DNA of 64,000 nucleotides from Basidiobolus meristosporus CBS 931.73. Its lineage: Eukaryota > Fungi > Basidiobolomycota. The position numbers and the translations under genes are program-made. The stretch is taken from NCBI GenBank assembly GCA_002104905.1, contig MCFE01000162.1, positions 1-64,000 on the forward strand, read 5' to 3'. A model generated the notes under the pieces. That model was not told where the DNA came from. It saw only the letters and a list, made by a program, of their open reading frames with translations, and ran no database searches. Positions 1 through 64,000 of this stretch are shown here, in pieces; positions within the stretch are counted from its first letter, which is position 1, and every line of letters begins with the position of its first letter.

Positions 1-177
1 ATAGTGGAATGGTATAAACGCCTGGTAGACACTAAATAATAAACGAAGTAGATCCAAGCCTAGTCCATGAACGCAACAAAAGGGTTATAGGTTAGGAAGC
101 AGGGGGCTACCCCTACCAGTATACGTTCTTTAAATGAAACGTGGGTATGGTGGATAGTAAATGCGCAAAACGTGAGG

Positions 178-1435
178 TTAGTGTTTGTCGTAGTACTCCA
201 CATCTGCTTCAGCCACAAGCCCCTTAAGCTCCCATTGATCGGGCTTGTGGTCAATGGTATACTCCAAGTCATCCTTCGTGATTGAGTCCCAGTATTTATA
301 AATCATCATCACTGCGAATAAGGTGCACAGCACAGTGAAAAACAATCCGTCAACGTAGTGGGAAATCAGGGTGCATATGTCGGAAGTAAACCCTAGTAGT
401 AAGACCTGTCCCACCACAAACGACAAAGCAGCCATTATTATGTCCCCTGTGCATCGACATCATTAGTATCCGGGGGTGCTGCAGCATAGCTCTTGCCTTA
501 CCAAGCGGCCAGCGATCCACCAGCGTGTTGACAACTAGAATCACTTGTAGTATAAAATATATCAACAGTGCAGCCCCATTGAAGATGAAGTAAAAGATCC
601 ACAGCACCAGTGGGTTCTGCGAACTGAGTACCCCGGTGGTGCCAAACAGATTTCGAAAGGTCGCAATGGAGATAAAGAAGATCAGCCCCCATACCAACAA
701 TGACGAGACACGAATGGACTAGAGTTCACGGCGTCAGCATAGGCATCCACGATCTGCAGTGAGCCATGACTTACCCATAACGAGAGCGGGGTACCGTCCT
801 CCGCAAACTGAAAGCCAACAAAGCCATTCAGCAACAAGCACCATATGGAGGCGGTGATCAGCCCAATATGAGCAGCGGTGAACCACTGCAATTCAAGAGA
901 CGATGGTTATTGGCCAGCCATGGACGCTGGGGTTTCAAGGAGCCTGAAGTCTTACTGGGTATGCTTTGGAGGAGATGGGGATGATTCCCCCGATAAGGAG
1001 AAACTCCAGCAGCACCGTTAGAACGTACAGATAGAAGAAACATAGCATCTCTTGGCGACCTAGGTATGGTCGTGGTATTTAGGGGCATTTCCTCTACTAC
1101 GATTCTTTGTTATGGTGTGGTATCGCAGACGCTTACCTACGGCTGTATATTTAACTCGGATATTGTAAATCATCACCACCGTGATGAGTATGGCGATGAT
1201 GTATGCAGCCAAGGCGCCTTTTCCAGAAGTCAAGGGTGAGTGGGCTATGTTGACGAAAATGGATTCCTACAATGCGTTTACCTGGTTGGAAGATTAGGAA
1301 TCCTCCGAAGTCCAAATTTCGCGAAGAGCATTCTGGGATGGTACGGGAGTCCTGCGGCCCGACTAGAGGGCACAGCGTGAAAGCAAGTGTACTACAGAAT
1401 TTCTCAAAACTCCCGAACTTGAGTGCTGGCAGCAT
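178..1435 (-). CDS. CHS7: Chitin synthase export chaperone Chs7 (multi-exon, multi-pass membrane protein)
   Basis: Spliced ORF pieces give MLPALKFGSFEKFC..LCPLVG..PECSSRN, IRVKYTAVGRQEM, WFTAAHIGL..WCLLLNGFVGFQFAEDGTPLSLW and HYVDGLFF..FAVMMIYKYWDSITKDDLE, which are the characteristic Chs7 blocks. GT-AG introns read directly (e.g. donor at 1281, acceptor at 1218). ATG at 1435, stop at 178. Confidence 0.9.
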
Positions 1436-3183
1436 TGCAGACAAGTGCACGAGTGGGGAAGGTGGTTGGATGTCTGTGTGTTACGGCCTTTGGCGGCAAG
1501 GTTCAGGTGGGGAAGCAGAAGGACCTAAGGAGAGAGGCGGAGGAAGGCAGCCACCAGATATATGAGCAATGTAGGAACGGACGGAATCTGGATGCAAGGG
1601 GGATATGTACACGCCATTAATATATATTGGTAGGCTTATTTCAAGCCAAAGACATTAATTGCAACACAAGACAGACATCCGTTCGACCCAGTTTATTGAT
1701 GGCGCACGCAAGAGCTTGCTGCTGTTTACCAAATTAGGCAAGCAGAGTATTAATTGAATCGGACTCCGATCTGCAGCTGCCCCTAACAGGACAGAAACCA
1801 AGCTATCCAAAGGTCTAAAACAAATCAAACGATCATGCGCGTGATAGCGCTGCGACGTAGCCATTGCAACAACGAGGGTGAGGCCCATTCGAAACTGTAT
1901 TACTCGATGCTGTAAAGCTACAACCTTTGCTACCACAAGCCAACACCTGCCAAACGTCATGATGTCCAAGGCATCGAGTCGAAGCTCGCCACAGATCAGG
2001 CCAATGACCTCTTGGACGGAGGGAACTTCCGAATTCATCGACATTCATCACATCACCGCAACCACGCGGCATTTCATTGGCCCGAAGGACGACTGATTGG
2101 CCATTCCATCTGGGATATCGACGATTGATATCAATGGAGCCCTGCCATTTGATAGATATACATTGACTTTAAGGTTTTGGGTGTGCTGACGATGTGTGGA
2201 TTCCACCACCGTCGCCCCGTAAGGGAACCCCATTGATTGATAGGTGAGATCATCCCCTCGAGCTACCCATGTAGCTTGGCAACATACCATGGCCCACGAT
2301 CATCCTTGCAAGCTTTTGCCAGCTGGCCACTGTTCTAATCAGGACACGATCCTCCGGCTAGATTGGCCTCCATGACTATACATCGAGCATCAAGGTTCGA
2401 CACCCCAGTGGGATATTTGTGACGAGACAGGGTGGAGAACATTTGGTAATATTTGGTGATGTTCAGCGGTATGCCAAATGTGTAGCTTAGCTAGGCGTAG
2501 GATGTCAAAGAAACCAGCTTCGTCTTTCAGCGATGTTCCTCGATTTCTATAGGCGGGTAGATTAAATCGGGCCATCCGCTGGGTGTTCCTGTGGCCAGCA
2601 TTGCTATCAGCAACCCTGCTCACCCTTCATGAAAGCCCCGATTACTCAGCTCTAGGGACCGCCATCATGAAGCACGCTGCCAAGGTTTCCGTAGCCCCCT
2701 ACTTGTTACTTCCCTACACATCAGGGCATCACTTCGACTACGTCATCGTGGGAGAGAATGTCTTGATCGCGACGTCATGGGGATTTTAATGGATGAATAT
2801 TAATTGTGCAGGTTAGATGGCTGATGTTACGAGCACAGCCGATCATAACGGCAATCACATGGATCTCAACAATGCGATGCGATTGCCGGCCAAGTTGAAA
2901 TCTATAGAGGGTGTGGTTATTGAATATCGGGGTTACAGGAATACTACTATTGAAGAAGGATGTCTATTCGCTCGTGCAGAGATGTACGGGTAGACCATGT
3001 AGCAATTTGCACTTTTAAATAGAGAACGAATGGAGTAAGGGGCAGAAGAAACATAAGATGGGGAGAATGGTGCTCAATCCCGGGTCTTATTGGGGCGGTG
3101 GGTGCGCCATCTGGGGAGCTACAGGTTTTCTTATCCTCTGTCTGTCTATCCGCATTGTTTCGAACCTATACCTGAGATATTGG

Positions 3184-4371
3184 CTACGAGGATTTGGCGG
3201 AATAATGGGATATTCGGGGTGTGCTAGACTCTCGCTTCGAAGAGGATCTCCTTGGTATACTGCTACTACTGCTTCGTGAAGTGATCGTCTCTTCGTAGGG
3301 GGTGGCATCCTTGGACAAGCAGGCAAGCGGTAAGGCGCCCTCGCCGCCTCGGGTCAAATTTCGGCCGATTCCCCAGCCATCTTCAAACGTCATCAGGATG
3401 ACCACCGTGTCCTGCGGGTAAATCCGAAGCTCATCGGGCAATGTAGGCTCATAGGGGTAAATACAAGTATATGTTGGCAAGGAGGGGACTCCGATGGTGT
3501 CGTAGTCGTTGTCAAAGGGGGCGACTTTCGGTCCAGGGATCATGTCCAGACCAGCACCCTTGGGATGCTCCGGACTCTCTAGCTGTTGGTTTTTCTTCTT
3601 GAAGTAAAACCAGGCGCCCACAACTAGGCCGATGATTCCTAGGCATCCGATTACGATCGGAAGGATCAAGATAAGCTGATTCCCCGAGCTATGTGCAGAG
3701 GTTTTGCATAGTCGAATGTTGTCCGAGCTACAGCACGATGCGCTTGGGTTGGTTGCACAATAGATACAGAGTGCAGGAAGGTCGTATGGAAGTGAATAAC
3801 CGCAAACAGTTTGGGACGTATCTTTTGGTTGGATGCATTGGTTTTGCGTGCCGTTGAACGGGAAATGGTCGCACCACGCCTGAGTGATGGCCTCTTGCTT
3901 CGAGGCCACAGTCCCTGGAGAATTACACAAAGTGTCGTTACCCCACAGGAATTTCCAGTCGGCTACGTACTGAATGCAATTTGCTTGGCAAGTAGGGGGA
4001 ACTGGGTTTTGTGAGTTGCAAAGTTTCGAGGGGCTGTCTTCTATGAGGCCTCTACAATAAAACAGATATCGGTAGGGAGGGAAATATATCCCATCCCACG
4101 TACTCTGGGGACTGCAGTGGAAATCCGCCGAACGATCTCTTACATCTTGTGGCGAGCCGAAGTAGTAATCAATGGCGCGATCAAGAGAAGCGACATCGGC
4201 CACGGTGTTCCCCTCCACAGTGGTTTTGTTCGAAAGGAAATAGCCGCCGAAACTTCCACCGCAATATTTCGAGTCGGCTAGACTGTAACAATCTGCAGTG
4301 GGGCCGCCCAAAATCGATGGGACGGAATTGAGCAATATCACGAAGGAGGAAAGATGATGCTTGAGTTTCAT
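3184..4371 (-). CDS. Type I membrane protein: signal peptide, 16-Cys ectodomain, TM helix, cytoplasmic SH3 domain
   Basis: Intronless 395-aa ORF. Hydrophobic N-terminus, 16 Cys in the ectodomain, TM ILILPIVIGCLGIIGLVVGAWFYF followed by KKK, SH3 motif YPYEPTLPDEL..FEDGWGIG..GALPLACL, Ser/Arg-rich tail. Confidence 0.85.
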   Translation of the reverse strand: MKLKHHLSSFVILLNSVPSILGGPTADCYSLADSKYCGGSFGGYFLSNKTTVEGNTVADVASLDRAIDYYFGSPQDVRDRSADFHCSPQSTWDGIYFPPYRYLFYCRGLIEDSPSKLCNSQNPVPPTCQANCIQYVADWKFLWGNDTLCNSPGTVASKQEAITQAWCDHFPFNGTQNQCIQPKDTSQTVCGYSLPYDLPALCIYCATNPSASCCSSDNIRLCKTSAHSSGNQLILILPIVIGCLGIIGLVVGAWFYFKKKNQQLESPEHPKGAGLDMIPGPKVAPFDNDYDTIGVPSLPTYTCIYPYEPTLPDELRIYPQDTVVILMTFEDGWGIGRNLTRGGEGALPLACLSKDATPYEETITSRSSSSSIPRRSSSKRESSTPRISHYSAKSS

Positions 4372-6793
4372 CCGAAACAGGGATTCGACAGGGAAACAAA
4401 GGGGATGCCAGTGGCGAAAAAAACGATGCTTTAGACCTCAGATATAGGAAGAATGCACACGAACTGGGAAAGTAGTCTTTAGAAAATTCTGAAAGGGCCA
4501 CACAGGCAGTAGTTGCGCTTTCAAACTGGGAAAGTAGGGATTCAATGCAGCTAGACAATGGAGGATAAAAGCAAAATCAACATAACAAAACGAAACGAAA
4601 CGGGAAATATCTTTTCAGCTCACTCATTTAACTACGCCCTGGCCAATCAGCTGGGGCAGCACCATCCGTATATAGAGCACCATGCTCATCCAATATCGCC
4701 AGAGCCAAGTTTGCTAAGAATATTCCCAACAAGGACAGTGGCTCACTAAACTTCAATACAAATGCAGTCACATTATCCCAGGATCCGATTGCACCCAGTT
4801 AGCACACATGTAAATGTGATGCAGTAGCTTTATTCAATCTAATCGAAATCTGATTATATATGCAAATTAGTCCTCTTACTGGGCGCCTGAGCAGCAGCGA
4901 GCGATTGGCTGTGCTTGATCGCTGCCATCGTGGCCAATCCGAGGGGTCCCATTTTGGAGGACTCGCAAATATAGCAACGATTGGGAATCACTGTCGCTTG
5001 CCAATGGCCTTCGTCCCTGGAGTGAGCTTCTAAGGCATTCTGCGGACGCTGCCCACTGGCTACACTCGCCAGAGGGCAGACGGGATCATGCTTACCATGA
5101 GATTGCCTCTCCTGGAGGTAGCATCACCCGAACGCGTGAGCACAATCGTTTTATTAGCTATTCTTGGTGAAACAAACCTTATTGCCAGCATTGTATATGG
5201 GGCAGCCAGTGATCGAAATCCCACCGATATCCCAGCAATGGCCAATCCCGAACGTGAGTAGGCCGGCTGCATATGGTGGTGGATCCAGACAATATATCAC
5301 AAATCATCCATAATGTAAGTCTAATGAGGTTTGAGTAAGGTCCCCAAGCTGCCTGCCAGGAGCCAATCGAGTCTCTGATGCCGTAAGACGGTACACCCCA
5401 CATATGCCTCAAAGAAGAGGTGAATTCAGCTAGGCTTGAATTAGTTTAGGACAATGTAGTTGGGGCTGGGGCTGATTTATCCATCTGCTTAGATATTGGC
5501 CGGTTTAGGCCCTCCACTCTCAAACCTATAGAAATTGCCCTGCATTCCGTCGCGCCTGGCCCTCACCCCCCCCCCGCTGCTCGAAACGGTCGCACAGGCT
5601 GAGGATCAAGGGAGCGCATAACGATGGAGAAACAGCCGTTTCAAACTGGCGACTTCTCATATTCTGGAATGGCAACAACAACCGCTACTACCAAACAAGT
5701 CGCCAATGAAGATCTTGTGATTGCCAGGTGCACCATAGGTGGTACGGATGGCACAGGGAGATTCTTCCACACCAACTGCGAGAAGCTCCAACCTCTGCGC
5801 AGTCTGCTGGAGCGCAGGCAGATTGGGAAATCAGCATGCATTGTAAATTCTAAGCGCAGTTAGTTACCCGACTACTTTGTAGGTGACTGGGTAGCGACAG
5901 GCAGATGCCCCCCCCCAATGGATGGCACGAGATCACATTCAGTGTGACACATCATTTGCGCTATGTATGTTTACGAGGATGGATACGAATCAATGGATGC
6001 GAGTCGTGCACAAAGGTTGGACTCACATTGTGGTGGCGAATTGTTACATGAGATGGAATCCGAATTCGATACCGCAGAACCAAGCTTGTTTTTCATGGTG
6101 TGTTTCGGGGCGATGCAACTCGCAACCGGCGTTTCACGGTAGAGGCCAATGAGGTGCTCGACCATTCGCAGTGGCTATACGGGTTACCCTTCTGACACAT
6201 CCGCCCACGTCCAAGGAACTCGAATGTGGGCGCACGGAGCAACGCTAGCTTCTCTGGAGCTTCTAGGCGGTGTCTCAGCGCAAATTGGCGCTGCCAAGTC
6301 GACCCGGTTGGCCTGCAGTTCATACATGACTCTGATGCTTATCAAGATTTGGCCCTCAATCAATGTGGGACACCATGATCCTCTGCAGCATCGCCAACAC
6401 ATAGCACGGCTACTCCGGAGAGCGCTGATTATCAATCAGGTAGATCAATATATATCGTACGAAAATCAATTGTAGTGGAGCGTGATTGAACAAAGGTATT
6501 AATAACTGTTTGTGTGAATGCACATGGCCATGTATCAGGAGAAAATTGGAGAATTAACCGAACAGGTATGATGGTCAAAAAGATAATGGACAACTGGGTG
6601 GCACAATGGACTACATGATGGGGGAGATAAGAGAGGTAAAGTCGAATAAGCCCACGCTAGCGTATATACAGTCTGAGTTGATCGGTGAAAATACCATCGA
6701 TAGTTCTAAGCGAAGTTGGTTTGCCAGTACATTAAAATCAATTTGGTCAATTGGTAGAGAAACGAAATGTCAAGGATAGTGGGGTGTAGGGTA

Positions 6794-7630
6794 TCATATC
6801 AACAGATTAGGGTCGGGCCACTCCTGGCCACTCATGAGTTTGTGAAAGTTATACATACACTGGCGCTCAGTATCGTTGAGTCTCTCCTCACTTTCAAGGC
6901 AATTCTCGATACATTCGCGTGCGACTTGAACCAGGGCTACCTTGTCGGCGACTTCAAGGCTGTCACCAAATGTAGCATTCAAGGCGTAATGTACGGCAAA
7001 GATGGCCTCGCGGCCTCCCTTGAATTCTAAATACTTTGGGTTAAAAGCCTGCATTTCATATTCAAATTTGGCCAAGATGCTTTCTCGTTTTTCGCCGTTG
7101 GGCATGAAGGAGTTCACATACGAGTATGTATAGAACCGGTCGACAATAGTATGGTATAGTTTATCTAGGGTCTTGGGGTCTTCCCCAACGTAGGTTTTGG
7201 TAGGGATAACAACGGGAAAGTGTGTCTTGATCCTGGTGGTGAAATATATGGCCCGAGCTCTGCAGATGCTCTGCTCAGGAAAAAAGATGTCGAAGGTATC
7301 ATGCTCTTGAGGCCCTTCTTTGCGCTGTTTGCTCAGTAACCGCATGGTTCGGACAAAGTTTCCAGAATTCCGCGGGGTCACCGTGGGGGATCGGCGTAGG
7401 GGTGTGGCCTCAAGTTGCTTGACGCTTTCCTGGGGGGAGACGAGGGCGGTGGGTTTTTCGGGATAGTCCTGTGAGGATTGGTACTCCATTCTTTGATAAC
7501 TGCCGTAACCAGAGTCCTCCAACTCGTAATCATCCTGGAAGGGATCGTAATTTTTCTCCGTACTGGGTAGGTTTGCTTTGGTCCTCTCACTTACTCGACG
7601 AAAGGCTTTGGTAAAGCGTTTGCTCAACAT
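6794..7630 (-). CDS. Hypothetical protein (disordered N-terminus, helical C-terminal domain)
   Basis: Uninterrupted 311-codon ORF (open from 7729) with protein-like composition. Likely ATG at 7630 (MLSKRF). No family recognised. Confidence 0.6.
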   Translation of the reverse strand: MLSKRFTKAFRRVSERTKANLPSTEKNYDPFQDDYELEDSGYGSYQRMEYQSSQDYPEKPTALVSPQESVKQLEATPLRRSPTVTPRNSGNFVRTMRLLSKQRKEGPQEHDTFDIFFPEQSICRARAIYFTTRIKTHFPVVIPTKTYVGEDPKTLDKLYHTIVDRFYTYSYVNSFMPNGEKRESILAKFEYEMQAFNPKYLEFKGGREAIFAVHYALNATFGDSLEVADKVALVQVARECIENCLESEERLNDTERQCMYNFHKLMSGQEWPDPNLLI

Positions 7631-8624
7631 AGCGTTGGTTTGTGAGGGGAAAGGGATGCGGGCTCGAAGACTGAACAGTGAGGAGGAAGATACTTCGGAG
7701 AGAGCAGATAGGAGGGGGGATGGGTACAAGTAGGCAAAGGAACTTTTTTGCGCAAGGTATTACGGCGATAGATGAGTGCCTGGGGAAAGGGAGAGGATAT
7801 GTCGCCAAATCGCTGGTTTAGTATTTAATGTGACCCAAGTAGGAACTGGTAGATGAGAAATATAAAAATTGGTGAAATGAAGATTGTACCAGGCTATTAG
7901 GCGGATCAATGGAGCCATCCATGATTTTTATACAGATGGGCTATTCATCGCATTCACCCAGACACTTTGAACATTAGTGGAGATGTTTACACTTTCTTAA
8001 TATATTCTTAATCGGGCCCGATTTCATAATCCTTACCAAAGTCAAACAAGCCAACGCTTGATATCCACAGGTTCGGCCGACCGGACTGGATGGCACATTC
8101 CCGTGGCAACCGCTACACACACAGCGCGCCCACTGCAACAATGAAGCGCCTAGTCTGAAGGACAGGCAGGCCTTGCCTCTAATCGCGGTAGCCATGTCAC
8201 TGGCAAATTTTCCACTGTAAGCCAAGGCCGTTGCCACCGGGATCTGGCCCATTGCCAAAATATAGGATTCCTCAGTGTTTACATATCATCGTGCTAAAGC
8301 GCATAGCCCAATCACACTACACTGGCCAATTGGAGTCCAGGCACGTTTATTCACATCATACCCCATTAGGCATTGTGAGGGTGAGATGAAATGAAGCCTT
8401 GCCTAATTAGTGGCTATCGCAAGAGATGCATCATTCCATTTGTCATGATCACGCTAGAATTACATGCTGTTTACACTTGAGATCCCACGTTTGCTTCATG
8501 GATCAAAATACACCAATGGATGGGCGCCCTGGGCATCGAATTTACTCCAGGATTCGATAGCCCGTTATATTGCCGGACACATGGAGGGTGTCACTGCGAG
8601 AGGCTCAGTACAATGGGTGGGATC

Positions 8625-9554
8625 TTAGGCGTGTCCTAGGAATTCAGTGTCTGGCCACGACGAAGTGACGACACCAATGAACGACCTTGCCAGCAGACGA
8701 TGCATCTCGTGAGTGGCGTGGTGGGCGTCCCAGAATATGTAATTCCGGTTAGCGCACAGTTGGTGGCTTCTTGAGAAGCTGTCAGGCAAACAGGACCTGT
8801 CGATGGTGTTGAATGTCCCATTTCTGATCGCTGTGGAGAAGGTTCCATGGATGTCCCACAGAACTACATCACGATTGCGTGAGAACACCCTGACCATCGA
8901 GTGGATTCCCTTGTTGTAAGCGTAGACAATGCTACGTAGCCTCTCAGCCCGGTCCAATTGGACGCCCGGAAACTGCTCCAGCGGTGGTAATGTGGTCAAG
9001 ACGAGATTCCGCACCCCTTTTTGTAACAATTGTCGTATGGACTGGTGGAAAGCATGGAGGATTTCGTTCGGGTCGGTGGACGCATCCTCCAGAAACTCGC
9101 CCCCGGCGTAGAAGAAAACGACCAAGGCGCGTTTGATTTTGTCTACCGGCACAGATGCGAGCTCGTCAACCTGCTGGGTGACGCTGGGGATGCCGCTCGC
9201 TACGAGTGATGGCTGGATTGCTGCAAAGGGAGGGTCAGCGACCGAATGGATTCATGCGCATACAATGCACCAAGTACCTTTGCTCCCCCCATACGCATAG
9301 GTGTAAAGCGGGAGGTTTAAGGAGGGGGACACCAGTTCCGACCAGATCTGTCCGTTTGAAAACCGTCCACGAAAATGGGGGGCTGGAGGGTGACGAGCGT
9401 TCGTCAAAGCGAAGGTGTTCCCAATATCACTATATCCATCGCCAAACACAATCAGGCTTCTTAGGAATGGTTCGTAAGGCGCGGCGTTCGAGCAGCTGCT
9501 GATCAAATAGAGCGCGATCCCGATGCTACCAAGAAAACGAATTATATGCCGCAT
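8625..9554 (-). CDS. Secreted GDSL/SGNH hydrolase-family protein (2 exons) with degenerate catalytic motifs
   Basis: Signal peptide, block I FGDGYSDIGN, GRFSNG..W, YAYGG, and block V IFWDAHHAT. One GT-AG intron (about 9219-9277) joins ORFs 9252..9587 and 8625..9152 in frame (GGSK|AIQPSLV). Confidence 0.85.
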
Positions 9555-10449
9555 GTTCCATGGGAACGGCCATCGCTCTCCAGCCATTTTATGCTCCTCA
9601 CAGCCTCACTCCAGGATTCAAATGTGACGCGAAGCTGCACGGCATGTGGAACCATGATTAAATTGGTGGCTTCAAGAGAAGGCAGCCCACAATCAAGGTG
9701 GCCTGTAGGAATCATCATGGGGATTTGTACGACCATAAAATTTTTGCAATGCGGCTGTTGGCTGGCGTATTGATTGATGGATAGATGCCTTGAAGCTGTG
9801 CTAACCCAACAGCCATCAACCCCTAGCCTGATGGCTCCCACAGAACAAGCCCTAGACATAATAGGAGATACGGGCCCTCGATGTTGGGATTAATCTATGC
9901 GTTAGTGGCCATTTTGCTGAACTGCATCTTAATCAAACCTTCAGACAGCTCCAATCCCGTTGTAGCTCCTTGCCAAGCCATCCTTGTTAGACCGCCGGCC
10001 GAAGCTATGCAAAAGGGCCATGCGCGGCGATTCTGTGAGAACAATCTTCTTGGAATCACGCTGGACTTACTCATGCAGCTATGAGAAAGAACAGGGTTGA
10101 TGCCTTGTTCGCAGGCGCTTTGGCGAGAGATGGGAGTCTTCATTAAAGCGCCCCTGGAGCCTATCTCTGAACAGTTGGCTTCCACAAATGTGGTGTCTCA
10201 AGTGTGGTGGGGCTAACACGTAGGCTACACTCTATTTGGCCAGCGCCTCTATCTCAGGCTACCCACGGCTAAGATCAGAGGTTGGTATTCGCAAGGTTAG
10301 AGATCGGCCTGGATGGTTGTTACCAATGGGCCATTTTGTGTTTATTTACAGGTTATAGCGGATAGGGACCCAGATCTAAATACTGCCACATGTCCGGCAG
10401 ATTAAATACAAATGAAATGTTACAGTGCCTACGGGATGTTCCGGCAGCC

Positions 10450-11067
10450 TCATTCAATAACCAATGGCGTGTTGTTCGCTTCATACACCAGGCGCTTCAA
10501 TAATGAATATGCAGCACGATCCCTTACAGAGAGCTCAACTCGCTTATACTTGTTTCTGATGGTTAGGACCAATGTGGTTGGACGCTTAGCCACGTTCAGG
10601 GTGAAGTTCCAGGTCTTTATGCTATACCAGTTAGCTGCAAGGTCTTTGTCAGTAGATACATCGAGGATGTTTCGATACAGAATCCGTTTGATTCTCATTG
10701 TGGGGAATTGGTAGTTGTGGATTAAGATATGGTCCTCGAAAAGAGTGAAGGATTGATCGTCGTGCAGGACGGTGCGGGTTCCATCGAAGAAGTCGGAGTC
10801 GTTGCTGTTGGTGTATAGGCACAGCAGGTCGTCCGCTTCGTTGGAGGAGGCACACTCGCCTGCATTCTGCCGCTCGTCCACCAGCGTCTTGCAATACCTG
10901 CTGATTGCTGACGGTATGCGATGGCGTTTTCTACCACGAAAATCAGGCATCGTGGGCGAATCTAAAGCGAGGCAGCTCATGGTGATTTTGTGCAGCGAGT
11001 TCGGAAAACACTCGGGCTCACCAGGCCCAGGAATCCTTTTATAGGATCCACGGTGGTGTCCAGCCAT
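10450..11067 (-). CDS. Hypothetical protein with a beta-rich, possibly PH-like C-terminal domain
   Basis: 205-aa intronless ORF. The C-terminal half HDDQSFTLFEDHILIHNYQFP..KRILYRNI..KTW looks like a PH-like fold family (recollection, unverified). The true start could be a downstream Met. Confidence 0.55.
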   Translation of the reverse strand: MAGHHRGSYKRIPGPGEPECFPNSLHKITMSCLALDSPTMPDFRGRKRHRIPSAISRYCKTLVDERQNAGECASSNEADDLLCLYTNSNDSDFFDGTRTVLHDDQSFTLFEDHILIHNYQFPTMRIKRILYRNILDVSTDKDLAANWYSIKTWNFTLNVAKRPTTLVLTIRNKYKRVELSVRDRAAYSLLKRLVYEANNTPLVIE

Positions 11068-12033
11068 CTTTACATCGACAGAGCGTCAAGTGAAACTCTG
11101 GTCTAACAGTATCGCACCATCGAGGGATTGCCGGGCGATATCAATGACACACGGCACTTGATCAGATCGACTGGAAGTAGTCAGCCAAACTGAAATCAAG
11201 AAGATCCGTAACCAACAATGCCTACGAGCGCCAGTCTCTGAGGTCATTTCCATCACGATTACTAATTAAATAGGGTTTTTGAAACATTGATGGGATGACA
11301 CAAATGGCAGCTGGATGGGCTGTCGGCGATGCTTTATTTATTGACGATTTGGTCACGCAGAGCGTTGAAAGGCACACGAGATCCCTAACGTTTGCCATTC
11401 GGTCACCTCCAGTGCCCTAGACATGTCCCATCGGCAGCGTGAGTGATGCTCCCTCCGACATCTCCTTCACCCAAGTCACGGGGTGTAAGCGATCCGTGTC
11501 TCCAACTCATATGCCACCACGGCCAGACCGGTTCGGGCGTGGCCATCCTGGCGCCTCAGGGGTAGCCGCTGGGCTGTTCTGTTGCCTGATATGGGCCTAG
11601 AGATCCATGGAACCAGATTCCAGCGATCGGGGGAACATTAGCCAGCCTCCGGGAGCGCCACAGTGATAGCTGGTGCGATGTGTGGCACCCAAGTGTATTG
11701 GATGCGCATGCTGCAGGAACCGGAGTGGTCCTTGTGCCGCTCGCCTCGGGCACTGACTTATCCTCCAACAAATGGGTTTGATACTGGTTTTACATGACAG
11801 TCACTGGGATCAGTTGTTATCACCAGCCATCAGCATATTAGTAATGCATTTTTCGATCACATTCTGTCGATCCTCTGATGAATGCGAATTCGCACCAGTG
11901 TTCGTCATCTATTAGTGAAATTGAGCTAAAAAAATTTCGACATTATTGAGCAAATATTGTGACAGCGGCAGCTGTAGAGTACGCTACGTAAAATAAAGCA
12001 CTATCTCTTGGATGAACAACCTCTCTTATCCCT

Positions 12034-15000
12034 ATGCCTATCGATAAGAACAACAGGGAAGCCAGGTCAATTCACCTCTCTTCTCTCTACAAACACGATG
12101 CAGAGAAAAACGAGGCCACCAATAGTTCAAGTGGAATCAGTCATTTGACGAGACCTTTGCACACCGCCTATGAGCCGGAGGCCAGCCCTTCGCCTAAGCG
12201 GCAACGCAGAATGTCAGTCACTCGTGAGCAGACATCCCCTGGCGCTTTCGATCATAATACAAACCATGGCACCGAGGCCCGTGATCCAACTCCTATCCAA
12301 GATGTAGACGGTAGCCTTCCGATCTCCAGCAGATCTTCTGGGCCTACCCCTACTAGTAACATGTTCAGCGATAATAGCAGCAAAGTATCTAATGTAAATA
12401 ATAATGAAAACAGACCTGTTGCTCCAGCAGCTCACAGTGGTTCCTCCCAGGCTGAGGCAGGGAAACCAACCATAAAGAGGTTGATTATCAAGGGTTTCAA
12501 AGGTGAGTGAAGAGCACCAAACTTGGTTCGGTTGAAAGAAGTGAACTGGGGATTTAAGAGTCGCAACTAACTCGCGCTATATATGTATGCCCTAGTCAAA
12601 CCTAAATTACCGGAAAACTATGAGACAAAAACTTGGCAGAAGCTCAAAAATGCCGTCAAAGCAATTCATGAAAGTCAGCCAGTTCCTGACAGCTTAGAAG
12701 AATTGTATAAGGTTTGTGCTTATATCGGTTTTCATGCGCCGCCTCTCTTCTCATTGGAAATGTTGCAGGCTTGTGAGAACTTGTGTCATCACAAAATGGC
12801 AAACTCTTTGTACCGTAAACTCAAAGCAGTCTGCGAGGAACACAGCATCGAACAAATGAAAGCCCTGAAAAGGTACCCAGTTCATTCTTCCATTTCCACA
12901 ACAACACTTAGCACTAACCCACGCCAACCAGTAATGTCACGGCAAATGAGGCTTTCCTGACAACCACTGATAGTCACTGGAGAAGCTACTGTCGACAAAT
13001 GGTATGAAGTCCACCACTCAGACTCGCCTCCCGTCGTAGTGTTGCTCACACATCGCAATTCTAGATGATGATCAGGAGCATCTTTCTCTATCTCGATCGT
13101 ACGTATGTGCTCCAAACGTCTGGCCTGTTGTCATTGTGGTAAGTGAGAGATCATCAGATGAATGATAGGTCTGAAGGTAGCTAATCAGACTGGTGGATGA
13201 TAGGGACATGGGGCTGTGCTTGTTCAGAGAGCACGTCATGGATTCTAAGGAAATCTGGAAGAAAACCTTGGACGGCCTGCTATACCTGATAGAGAAAGAA
13301 AGATCCGGGGAATCGGTCAACCGAGCGATTCTCAAATCATTGTTGCGGATGCTGATGGACCTCGAAATGTACTCAAGTGGCTTCGAGGGGGCTTTCTTGG
13401 AATCCACCGAGCGTTTCTACCATAAAGCTGGCAATGTTCAGCTGCATGCGTTGGAGGTGTCGCGGTATCTCCTCTACGTCGAGCAGAAACTACAAGAAGA
13501 GAAACTGCGCGCTGTTCATTACTTGGACAAGGAGACTAGTAGGCCTCTGATAGATCTGGTTGAGAAGAAGCTTATACTGGCCCCCGCGCTGTTCCTTCTG
13601 GAGAAAGGCTTTGACGATTTAATGAATAGATACCAGAAGGATGATCTCGCTAGACTATACACATTACTTGCTCGAGTGAATCAGCTGCATCAGCTGAAGT
13701 CTTTCTTTGGGAGATATGTGAAGAAAACCGGACTCGAGATAGTGACCGATAGTAGCCGAGATAGCACAATGGTGCAAGACTTGCTTGATCTCAAGCGGAA
13801 ACTGGATAGTATTCTGGATGTCAGCTTCCAAAGTAACGAGAGCTTTTTCAACACAATGAAGGAGAGCTTTGAGGAATTCATCAACGTCCGACAGAACAAG
13901 CCAGCCGAGATGATCGCCAAGTTTGTTGACTCGAAACTTCGCTCTGGCAACAAGACTGCCACAGACGAAGAGCTGGAGAACATTTTGGACAACGTTCTGA
14001 TTCTATTTCGGTTTATCCAAGGCAAAGACGTGTTTGAGGCGTTCTACAAGCGCGATCTTGCCAAGCGGCTACTCCTCAACAAGAGCGCCTCCTTCGATGC
14101 AGAGAAGTCCATGCTTTCCAAGTTGAAGACGGAATGCGGTGCCAGCTTCACAAGCAAATTGGAGGGAATGTTCAAAGACATGGACGTTTCGCGCGACATC
14201 ATGGTCTCTTTCCGCCAAACCCAGAAATACAAGGAGTTCTGTAATAATATCGAGCTCAACGTATCGGTCCTAACGCAGGGATACTGGCCTACTTACTCTC
14301 CTCCGGAGATCACATTGCCCGAACAGGTAAGCCCTAATGACTACGGCTTGCGCTTTGCACAGAACGCCATTCTCAAACCATCCCTATAGATGGCCGAATA
14401 CCAAGAAGTATTCAAAACTTTTTATTTAAGCAAGCATCACGGCCGACGTTTGATGTGGCAACACTCGCTGGGCCACTGTATCTTGAAAGCTCACTTCCCG
14501 AAGGTGAGCAACTACGCCTTATACTTCACACGCCGGTCTCGGCACACTAACTTCGTTCGCAGGGTAAAAAGGAACTTTCGGTGTCATTGTACCAAGCCAT
14601 AATCCTGCTGCTCTTCAACGATGTTGCCGTCGAAACCAAGTTAAGCTACAAAGAAATCGCTGTGGCCACCAATATAGGTTCGCTGATGATTCGGATTGGC
14701 GTGGGCGCCCATTTGCTAACCTTTACTATGTAGAGCGGAGCGAATTAGATCGGACCTTACAATCATTAGCATGCGGCAAGGTTCGCGTGCTTACCAAATA
14801 CCCCAAGGGTCGAGAAATCGGAGAGACCGACTGCTTCTCTTTCAACAAGGACTTCACGGCACCACTGTTTAGGATCAGGATCAATGCAATCCAAATGAAG
14901 GAAACGGTAATCTCTTTGCATTGAAGGTTGTGCAGGATCCATGCTAACCTGCATATGTGTCAGGTTGAAGAAAACACGCACACCACAGAAAGAGTCTTTC

Positions 15001-15273
15001 ACGACCGCCAGTACCAAGTGGATGCCGCTATTGTGCGCATCATGAAGACTCGGAAGCAACTTAGCCACACTCTCCTAATGAACGAGCTTTTCGAGCTATT
15101 GCGATTCCCAGTCAAGGTAAGGGCCCGCCAAGCATCGCGAACTTCATTGGCTGACTTCGTCATCGGACAACCCGTAGGCGACCGATTTGAAGAAGCGCAT
15201 CGAATCTCTGATTGATCGAGAATACCTGGAGCGAAGCAAACTTGATGCAAGCGTGTATCAATATCTGGCTTAG
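12034..15273 (+). CDS. CUL4: Cullin-4 (CRL4 E3 ubiquitin ligase scaffold), multi-exon
   Basis: [23 protein letters not shown]; [52 protein letters not shown]; neddylation region [18 protein letters not shown]; C-terminus [22 protein letters not shown] with TAG at 15271-15273. Canonical GT-AG introns, e.g. 12503-12595. Confidence 0.93.
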
Positions 15274-16321
15274 CTCACCATGGCTGAGTGCTGCTTGGGA
15301 CAGACTTGTTCCGAGAGCTAGAAAAATCAGATTGTTTGAACCATCTCCCTCGGTCGCACATAGACATTGTTTGTGACATGAGGAGCAACGATCACCCATT
15401 CTCATTCGCCCGTCTGGCTGGCTGTATTCCCATCCTTTCCTAATCGCCATGCTGTGGCCATCTTGGTGCCACAGTCCCAGCTTATCACCAAGCATCAAGT
15501 GCCTGTAAGCGTGCATGTCTCCCTACCCTCCCTACGCTCCCCAGTTGTTTAAAAAGAAGTAAAGTAATTCCATTCAGTTGCAGCGGCCATCAACACTGTG
15601 CACCAACCACACCAACCTCGGCGATCGGATCGAACACCTGGTGTCAGCCAACGTCGGAGTCATGTTCGCCTGACGGCCTCTTCCCCGAGGTCCGCAGCCA
15701 TTGGGCTAGCTTTGCAAGCTAGGTCTTTCCTACATATTAGTAATCAAAGACCAGAGTCATCCGTAGCTAGGTAAACCTGACCACCCACCATTCAAGCGCT
15801 AGGATGCGTCATCTCATCAGATGGTGCTTGCTGGCTATAGGTCGGGTGGGCCAGCCACAGATCAAGGCCAAGCTGAGATCTGGCTCGCTGGGACGGGCCC
15901 GAACCCATTTGGATTGTTATCCATAGATGATCATTTGCGAGTAACCAGATTCATTGGTGAAGGCCACGCAGCGACAAATATATCTCACTCGCTTGATCCC
16001 GTCCACTGCCATGGCTATATGCGACACGCATGGGATTTCCGCAAGCGGGTGATTCTGCCCTGATCTCCATTCCCTTGCTGCCATTAATGGCAATTTATTA
16101 AAAGCTGTATGACCGCGGATTTTATCCGGAAAAATAGCGGTTTCTGCTGCATACACCAATATCTGCGCACTTAACCATCAGCATGGCTTCATCGATTGCG
16201 CTAACTCATAAATACTATTCTCCTCAGTTACACACTCTTGATTATTCATTCACTTGGTTCCTTCAAATCCCTAGCCGTTTTTAAGGAGATTCCACTGCTC
16301 TCTACACACCCTCCTCACACC

Positions 16322-18058
16322 ATGAATAATAAATCGTCTCCGTTGCGACTCAAATTCTCCCACCGAGGTGAAACCCACTTCGTCTTCGTCAAAGGTACCT
16401 GATTCTTCTCTTGCTCGGGTTTTCTTCCTTCGCTTCTCCGCTAACCACCCTTTCCGATCTCGAGCAGAAGAGCAGCTGAGTTTTCCTCGCATTGTTCAGG
16501 AGTTTCAAAAGGAATACGATGACTTTCAGCTGAACGACTACAAGCTGCTGTGGAAGGATTCGGAGGGAGACTGGATCACCATAACCGGTATATATTTACT
16601 CTCCCCCTTGCTCATCCTTCATTTCGCTGATCCGCGTTTGTTCCCCAAGAAAATAATGATGCCTGGAGATACCTCAACGAAGTCATTGAGCAGGGCCACA
16701 GAAGAATCCACGTCAAATCCCGGATCACCGACAACGTTTTCATGGTTGGTTCCACCACCATCCCTCGCCTACCAAGCGCCGCTAATCTGTGTATACATTG
16801 TAGGGCTCGAATCTGGAAAAAATCTTGACGGATCGTACCTGTGTCTCACGACTGATAGACAAATATTCCAAAGTCACATATTCCATGAGCGAGTTGAAAT
16901 CCTATCTGGTGGAGCTTGAGATTGTCACGAACATCGTTATTGTCACCAAACCCACCCCCGAGCTGGTGAAGCATACGAAGCTAGTTGCCACCTGGCTTCT
17001 AAACAAATACAAGAACCTCACCGTCTACGTTGGGGATACGTTCAAAGAGAATCCCGCCTTCAAGCAAGAAGCACTGGCCTCCGAGAACCCCGCCATCGTA
17101 AATAGGCTGAAGTTTTGGTCTCGACAAAACCTCCCCGACTATGTGGACCTGGCAGTGACTTTAGGCGGGGACGGAACTGTCCTCTACACGTCACTGCTGT
17201 TTCAGGGAAAGGTCCCGCCTATCCTCTCGTTCCATCTAGGATCCCTGGGATTCTTGACTGTATTCAACTTTGGCCAATTTCAAGATACCTTGAGCTACAT
17301 AATTGACAGCAAGTCCGTCCAAGTCAATCTGCGTATGAGGATCAAGTGTACACTGTATCAACGCATGGTCAACCGCTTAATGGAGAGTGAGAACACACCT
17401 CTCTACGGGTCAGGATTGGGCATGAGTGATCTAAGTCTGGATGATCTTGACGAAGACTCGTGCGCACTTACCAAGAGCGGTGTGTACCATGTGGTGAATG
17501 AACTTGTCGTGGATCGTGGAGCCAATCCAAACATGGTGATGCTGGAGCTGTTTGTGGACAACATACATCTGACTACTGTGCTAGCGGACGGTTTAGTCAT
17601 AGCTACGGCAACGGGGTCCACTGCATACTCGCTTTCTGCCGGCGGCTCCCTGATCCACCCCGAGATGTACGCCATCCTTGTCACCCAGATCTGCCCTCAT
17701 ACTCTCACATGCCGTCCAATGGTCATTCCCGGCTACAAGGAGCTAAGAATATGCGTGCCGTCCCAGGCCCGAAGCACAGCATGGGTTCGTTACATCGTTT
17801 ATTGTTATAGTGCCGCATGGAACTTCAGATGCTAACCACGAAAAATCTCTCTCCACACAGGCATCGTTCGATGGGCACCATCGGGTAGAGCTGAATCGGG
17901 GGGATTCGATCACCATCACTGCATCCAACTTCCCGCTCCCATCGATATGCAAAGATGATCAATCTAAAGACTGGTTTAATGGGCTACGGCGAGTGTTGAA
18001 CTGGAACGAGAGAATTCCCCAGAAGATGTTTCACCCAAGTTCGTGGGACTTCGAGTGA
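16322..18058 (+). CDS. NAD(H) kinase with predicted N-terminal PB1 domain (5 exons: 16322-16394, 16468-16587, 16650-16744, 16804-17784, 17861-18058)
   Basis: NADK motifs LGGDGT, VVNE, ADG..ATATGSTAYSLSAGG, ICPHTL, ASFDG and WNER. Upstream exons joined by GT-AG introns with ctaac/gctga/gctaa branch sites encode a PB1-like sequence in frame. The kinase call is firm; the fusion depends on predicted splicing. Confidence 0.88.
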
Positions 18059-20229
18059 TTGGGAGTGACACTGGATTGGATCCCGCGGCCAATCATCACC
18101 CCAACGCTCACCTCACCGCCCATCGCCCACCACTCACCACTCACCACTCAATGCATCACCACTGGATCCACTCTCGGCACCATTTGTATTTATGTTATGA
18201 GCAAGAACACGTATGATCGTATCGATGTAATTAGTATATTTCAGATCTCTTGTTCATGTGAATGTCAATAGATCTTTCCTTTCGTCATCAACCACACCGT
18301 AGCCCACAGTTCTATTACACATGTCAAGCCACACACACAAACACACCCACTGACATTCCAGCTGAAGATTAAACACTAGCGCATCCAACAGTATTCCATG
18401 ATCTGTACCTGCGTATCCAGAGCCCTCGGATCTCGAGGTGATTTCGTGGCTAATATGACATTTCCCATAAACCTCCCCGACCCAACCGGACTCTAGGCTA
18501 GGATGGGATACTGAGGGAGCATGCGTCTTGATTCACGGGGTTGCCAGGAAGCGTTGCACCTCAATCAGGTTGAGTGGATCGATGGGACGACTTGGAGGGG
18601 ATGGTGCAAGCTCGGGCCTGTCAGGATAGGCGGACGCGGTGATTGGGTTGGGGCGCGGAAGGAGTTAGGCTATGTTGTGCGCCAACGGTGGTCTCATTGA
18701 TCTATCACGGATTCCCCTCGAGCTCCTGTTCCGTTTACCCATGATTGGGGGCGATGGATTGGCCCGCAGTTTCGGGGGATCTCTGCACACACTTTCCGAA
18801 ATCGGGGTATCATTCCAAATCCAAATCCACATCCACATCCAAACAGATAGGTGTGTTGGGTGAGAAGAATCTGGCCTTCCGCAGTGAGCATCTGGGTGGT
18901 CGTGTCTTTCGTAATCGTGCTTATCAATGGACGATTGCGTGTCTTCACAGAACCAACGACGCTGGGGAGAAGTGTCCCATCCTGTCCTAAGCGGAAATGG
19001 CCCGGGTGGAGATAAGGGCGTTTACCCGGCAAGCGGTGGACAACCATTCCTCAAACGGGCTTTGATCCAAGAGCCCACGACAGTCTCCCTTGCGGTGCGA
19101 TTTCCTTGTGCATGTCCCGGTGACTGCCACGTAGAGTCAATGGTCACCCTGAGCACAGATGTAGTGTAGCACCTGCCAACATGGAATCGCCGTGATAAAC
19201 GTCGGTTTGGCTTGGTGGCATAAATCCCACCTAGCTGAGATAAACCACTGGTTTCCAGCGCGCGTGAGCGAATGGCATATCCACGGTGTACTGGAGCAGA
19301 GTTGCTTGTGATGCCAGCACGAGACAAACTTGGTATACAGGGCGGGTTCCATGGGCTTGTCTACTGGGCGTATCGGTCGTGTTCTCAGGAATCCATCCGT
19401 GCTGCGGAATGTACCCTCAAAGCACTCGACGCGCATACAGTGCTCCAAACAAGCATGCCAGCCGTAGATCCTCTTGGATGATTTCCCTCTTTCATCGATA
19501 GGCCAACCCAAGTTGGCGAGCCACTATTTAGATCAGGCAGAAGCTTGCCATATTCAGAGATGAGCCAGGAAATCCAGGAAATCCAGTCCAGCCACACGTG
19601 AACATTTAGTATGCCTCTGTAGGGGCTGGTGACCTAGGAAAGCTGATGTCCGCGGGGAGCTCCTGAACATGGTGTGTCTAGCAAACAAGAATCTCCCCTC
19701 AAGGCGATGCCGTAGTAAGGTGTCCCACATCAGCTCCCAATAAATACTTCAGGCTGGATGTATGAAACCAATCTATATGTATCACACGGATCCACATCCC
19801 TATTTCCGGTTTGATTCAATATGACTGACTCAACGGGCAAATCAAATCGATTAAATGATCCCTTTTACAGGCGTCTACGTCAGTGACTTCACCATTATGC
19901 CCTCGTACATTTGGACCTCCCGCTGACATCCGCATTTAAGTCTTTCTCTAGTCTAACATATGCAATCTTTCCCAGTTGCTGCTGCCAACCCTCTGCAAAA
20001 CCTTATCTCTTCTTTGTGATAGCCACACCCCCCGTCACCACCACCCGCAACTTTTGGAAGCCTACCCAGTGCCTACTGCGGAACACCCACCCCACCCCCC
20101 TCCCACCTAACCCATCCTTAACTGTGCGATAACCTACCTAAGCCACCTTCCTCAATAACCTAACAAGCGCGCCTAGTCAAGCTGACCAAAACAGCCAACC
20201 ACGCACTGTGAGCAACCCAGTGTCCACAC

Positions 20230-21490
20230 ATGCCACGAGTAAGCTCAGGTAATATCTTGGGTTTGGAAACTCGGGAGACAGATGGCCTGACCGCCGCTGA
20301 GAAGAAGAGGGCCACCCTGCCGAGCTTTTTAAGCAGAGGCTTTCGACTAGCCGAGCTCGACAAACCGGTGAAGGCGTACGAGGAGTCCCTTCACCCCAAC
20401 CATGAACCGCTCAAGCCCGGTGTAGGGGCGGCTTCCCCTCCTACGGTGGCAGGTTTGCAAGAGAGAGCGGAAGTGGCTGACCAGGAGCAACTTGCCGCCA
20501 CCAGCCATAGTTGGCCAATCTTCCTGGTTATCCTACCTCCGGTGGTGTCCATATTCTTCGGGGACGCCCAGACCTGGAGCGATCTGTTGCTACTGGTGCT
20601 GGTTGGGTTCTACTTGTTCCTCGTCATCAAAGGTGAGCCCAATTTTTCCTGGTCCCGACCGCAACTAGGCGTGGTATTTGCTAACCCACACCACAGTCCC
20701 TTGGGAGCTCTATTTTGTAGCGAAGAAGAAACGGGTGAACCTCGTCTCTCAGGCCGGGGTCTACACCGAGCCGGGAAACGCCGCTCAAGAGGCGCTACGC
20801 TTCGAGGCGGAACGGAAGCTGAAACGCCAGGAGAGGGCCTCCTTCTTCGTGGTGATCCTATCCCCCATGTTGGGGGGTTACCTGTTGCACCAGTTCAAGA
20901 ACTACCTGTCGCAGTACGACCAGTACTTCTCCCAGCTGAACATCGTGATCTTCGTCTTCGCCGCTGGCATCAAGCCGATCATGTACCTAGCCGACCTGCT
21001 GAAAACCCGCGCCCTCATGTTGCAGGAGGAGATCCACTACCCGGTGGGTGAGGTGGAGGGGCTCAAGCGGAGGGTGGGTCTGTTGGAAAACGAGCTGACC
21101 CAGCTGAGGAATGCCTACGTCACGAAGCTGGAGATCAACCAAGTGAGGGATGGGATAGAACCCGCCTTGATTCAGCTAACCAGAATCTTGCAGAGGTACG
21201 AGAATCGGGAGCAGAGGATCCGAGCGAGGCAGCAGGAGAGACTGGCCGAGCTGGAGAAACGATTGGGGGAGATCGAGACGGGAGAGGGGTCCGCGCATGG
21301 GAACCATCCCCCGGAGAAGGCCCACACCTGGTTGCTCTTCTTCGTCGCCTGTTTCTCTAGGTTCGTGTTCCTACCCTTGAGCTTCGCCAACGGCTCGTTG
21401 AGGTTGGTGCAGTTTCTTCTACCAACCTCACTTCTCCCTGGATACGGCACCAAGCGGACCTCCTTGATTCAAAACTCGAATCCTGATTAA
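20230..21490 (+). CDS. Conserved fungal multi-pass membrane protein of unknown function with coiled-coil region (2 exons)
   Basis: Intron 20633-20696 (GTGAGC..ctaac..CAG) joins ORFs 20230 and 20678 in frame (FLVIK|VPWELY). Several hydrophobic helices and a heptad-rich segment (LKRRVGLLENELTQL). Confidence 0.78.
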
Positions 21491-21606
21491 GGCCGGCCGC
21501 ACAGAAACCTACACGTCCCATCAACGTCCTAGTTCGGTTTGGCTCGACTCGGCTCGGCCCCTTGGAAGCGGAGCGATACGCTCCTCGACCTTACCCAGTT
21601 TGCCTG

Positions 21607-21632
21607 CCCCCACCCCACCCCACCCCACCCCC
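21607..21632 (-). repeat. (GGGGT)n tract, potential G-quadruplex
   Basis: The + strand reads CCCCCACCCCACCCCACCCCACCCCC, five runs of 4 or more C. Confidence 0.7.
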
Positions 21633-22080
21633 AGTTTCAGTCTTTTCAATATCGCTTCTAAATCGTGCGCCCCATAGATCCCACCCACCCCCTCAAGTTT
21701 CGATCCCGCTCTTTCCCCGTGAACCCGACTAGCATCAACCAAACCTCAAGCAAACTTCACAACCACCACCGCCTGGATATCACCCAGTATCTTAGTAATG
21801 AATAAACCGAATCTTTGGCAGTTCCCGATAGATTGGTCTCATAGGTACGGGCGCGCGGAAGGGGAGTCCCTGTGCATCCCGTACCGGTCCCAAAAAATCC
21901 CTTCCCTAGCCACAGGTTGCCTAATACTCCCTGGTGGGTGCTTTTGTGGACTACACCCAAGCGTCATACAGGTGTAGGGCCTTGTTGATCCTTTGCAAGT
22001 GCCGAACATGAAGCCTAGCCATCTGTTATGTAATAGTAGTAGTAGACATTGCAGAGAGTGACAGCTTGGGGCTCATAACC

Positions 22081-25000
22081 TGTTGTAAGAGTCTTGGAGA
22101 TATTGGAAGTGATTGGGAGAACAAGTAGATTATGTGGTTTTCACTTAATGATTTATTGAATGTAAAAGTAGTATTTATACTTTTACATGGTCTTGGCATA
22201 ACAAACACATAGAATAGGCTAAGGAAGGTCCCAAGAACATGTGTGCAAAGTTTGGGGCTGTTTGGACAACTTTGAGAATTTTCATGTTCTGGGTAAATAT
22301 TCTAAGTAAATCCCAACAAGGAGTTTGGTCAGTATTCTCCAGGATTTGAAGGTAATGATCTAAGTGACTAAGTTAGGTGAATATTTAGGTGGAAATACGA
22401 ATTTTTACAACACTCCCACTCAGCTAAATGTTCATACTGACTAGTCCTAGTTTTGACCTGAGATATTCAAACTTGTCTGTAGCTAATGGTTTGCTAAATA
22501 TGTCTGCAATCATTTCATCTGTAGGACAGTAAACTAAGCTAATTAAGCTATTCTCTATAGCTTCACATATGAAATGATGTCTAATATCTATGTGCTTGGT
22601 TCTAGCATGAAAAGTTGGATTTCTACCTAATTGTATACATCCTTGATTATCTTGAAATAAAGTAATAGGCATTTTTTGACATAGGCCTAAATCTGTAAAA
22701 AGCTTTCTTAACTACATTGCTTCTTTTGTAGCTTCACAGGCTGCCATATACTCTGCCTCTGTGGTAGAAAGTGCTACAGTTGGTTGCTTTCTTGAGTTCC
22801 ATGAAATTGCTCCTTGTCAGTAAAGAAAGGTGTATCCTGTGGTGGATCTTCTGTCTTCCAAATTTCGTCCCCAATCAGCATCAGAGTATCCCACAAGATC
22901 CTGTTCTGAATACTTATAAGTGTATCTTAAGCAGATATCAGCAGTTCCTTTTAGGTATCTAAAAATCCGCTCAACTGCTGCAATATGATCAGATCCATAG
23001 TTCTGATTATGTTGGCTGACAACTCCCACTGAATATGAGATATCTAGATGTGTTCCAAGCATGATATACATCAGACTGCCAAACAAAGATTGATAAGGAA
23101 AGTCAGGGCTTTCAGATGGCACCAAGCTCTCTTGATTTGGCTGAGTTTTGACCAAGTTAAGGTTTGTCTCCATTGGGGTAGTTGCCGGTTTACAGTCTTC
23201 CATTTTGTACTTCTTTAGTATATCTTGAATATACTTGGATTGGCTTAGGCTGATAGTCTGGGTACTTCTGTCTATGGAGAACTTAATCCCTAAGTAGTAA
23301 CTAAGTTCTCCTAGATTGGCCATCTTGAACTCCTTATATAGGCTGGATTTAGTCTCTTCCAATGTTTCTAGGTTATTGGCGGCTATAATAAGATCATCCA
23401 CATATAGAGCTAATAGAACTGGATTTGCTCTATCTGGCTTATAGTATATACTATAGTCAGCATTACTTCTTTTGAACCTCAAAGATTCCAAATAAGAATC
23501 TATCTTGCAATTCCAGGCTCTTGGTGATTGTTTGAGACCATATAGTGACTTTTTAAGCTTGCAGACCAAATGGGGGTTATCTTGGTCAACAAACCCATCA
23601 GGCTGGTCCATATACATGTCCTTATCAAGTTCTCCATTCAAAAATGCAGTTTTTACATCCATTTGATGAATAAAAAACTTACATTTGGCTGCAATAGCCA
23701 ATATTAATCTGATGGAATTAAACTTGGCTACCGGTGCAAAGGTCTCAGTACAGTCAAGTCCTTTTGCTTGAGAGTATCCTTTGGCTACAAGTCTTGCTTT
23801 GTATCTTGCAATTGTACCATCAGCCTTGTATTTTGTCTTGAAGACCCATCTTCATCCAATTGATTTTTGATTGATTGGTAATTTGACTAAGTCCCAAGTT
23901 TGATTTTCCATCAGGGCCTGATATTCCTCAGTCATTGCAGATCTCCAAAACTTTGTCTGAGGGCTATTTAGGGCCTCTTTTACAGTCTGGGGTTCATCAA
24001 TATGGACTGAATAGGCATAGGCTAAGTTTGTACCCTCATTGATATAGTAATTTGGGCTATTTCTTGTCTGATTGGATCTCCGGGCATTTGATACTGGAAT
24101 GATCACTTCTGGGATATTCCTGGGCACTGATTCTGGCTGAACCATGGCTGTAGAGTCCTCTGGAGTGAAAAAATTTTCATTGTATTGCTCTGATTCAATC
24201 CAGACAATTGGTGGATTTGAGATCAGATTTTTGTCATCATCTGATGTCATTTTTTGTGAAAACTTTGAATTTTCATCAAACAACACATCCCTGGACTTGA
24301 TCAGCTTCTTTGCTTTGGTATTGTAGAGTCTGTATGCTTTACTCTCATTGCAGTAGCCCAAAAATATGCATTTTACACTTTTTGGCTCAAATTTTGACTG
24401 ATTTCCAGGCAGCTTCTTGGCATATGCTGTACACCCAAATATTCTTAGATGTTCTGCACTTGGTCTGTATCCATACTGTGCTTCAAATGGAGTAGAATCA
24501 AGAAGTATTCTGTTATAACTCCTATTTTTAAGATATACAGCAGTGGCAACTGATTCCAGCCAAAAATCATAGGATAATTTTTGATCATGGATCATAGATC
24601 TTGCCATATCAGTTATTGATCTGTTAGCACGTTCTGCTACTCCATTTTGCTGTGGGGAGTATGGTACAGTAGTCTCTTGCTTTATCCCATGAATTTTGCA
24701 GAAGTGGATGAAGAGTTTTGAGGTATATTCTCCACTATTGTCAGAGAGTACTTTCTTGATTTTTTCACCAGTTTCTCTCTCCACCTTGGCTTTAAACTCC
24801 CTGAACTTAGACAGAGCTTCCTCCTTTCTCTCCATGAAGTAGATCAATGTGTATCTTGTATAATCATCAATAAAAGTGATTAAATACTTCATCCCGCCTA
24901 AGGATAAATTTTGCATAGGTCCACACAGATCTGAGTGAGTTAGTGCTAATTTTTTCTTAGTTTTGATTAACCCACAGCCCTAGAACGGTTGTCTGACTTG

Positions 25001-26747
25001 TTTCCCATATATGCAGGCTTCACAGTGCTCCAAATTAGCTGGGGGATCAATTTTTACTCCCGAAATTAGCTGATATTTGATCATTTTGCGCAAATAATCA
25101 AAATTGATGTGCCCAAATCTCCTGTGCCAAAGCATTGGTGTTTCTTCATTTAAGTTACTTAAATTGGCTTCCAAATATGATGGAATATAAGTCAACTTGT
25201 TTAGATTCTGATCGTTGATACCCAAAGCAATATTGGCACCATATTGATCAGTGATCTTGTATCTAGAGTTGTCAAAGCTAAAACTGAGTCCTTCTGCAGT
25301 GGCCTTGCTTACTGATAGTAGGTTCTTGGCTATTTCTGGTACATAGAGTACTTCTTTGAAAGTCAGTGTATGGCTTCCTTCACTGCTTCTTAGGTTTACT
25401 TGGATAGTTCCTTCTCCCACTGCATCAAGTGTTCTATTGTCACCCATGAAAACCTTCTTAATTGGAATTTCTTGATATTGGGTAAAAAGTTCTTTTTGGT
25501 GTGTAAAGTGTTATGATGCTCCAGAGTCAATATACCACGTCTGAAAATCCTTGTTTGTGGTCAAATTTAGTGCAGATATGAATAGTCTATCTTCAGTTGT
25601 TGCAGCATTTCCATATTCAGGCTTCTTTTGCTGATTATCTTTCATTTTGAGACACCGGCCTGATATGTGTCCTTTCCTTTTGCAGTAGTTAAGAAACAGG
25701 TTGCTGTTGCCTTTGTAGGGTCTTGGGTACCTCCTTTGTTGGTTATCATTGCTTATTAAAGCATTTTCTTCTTCCTTCTTATTGGCACTGGATTTTCTAA
25801 CTTCTTCATCCAGGAGCCTTCCATATACATAATTTAAGGTGAAGTCTTTGGTTCTGGACTCTAGGGCTGATACAAGACCCTAAAACTTGTCTGTCAGGCT
25901 AATCAGGATGGTAACTATCACATGCTCATCAGTAATTGGTATACCCACATATTCCATCTCATCTACCAGCAGGGTAATTCTGTTAATTAGATTTTTCATT
26001 TCTTCTCCTGGCAGCATCTTTGTAGTAAAGAATTTTTGTCTCAGATACATTTTCTTAGAAGCTGAACATGACTGGTGGGTGTCTTCCAATGCCTTCCAGG
26101 CATTCTTTGCCGTTTTTGCTCTTGAGCACTGAATTAGCAATTTGTCTTTAACATTAATGCAAATGCAGTTAAAGGCACTTTGTTCTTTCTTCTGGTACTT
26201 CAAGGCTTCCTCTCCCACATTTTTAGGAGGGCATTCTTCTCCCATGACAATATCCCAAAGGCCACTTTCTTTTAGCAGCATCTTCATCTTCACCTTCTAC
26301 ACTTGGTAGTTTGATCCATCCTACTTTTCAGCAGAGAGAAAAATTCCAGTAAAAGCAGTAGTAGCTATGGCAGAGAGTGACAGCTCAGGGCTCATAACCT
26401 GTTGTAAGAGTCTTGGAGATATTGGAAGTGCTTGGGAGAACAAGTAGATTATGTGGCTTTCACTTAAAGATTTATTGAATGTAAAAGTAGTGTTTATACT
26501 TTTACATGGTCTTGGCATAACAAACATGTAGAATAGGTTACAAAAGGTTCCAAGAACATGTATGCAAAGTTTGGGGCTGTTTGGACAATTTTGAGAATTT
26601 TTATGTTCTGGATACCTGGTATTTTGGTGAAAATATTCTAAGCAAATCCAACAAGGAAGTTAGTCAGTATTCTCTAGGATATGAAGGTAATGATCTAAGT
26701 GACTAAATTAGGTGAAAATTTAGGTGGAAATACAAATTTTTACAACA
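22081..26747 (-). mobile_element. Ty1/Copia LTR retrotransposon, family A, degenerate
   Basis: LTRs 22081-22412 and 26400-26747 (TGTTGTAA..TTACAACA, roughly 90% identical). PBS GGTTATGAGCCCT, PPT GAGTGGGAG. gag, protease (DSGAS), integrase (FIDDYTRY..ERANR), RT (HQMDVKTAFLNG, YVDD) and RNase H (ADIFSKPL) in Copia order with several in-frame stops. No TSD. Confidence 0.95.
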
Positions 26748-26749
26748 GA

Positions 26750-29044
26750 AGTGAGTCAAACCAAAGGGAGATAGTGTTACGTACATATGTGTGTAGTGCA
26801 ACAGCATTATTTATAATGTTACTATAGCAGGTTAGCATTGAATCATATATCAATCTAAGGGTTCTGTCTGAAATATGAGTTAGCATTATTAATATATATA
26901 TCAGGACCTTGGCAACCATTGGGTTTCCATGATTCTAGTTGGATTGCACAGAAGAAATCTGTGTTGTTTGAATTACAACAAATGATGGCACTATGCCACA
27001 ATTGCAGCATTCCCTCCTATTTTTTTTCTCACATGGATAACCAAAGCATGTGGTAGTGATTCACTTTGCATATCTGAGCTAACTATATGCTGACTATCTT
27101 CTTGGCTACTTGGTTACTTGTAGTTAATGATTTCCATCCTGGTTGATGAGTGCAGAGCAATGGCTTGGCCATGCTGAATTGTACTGGATGATGCTACTGA
27201 ACCAGCCTAGAGTGCCACATGCTGAAGCATTCTTTTACTTGCCAAAGGCTTCTGCAATTGATGTACTTCCAGTGGGTTCTCAGCAGTCAGTTGACTGGAT
27301 GTAACTTGCTGATGATCAGATGCAACAGCACATACTGGCACAATATGGCTTGTTAGCATTTTAGTAGGGTCACAATGACACCCACTGACAGATGTGCTCA
27401 TTTCCATATTTTCTACTTCCCTATTCCTCTACTACACTTATTTTAGTTTTGTACCATTTGTCTTACTTGATTAGTACTATCCCATAAGCTGGCTGACTAT
27501 CACACCTGCTTCCCTTATTGCATAAATTATCCCTCACTTTATGTAAGATTACTAGCTGTAAGTGCTACTATATTAAGCAAGTACCTGTGCCAGTACCTGT
27601 GACACATGGTCAACCCATCTCACCAATCCTATCATTTCTATACCATATATGGTATCCCTATAATACACAGGTTTCAGAGTACAGATTCCTGATTGGTTGG
27701 ATGTGCTGTGCATCTTAGAACCTTCTGGCACCTACTTAAAATTCTCTTAGCTCATTCTGATGTCATCAAGATTTCTATTGATCTCTAAAACCTTCTGGAA
27801 CACCATGATTAGTAGTCACTTAGCCAGTGAGAAAAGTATATAAGGGAGGCAATCCCTAAACAGTAAATCATCATCCCTTTTATCAATATACCAACTTGTT
27901 GATTAGTGTGATCACTGCTACCTGCTGCCACCTGAACTTCTAACCCCAGACCACAGGATACTCCCAGGAAACTGCACTGACAGCCAACTGACCTTAGAGG
28001 CACTACTTGTGAGAAATACTCAGAGTAGGTATCTTTTATTAAATTTGATTCTTTCCCAAGTTTGTTCTAGTACAGGCAAATATACTTTTCTGTCTTTGTA
28101 ACTATTAACCACAGCTGCATTCTTATCAAGTCCCTGCTGGTAGAGTTTACAGTTGTTTTGACTTTGGAAGCTTTAGTACATTGTCATCTCAAAGGAAGCT
28201 AAATCCAGCACATACATTTATTAAGATGCAAACTAAGTTGGGGATTGTAGCTCAATAGTTTTCCCTTGACAAGCTTGTGGCTTTATTCTGCATCACATTA
28301 GATTAGTGACAGAACCCAAGTATTCCCAGCAAGCTTTTGCCAGAGGTTATTGCACCCAGTGAACACTCTACACACAAAACACTTGAGAAGTGCTGGACGT
28401 ATCTCTCCCTTGGACTTATACTCCACCACCATGTGACCTTAGGCTATGCCCAATGTGCTGCTACAGGTATATTCAAATAGACCCATGCTGGTGGAATTGC
28501 ACTTAATTGCGCAGTTTGGCAAGTTCTGGTAGTTTTGCTCTGAGCCACATAAGTTAAGTCAGTGTGCATTGATATTGTATGCAGCACTCATATAAAGGAT
28601 GTTGGAATAGATTTGATTGACATGCACAGGTGCACTGGCATTGCACTGAATGGTAAAGACTCCAGTGATGCATGCAGGTGCAATCTTGATGCAGTTGCCT
28701 GCAGCATGTATTATTTCTTTTGAGGCTCACCTTCTGATTCTCTGTAATATTCCCTAGCCCTTTTCATAGTATTTTCAGACTTTTGCCTTGATGGGTCCTA
28801 AATATATTAATCTTGGATGCCTCTTAGCTCTACTAATTAATGACAGAGTACTCTAGTCAATTAAGACAAAAGCATATTTAATTTCTCCTTGGCTCCCAAA
28901 GTGATGGCACATGTAGATGCATTTGGTCCTTACTGCACAAATTCTGCCCAAAATTATTTGCAATCAGCCTCCATATCAAATCCACTCACTCTTTGCAAAT
29001 TCTTGACTCCAACACTTGTCTTGTTATAAATCTTTTTAGATAGA
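26750..29044. mobile_element. Harbinger-like DNA transposon copy H1 (accessory ORF remnant only)
   Basis: Aligns by eye with about 38130-39330 of the complete copy. Interrupted by solo LTR Y and cut by a CACTA-like end at 29045. Confidence 0.7.
27360..28431 (+). repeat. Solo LTR, family Y
   Basis: About 1.07 kb, homologous end to end with 31031-32100. Host Harbinger ORF sequence resumes on both sides. Confidence 0.75.
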
Positions 29045-30840
29045 CCCTGGGAAAAATGGTTAGGTCCCACATGTGGATCCAATCTGGATCAGCCATCAGG
29101 ATCCCATCAGGATACCATTATAATACCAGCAGCTTGCATTTAATGACCCTCTGAGCAATCTTGTGACAGGATGACAACAACCTTTAGCTGATTTTACAGC
29201 TAAATAAAGATAAAAAACATGACAGTGTTTTGGTGATGTTGTGCCAAGGGTTGCATGGCATTGATGCATTTTTAATGCGCTCTACAACTATTTGTGTGGA
29301 TCTAGCCAGCCAGTAAGTTCAGTTGCCTTTTAGGGCAAAAAACCTGACGGTGCTTTGACAGCCTCATTGCAAGCCTCTGGTGGCATTATGACAGCAGTAT
29401 GGTAACTTACAGCTAGTCCTATATAAAGCTACCATACCAATTTACCAAATGGTATTTTCATTCTCTACCTCCCCTTGTGCAATTCATATACTCCACTGTA
29501 GAATCACCCCTCTTTGTTTGCTTACCCACTACTGCCTTGGGCATTCAACTTATAGCTTGAATAAATAAAAACTATGGCCTCTTGCTTACTAACCTCCACA
29601 AACATATACACCTGCTGCAATAGATATTCTTCTATCACCTCAACTTTATGGCTTTTTAGTGTGACAACTGCAAAGTTGCTATATATCTTGTACTACTGGT
29701 AACATATGCATCCTGTAAACATATGCTTAGTTGCCACCACTTCTGCAATGAATACCTGCTGAACATCCACAAAGAACCTTTTGTTATTTAGCCAATATAT
29801 TCCCTTCTCCTGCTGGATTCTAGTCCCCCTTATAGGTGCACACTGGCTCTTGTTGGAGTGAGTTCTATATTGAATGGTATAGAGATTGGCTTATGACCAG
29901 GAGAAGCCCAGCATACCTTGGCAGAGCTTTCCCAATAAGATTAGTTGCTCATTGCACCCTACCCAACTTTGCATTACTAAACTGATTACCAATGCATTAG
30001 GGCTGCTTAGCTTCTTCATGCCATTGGCATAGCTGTCTCCATGTCCACACCTGTCCTCACTATTTTCCAGCCCTTCTTGGCTGTCCTCCATGTGCCAACT
30101 CATCACATCCACGACAGACTTGAAGGTAATATTCTTGATGAGATTGGGATATGGTAGTATATACAACTTGCCTTGTCTTCCTATCTCCCTGCACATTTGC
30201 TCCATCAGAAACTCCCAACAGGTGAAGCAAGGCCCAATATCATCTGCACACCAGGCAAGATGGAGTAGAAATGAATACAGTAGCAGCAGAGATCTACACA
30301 CTCAGCTCTATGTTTGTAGTACAGCCACTCATATCCTGTCACAAACTCCTCACCTAAAAGCCATGGATGCATCAAGTTGGCATTGGTGATCCTCTTATGG
30401 ATATATACTCCTGCAATGTGCACATACAACTCCCAATGCTTCCAATGTACTCTTGGTAGAAATGGCTTCAGGAGGCCACTCCAATAAATACATATCCAAT
30501 TCATCCAGTCCTTACACTTGTATTGTTGCATATTTGCATGAATGCTGATTTAAACCTGTGAGAAGTACTTAGGGTTGCAGACACTCTGTGATATCTTGCC
30601 AATTCTTTCCAATATCTCTGGTATCTTTAAGGGCTTGTTTAGCTTGAGACACCCCATGTACAACTTGGTCATCAGTATAGGGATATTGTTGAAAAGCAAA
30701 TGCATTGCTCCCAGTGGAAAGCTTTTGCCCAAACAGATACCCTTTATCTTAAGTATCTCTGGTTTCCAATTAATCCATATTCTGACCTATAACTTATAGC
30801 TTGCTAACTTTACTGCAATTACATGCTGACTTCTATATGT
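29045..30840 (-). mobile_element. CACTA/EnSpm-like (CMC) transposon remnant with transposase fragments
   Basis: Fragments MHLLFNNI, LLKPFLP..HWKHW, EEFVTGYEWLYY, LLHL..IGP..WEFLME and PYPNL match Tnp2-type transposase blocks. 29045-29930 is the reverse complement homolog of 62040-62921. Terminus CCCTGGGAAAAA at 29045. Confidence 0.75.
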
Positions 30841-30900
30841 TCTGTGGTAATGGAAGGTATTCCATCACTACAATATCTCAAAACCAATATTGCACTCATT

Positions 30901-33053
30901 AGACTTGCTCTGTTGAAAAGTGCCATATAGTGCCAGCCGGTTTATGGTGCCAGATTGATCTGGCACTCTATGGCTCTATAATTTCTACCATCACGCCAGT
31001 GGTAAGATGTAGTTACTGGTAATTCTACGCTGTAGTGGGGTGACAGTGACACCCACTGACAGATGTGCTCATTCCCTCATTTTCTACTTCCCTATATCTC
31101 TACTACATTTATTTTAGTTTTATCCCATTTGTTTTACCCAATCAGTACTATCCCATAAGCCGGTTGACTATCACACCTGCTTACCTTATTGCATAAGTTA
31201 CCCCTCACTTTATGTAGATTACTAGCTATAAGTGCTTCTATATTAGGCAAGGACCCGCACCAGTACCTGTGACACATGATCAACATGTGTCACCATCACC
31301 ACCATTTCCATACCATATATGGTATCCCTATGTTACACAGGTTTCAGAATACTGATTCCTGATTGGTTGCATGTGCTGTGCCTCTCAGAACCTTCTGTCA
31401 CCTACTTAGAGCATTCTTAGGTCATTCTGATGTCATTAAGACTTCTATTGATATCCAGAACCTTCTGGAACACCATGATTAGTAATCACTTAGCCAGTAA
31501 GAAAAGTATATAAGGGAGGCTATCCCTCAACAATAAATCATCATCCCTTTTATCAATATACCAACTTGTTGATTAGTGTGATCACTGCTACCTGCTGCTA
31601 CCTGAACTTCTAACCCCAGACCACAGGATACTCCCATAAAACTGTGCTGACAGCCAACTGACCGTGGAGGCACTACTTGTGAGGAATACTCAGAGTAGGT
31701 ATCTTTTATTATATTTGATTCTTTCCCAAGTTTGTTCTTGTACAGGCAAAGATACTTTTCTGTCTTTGTAACTATTGACCACAGCTGCATTCTTATCAAG
31801 TCCCTGCTGGTGGAGTTTACAGTTGTTTTGACTTTGAAAGCTTTAGTACATTGTCATCTCAAAGGATGCTGAACCCAGCACATACTTTTGTTAAGACACC
31901 AACTAAGTTGGGGATTGTAGCTCAATAGTTTTCCCTTGACAAGCTTGTGGCTTTATTTGCCTTCACATTAGATTAGAGACAGAACCCAAGTATTCCTAGC
32001 AAGCTTTTGCCAGAGGTTATTGCACCCAGTGAACACCCCACACACAAAACACTTGAGAAGTGTTGGATGTATCTCTCCCTTGGACTTATACACCACCACA
32101 ATGCAATCCCACTTATGTTGCTCAGAATAGTGCTTTCCTTGCTTTATTTACTCCTCACAATGCTCCAGAAATATTTCTCTCAGTGGATGTCTTCTTGTAT
32201 ATGTATATATTGTGCATTAATTAGTATCTTATCTATTTAACCTATTCTGCTGTTTTCTCCTACATGTGACTTTCCTCTGTATTTACCTGCCAATATGCTT
32301 AATCTCTTCAGATATCCAACTGCTTGCTCTACCCTCACTCTGAAATGATTAAATATCTCAATATAGAGCTTCTGCTTTGTGCTAAGCACACCATTCCTTG
32401 GCTTCCTATAAGCTGTAATACTTCCTGATCTCTGACAGTCCTCTCCTACATAGGCCAAGTTTGCCAAACATTTCTACCCTCTACTGAATTCTGGATGATT
32501 CTCTACCCAGAGTGCTTTGTCATGCCTACTTCCAGCAAATGGCCCACTAAGTCAGATAATGTTACCCTCAATGTCCAACAGTGCTTGAAACTTCACACTG
32601 CATGCCTTGCACTTGCCAGAATAAAAGTGCCTCTGCCCTCTAGAAGGTCTACTCATCCTGATTGGGAAGGTATCCAAGATACTCCTTATATGGTACCTGT
32701 TGCTGAGCACTATGGGATATGGAAGTCTATTAGGCCTTCTTAACCTAGTAATCTAAGCTTGCTCTAAGTCATTCATACCCTCTGCAAGGTGCTATCCATT
32801 GCTGTCAGCTGGGAATGAAAGCTTTTAGGACTTTTATTGCCATGGATGGTGGGATGAAACCTAGTAAAGCAATAGTTCTTGTAATAGCAGAGAAGCTTAA
32901 CAAGGGATCTCTTTGAGTAGATTGGGGTAGATGGTCCACAGTGCTTGGTATAGATCTCCTTTGGTATGTCAAAAAGAAATTCGGTGGTAGTGATGGGATT
33001 GATGAGAAAAGACCATCCAGATGAGTAAGTCATATTAAGATTGGTAGGGGATT
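30901..33053 (-). mobile_element. Harbinger-like copy H2 (TIR plus broken transposase)
   Basis: TIR AGACTTGCTC at 30901. Transposase fragments at 32237-33033 closely match the protein of 39973-40859. Confidence 0.85.
31031..32100 (+). repeat. Solo LTR, family Y, with 4-bp TSD
   Basis: Termini TGTAGTGGGG..CACCACCACA. Flanks ACGC/ATGC. Removing it restores the Harbinger subterminal sequence seen near 40870-40915. Confidence 0.85.
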
Positions 33054-36000
33054 TGTGGTAATGGAAAGTATTCCATTACTACAATATCTCTAAACCAATA
33101 TTGCACTCATTTCTTTATTTTGCTTTTTGCTATTGTAACACACAAGTGAAAGATCAAGAATTTCCAACTTTGATGAACAAATGCTCCAGACCCTGACAAG
33201 CAATCCACCCAAGAATATTATGTCATACAGAACACGTAGTCGCCAACACATGTTTCAAATTACAGCTCATTTGAAGCAGTACTTAAGGAGTTATGACCAA
33301 AAGAGTCCAACTATTATATATACTATGCCTTATTGCTAGGATTACTATGGTGACTTTGATCGCGTGTACCTTTTGAACCAGCCAATCAAATCACGTGAAA
33401 TTTTCACAGGTGCTGCGCCTATGTCCAATCTGCGCCACTGCAGAGTTTTAACCTTGTATCACATTTAGTGCTTGGGCAATTACCCAAAAACTCTGATCCT
33501 TCACAATTCTCACATATATTGCTTCCCCAGTTGAGAAATAAAAGGGAGCCTCTTTTTCCAGAATCTCCATGCTATAATTACAAGTCTAATGTTCATATAA
33601 TCTCCCTGCAGCACCAGCACTATGTAATAGTGACTTAGATTAGTACATCACTAGTAAAGAGTCTGCAAAGCTCACAAGACTCCAATCTAAATTCTGCAAG
33701 AAAACTGCCACGTTGATGTTGGAAAAGTCCCCTCTAAGAAACCTCTTCAATTGAAAGGAGCCCCCTTAGTCTAAAGACCCCTTTAGGAAACCCCTCTACA
33801 CTAAAGGAGCCCCTTTAGGCACCCCTTTAGTCAAAAAACCCCTTTAAAATCCCCTTGAAGTAACCTCTTTACTCTAAAGCAGCCACTTTAGGCACCCAGG
33901 TAATGCAAGGTCTACCTTAGAGACCACTGTGAGAAGCCCATTTTAATCTAAAGATACCCCTTTATATACCCCTTTAGAGACTGCATTACACCCTTTAGGT
34001 TAAAGGCAGGCTCAAAGTTTCCATATTAAGACATATCCCCTCAGAAAGGAAAGTGATTTCCAGAAAAGGAAAAGCTACTATAAAAGCAAATACGCCCAAT
34101 ACTTTAAAGAAGGTTAGAGCACTGCTGTAGAAGTGAGTAACACTGCCTACAGTAAATTTTCAGCATAGGATTGAGCATATTGGTAAAAGTTGTATCATCT
34201 ATGAATATATTAAACTCCCAATAAACTACTTCCGCATTTGCATTTCTGGAGGTTGTTGTATATGATGATTAGGCTCTACATTGTAGAACAGGCCCCCAAC
34301 TAATCATAATACAATACAACAGTTCCCTCTGTGGGAAGATGATGCTCTTAGTGTTGGTGTTTGGGTAGTAACAATGTGTGTGAGTTACAGAGTAACTCCC
34401 CTGGATCTCACATATTGGGCAGTAATACTTTCAATTATGCCCAGAAAAGCCAGCTATCTTGCTGATGGCTGGGGTTTATCCTATGTAAATAATAATATGC
34501 ACTTTGACAGGATGCCTATTTATTGTTATCCCACTGGAAAGCATACAATACTCCAGCAATGGATACAGTCAGTTATACAGGTTGGATGGTGATTTAGGCC
34601 CAGATACCAGTGAGACTGCCATAAGATTTCTGCTCTGATACTACAAGATAGGCAGCAGACTCAGGTTGATGCAAATCAGTGGCCAGCAAGATTTGCTGGT
34701 AAGGTACTTATTTAATGAGAATCTGTTAAGTACCAAGGCAAAGACATTGCCATACTTACCTTCAAAGTAGCCCTTCTTTCTTAGCTTTTTGTAATGTTTG
34801 CCATCAAATACATTGGATATGTTTGTGCTTGACTACTATTCAGTGCAGTACCTTATAGCTTCACAATATTTGTTAGACTGCATAAGCATCCCCCTGAGAA
34901 AAAAAATTGAGAAAAGGCCAGCAAACTACCATCATAGTATCAGCTGAATTCTAAGTTTCTCAAAATTGACAACTCTCAATATCTCTGTTCTGAGCTGATG
35001 TGTAGGCAAGGAAACAAGTTCTCCAGGATGAGACTAGGCAAATTACTGATAGTAATGGAAACATGCCACTTCTCTAGCAACAACCTCACATCATTCACCA
35101 TTACATATATTCCTAGGCTCACTTAACTCCATAAAGTATCATTGACATTTTTTTCCATGGGTGTTGTCTCATTAAGTATTGGGATTTTGCAGGCTCATGC
35201 AGGGTACTGTTGTTAGGGGATATAGGCACACAAACCACCAGTGAGCCCTCTTCTTCAGAGCTATCCCTCTGCATGCCTTATTCAGAAGACTGGGGTGAGC
35301 CTAAAGGCATCACAAACTCTCCTGACTCAGTCTGAGCAATGTGACAAATATGGGCAGGTACAGTTATAGAAGTATCAACTGACCAGCCAGGTATTATTGG
35401 TACAGTAGTGACTGCTGAATGGTCATATATGACCTGTGTGGCAAAACACTGGTGGCAATCCTTGTGATGCTTCCTATGTTGTCTGCTTGCTTAATGACTG
35501 AGAGGCCTGCTGCAATAGCCACATAGTTGCTTTTCCCTTCTTTTACAGCATTGAGACAGCATAGTTTTGTCCATGGGGCAAATAGTTTGACACTCAACCA
35601 TAACAGTAATATATCATTGTTTTGGCAATGCTCATGAGAATTTGATACAGTCTTGTATTTGAGACATTGCACCTTCATGAATGTATAAATCAATTATGAC
35701 CTGTCATAGTGAGCATTACAAATAAAGTTGTGGCACCACTTACACATGAATATGTTACACCATTTCCCCTTTGGTTTGCCTCACTTCCATATATATGCTG
35801 CCAAAAAATAAAGCATAGTTGTCTGGTTCCCTATCAAGCCCTATATCTGACAGCAGCAGACAATGGAGAATGTGGATCTTATAAAATACAAATACTAGCA
35901 ATGAAGCATGGAACCAAGCTTATACATACTACACCATACCACCCACAAGCAAATTCACCAGTTGAACGTGGACATTCTGCTTCTGCAAACACATTAGCAA

Positions 36001-38365
36001 AGCTTAGCTATGAAGAACCTAACAAGTGGGCAAATAACTTTCATGCAGCAATTTGGGCTTATAGAGTTACGGTTAAAAGAAGGACAGGTTATACACCATT
36101 TTTTTTAATATATGGGCATGAAGCTTTTGAGAAATGGCTTGCCCTCCCATGGAAACCAACAATGACAACATCAGGGCTATTGCTAGCAAGAGTACAACAG
36201 ATTCAACAAGCACACACTCTGCAAAAGAATGCATAGAAAACCTGAAGATATCCAGAATGGCTGGCAAGGAGAACTTTGACGCTCAAAAATACCTAAGAAA
36301 AACATTGCTAGAAGTAGGTGAATTGATACTACTTCACAATACCACGAGCCAAAGCAACAAGGCATTCAAACTGGATATGTGTTGGCAGGGTCCCTACAAG
36401 ATCATACATGCAAACAAAAATGGATCTTACAAATTAGCAGAACTTGAGGGTACACCACTTGCACTGGTACAACCTAGTAACAGACTGAAGAAGTTACATA
36501 TCAGAATTAATAATGAGGGCATTACATCTCAAAGCTAGGGGAGACTTGTGGTATTGGATAGTACTCCATTACTACAATTTCTCAGAACCAATATTGTACT
36601 CATTTCTTTATTTTGCTTTTGCTATTGTAACACACAGGTGAAAGATCAAGAATTTACAACTTTGAAGGACAAATGCTCCAGACCCTGACAAGCAATCCAT
36701 CCAAGAATATTATGTAATAAAGAACACATAGTAGCCAACTCATGTCTCAGATTGCATCTCATTTGAAGCAGTACTTAAGGAGTTATGACCAAAAGAGTTC
36801 AATTATTACATATACTAGGTCTCTATTGCTAGGATTACTATGGTAGCTTTGATTGTATGTAACTTTTGAACATGCCAATCAAATCACGTGATATTTTCAC
36901 AGGTGCTGTGCCTATGTCATATCTGTGCCACTGCAAGATTTTAGCTTTGTATCACGTGTATTGCTTGCGCAATTGCCCAAAAGCTTTGATCCTTCAGAGA
37001 TTTCATATATATGACTTCCCCAGCTGAAAAATAAAAGGGAGCCTCTCTTTCCGGAATCTCCACACTATGATTACAAGCTTAAAGGTTATAAAACCTCCCC
37101 TGTATCACTTGCACTGCTGAGTATTCTGACTTTGATTGGTACTACATCAGTACAGAGACGGCAAAGCTCATAAGAATCCAATCTAAGTTCAACAAGAAAC
37201 TACCACTTTTCTGTTGGAGAAGTCCCCTCTAAAAAACCCCTTTACTCTAAAGACACCCCCTTAGACACCCCTTTAGTCTAAAGACCCCTTTAGAGACCCC
37301 TTTAAGAAACCCCTTTACTCTGAAGATGCCCCTTTAGGCACCCCTTTAGTGTAAAGTCCACTTTAGAGACCACTATAAGAAGCCCATTTACTCTAAAGAC
37401 ACCCCTTTGGACATCCCTTTAGGTTAAAGGGGAGCTCAGAATCTCCATATTAGGAAATATTTTTCTCATAAAGTAAAGTGACTTTCAAATATGGAAAAGT
37501 TACTACAAAAGTAAATAAGCCCATTAGTTGATGAAAGGTCAGAACACAGCTGTAGAAGTGACAAACACTGCCTATAGTATATTTTGAGCCTAAGATTGAG
37601 GATATTAGTGAAAGTTATATTTTAGACTTGTTCCATTGTACCGTGCCAGGGCGTGCGGCGCAATCTGCGGTTGTAAAAAACAATTGGGCGCAATATTATA
37701 GCTATCAGAAGGAAGGATTGTTCTTGGACAATTTTGCACTATGCGGGACAATCTTGCACACTATGGCACAATCTGACACAATGAGGTTGGAACGGATGAT
37801 CGCGCCAACTCCTAATGTTTGCATCACGTGCGCAATTGGATACCACCATTATGGCAGGTAAAATCCGGTATTTGGATATGTTTCTTTAATGTAAATGGAA
37901 ATAAATGTGTATCACACTATAAACTACACTAATACTTACCATTTTGGCTACCCTCACTCCAATTGGACGGTATCTCAGTGGTTAATTGGTCCAAAAGTAT
38001 CCTGAAGCTGGCAGCCCCCAATTGGCTCATTGACTACTAAAAAAGCTACCTGATTTGCCATCAAATATCCCATTTTGCTCATTGAGCAAGTAAATCCCTG
38101 ATCCTAGTGATTGGACAAGGTGTCATAGCCAGCACGCAAGCAATTGTGTAGGTGCAAAACAGATCCAATAGCTGCACTGGTATTACAGATGACGTATATA
38201 TATGCAGGGTGTTTATTTATAGGGGTTCTGTATCAAATGTGAGACAACCTTGATATTACTTATATCAAAAATTTGATGATCACTGATTTGCAATGGCTTG
38301 ATTTGAATCGCAAAAAAAAAGGTTGTCGGGATCATTACAAATGTGAGTGATTCAAAGCAATTGCA

Positions 38366-39613
38366 TCATCTTCTCCTGGGTTTTTTTCTCACAGGGATTA
38401 CTACTGAAGCACTTGGTAGTGGCTCACTTTGCACACCTATACTACTTCCTGGCTGACTATCATCTTGGCTACTTGTGTATTTGTAGTCAGTATTTTGCCT
38501 CCTAGTTGATGAGTGCAATGCTACAGCTTGGCCGTGCTGAATTGCTCCGACTGAACCAACTGAACCAGCCTGTAGTGCCACGTGCTGATGCGTTCTTTTA
38601 CTTGCCAAGGGCTCTGGTGGTTGAGGCACTTCATGTTGGTCATCATCAGTCAGTTCACCAGAAGTAACTTGCTGATGGTCAGGCAAAACGGCACGCGCAG
38701 GCGCGCCTTGACGAATTGAGATGGCCCTTGGCTGAGTTTGATGTGATGCTGCAAGTTGACGCGACTTGGCCCGCTCCAATGGACTTGTGTCTAAATGAGC
38801 AGTTTGGCAAGTTCTTGTAGTTTTGCTCTGAAGCGCGTGCGTTGACCCAATGTGCGTTGACTTGATGCGGGGCATTCTGGTAAAGGGTGTTAGCGTACTC
38901 TGGACTGACGTGCACTGGCATGCTGTGGTTGCAAGAGATGGTAGGGAATCCAGCAAGGCATGCTGGCACAATCTGGATGATGTTGCTTGCGGTCTGTATT
39001 CTTCCTCCTGAAGCTCACCATCTGATTCCTCAAGGTATTGACTCACCCTCTGTCTGGTACTTTAGAGCTGTTGCCTGGATGAGTCCTGTGTATATTGCTC
39101 TTGAAAGCCACTTAACTCTACTAATATATCACGCAGTACATTAGTCATTTGAGGCAAAAACTCATTCAAAATCTCTTTGGTTCCCAAAGTTGAGGCACAA
39201 ACAGACGCGTCCGGCCCGTACTGTGCAAATTGCGCACAAAATTGCTCCCACGCAGCTTCTTCATCAAATCCCCTCACTCTCAGCTCATTCTTGATTTCAA
39301 TACTTGTCTTGTTATATATCTTTTTACATACATTGGCTGGCATCTTGATGTAGAACTCATGCCACAGCTTTCTACTCAAATTCTTGCATCTTTGTCGACT
39401 CTCTGAGGTATCAAGTTCTGCTAGATTAATCAGTAGTGCCCAAATATCTGTATGAAGGCTCATCATAGACACTTGGGCCATACCAAAATCATTGGGCAAG
39501 AACTTGAACGGATCCAACATTGACTTTTCCGGTCTGGACCGCGCTTGTGAGCTGGGGGATGGGTTTTGTCTGGGTTGTACTAAAGATGAGTTGAGGCTTG
39601 GTATGGGGACCAT
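38366..39613 (-). pseudogene. Accessory ORF2 of the Harbinger-like element, ~415 aa, unknown function, one premature TAA
   Basis: ORFs 39062..39613 and 38366..39046 are one frame separated by a single TAA; copy H5 has CAA there. Ends in NLS-like VRKKPRRR. Confidence 0.75.
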
Positions 39614-39972
39614 AGCAACGGATTTGGATACTTATACAGCAGTATATTGGAATCAACCTGGTCTTATATGAAATATATATGAAAACTAATGTGATTGTTG
39701 AATTTTCCATATATTATTCATGATGCATCTCGGATTGCATTGACACGGATCAGATCACATCAATCGCAGATTTCCTATTTGATTATAGACCTACGATTAA
39801 AGCATCAATAAAAGTACCAAGGCATTGTTTGTGGATGATTTTTGCAACATAATGATGGGATACATGGCAATTGATGGAGATTTAACCATAATGTATTAAA
39901 AATCAGATAAATAAGGCGGATCACGCCAAATCAATTCAAACCACTTTAATACAGTCATCCACCAATTTTAAT

Positions 39973-40859
39973 ATGACTCACTCATTTGAATGGTCTTTTC
40001 TCATCAATCCCATCACTACCACTGGATTTCCTTTTGACACACTAGAGGAGATCTATTCCAAGTACTGTGGACCATCAACCCCAATCTACTCAAAGAGATC
40101 CCTTCTCAAGCTTCTCTGCTATTACAAGAACTATTGCCCTACAAGGTTTCATCCCACCATCCATGGCAACCAAAGTCCTAGAAGCTTTCATTCCCAGCTG
40201 ACAGCAATGGAGAACCACCTTGCAGAGGGTATGAATGACTTAGAGCAAGCCTGGAATACTAGGTTCAGAAGCTCCAATAGACTTCGATATCCCAGAGTGT
40301 TCAGCAACAGGTTCCATATCAGGAGTATTTTGGATACCTTCCCAGTGAGGATTAACAGACCTTCTAGAGGGCAGAGGCACTTTTATTCTGGCAAGTACAA
40401 GGCACACTGTGTGAAGTTTCAAGCACTGTCTGACATTGAGGGTAACATCATCTGGTTTAGTGGGCCATTTGCTGGAAGTAGGCATGACAAAGCACTCTGG
40501 GTAGAGAATCATCCTGAATTCAGTAGAGGGGAGAAATGTATGGCAGACTTAGCTTATATAAGAAGGATTGTCAGAGATTAGGATGTATTACAGCTTATAG
40601 GAAGCCAAGGAATGGTGTACTTAGCAGGAAGCAGAAGCTCTACAATGAGATATTTAGTCATTTCAGAGTAAGGGTAGAGCACACATTTGGATATCTGAAG
40701 AGATTCAGCATATTGGCAGGTAAATACAGAGGAAAGTCATATATAGGAGAAAACAGCAGAATAGGTAAAATAGTTAAGATACTTATTAATGCACAGTATG
40801 TTCATACAAGAAGACATCCACTGAGAGAAATGTGTCTGAGCATTATGAAGAGTAAATAA
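39973..40859 (+). pseudogene. DDE transposase (DDE_Tnp_4 / IS5-ISL2-like), ~295 aa, one frameshift near 40562
   Basis: LDTFPVRINRP, YSGKYKAHCVKFQ, SGPFAGSRHD, ADLAY and RVRVEHTFGYLKRF. Copy H2 reads through the frameshift (AYVGEDCQR), indicating a 1-nt deletion here. Confidence 0.88.
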
Positions 40860-41189
40860 AGCAAGGAAAGCACTATTCTGAGCAACATAGGTAAGATTGA
40901 GTAAAGTTACCAGTAGCTGTATCATACCACAGGCATCATGGTAGAAATTATAGTGCTAGGTAGTGCCGTAGAGTGCCAGATCAATCCGGCACCATAAACA
41001 GGCTGGCACTATGTGGCACTATCCAACGGAACAAGTCTTTTCTATTGGTATTTAAAACTCCCAATAAACTATTTCAGTATAAGCATACTGAAAGTTGTTG
41101 TATATTGTTGATTAGCCTCTACATTGTAGAACAAGCCCCAAAGTAATCACAATACAACACAACAGAAGCTGTAGAAAATAACTTAGTAG

Positions 41190-41679
41190 AGATAGTTTAC
41201 TGTCCAACCAACAACATGGAGCAGATATATTGACAAAACTTCTAGATATACTACAATTTGAGAGTATCAGAGAGGAATTAGGATCAAGAAATTATTCAGT
41301 TAAAGGGGAGTGCTGAAATATTGGACTATTTGGTATCATTCAGCAGCTACAAATTTACTTCACAATTGTAGACTAGTCTTGGTCACTGTAGGACTAATTT
41401 GCAGCCCCAACTTTGCTACTTTCACCAGATCTATAAATCTATGATTACTCCCCTATAAACAAGATCAAATTAGCACTTTTTACCAATCATTATGTACTAG
41501 CCCTGAAACTGCTACAGAATGCTCCTGAATGTTAAGAAACCCTCCTTACTTATTGTTACAGCTGTATTACTTCTACAAAGGTATAAATATTGATCCCCTT
41601 TATGAATAAACAACAGTTCAACTATCATAACTATTTTGTATAAGATTGTTACACCCAAATCATTACTTAAATTGCAACA
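41190..41679 (+). mobile_element. Copia family B 3' remnant (RNase H end, PPT, LTR 41311-41679)
   Basis: 369-bp diverged reverse complement of the LTRs at 51610 and 55926, preceded by GTTAAAGGGGAG. Confidence 0.8.
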
Positions 41680-41729
41680 TCTCAGAGACTGTTGACCAAA
41701 TTCCTTGATGGAGCTTACTTCATATTTAC

Positions 41730-42760
41730 ACCCAGGTACCAAGTACCCAGAACATGAAAATTCTCAGTGTTGTCCAAGCAGCCCAAAACTTTACACACAT
41801 GCTCTTGGGACCTTTCTAGCCTAGTCTACATGGTTGTCATGCCAATGCCATTCAAAGTACAAGTTCCAGTTCTACATTTAGCAAGTTTTCAAGTGAAGAC
41901 CACATATTATATTTGTTCCCCCAACACTTCAAATATCTTCAAGGAACATACAACAGCTTATGAGCTCCATGCTGTCACTGTCTGCAAAATATATTGCCTA
42001 AGTTAGTGGAACTTTTTTCTCTGCTGAGAAGGTAGTTGGATCTAACCATCAAGTTTGGAAGGTAAAGATAATGATGCTTCAACAGGAATGTGGCCTTTGG
42101 GATATTGTAATGCAGAAAAATGCTTTTCACAAATGTGGGAGAGGAAGCCTTAGAGTACCAAGCAAAATGCTAAAGAGCCTTGACTGCACTTGTCACAATG
42201 CTAAAAGACAGAGTGATAATTCAATGGTCAAGAGCAAAAGCAGCAAACAGTGCCTGAATGGCATTAGAAGACACCCACTAGTCATGTACATCTGCTAAAC
42301 AAATGTATCTCCAAACAAAATTCTTTATTATAACAATACTGCCAGGAGAAGGAATGAGAAATCTTATTAACAAAATTACCTTGTTGGTTGATAAGATGGA
42401 ACCTGTAGGCATACCCAGTACTGAAGAAGATGTGACAGTTACCATCCTGAATAGCCTCACAGACAAATTTCAGAGCCTTGTATCAGCCCTGAATACTTGA
42501 ACTGACAATTTGTTCCTAAAATTTGTCAATAGCACATGAATTAAGAAGTACAAAAATTAAGCACCAATAGGAAGGAAGAAGAAAATGCATTAATAAGCAA
42601 GGATATCCAACAAAGAAGGTACAAGGACCCTTTAATGGCCACAGCACTTTTTTTGCAATTACTGCAAAATGAAAGGACACAGATCAGACTGGTGCCTCCA
42701 AATGTCATATAATTACCAGAAAAAGCCTGAATATAGGAATGATACAATAGCTGAAGATAT
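41730..42760 (+). mobile_element. Copia family A 5' remnant (partial LTR, PBS, decayed gag)
   Basis: LTR end TACAACA at 41955, PBS-like GCTTATGAGCTCC, gag fragments homologous to 25700-26390. Confidence 0.8.
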
Positions 42761-42761
42761 A

Positions 42762-43763
42762 AGACTTGTTCCATTGGAGGGTGCTACATTGTGCCAGATT
42801 CATCTGGCAATATATGGAACCATCTGGCACTGTGATTTCTTCCAAGATACTAGTGGTAGGATACAGTTTTATAATGCTTCCAGCACACTTCTCTCAATGA
42901 ATTTCCTCTTGTATTAATTTACAGAATATTAATAAGTATCTTAGCTATTTACCTATTCTGCTGGCTTCTCCTGTATATGACTTTCCTGAGTATTTTCTAT
43001 CAATGCACTGAATTTCCTTTGAAATCCAAATGTATGTTCTACTCTCACTCCTGAATAATTAGATATCTCATTGCAGAGCTACTGGCTCCTACTAAGCACA
43101 CCATTTCTTGATCTCCTATAAGCTATAATATATCCTTACCTCCAACAACTGTCAGCTATATCAGCTAAGTATTCTATACATTTCTCTCCTCTAGTGAATT
43201 TGGGTTAATTCTCCACCCAGATTGCTTTGTCATGCCTACTTACAGCAAATGGCCCACTGAGCTGGATAATATTGCCCTCCATGCTAGACAGTGCTTGAAA
43301 CTTCAAACAGTGAGTCTTGTAGTTACCAGAATAAAAGTGCATCTGCCCTTTGAAAAGTCTGTTAATCCTGACTGCAAAGGTATCTAGAATACTCCTGCTA
43401 TAAAACCTGTGGCTGAGCACTCTGGGATATGGGAGAGTATTAGAGCTCCTGAACCTAGTATTCCAAGCTTGTTCTTAGTCATGCATACACTCTGCAAGGT
43501 GGTTCTCCATTACTGGCAGCTGGCAATGATAGCATCTAGGACTTAATAGCTAAGGTTGATGGGATGTATATTTAAAGGGCAATAGTTCTGGTGAATGCAA
43601 AAAAACTCAACAATGAGTTTAATTGAGTAGACTGGGGCAAAGGATCTATGGTACATGGTATAAATCTCCTCTAATGTGTCAAAAGAAAACCCAGTAGTAG
43701 TGATGGGATTAATGAGAAAAGACCATTTGGATTAGTAAGCCCTAAAATGATTGGCAGGTGATA
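42762..43763 (-). mobile_element. Harbinger-like copy H4 (TIR plus decayed transposase)
   Basis: AGACTTGTTCC at 42762. The minus-strand ORF 43205..43420 matches the transposase core. Confidence 0.85.
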
Positions 43764-46700
43764 AGACTTGTTCCATTATACTGTGCCAGGGTAAGCAGCA
43801 CAATACTTGGTTTTTCAGAATGACCAGGTGCTATACTGCAGCTACTAAATGGCAGTATTGCTCTTGGACAGTTTTGCACCATGTGGGAGAATCATATAAT
43901 GCAACAATCTGACACAATGAGGCTAGCATGGATGGTTGTGCCTACTTGTAATGTTTGCATCACATGCACAATTGGAGACCACTACTATGGTAGGTGCAAT
44001 CTGGAACTATGATATGTTTCTTTAATGAAAATAGATAAAAATGCACTTTGTACTATAAGCTGCCATAATAACTACCATTTTGGTTTTCATCACTCCAGTT
44101 GGATGGTGTGTCAGTTATTGATTGATTAAATAGTGCCATGAAGCTGTGAGCTCCCAATTGGCTCACTGATCAATACACATGCTACCCAATTTGCCATCAA
44201 ATATCTCATCTTACCAATTGAGCAAGTGAATCTCTGATTTTAGTGATTGGATTAGATGTCATGGCTAGCACAGAACCAATCAGTAAGTGCAACATAGATC
44301 AAATAGCTGCACTGGTGTTAGAGATGATGCATTAGTATGCAGGGTGATTATTTATAAGGGCTCTGTCCCATATGTGAGATGACATTGATATCACTTATAT
44401 CAAAAACTTAGTCATAACTAGTTTTCAATGACTCAATTTGGATTGCAGAAAAAATGTATTGCTTAGATCATGACAACTGATAGCAACTCAATACAATTGT
44501 ATCTTCTCCTAGGTACTTTATCACACAAACAACTACTGAAGAATTTGGTAATGACTCACCTTGCACACCTTACTTCCTTGTTGACTATCTTCTTGGCCAC
44601 TCATGTACTTCAAGTCAGTTTTTTGTCTCCTAGCTGACCAGTGCAGTGCCAGAGCTTATCCATGCTAAGCTCCTCTTGATGATGTTACAAAGCCAGCCTG
44701 AAGTGCCACATGGTAACATGTTCTTTCACTTGCCAAAGGCTCCTGTGGCAAAGGCACTTTCAGTGGGTTATTGTGAGTCAGTTCACCAGAGGTAACTTGC
44801 TGATGGTCACATATAACAGCATGTGCAGGAACAATTTGATGTGTTGGTATTGCCCTTGGCTGAGCTTGATGTGATGCTACTTATTGAAGGAGCTTGGCCT
44901 GCACTTATGAGCCATTATCTAATTAAGCAGTTTGGCATGTTCAGGTAGTTTTGCTCTGAATCATGCACATTGACCCAATGCATGTTAACCTAGTATGTGG
45001 CACTCTTGTTACAAGTCTTGGTATAAGAGTTGTACAGGAATAGGGAGTTTAGCTAGTATTGTATTCACTCAAACTTGAACTGATCTTTATTGAGATTCCT
45101 GCAGCTCCTTATATACATTTTGCCAGATCAATTGCTGACTAATTGTATTTCCTAGTGTAGGCTGTGGCTGATGTCTCATTTTATTGCATCATCATCACCC
45201 AACAAGATCCTACCTAATATATCTATTTCTGTCTGATAAGGATCTGCTGATTCATTTGCTGACTAATGCTACTGATCTAATAGATAATACTGATGTACTG
45301 ATAACCTAAACATATAACTAATTGATTTGAATAAAAACTGATCTAACTTAAACATTCAAGCAGCAGATCTTAGCATTCTCCCCTGCTAGTGTTGAGAGGG
45401 CTCTGCTGAATCTCTTTTCTTGTGATACCAATATCTTGATGATTCAGTATTATCAGCAAATTGTGCAAGCTTGAGTCTGTCCCTATGCACTAAGTCTTCC
45501 TGGATATTACCTTGTTTGTCTACTAGTTGGTAGGTTGCAAATGGACATTCTCTGATGATCTTGAATGGTCCTGTCCATTGTGGCTCAAACTTCTTCCAAG
45601 TGTTGTTTCTTAGCAATTCAAAGTTCCCAACTGTCAATGCTTCTGGTGCTTTAGACTTATCAAGTCTCTGCTTCATCTTTTCTGCACTTTGAGATACCTT
45701 GGTCTGTGCCTCTTGACGTCTTTGTTCCAGTTGCTGGTGTCTACTTGGCTAGCTGAGCTCATCTTCTAAGGTGTCTGCAAGCTTTGGTTGTGAGATATCT
45801 CCTGGAATCCTTGGTTTGCATCCATACATTAAGTAAAATGGCAATTGCTTGGTGGTGTTGTGTACTCTGACTCTGCATGCAAAGAGTGCTTGGTCTATAT
45901 ACTCATCCCATCTACTAACAGCTCCATTTGCATAGTTGGTCAGCATTTTTCCAAATAATCCATTAAACCATACAGTGACTCCATTAGTTCTGTGGTGATA
46001 TGCCAAGGTTTTCAAGTGTTTGATCTTCTGCATTTGCAGGTAAGCTTCCAATGTCTTTGCCATAAAGTTTGCATCTCTATTGTATCAAATCTCTACAGGG
46101 CATCCAAGCTTCATAAGGATCTCATGGTAGATGAAACTTGCAACTTCTTGTTCACTGGCTGTAGGTATAGCTTGCGCCACTGGCCATTTAGTGGCATGGT
46201 CAGTTGCTACTAGAATGCAACAGTTGCATTTCCTGGTATTTGGCAGTCTTCCAATAAAGTATATTACCCATCTTTCAAATGGTCTTACAGGCGCCAAGGG
46301 AAAGATTTCAGCAATTCTCTGTGGTTGGCCTTGGTTGATTTGGCAATTTGGTCATGTTTTCATTAGGTTCTCAATGTTATGTTTCATTCTGGGCCACCAT
46401 GCTCTGGCTTTCACCAGGCTATAGGCTCCTTCAATTCCAAGATGTCAATATTCATTGTGTAGCTTATGTATTAAATCCAGGCAAGAAACATAAGGGCAAT
46501 AGGCATTAGGGCTTACATCAACAATTCAGTAGAGTGTTTCATCCTGTACTACAAATTTGCTGGCTTCATCCTGGATTATCTTCCTGATATCTTCATCCAC
46601 ATCATTAGGAATGGCTTGGTCCTACAAGTACTTTGGTAATAGGCTAGGCCAATTTGATTCTTGCACTAAGTTGAGTTGTGCAACTTGATCTAATCTTGAT

Positions 46701-49700
46701 AAGGCATCAGCAACCATGTTGTTTTTTCCAGGGCAGTAGACAACCTCCAAGTCAAATTGCTGAATGTATTCACTCCATCTTGTCATTCTTCTAGAGAGCA
46801 TCTTCTGAGTAAATATATACTTGAGGGAGGCATTATCAGTCTTTACAGTGCACTTGACTCCTTCAATATAGCATCTTCATGTCTTCAAACAGTGTACTAT
46901 AGCAAGCATCTCCTTCTCATGCACTGGATAGTTTTGTTCAGCTGAGTTCAGTTTCTTGGATTCAAAGGCAATGGTGTAGTCCTCTTTTCTGAAGTCAGGT
47001 ATCCTTAAGCTTGGCAGCTTAGCAAGTTCATTCTTAAGTGTCTGGAAGGCAGCTTCACAAGCTGTGTCCCACTTGTAGGTATTGCCTTTCTTGAGGATAT
47101 CAGTAAAAGGGGCTGCAATACTTGCAAAGGACTTAATAAATCTCCAATAATAGGAAACCATTCCAAGGAATGATCTGAGCTCTGATATGCTATGGGGCTG
47201 CTTCAGATTCTTGAGAACTTCAACCTTCTTAGGGTCTAAGGTTACTCCTGGGCTAGTCACTATGTGCCCAAGATATTCAACATGTTCCTTGAGGAATTCA
47301 CACTTGGGTAGCTTGCCATATAGCTTTTTCTCTCTTAGCTTCTTCAAGACCTTTTCAATGTGCACCAAGTGATCCTCTTCTGTCTTGCTATATATCAATA
47401 CATCATCTAGGTAGATTATGACAAACTTGTCTAAGTACTCCTGGAAGACAGTCTGCATCAGGGTCATGAATGTTGCAGGGGCATTGGTGAGGCCAAAACT
47501 CATGTCTAAGTACTCATAATGTCCATATCTGGTCCTGAATGCTGTCTTAGGGATGTCTTCTGGCTTCACCCAAATCTGGTTGTATCCTGACATGAAGTCA
47601 ATCTTGCTGAAAATAGTGGCTCCATTGGGTTGGTCCAAGAGCTCATCAATCCAAGGTATGGGGTATGTACTCTTCACAGTAACTGAGTTGAGGGCTCTGT
47701 AGTCAATGCATATCCTAAGTGTTCCATCCTTCTTCTTCACAGAAAGTATAGGTGCTCCCCAAGGTGACTTGCTGGGTCTGATATATCCGTGCTCCAATAA
47801 CTGATCTATTTGTCTCTTCATTTCTTCCAAATCCAATGGACTCATTCTTTAAGGTGTCTCACCCACTGGAGGGCTATCTCCTGTTTCAATGGCATAATCC
47901 ATGTCTCTGACTGGTGGTAGGCATACAAGCTCATCTGGCAACACGTCTGAATATTCCTTCAAAAGAGTCTGGACCTTTGGGGGTACTGGAGTAGAAGAAT
48001 CCTGTTGTAATAGTGCCATGAGGAGCATCTGGGTGCCTTTTCTTAGTGCTCTACAGAACTGTGTTGTGCTAAGTTCACCTGTTTCACACATACTGGAATT
48101 GACCAAGTTAAAATCTAGTCTGGCAGGTAATAGCTCATAGGTCCTGTTGTCCTTCTGAATCTGAGTAGCATGGGTTCTCCAGATAATTGATGGATTACAA
48201 CAAAATAGCCAGGCTTTCCCAAGTACAAGGTCAAACTTGCAGTTCTCAAATATATAGGCCAGTAGCTCTTCTTCATAGTCATTGATCTTAATCCTTACTG
48301 GCTGAGTAATACAGTTGATTATGTGAGATTTCCCATCAGCTGTTGAGACTGAAGTTGATTCGGTGGGCTCCAAGTTGATTCCAGCTTTCAAAGCAAATTG
48401 CTCAGACATGTACTCATGTGATGCTCCTGAGTCAATCATGATCTTGGCAGGTACTCCATTGATTACTCCATTCAAGTATAATAGCTTTCCTGAGTTTGAG
48501 GTCACCTGGGATAGGTATTCTCCTGTCATACAGAAGGTGAGTTCTGAGTCTTCTTTAAGTTCATCCTCCATGGCCTCAATATGGTTAAAGGTTCTTGATG
48601 GCTGGTGTCCATCTCTTCTCTGAGGGCAGCACTTTGAAATATGTACCTGCTGGTGGCAATTGAAGTAAAGTCCTTTCTTCTTACATTCTTCTGAGGTAGG
48701 ATTCTTCTGCATAGTGTCTATTTCCATTGGCACTGCTTCTGATTCTCTTCTTTCATAGTGATTGTAGCCTCTCTGATTAGTCATAGTAGGCTTCCTAACT
48801 GCAAACATAGCTGAGTCAAGGTCAATGAAAATCTTGATGGCTTTGTAATTAGTGTGAGGTCTTCAATTATTCACTTCCTTAAAAGTTCTTTCTTTCATCC
48901 CATCAATAGAGTATTCAACTTGATCCAGAGGGTCCATTATTTCAATTTGCCCAAGTAGACATCTATATTCATAGATGTACTCTTGGACCATTCCTTTCTG
49001 TCTGAGTGTCTTCAACTTTCTTCTTAGTAGTGTCTGTTGGTGTGGGGGCTCAATGGCATCCTGAATCTCCAACACAAACTCATCCTGGGTAGAGAATGTA
49101 GAGCACCCCATCATGGTGGCTGCCCTGATCTTGTTGTGGTATCACTGCAAAGCTATGTCTGCCAGGTAAGAGGCTGCATAATGTAACTTGCTTTCTGGAA
49201 CAACTCCCTTAGCCTTGAAAGCTTCTTGAATCTGGAAGAGCCAAGTTCCCATGTTTTCATTGACTCTACCATGGTACTGGTTGACCTTCACACTAAATTT
49301 GCACTTGACTGGCTTTTGCTTGCTTTGGGCCATGGTAGTCATTCCTTGTTGCTGCTAGGCCAGGATTTGTTGCATAGTATTCTTTGATTCTTGATTTTTG
49401 GACATCTTGAGGGAGGCTTTTTCTTTCTTCAGGAGGGATGTTTCTGATTACTGCTGTTACCAATGTTACAAGTCTTGGTATAAGAGTTGTAGAGGAATAG
49501 GGAGTTTAGCTAGTATTGCCTTCACTCAAACTTGAACTGATCTTTATTGAGATTCCAGCAGCTCCTTATATACATTTTGCCAGATCAATTGCTGACTAAT
49601 TGTACTTCCTAGTGTAGGATGTGGCTTATGGCTTGTTTGATTGCAACATCATCACCCAATAAGATCCAACCTAATATATCTATTTCTGTCTGATAAGGAT

Positions 49701-50860
49701 CTGCTGATTCATTTGCTGACTAATGCCACTGATTTGATACATAATACTGATATACTGATAACCTAAACATATAACTAATTGATTTGACTAAAAACTGATC
49801 TAAATTAAACACTCAAACAGCAGATCATAATACACTTATAAAACATGTTGGTGTGGACTGGACAGAAGTGCACCAGCACTCTGGCATGCAAGGGATGGTA
49901 GGGAGCTCAACAGGTCATGCTGGCACAATCTAGATGCAGTTACCTGCAGTCTGTATTTTTCCACTTGAAGCTCACCATATGATTCCTTAATGAATTCACT
50001 TGTCCTTTGCCTGATACCTTGGGACAGTTGCCCTGATGAGTCCTATATATATTACTCTTGGGAGCTACTTAGCTCTACTAATTTATCACACAGCTCATTA
50101 GTAATCTCAGGCATAACCCATTCTAAATCACCTTTGTTCCCAAAATTGAGTCATGTGCAGATGTGTCTGGTCTGTACTGCACATTTTGTGCATGAAATTG
50201 GTTGTGTGCAGCTTCCTCATCAGATTCCCTCACTCTTGACTTATTTTTGACTTCAGCACTTGTCTTGTTACATATCTTCTTACATAAATATGCTGGAATC
50301 CAAATGTAAAACCCATGCCACAGGTTTCTACAATTGCACTTTGAATTTGGCTGAAGCTATTAGGTATCAACTTCCGCCAGATTAATGAAGAGTGCCCAAA
50401 AATCTGTCCAAAGTCTCATCATAGACACTTGAGCCATACTGAAATCATTTAGCAAGAACTCAGACAGATCTGATATTGTCTGCTCCACTGTTGACCATGC
50501 TAGTGAGCTGGAGACTGGGTTTTGTCTGAGTTTTACTAACAATGAGTTGAGACTTGGAATAGGGACCTTATTGATGGATTTGGATAGTTAGACTGTAGAA
50601 AATTGGCTCCTACTGGGTTGCACACATGATATAGACAAAAACCAATGTCACTGTTGAAATTTCCACATATTATGCATGATGCATCTTGGATTGCATTGAT
50701 GCAGATTCAATTGCATCAATTGCTGATTTCCTACTAGATTATAGACTTGGGAGTAAATCATCAATTAAATCACCAAATCATTTTTAAGGATGATTTTTGC
50801 AACATAATGAAGGGAAACATAGCAATTGATGAAGCTGAAACCATATACAAGGAAATTTAG
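43764..50860. mobile_element. Harbinger-like copy H5 (left TIR plus ORF2 remnant), split by Gypsy C
   Basis: Left TIR at 43764. ORF2 homology stops at 45006 and resumes at 49833. Confidence 0.8.
45007..49832 (-). mobile_element. Ty3/Gypsy LTR retrotransposon, family C, full length but decayed
   Basis: LTRs 45007-45375 and 49464-49832. PBS TGGTAACAGCAG, PPT CAGGGGAGAA. gag, protease (IDSGAS), RT (PKTAFRT, YLDD), RNase H and integrase with W-T-GPF. Flanks CTCT/CACT. No chromodomain seen. Confidence 0.93.
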
Positions 50861-50964
50861 ATAAGTTAATTCACCAAGGCAACAGTTCCAAAGTGCTAGA
50901 CATAGGATAAGTGAACACCTTGAAGAATCTTGTGGTCAGCTACAAGAGGAAGAATACAGATCAA

Positions 50965-51290
50965 TGTGGTGGTGTATAGGTCCAGGTAGAGATTTGTTTA
51001 ACACTTTTCAAGTGCTTTGTGTGTGGGAGCTCACTAGGTGAGATGAATTCTGGCAAAAGCTTGTTAGGAATACATGGATCTTGTCCCACCTAATATATTG
51101 AAGGGGAATGAAATTGCAAGCTTGCCAAGGGAAAACAGTTGTGTTACAATTCCCAGCTTAGTTGACATCATAACAAAAGTAGGTGCTGGATTTGGTGTAC
51201 CCTGAGATGACCATGGAAGGTTCTAAGAGGCATAGTGTATCTAGCCAATCAGGGATCAGTATTCTGAGACCTGCGTAACATAGATATACC
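50965..51290 (-). repeat. Partial LTR of family Y (internally deleted)
   Basis: Reverse complement of the end of 31031-32100, starting TGTGGTGGTG. Confidence 0.7.
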
Positions 51291-54200
51291 ATATAAGAAC
51301 TTGGAATTCCACCTAATATCCACCCAACTTGGCCACTTAGATTGTCACCTTTGAGCTGTAGAGAGCACTGACCATCTTACTTGTAGGGCTTTACTGAGAA
51401 TATTCTCACCAAAATATCAGGTACCTATAATATGAAAATTTTCAAAGTTACCCAAACAGCCCCAACATTTGCTCACATGTTCTTAGGACCTTCCTAAACC
51501 TAGTCTATGTGTTTGTTATGCCAAGTTCATGTAAAAGTATCTATACTACTTCTCCACTTGATAAATAATTAAGTGGAGTCCTCATGATCCACTTACCCTC
51601 CCAATCCCTTGTTGCAATTTAAGAAGTGATTTGGATATAAGGAACTTATCAAGAAATAGTGATAATAGTTGAACTGTTGTTTATTCATAAAGAAGCTCAG
51701 TATTTATACCTTTGTAGAAGTAATACAGCTGCAACACTAAGTAGGGAGGGTTTCTCAATATTCAGGAGCATTCTGTGACAGTTTCAGGGTTAGTACATAA
51801 TGTTTGGTAATAGTGCTAATGTGATCCTGACTATAGGGGAATAATCATAAGATCATATATCTGGAGAAAGTGGCAAAGTTAAGGCAGTAAATGAGTCCTA
51901 CAGTGACTAAGACTAGCCTAGAATTGTTAAGTAAATTTTTAGCTGCTGAATGATACCAAATAGTCCAATATTTCAACACTCCCCCTCAACTAAATAATTT
52001 CTTAATCCCAATTTCTCTCTAAGGATCTCAAACTGTGGCCTAGCTAGTGGTTTTGTCAATATGTCTGCCACCATTTTGTCAGTTGGGCAGTAAACCAGCT
52101 CCACTAAGTTATTTTCTACAGCTTCCCTCACAAAGTGATGCTGTATATCAATGTGCTTAGTTCTGGCATGATTAGTAGGATTTCTAGCTAATGAAATACA
52201 ACTTTGATTATCCTTGTAAATACATGTTGGTTCACCTGAATTAAAACCTAAGTCTTTGAATAATTTTCGTAGCCATATAGCCTCCTTAGTTGCTTGACAT
52301 GCAGCCATATATTTGGCTTCAGTTGTAGATAGTGCCACAGTTGGTTGTTTCTTGCAATTCCAAGTAATAGCTGCACCAGCATAAAGAAATACATAGCCTG
52401 TGGTAGAGCGTCTGTCAATCAAATCCCTACCCCAATCTGAATCACTATAACCATCATATTTTTGCCTATTAGCTGCTCCAGAGTATTCCAGTACCATATT
52501 TATGGTACCTTGTAGATATCTGAAAATCCGCTTAACTGCTGCAATTTGATCTGATCCATAATTCTGCAGGAATTGACTGACTATTCCAACTGCTACTGCA
52601 ATATCTGGACGTGTAGACACCATCAAGTATATTAGGCTACCAACCATTGATTGATAGGGATAGTTTTGGTCCATATTTGAGCCGTTTTCATCTATAACTG
52701 GCTGAGATTTGCTTAATTTCAGGTTATTGTCCATAGGGGTTGCTGCAGGTTTGCAATTTTCCATTTTGAAGCGTCTAAGAATGTCCCTGATGTACTTAGA
52801 CTGATTCAGCACAATTTTCTGCGTAGGTATGTCAAATTTGACATCAATTCCAAGAAAATAGCTCAATTTTCCAAGATCTTTCATCTCAAACTTGCTGAAG
52901 AGATCTGATTTTGTCTGTTTAAGTGCCTCTTGATCACTTGTAGCTATAATTAGGTCGTCCACATAAAGAACTAGGATGATCACACCCTTTTTGAGCTGTT
53001 TCACATATATACTGTGATCTGCAGTGCTACGAGAGAACCCAATTTCCTCTAGATATGTGTCAATCTTGTTATACCATGCTCTGGGTGCCTGCTTAAGCCT
53101 ATACAACGATTTTCTAAGTTTGCACACCTTATGGGGGCTTTTTGGATCGGTAAAACCTTCTGGTTGCTCCATATATATAGTTTCTTGCAAATCCCCATTT
53201 AGAAAGGCTGTTTTGACGTCCATTTGGTGTAGATCTAGACTGTGTACAGCTGCCAGGGCTAGAACTGTCCTAATAGAGTTAAACTTGGCAACTGGAGCAA
53301 ATGTTTCCTTAAAGTCTAGTCCCTGGATCTGGGAATAGCCTTTAGCAACCAATCTAGCCTTGTACTTATCAACGGCACCATTTGAGGTTATCTTGATCTT
53401 GTAGACCCATCTACATCCTATTGGTTTTCTCCCATTTGGTAAATCTACCAGTTCCCACGTTTTTGCCTTGATCAGTGATTGGTACTCCTCCTGCATGGCT
53501 TGTTGCCACTTAGTAGCATCTGGACCTTGCATTGCCTGTTCCAGATTCTGAGGTTTGGCACATAAGGCAAGATAAGCTTCTTCATGATCATTGGATGTCT
53601 GCCACCAGGATCCAGGGGCATTTCTTATTCTGGTAGATCTCCTAACTGGGATAATCTGTTCTGATCTGGAACTGGTAGAAGTATCTTCCATCTCTGGCTG
53701 GATTTGGTACGTATCTTCTTCATTTGTGTTGATTGCATCATCAGGCAGCTGGCCAATGATTTCAGTGGCTTTCTGATCTGAATTTTCCTCAAATACAACG
53801 TCCCTGCTCTTGATCAGCGTCTGAATTTCGCCATCATACACTCTATACCCTTTAGTATCTTCACAATACCCAAGAAAGATCCCTTTTCTACTCTTTGGTT
53901 CCAACTTTGAGCGTTTTTTGTCAGGGATGTTATAAAAAACATCACTGCCAAAGATCCTGAGGTGCTGGAGATCTGGTTTTTTGCCTGTATATGCTTCAAA
54001 GGGTGTAGAATCACGTAGTGCTGTTGTTGGGCATCTGTTCTTGATGTATACAGCAGTAGCAACAGATTCAGCCCAAAACTTGTAGTCCATTCCCTTATCA
54101 CATAGCATAGATCTTCCCATCTCTACTATTGTTCTGTTTGCACGTTCTGCTACTCCATTTTGCTGTGGAGTATAAGGAACTGTGGTCTGTTGAAGTATAC

Positions 54201-57200
54201 CAGTAGACAAGCAGTATCTTGCAAACTCCTTTGAGCAGTATTCTCCTCCATTGTCACTTCGTAGTACCTTCAATTTACACCCAGTTTGTGTTTCTGCCAT
54301 GTTCTTGAAGTGCTTAAACGTCTCTAAAGCTTCATCCTTTGTTTTGAGGAAGTACACCCATGTATATCTTATCTTGTCATCAATAAACGTCATAAAGTAT
54401 CTCTTGGCTCCAAAGGACAGTGTTCTTGTGGGGCCACCTATGTCTGAGTGTACAATAGCCAATATTTCGGTGGTATTGATGCCTTCTGAGCTCCTGAGAC
54501 GTTGCCTAGCTTGTTTGCCATATGAACATCCCTTACAAACATTCAATTTGATTGGAATTGAGTATTTTAGGCCCAAAACAAGCTGATTTTTCACCAATTG
54601 GCTCATTTTCTGTTCTCCTATGTGTCCTAGTCTCCTATGCCACGTCTCCCAGTTGGTTTCATCAGTTTCAGCAATGTTGACATACTCAGGTACAATGATC
54701 TTGCATTGTAACTTGTATATATTGTGATCTCTGATTCCCAAAGCTAACTTTTGTCCATTTTCACTCAATATTGAGCAGCTCAGCTTAGTAAAAACAAATT
54801 TCAGTCCCTGAGTAGTTGCTTTACTGATTGAGAGTAGGTTCTTAGCTATTCCAGGTACATAGAGTACGTCAGTCAGTTTTGCTATTGTTGCCCCTGAGTT
54901 ATCACTCATATTTAGTTGTATAGACCCACTGGCGGTAGCTTCCAATGCAGAGTTATCTCCCAGATAAACCTTTCTTACGGGAATAGTCTTTAAGTTGCTG
55001 AACCAATCTTTTATACCACAAATATGCTGTGATGCTCCAGAGTCAATAGACCATTCATTACTTCGGTTACTTGCACTCTCTTGTACAGTGACAAATAGCT
55101 GTTCATCAGTAGTTATATGGTTTGCCTGCTCTAGTTTCTGTTTTTTGTCTGCTTGTTTCTTCTTGCATTCTCTTGCCCAGTGTCCTGGCTTCTTACAGTA
55201 GTTACAGCAGCCAGGTTTTCTTCGGTTTTGTTGCTTTCCCTTCTTTTCTGTATGCCTTTCTGAGCTGAATAAAGCATTATCTTCAATTTTCTCCGCTTGA
55301 TCATTATGTCTGAGTTCTTCATGGAGAAGTCTTCCTTTGACATAGTCTAAGTCAAGTTGTCTTCTCTGCTTTCAAAAGAAAGTATGAGTGGCTCATACTT
55401 GTCTGGTAGGCTGCAAAGCAGACAGAGTATCTTTTCTTCATCATCTACACCAGCATTAATACTGTAAAGTTCTTCTGCAAGTGTCTCCATTCTGGTAATG
55501 AGTTGTAGCATGTCATCAGCTGGCTTTTTTCTCATGTTGAAGAACTTTTGTTTCAAATAAAGCTTGCTTGATACTGACTTTGCTCTAAAGATCTTCTCTA
55601 AGGATTCCCATGCTGCTTTGGCAGTATTTGAGGCATGGATTTGTCCAATGAAGGAGTCTTGCACATTGATGCATATTGCATTGAAGGCCTTTCTCTCCTT
55701 CTCTTGAAACTTCTCCACATCTCCTGCTGTTCCTTTGGGCTCAACTTCCTTTCCTGTTACTATGTTCCAAAGCTTTCTTTCCTCAAGGTGGATCTGCATC
55801 TTGATTCTCTAAAGTCTGTAGTTCTTCCCATCAAACCTCTCCTTTACAGGGAAGATGTTGGTATTGCTTTGTTTGCTGGTAGAAGTCATCTTTAGAATAG
55901 ATTAAGGCAATTGGGGCTCATAACCTGTTGCAATTTAAGAAGTGATTTGGATATAAGGAACTTATCAAGAAATAGTGATAATAGTTGAACTGTTGTTTAT
56001 TCATAAAGAAGCTCAGTATTTATACCTTTGTAGAAGTAATACAGCTGCAACACTAAGTAGGGAGGGTTTCTCAATATTCAGGAGCATTCTGTAACAGTTT
56101 CAGGGTTAGTACATAATGTTTGGTAATAGTGCTAATTTGATCCTGACTATAGGGGAATAATCATAAGATCATATATCTGGAGAAAGTGGCAAAGTTAAGG
56201 CAGTAAATGAGTCCTACAGTGACTAAGACTATCCTAGAATTGTTAAGTAAATTTTTAGCTGCTGAATGATACCAAATAGTCCAATATTTCAACATCCCTT
56301 ATATTATCTCCAAGTCTCTTACAACAGGTTATGAGCCCCAAGCTGTCACTCTCTACAGTGTTGACCACTACTATTACTGGAATTTTCTTCTGCTGAAAAG
56401 CTGGATAAATCAAACAATCAATTGTGGAAGGCAAAGATGAAGATGGAATTACACAAAAGAGGCCTTTGGGATGCCGTCATGGGAGAGGATTGCCCTCCTA
56501 AAAACCTGGGAGGGGAAGTTTTAGGGCACCAGATGACAGAACACAATGCCTTTAACTGTAATTCTTTACTACATAGATGCAGCCAGGAGAAGAAATGAAA
56601 AATCTAACTAACTCTATAATACCAAAGTAAAGAAGCTGATTCATTTCAGGGATGTGTTGTTTGATAAATACTCAAATTTTGCACAAAAAATGACATCAAA
56701 CAGTGCCAGAAATTCAATCTCAAGTCCACTAATTGTCATGATGGAATCAGAGCATAACAATGAAAGTTTTACTCCAGAAAACTCTACAATTGTGGCTCAG
56801 CCAGAATCAGTGCCCAGAAGAGTTTTTCTAGTACCAAATGCAAGGCGTACTAACTGGACAACAAATAGCTAAAATTGCAATATTAATGAGGGTACTAACT
56901 TAGCCCATGTCTATTAAGCGTATATCAATGAGCCCAGGACTGTACAAAAAGCCCTGAATAGCCCTTGGACAAAGTTTTGGAGATCTGTAATTACTGAGGA
57001 ATATCAGGCCCTGATGAAAATCAACCTTAGCACTCAGGCAACTTAATAATTAGCCCCAAATTAAATGGATGCAAATGGGCCTCTAAGACAAAATGCAACC
57101 TCAACAGTATAACTGAAGGATACAAAGCACTACTTGTGACCAGAGGATACTCTCAAAAAAATGGACTTGACTACACTGCAACCTTTGCACCAGTAGCCAA

Positions 57201-58516
57201 GTTTAATTGCATCAGATTAGCATTGGCTTTTGCCACTAAAAATAGATTTTTATACATCAAACAGCAACAAAATCTGCACTCTTGAATGGAGAATACAACA
57301 AGAACATGTATGCAGGCCAGCTTTATGGGTTTACCAACCAAAATAACCACAATTTGGCTTACTAGCTAAAAATCTCTACGTGGTCTCATACAAAAGCCAA
57401 AAACAAAAGTTGGTGCCATCTCAAAGCCCTGACTTTGCTTATCAGGCTATGGATGGCAGCCTGATGTATGTCATGCTTAGAGCACACCCAGATATTGTAT
57501 ATTTAGTGGGAGTTGTCAACCAGCATAATCAGAGCTATGAATCTAATCATGTAGCTGCAGTGAAGTGAAGTTTTAGATACCTAATAGGAACTGCTGATGT
57601 ATGATAAAGACACACTTATAAGGACTCAGAACAGGCTCTTGCAGAACACTCTGATGCTGATAGGGTCATAGCTTAGAACAGGATCTTGTGGGATACTTTG
57701 CTGCCTATTGGGGAGAAAACCTAGAAGACAGAAGATCCACCACAGGATACACCTTTCTTCACTGGCAATGGGCTACTTCATGGAATTCAAGAAAGTAACC
57801 AATGTAGCACTTTCTACCACTGAGGCCAAGCATATGGCAGCCTGTGAAGCTACAAAAGAAGCAATGTGGTTATGAAAGCTTTTTACAGATTCAGGTTTAT
57901 GTCAAAATTGCCTTTTACTTGACTTCAAGGTAGTCAAAGATTTAAATAATTAAGTAGTAATCCAACTTTTCATCCTGGACCTAGGTACATAGATATTAGA
58001 CATTATTATATACACTAACATATAGAGAATAGGTTAGGTTAGCTTAGCTTACTGTTCTTCATATGAAATGATTGCAGACATATTTGCCAAACCAACAGCT
58101 AGTGACAAGCTTGAGTACCTTATGTTAAGATTAGAACTAAACAGTATGAACATTTAGTTGAGTATGAAGTACTGTAAGATTAGGAATTCAGCTTAAATAT
58201 CCACCTTACTTGGTCACTTAGATCATTACCTTCATATCCTGGAGACTACTGGCCAAATTTATTGTTGGGATTTACTTAGAATATTTTTACCAAACTATTA
58301 AGTACCCAGAACAAGGAAATTCTCATAGTTGTCCAAATAGCCCTCAAATTTGAACCAATGCTCTTGGGAACTTCCTAAGCCTATTTTGTGTGTTTGTTAT
58401 GCATACATCAGTTAAAAGTATAAACTCTACTTTTTACTCAATAAATCATCAGGTGAAAACCACATGATCTACTTGTTCTTGCAATCACTGCCAATATTTT
58501 CAAGACACTTACAACA
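51290..58516 (+). mobile_element. Copia family A, heavily decayed and internally deleted; 5' LTR interrupted by Copia B
   Basis: 5' LTR about 51290-51609 plus 56300-56326, PBS GGTTATGAGCCCC, gag/INT/RT/RH relics, 3' LTR ending TTACAACA at 58516. Confidence 0.82.
51610..56294 (-). mobile_element. Ty1/Copia LTR retrotransposon, family B, young full-length copy
   Basis: 369-bp LTRs 51610-51978 and 55926-56294 with 3 mismatches. Perfect 5-bp TSD TCCCT, PBS GGTTATGAGCCCC, PPT GAGGGGGAG. Open 990-aa pol portion. gag carries a TGG>TAG stop and a 1-nt deletion near 55348. Confidence 0.97.
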
Positions 58517-58749
58517 ATGGTGACAGAACTTGATCAGGTTTCATAGGTCCTGGTGCAGGTACCTGCCAAATATAGAAGCACTTACATTTAGTATTCTTAC
58601 AGAAATTGAAGGATGACTTGTGCACTAATAAGCAGATATCATTGTCAGCAGGCATATGGGACAATAATAAAACAGGGTTGTAGAGAAATAGGCAAGTAAA
58701 AAATGTGGGATTTGGCAGTGGATCTTACTAAGACCTATAACACCATAGG

Positions 58750-59705
58750 CTACTTCATCTGGACTGTACAGCATGCCTTACTGAGTCCCTTACCATCCCT
58801 TGCAATGCCAGGGTGCCAGCACATGTCAGTCCAATCTACACCAACACCCTTTACCAGAGCACCATTTCACCAGGTCAATGTGCACAGTTTGAAGCAAAAC
58901 CACCAGCACATGCCAAGCTGCTCAATTAGACAGAAGCCCATAGGAGCTGGCCAAGTTGCATCCACATATAGCATCACACTAGGCTCAGCCAAGGGCCATG
59001 CCTACACATCAAGTCACACCCACATTTGCTGTTACACCTGACCATCAGCATGTTACTTCTAGTGAATTGACTGGCAAAAGATCACAGGAAGTGCCTTTGC
59101 CACAGGAGCCTTTGGCAAGTAAAAGGACATGTCAGAATGGGGCACTTCCAGCCAGTCCTGTAACATCAACTGGAGTAACTTGGCACAGCCAAGCTGTAGC
59201 ACTGCACTTATTAACCAGGAGGCAAAAACTGACTACTAGTACACAAAAAGCCTACATGATAGTCAACAAGTTGTATAGTTGTGCAAGGTGACTCACCACC
59301 AAATGCTTCAGTAGCAGTTCCTGTGAGAAAAAAGCCTAGAAGATGATGTAATTGAGTAGAATTGCTAACAGTGAGATGGTAACCAAAGTGGTAAGTATTA
59401 GTGTGGTTAATAAAGTGATACATAATTATGTCCACTTATACTAATGAAATATATCTTAATACTGGACTATGCCTACCATATTGATAGTGTCCAATTGTGC
59501 ATGTGAGGCAAACATCACAAGTTGATGCAATCATCTGTGCCAGCCTCATTGTCTCAGATTGTGTCATAGTGTGCAAGATTGTCCCACATAGTGCAAAAAT
59601 GTCCAACAACAATCTTGCCTATAGGTAGCTGCAGCTTTGTACCTGATTGCTCTTTACAACTACGGCTCATGCCACTTGCCTTGGCACCCTTAGTAGAGCA
59701 AGTCT
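58750..59705. mobile_element. Harbinger-like copy H6 (inverted; ORF2 3' part plus left TIR)
   Basis: + strand ORF2 homology ending KKPRR*, TIR GAGCAAGTCT at 59705. Confidence 0.78.
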
Positions 59706-59835
59706 ATTCTATTCATATACACTCTAAACATTACCACTAACAAGGATTCTCCTACACAGTATCTAGACTCTGGAGCATCTCAACACTTCTAAACCAGGAT
59801 AAACTTCTTATCAATGTTAAGAAATTCCAATTAAG

Positions 59836-60203
59836 TGTTACAAGTCTTGGTATAAGAGTTGTAGAGGAATAGGGAGTTTAGCTAGTATTGTATTCACTAA
59901 AACTCGAACTGATTGTTATTGAGGTTACAGCAGCTCCTTATATACATTTTGCCAGATCAATTGCTGACTAATTGTATTTCCTAATGTAGGTTGCGGCTGA
60001 TGACTCATTTAATTGCATCATCATCACCCAATAAGATCCTACTTCATATAGCTATTTCTGTCTGATAAGGATCTGCTGATTCATTTGCTGACTAATACTA
60101 CTGATTTCATAGATAATACTGATATACTGATAACCTTAACATATACTAATTGATTTGACTAAAAACTGCTCTAACTTAAACATTCAAGCTGCAGCTCATA
60201 ACA
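59836..60203 (-). repeat. Solo LTR of Gypsy family C with perfect 4-bp TSD
   Basis: Homologous to 45007-45375. Flanks TAAG/TAAG. Empty site CCAATTAAGAAGG present in the Copia A copy near 25450-25465. Confidence 0.92.
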
Positions 60204-60880
60204 TAAGAAGGTTTTCATGGGATACAATAAAGCACTTGAAGCAGTTGTGGAAGGAGTTTTCCAAGTAAATCTTATAAGCAGTGCAGGAAGACGCACACTT
60301 ACTTTCAAAGAGGCATTGTATGTCAAAAAAAATCCAAAAACCTACTATCTGAAGGCAAGGCCATAGCAGAAGAATTTAATTTTGATATTAGCAATTCTGG
60401 GCGTTTGATTACTGGCTAACATGGTGCCTATAATGCTCTGGGTATCAGAGATCAGAGCCTATACAAATTAGCCAGTATTCTATCATATCTGGAAGTCAAG
60501 TAACTAAAATAAAGAAATACCATTGCTTTGGCACAGGGGATTTGGAAATACATATTTTGATTATATAAGCAAAATGCTCCAAGATCAACTATTTCTGGAG
60601 TAAAAATTGATCACTTGGCTAATTTGGAGTACTGTGAGGCCTGTATACATGGGAAACAAGCCGGACAACTGTTCAAGAGCTCTGGATAATTAAACCTAAG
60701 AAAATATGGACCTATATCATTCATATCTCTGTGGACCTGTGCAAAGTTTTTTCTTAGAAGTATGAAGTATTTACTCACCTTTATTGATGATTATCCAAGA
60801 CTCAAGTGGGTTTACCTCATGCAAAGTGGGAAAAATTCTCTGTCCAAGCTTAAGGAGTTTAAGGCTATGTTGGAGAGAGG

Positions 60881-62921
60881 CCCTATGAAAAATTATTGTG
60901 ATGATCCCATCTCTTGACATTGTAGCCTTGTCTGTCAGTAGGATCTCCACTATGTCAACAATGGAGGCTGTTGAGGCTGTGGATGCTGTGGTAGACAAAC
61001 TGCCTTTTTTGGCAAACTCATCTACTTTACTGGAGTGTAGCTCAACCGGCTGCGCTTCCAACTCTTGTGAAAACAGCTGTTTCCTTTTTGGTTAGTCTTC
61101 TTGGCTATGATGAATTTCAGTCTGTTCCTGGCTTGCGGTGTTAATTGGCAAGAACTGCAGTTTTTTTTGCATGCCTCCCTGTCTCAGGCTTGGGTAGACA
61201 TTTTTCCCTGTACCATTTCCTTTATCACTACTGGTCTTTCACTGCTACTTTGTCTAAGTGCTTCTTGTGAAGAAATACGTTTTCTGCTGGATAAATTCTG
61301 CTCTGACCCATCTGTTATGGCTTGCTTGTACCTTTCTGGCACTCTTCTGGCAACCTGACATTTCTTCTCAGCTTGTTTTGAGCTCTTAACCATAGCTGTG
61401 ATGGGCTCCTGTAAAAGTTGCTGGTATTTCCAACTGCCAGGTCTTTCACTGCTACTTTGACTGGGTGCTTCTTGGGTGATACTATGCTTTTTCCTTGATA
61501 AATGTTGTGCTGGTGCATCCATGTTTGCCTGCTTGTCCCTGATTGGCACTCTTCCAGCAGCCTGACATCTCTTTGACACTTGTCTGGAGAGTCTGGCCCT
61601 GCTTGAAATGGGCTCTTGAGGAAGCCGCTGGTTTCTAGCCATGGAACCCTTGCTCTTCTGCCTTTGATAGTTTCTGCTCTCTTCAAGATACTTTCTTAGC
61701 ATACTAATGCTGGCCCAAAATCTGTTTGCCTGCTTGAATCCAGGATAATACTCATGTAACAAATCAAGTGCATTCTGCTTGGCCTTGAGTTCCTGATGGT
61801 CCTATGGTATGCTGTCCTTAAGGTGATGGTATGCTAGACTTCTGACAACCTCTTGTATATAAGCCCACTCTTCATTAATGCACTCAATGGCTTCACGGAT
61901 CTTCAATGTCTTTTGATGTTTAGGCTTTGGTATAAACACCACATTCTCTCCCTCCCATGCTGTGATAGGTTTTTCTGTGGGCTTTATCTTTAGGCACTGT
62001 TGTTGTGCTTCAAAGACAGTATGGTGAATTTTTGTCAGGAAAGCTCCACCAAGATATGCCGGATTTCTTGTGGTCACAAGCAAACTTCTACACCATTCAA
62101 TATGGGATTCACAAAAACAAAAGCCAGAGCACACCAATAAGGGGGGCTAGAGTCCAGAAGTGAGAAGGAATATATTGGCTAAATACCAAGAAGTTCCTTG
62201 CAGATATTCAGGAGGTATTCATGGAAGAAGTGGCAACAACCAAGCATATGTTTGCAATATGTATATGTTCCCAGTAGTACAAGGTATATGGCAACTTTGC
62301 AAGCACCACACTAAAAAGCTGTATAGTTAAGGTGATAGCAATATGTCAATTGCAGCAGATGTGTGTGTTTGTAGATGCTAATAAGCAGAAGGCCATAGTT
62401 TTTTTTGATTTGAACTATTATGGAATACCCAAGATAGTGGTGGGTAAGCAAATAAAGAAAGGTGATTCTACTGTAGAATATATGAAGTGCACAAGGGGAG
62501 GTAGAAGATGTAAATACCATTTGGTAAGTTGGTATTATAGCAGTATACAAAACCAGCAGTAGGTTGTCATACTGCCAATAAATTGCCATCAGAGTCTTGC
62601 TGTGAGCCTGTCAAATATTGTCAAGTTTCTTGCCATATAAGGCAACTGAATGTCCTGGCCAACTGGATTTACTTAAAATAGTTATAGAGCGCTAAAGACC
62701 GCAACAATACCATGCAAATATTGATACAGCACCAATAAAAATTGTCAAGTTTTATCCCTTTATTTGGCTGTAAAATTAGCAAAACACTGTCATGATTTTG
62801 TTATCCAATTGTTGGGAGGGTCAATAATTCCAAGCTGCTGTTATTATTACCTTCTCTAAAAGGGATCTTGATTGCTGATCTGGACCAGATCTGCCTGCGG
62901 GACCAAATTTTTTTCATAGGG
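60881..62921. mobile_element. CCC-ended CACTA-like deletion derivative carrying a transposase 3' remnant (+) and a divergent unknown ORF (-)
   Basis: TIRs CCCTATGAAAAA / TTTTTCATAGGG, flanks AGG/AGA. Copia A integrase resumes on both sides. 62040-62921 matches the CACTA remnant at 29045-29930. Confidence 0.82.
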
Positions 62922-63149
62922 AGAAACTGGTCAGCAAATCAAGAAAATATGCTCTGATAATGGTACAGAATATACCTCAAAACTCTTCACCCATTTCTGC
63001 AAAATATATGGGAGAAAGCAAGGGACTACTTCACCATACTCCTCACAGCAAAATGATATGAGAGAACATCCAAACAAAATTCTAATTGATATAGCAAGAC
63101 TTGTGATCCATGACACATGTTTTCTTATGATTTTTTGTGCGCAAAGAGA

Positions 63150-64000
63150 CCCTGTGATTATAATATTAATGATCCCATCAAAGGGCCATCAAAAAGTTAA
63201 AGTCTCATGACTAAGCAATATTTGTCCCAACACTACACCATGCAGAGATTGTTGAAAAAAAAATTGCGCCCCAAATTTCACAAAACATTTGGTCACAACA
63301 CTACATTAGTGGCATTTGATTGGTCTTTTGCCAATTCTCTCACTTTCTGATCCCAGACACTCAATCACCTCCTACAATTGTGTACATTGATTGCAATTTC
63401 ATCTTTTTGACACTCCTTTCTTCCTGACTCAACCAATTATCTTCCTTTTAAAGCATACAAATTGATTTATTTTGGTTGAAACTTCACTAGTACCTCAATT
63501 GCCAATCCTATTGACCTATACAAGTCCTTATACCCGCAACTAACATTAAGCCCAACCCTACGCTCTACAAGTTACTCCATGTTTCTACTCTAATGCCCCT
63601 TTTCCCTAACTTTGGCAGTAACCCTGTTGCTTAATACAATTGTTCATTCACTGGTTCCCGTATGACCTGGTCTTCAGCTAGCACTGCAAGTTATAGCGCC
63701 TCATCTGTCAGTCTTTGTAATAAATCCTTTCATTATTCAAGTGTGTTTTCTTGAGCACTGCTCTTGAAGAAGAGCTGCAACCTCTTAGTGTGCCTATTAA
63801 TATTCTAAAATTTGACAGTAGGCATTGTGATAGTCTTTTGAGTTGTTAATTTTGTTGCTTTGTCTGTCAGAAGGATCCCTACTCTCTCTACAATGAAGGA
63901 TGTGGAGGCAGCAACAGACAGATTGCTTTACTCTATAAACTCATCTACATCAATAGAGTGTGGCTCAACTGGCTGTGCTTCCAACTCTTGACAAACAGCT
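63150..64000. mobile_element. Left end of another CACTA-like copy, running off the window
   Basis: CCCTGTGA..GATCCCATC matches the 60881 end. 63855-64000 aligns with 60925-61080. Confidence 0.72.

Follow-up and report, generated by a model that had tools for sequence, protein, structure and literature searches.

The stretch of 64,000 nucleotides analysed here (positions 1 to 64,000 of contig MCFE01000162.1, assembly GCA_002104905.1; hereafter the window) comes from the genome of Basidiobolus meristosporus CBS 931.73 and carries a gene that, judged by its sequence, encodes a cytosolic-type NAD kinase (NADK) with an N-terminal PB1 domain of ~90 residues. The domain and the kinase are very probably parts of one fused gene product, and comparison across genomes identifies the gene as an uncharacterised PB1-NADK paralog conserved among early-diverging fungi. 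To our knowledge, cells have no route to NADP(H) other than NAD kinase. Work on its control has so far dealt with Akt-dependent phosphorylation in animals, with calmodulin in plants and with activation by lipids in neutrophils, and a conserved PB1 domain with two binding faces on the enzyme may point to assembly or scaffolding as a different control principle. Among the lineages that possess the PB1-NADK are ones of importance to lipid biotechnology (Mortierella), to mycorrhiza (Rhizophagus) and to disease of plants or animals (Synchytrium, Basidiobolus).

Structure of the PB1-NADK gene

The gene is read as five exons, with the protein features assigned to them being predictions:

16322–18058 (+), PB1-NADK gene; five exons, coding sequence of 1467 nt (488 codons)
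16322–16394 (+), exon 1; start ATG, PB1 strands beta-1 and beta-2
16352–16354, in exon 1; codon AAA of K11, the conserved beta-1 Lys
16395–16467 (+), intron 1; 73 nt, phase 1, GTACCT...CAG, CTAAC branch-like site
16468–16587 (+), exon 2; PB1 alpha-1, beta-3 and beta-4, with the OPCA core D-S-E-G-D at 16557–16571
16588–16649 (+), intron 2; 62 nt, phase 1, GTATAT...AAG, CTGAT branch-like site
16650–16744 (+), exon 3; last part of the OPCA motif (Asp codon 16658–16660), PB1 alpha-2 and beta-5, start of the linker
16745–16803 (+), intron 3; 59 nt, phase 0, GTTGGT...TAG, CTAAT branch-like site
16804–17784 (+), exon 4; linker, pre-kinase helix, NAD kinase N-domain and most of the C-domain
16804–16884 (+), part of exon 4 with the linker and the pre-kinase helix; ATG-free
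17785–17860 (+), intron 4; 76 nt, phase 0, GTTCGT...CAG, CTAAC branch-like site
17861–18058 (+), exon 5; rest of the NAD kinase C-domain, C-terminal tail, stop TGA at 18056–18058

All four introns are bordered by GT..AG, measure 59–76 nt and have branch-like sites near the acceptor, and the joins of exons 1 and 2 and of exons 2 and 3 each pass through a split GAA (Glu) codon. The ATG of exon 1 is the first one past an in-frame stop, and the B. ranarum ortholog starts at the same place. Exons 1–3 had been proposed by an initial annotation of this DNA; reading and translating the sequence reproduced their placement, and the three translations, joined through the two split codons, exactly match the N-terminal peptide that the annotation had quoted. 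The donor of intron 3 could instead lie three codons further 5', where GACAAC precedes an in-frame GT, and the paralog lineage uses the shorter form. The junction at intron 4 can be seen in the public B. meristosporus protein P0001, where it falls between ...STAW and ASFDG.

The translation of the kinase exon is 100% identical to this public protein, deposited as 'ATP-NAD kinase [Basidiobolus meristosporus CBS 931.73]' (365 aa), the model of which starts at ATG 16885 inside exon 4 and is devoid of the PB1 domain. A second NADK locus of the same genome (L002:2340-4116; contig MCFE01000314.1 of the same assembly), orthologous to B. ranarum K7432_002963 (P0002), carries three PB1 exons, intact but absent from the annotation, at the same positions as in the window gene and 5' of its model; this model (P0004, 353 aa) is flagged as partial at the 5' end. 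Read in this way, both B. meristosporus NADK models lack their 5' part, including the PB1 domain, and the model of the window gene needs a 5' extension.

Evidence for a single gene

The evidence for splicing is comparative, drawing on orthologs, the paralog locus, codon positions and HMM matches of individual exons. The ortholog from B. ranarum, K7432_007436 (P0003), is annotated as a single protein of 490 aa with exon boundaries identical to those of the window gene, and the peptide encoded by exons 1–3 aligns position by position with the start of that protein. When the window is compared with the locus of this ortholog (L001), the PB1 exons show 16, 7 and 57 differences at codon positions 1, 2 and 3, respectively (93 whole codons, chi-square p 3e-12), and the pattern in the kinase exons is similar (45/21/191 and 6/3/33). 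The introns are 56–62% identical and unequal in length between the two loci, with GT..AG kept; the GT..AG of intron 1 occupies a position common to L001 and to the second B. meristosporus locus, the intron differing there in length and sequence. A family HMM built from non-Basidiobolus relatives only is matched by each of the first three exons alone, namely at positions 3–21 by exon 1 (E 2e-5), 24–60 by exon 2 (E 2e-13) and 68–92 by exon 3 (E 9e-5), that is, in colinear order. Because of these separate colinear matches, combined with the codon-position bias against B. ranarum, the three-exon PB1 reading goes beyond chance, and the substitution pattern in the comparison shows the PB1-NADK architecture as one under purifying selection. 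The view of the initial annotation that the upstream exons belong to the kinase gene is thus borne out by the ortholog model, the codon-position bias and the exon-wise HMM matches.

The last three bases of intron 3, immediately 5' of exon 4, form a TAG codon in the kinase frame; the 27 codons of 16804–16884 in this frame include no ATG, and the 3' part of the segment is conserved (R-T-C-V-S-R-L-I-D-K-Y-S-K-V-T-Y-S). Exon 4, so read, cannot serve as a stand-alone start. Retention of intron 3 would lead, by a reading of the sequence, to an in-frame stop (TGA, 16826–16828). A single exon spanning both parts was sought in B. ranarum, Linnemannia and two Synchytrium species but not found, each of them having an intron at the PB1/kinase junction or close to it; it is this boundary intron, present in every lineage examined, that leaves residual doubt on the fusion.

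Switching between isoforms via ATG 16885, as envisaged by the initial annotation, is unsupported. The position is occupied by Leu in P0003 and by Ile in P0002 and at the second B. meristosporus locus, and in a full-length model of the ortholog it is predicted to lie within a conserved helix (residues 109–126) that leads into the kinase fold and would be truncated by such a start. A PB1-less isoform was, therefore, rejected as a conserved feature of the family.

Identity and fold of the N-terminal domain

The assignment of the N-terminal domain to PB1 by Pfam and by fold was made on the ortholog P0003 (~80% identical) and on single exons from the window. With the curated cut-off of the Pfam PB1 family (PF00564) at 23.6 bits, P0003 scores above it with 25.7 bits, and exon 2 of the window alone falls below it with 17.5 bits. 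The other relatives score 23.3 (P0029), 20.3 (P0002) or 14–16 bits; most are hence below the cut-off (14–23 bits), yet the match always covers the same N-terminal 60–80 residues. An AlphaFold2 model of P0003:1-98, based on an alignment of 28 sequences, has a pLDDT of 92.2 and is predicted to have the beta-beta-alpha-beta-beta-alpha-beta order of a beta-grasp (E6-13, E16-23, H29-39, E48-53, E59-62, H67-77, E82-89). The six best Foldseek matches of this model in the PDB are all PB1 domains (TM 0.57–0.75), specifically those of human and plant NBR1, the p62/PKC-zeta complex and PKC-iota/Par6; they are followed by the PB1 domains of p40/p67phox, MEKK and Cdc24, with ubiquitin, UBX and Ras-binding beta-grasps being slightly weaker. 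When the family profile was compared with solved structures, the PB1 domain of Cdc24 came out best (E 1e-3), and NBR1 PB1 chains were also matched. The weaker profile matches in an exhaustive search described below are plant NLP proteins and a stramenopile NBR1-like protein, all with a strong Pfam PB1 match. The initial annotation had called this domain PB1 and had proposed to look for an HMM or a structural match; both were obtained on the ortholog, and its Pfam result together with the predicted fold supports the call.

Interaction faces of the PB1 domain

PB1 domains that chain possess a basic (type II) and an acidic (type I) face, and the window gene has recognisable motifs of both. The former is represented by L-R-L-K-F, the Lys of which is K11; the equivalent residue lies on strand E6-13 of the ortholog model, and of 27 sequences, 25 have K and two have R at this basic position of beta-1. 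The latter is represented by W-K-D-S-E-G-D-W-I-T-I-T-E-N-N-D, the OPCA motif (16557–16660), which spans intron 2. With the motif defined as D-x-D/E-G-D-x8-D/E after beta-3, the window has D-S-E-G-D-x8-D. Across the alignment, the successive OPCA positions are D (27/28), D/E (26/28), G (18/28) and D/E (24/28), with an acidic run following. In Spizellomycetales the core is degraded, reading D-G-x-x and being one residue short, so that the acidic face, as far as these motifs reveal it, is not universal in PB1-NADKs. The beta-1 Lys and the exact OPCA motif in the window, together with their conservation across phyla, agree with the earlier proposal that both binding faces are present.

Kinase part and linker

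Exons 4–5 are predicted to encode a complete NAD kinase. Exon 4 matches both NAD_kinase (PF01513; 74.5 bits, cut-off 25.5) and NAD_kinase_C (PF20143; 98 bits, cut-off 23.7), and the catalytic motifs are intact, i.e. GGDG (17164–17175), NELVVDRG (17497–17520) and TGSTAYSLSAGG (17611–17646); the GGDG, NE and Gly-rich (TGSTAYxxSAGG) columns show little or no variation in the family alignment. In the full-length ortholog model (pTM 0.69), the PB1 domain and the kinase are predicted confidently and the linker with a pLDDT of 54–60, in the order PB1 domain, flexible linker (~15–20 residues), helix, kinase.

A variable insert (window 17380–17470) lies between the N- and C-domains of the kinase; it is acidic here (SDLSLDDLDEDSC), has extra cysteines (C-x-L-C...C) in B. 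ranarum as well as in the paralog lineage, and consists of ~100 low-complexity residues in Mortierellomycota. In the ortholog model this insert (residues 290–316) has a pLDDT below 50.

Distribution and origin of the PB1-NADK family

A local HMM of the PB1 module, run on the best 120 NADK matches, found the module on 35 of them. The carriers are Basidiobolus, many Mortierellomycota, Glomeromycota, Synchytrium, Spizellomycetales, Syncephalis and Calcarisporiella, so that, by group, the PB1-NADK is spread over Chytridiomycota, Zoopagomycota, Mortierellomycota, Glomeromycota and Calcarisporiella; no PB1 domain was found on an NADK from the sampled Dikarya or Mucorales among these 120 matches. The search for PB1 plus NAD kinase across fungi suggested by the initial annotation thus recovers the architecture in several non-Dikarya lineages. 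In a tree inferred by a quick method from the kinase columns only, which is unrooted and includes several long branches flagged as such, all 34 clear PB1 rows fall inside one clade of 51 rows (SH-aLRT 100). The PB1-less rows of this clade are mostly partial or N-terminally short models, and the other 66 rows, all lacking the PB1 domain, represent all Dikarya (including the Yef1-type proteins), Mucorales and a second paralog of Glomeromycota and Mortierellomycota. The simplest reading of this pattern is that the PB1-NADK would be one old paralog that was later lost in some lineages.

Two proteins branching within the PB1-NADK clade, P0051 from Chytridium lagenaria and P0072 from Dinochytrium, are without a PB1 domain. 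The N-terminus of the former is a basic Ser/Arg-rich stretch resembling an organelle-targeting peptide. The absence of PB1 in the two proteins may reflect a domain swap or merely a different gene model.

An exhaustive profile search of 1.84 billion representatives returned just 23 proteins at E<=1e-3, and the matches checked at E<=1e-10 are fungal NADKs, their fragments or unnamed short environmental proteins; no non-fungal PB1-NADK was found in this search. A word-index search with the PB1 part of P0003, an insensitive method, matched only two B. ranarum proteins.

Relation to known PB1 proteins and NAD kinases

The literature searched yielded nothing that links a PB1 domain (or PB1) with NAD kinase (or NADK), nor anything relevant on NAD kinase in Mortierella. 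An evolutionary survey of PB1 domains that included 12 fungal proteomes recognised the fungal families Bem1, Cdc24, Mug70/CBS and NoxR plus two singletons, and NADK is not among them (PMC7051960). The UniRef name of the B. ranarum protein P0003 and of the Linnemannia protein P0009 is nevertheless 'PB1 domain-containing protein'. The initial annotation had known of no characterised PB1-NADK; this holds for the literature searched, but the architecture itself was already visible in UniRef, and the PB1-NADK is, therefore, new to the literature and not to the databases.

The closest studied NAD kinases, Utr1 and Yef1 from S. cerevisiae, share with the window protein, as do their Dikarya orthologs, the combination of PF01513 and PF20143, the GGDG, NE and Gly-rich motifs and ~42–44% identity in the kinase; they differ in forming a sister clade without PB1 and in having N-termini unrelated to the PB1 module. 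The (co-)orthologs from B. ranarum (K7432_007436, K7432_002963), Linnemannia, Mortierella, Rhizophagus and Synchytrium exhibit the same PB1-linker-NADK layout and bear automatic annotation only ('hypothetical protein', 'PB1 domain-containing protein'), whereas the B. meristosporus entries are without the PB1 exons.

Like the PB1-NADK, the type I/II proteins p62/SQSTM1, NBR1, plant ARF and Aux/IAA have a beta-grasp with the beta-1 Lys and the OPCA motif in one domain. In those proteins, however, PB1 is attached to autophagy receptors or transcription factors rather than to a metabolic enzyme, the sequence identity between p62/NBR1-type PB1 domains and that of the PB1-NADK is just 13–25%, and self-assembly is known there, whereas the domain discussed here is known from sequence and a model. 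With Bem1, Cdc24, NoxR and Mug70/CBS the PB1-NADK has the PB1 superfamily in common, Cdc24 being the best sequence-profile match among solved structures. The NADK-linked PB1 domain can be regarded as a further fungal family beside Bem1, Cdc24, NoxR and Mug70, one that is confined to non-Dikarya lineages and adds to those covered by the main evolutionary survey of the domain (PMC7051960).

Possible role of the PB1 domain

The PB1 domain of the NADK may be a protein–protein docking module. A PB1 domain that has both faces can form chains by front-to-back contacts, as is the case in p62, NBR1 and ARF, and NAD kinases are homo-oligomers. A two-faced PB1 domain on each subunit of an oligomeric NADK would make the enzyme multivalent and capable of higher-order assembly: front-to-back PB1 self-association, as in p62/NBR1, would link the kinase oligomers with each other, and the resulting assembly would concentrate or regulate NADP+ synthesis. 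By analogy with these proteins, we lean towards a PB1-NADK gene whose PB1 domain self-associates front to back into higher-order assemblies as the best explanation of the conserved features, although our confidence in it is only moderate. Self-association is the most economical mechanism because both faces are kept across phyla and NADKs are homo-oligomeric, and it is favoured over binding to a single heterotypic partner because the latter needs just one face. A bolder version, which we put forward tentatively, is that the PB1-NADK is a self-polymerising enzyme forming filaments or condensates by which coenocytic early-diverging fungi would switch NADP+ synthesis or localise it, and that it represents a fifth fungal PB1 family, lost by Dikarya and Mucorales.

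Alternatively, as the initial annotation had first suggested, the PB1 domain might recruit the kinase to a different PB1 protein, such as Bem1, Cdc24, NoxR, an NBR1-like protein or CBS/Mug70, so that NADP(H) would be made at the polarity or NADPH-oxidase site. The affinity of the family profile to the PB1 domain of Cdc24 described above would fit such docking, as would the binding of Bem1 and Cdc24 to NoxR via PB1 in filamentous fungi, cited in the PB1 survey (PMC7051960), and the functional coupling of NADK activity to NADPH-oxidase bursts in plants and neutrophils, mentioned in two further sources (10.1101/521658; PMC13743754). However, both faces are conserved where one partner would require one, and the distribution of the fusion departs from that of Nox: Rhizopus is without Nox but with NoxR and Dikarya have both (PMC4206789), and a comparison of Nox co-distribution with the PB1-NADK fusion gave no correspondence, given that the Nox-bearing Dikarya are without the fusion. 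We regard recruitment by a heterotypic partner as the nearest alternative, though clearly less probable than self-association.

It is still less probable that the domain acts as an intramolecular regulator, with the beta-grasp folding back on the kinase or sensing a ligand or modification, and tunes the activity without any PB1–PB1 binding. Eukaryotic NADKs commonly carry N-terminal regulatory extensions, and the N-terminal region of the animal NADK is inhibitory, which provides an analogue. A further one is the contact between the PB1 and PX domains of p40phox, a non-canonical intramolecular PB1 contact (PMC7051960), and the Foldseek matches to other beta-grasps (ubiquitin, UBX and Ras-binding domains) are only slightly weaker than those to PB1 domains. 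Conservation is, however, centred on the two canonical PB1 interaction motifs, and the model, with a linker predicted to be flexible and a pTM of 0.69, gives no indication of confident docking of the domain onto the kinase.

Finally, two separate genes, a small PB1-only one upstream of a PB1-less kinase starting at ATG 16885, with the fused models elsewhere being annotation errors, would be compatible with the start of the public model P0001, the stop met by read-through into intron 3 and the intron between PB1 and kinase in every lineage examined, but we regard this as very improbable in view of the merely 59 nt between exons 3 and 4, the ATG-free segment 16804–16884, which is in the kinase frame, conserved in its 3' part and preceded by an in-frame TAG, the non-conserved Met at 16885 inside a predicted helix, the 5'-partial flag of the second B. 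meristosporus model, the presence of the PB1 module on NADKs annotated independently in several projects and phyla, and its occurrence on no other named protein type among the matches checked at E<=1e-10 from the 1.84 billion representatives.

Genomic surroundings

A cullin gene (Cullin_Nedd8 domain, E 2e-13; window 14928–15215, + strand) ends ~1.1 kb 5' of the NADK start. This cullin–NADK order recurs in B. ranarum (cullin at L001:1-1672) and at the second B. meristosporus locus (cullin at L002:1-1842). With all three NADK loci located downstream of a cullin gene, they appear to belong to duplicated segments, and the shared order indicates a segmental or whole-genome duplication that would be older than the split of B. 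meristosporus and B. ranarum. On the other side of the gene, the 3' flank (window 18090–18160) includes a short tract of repeats resembling CACCACTCAC (CCACTCACCACTCACCACTC).
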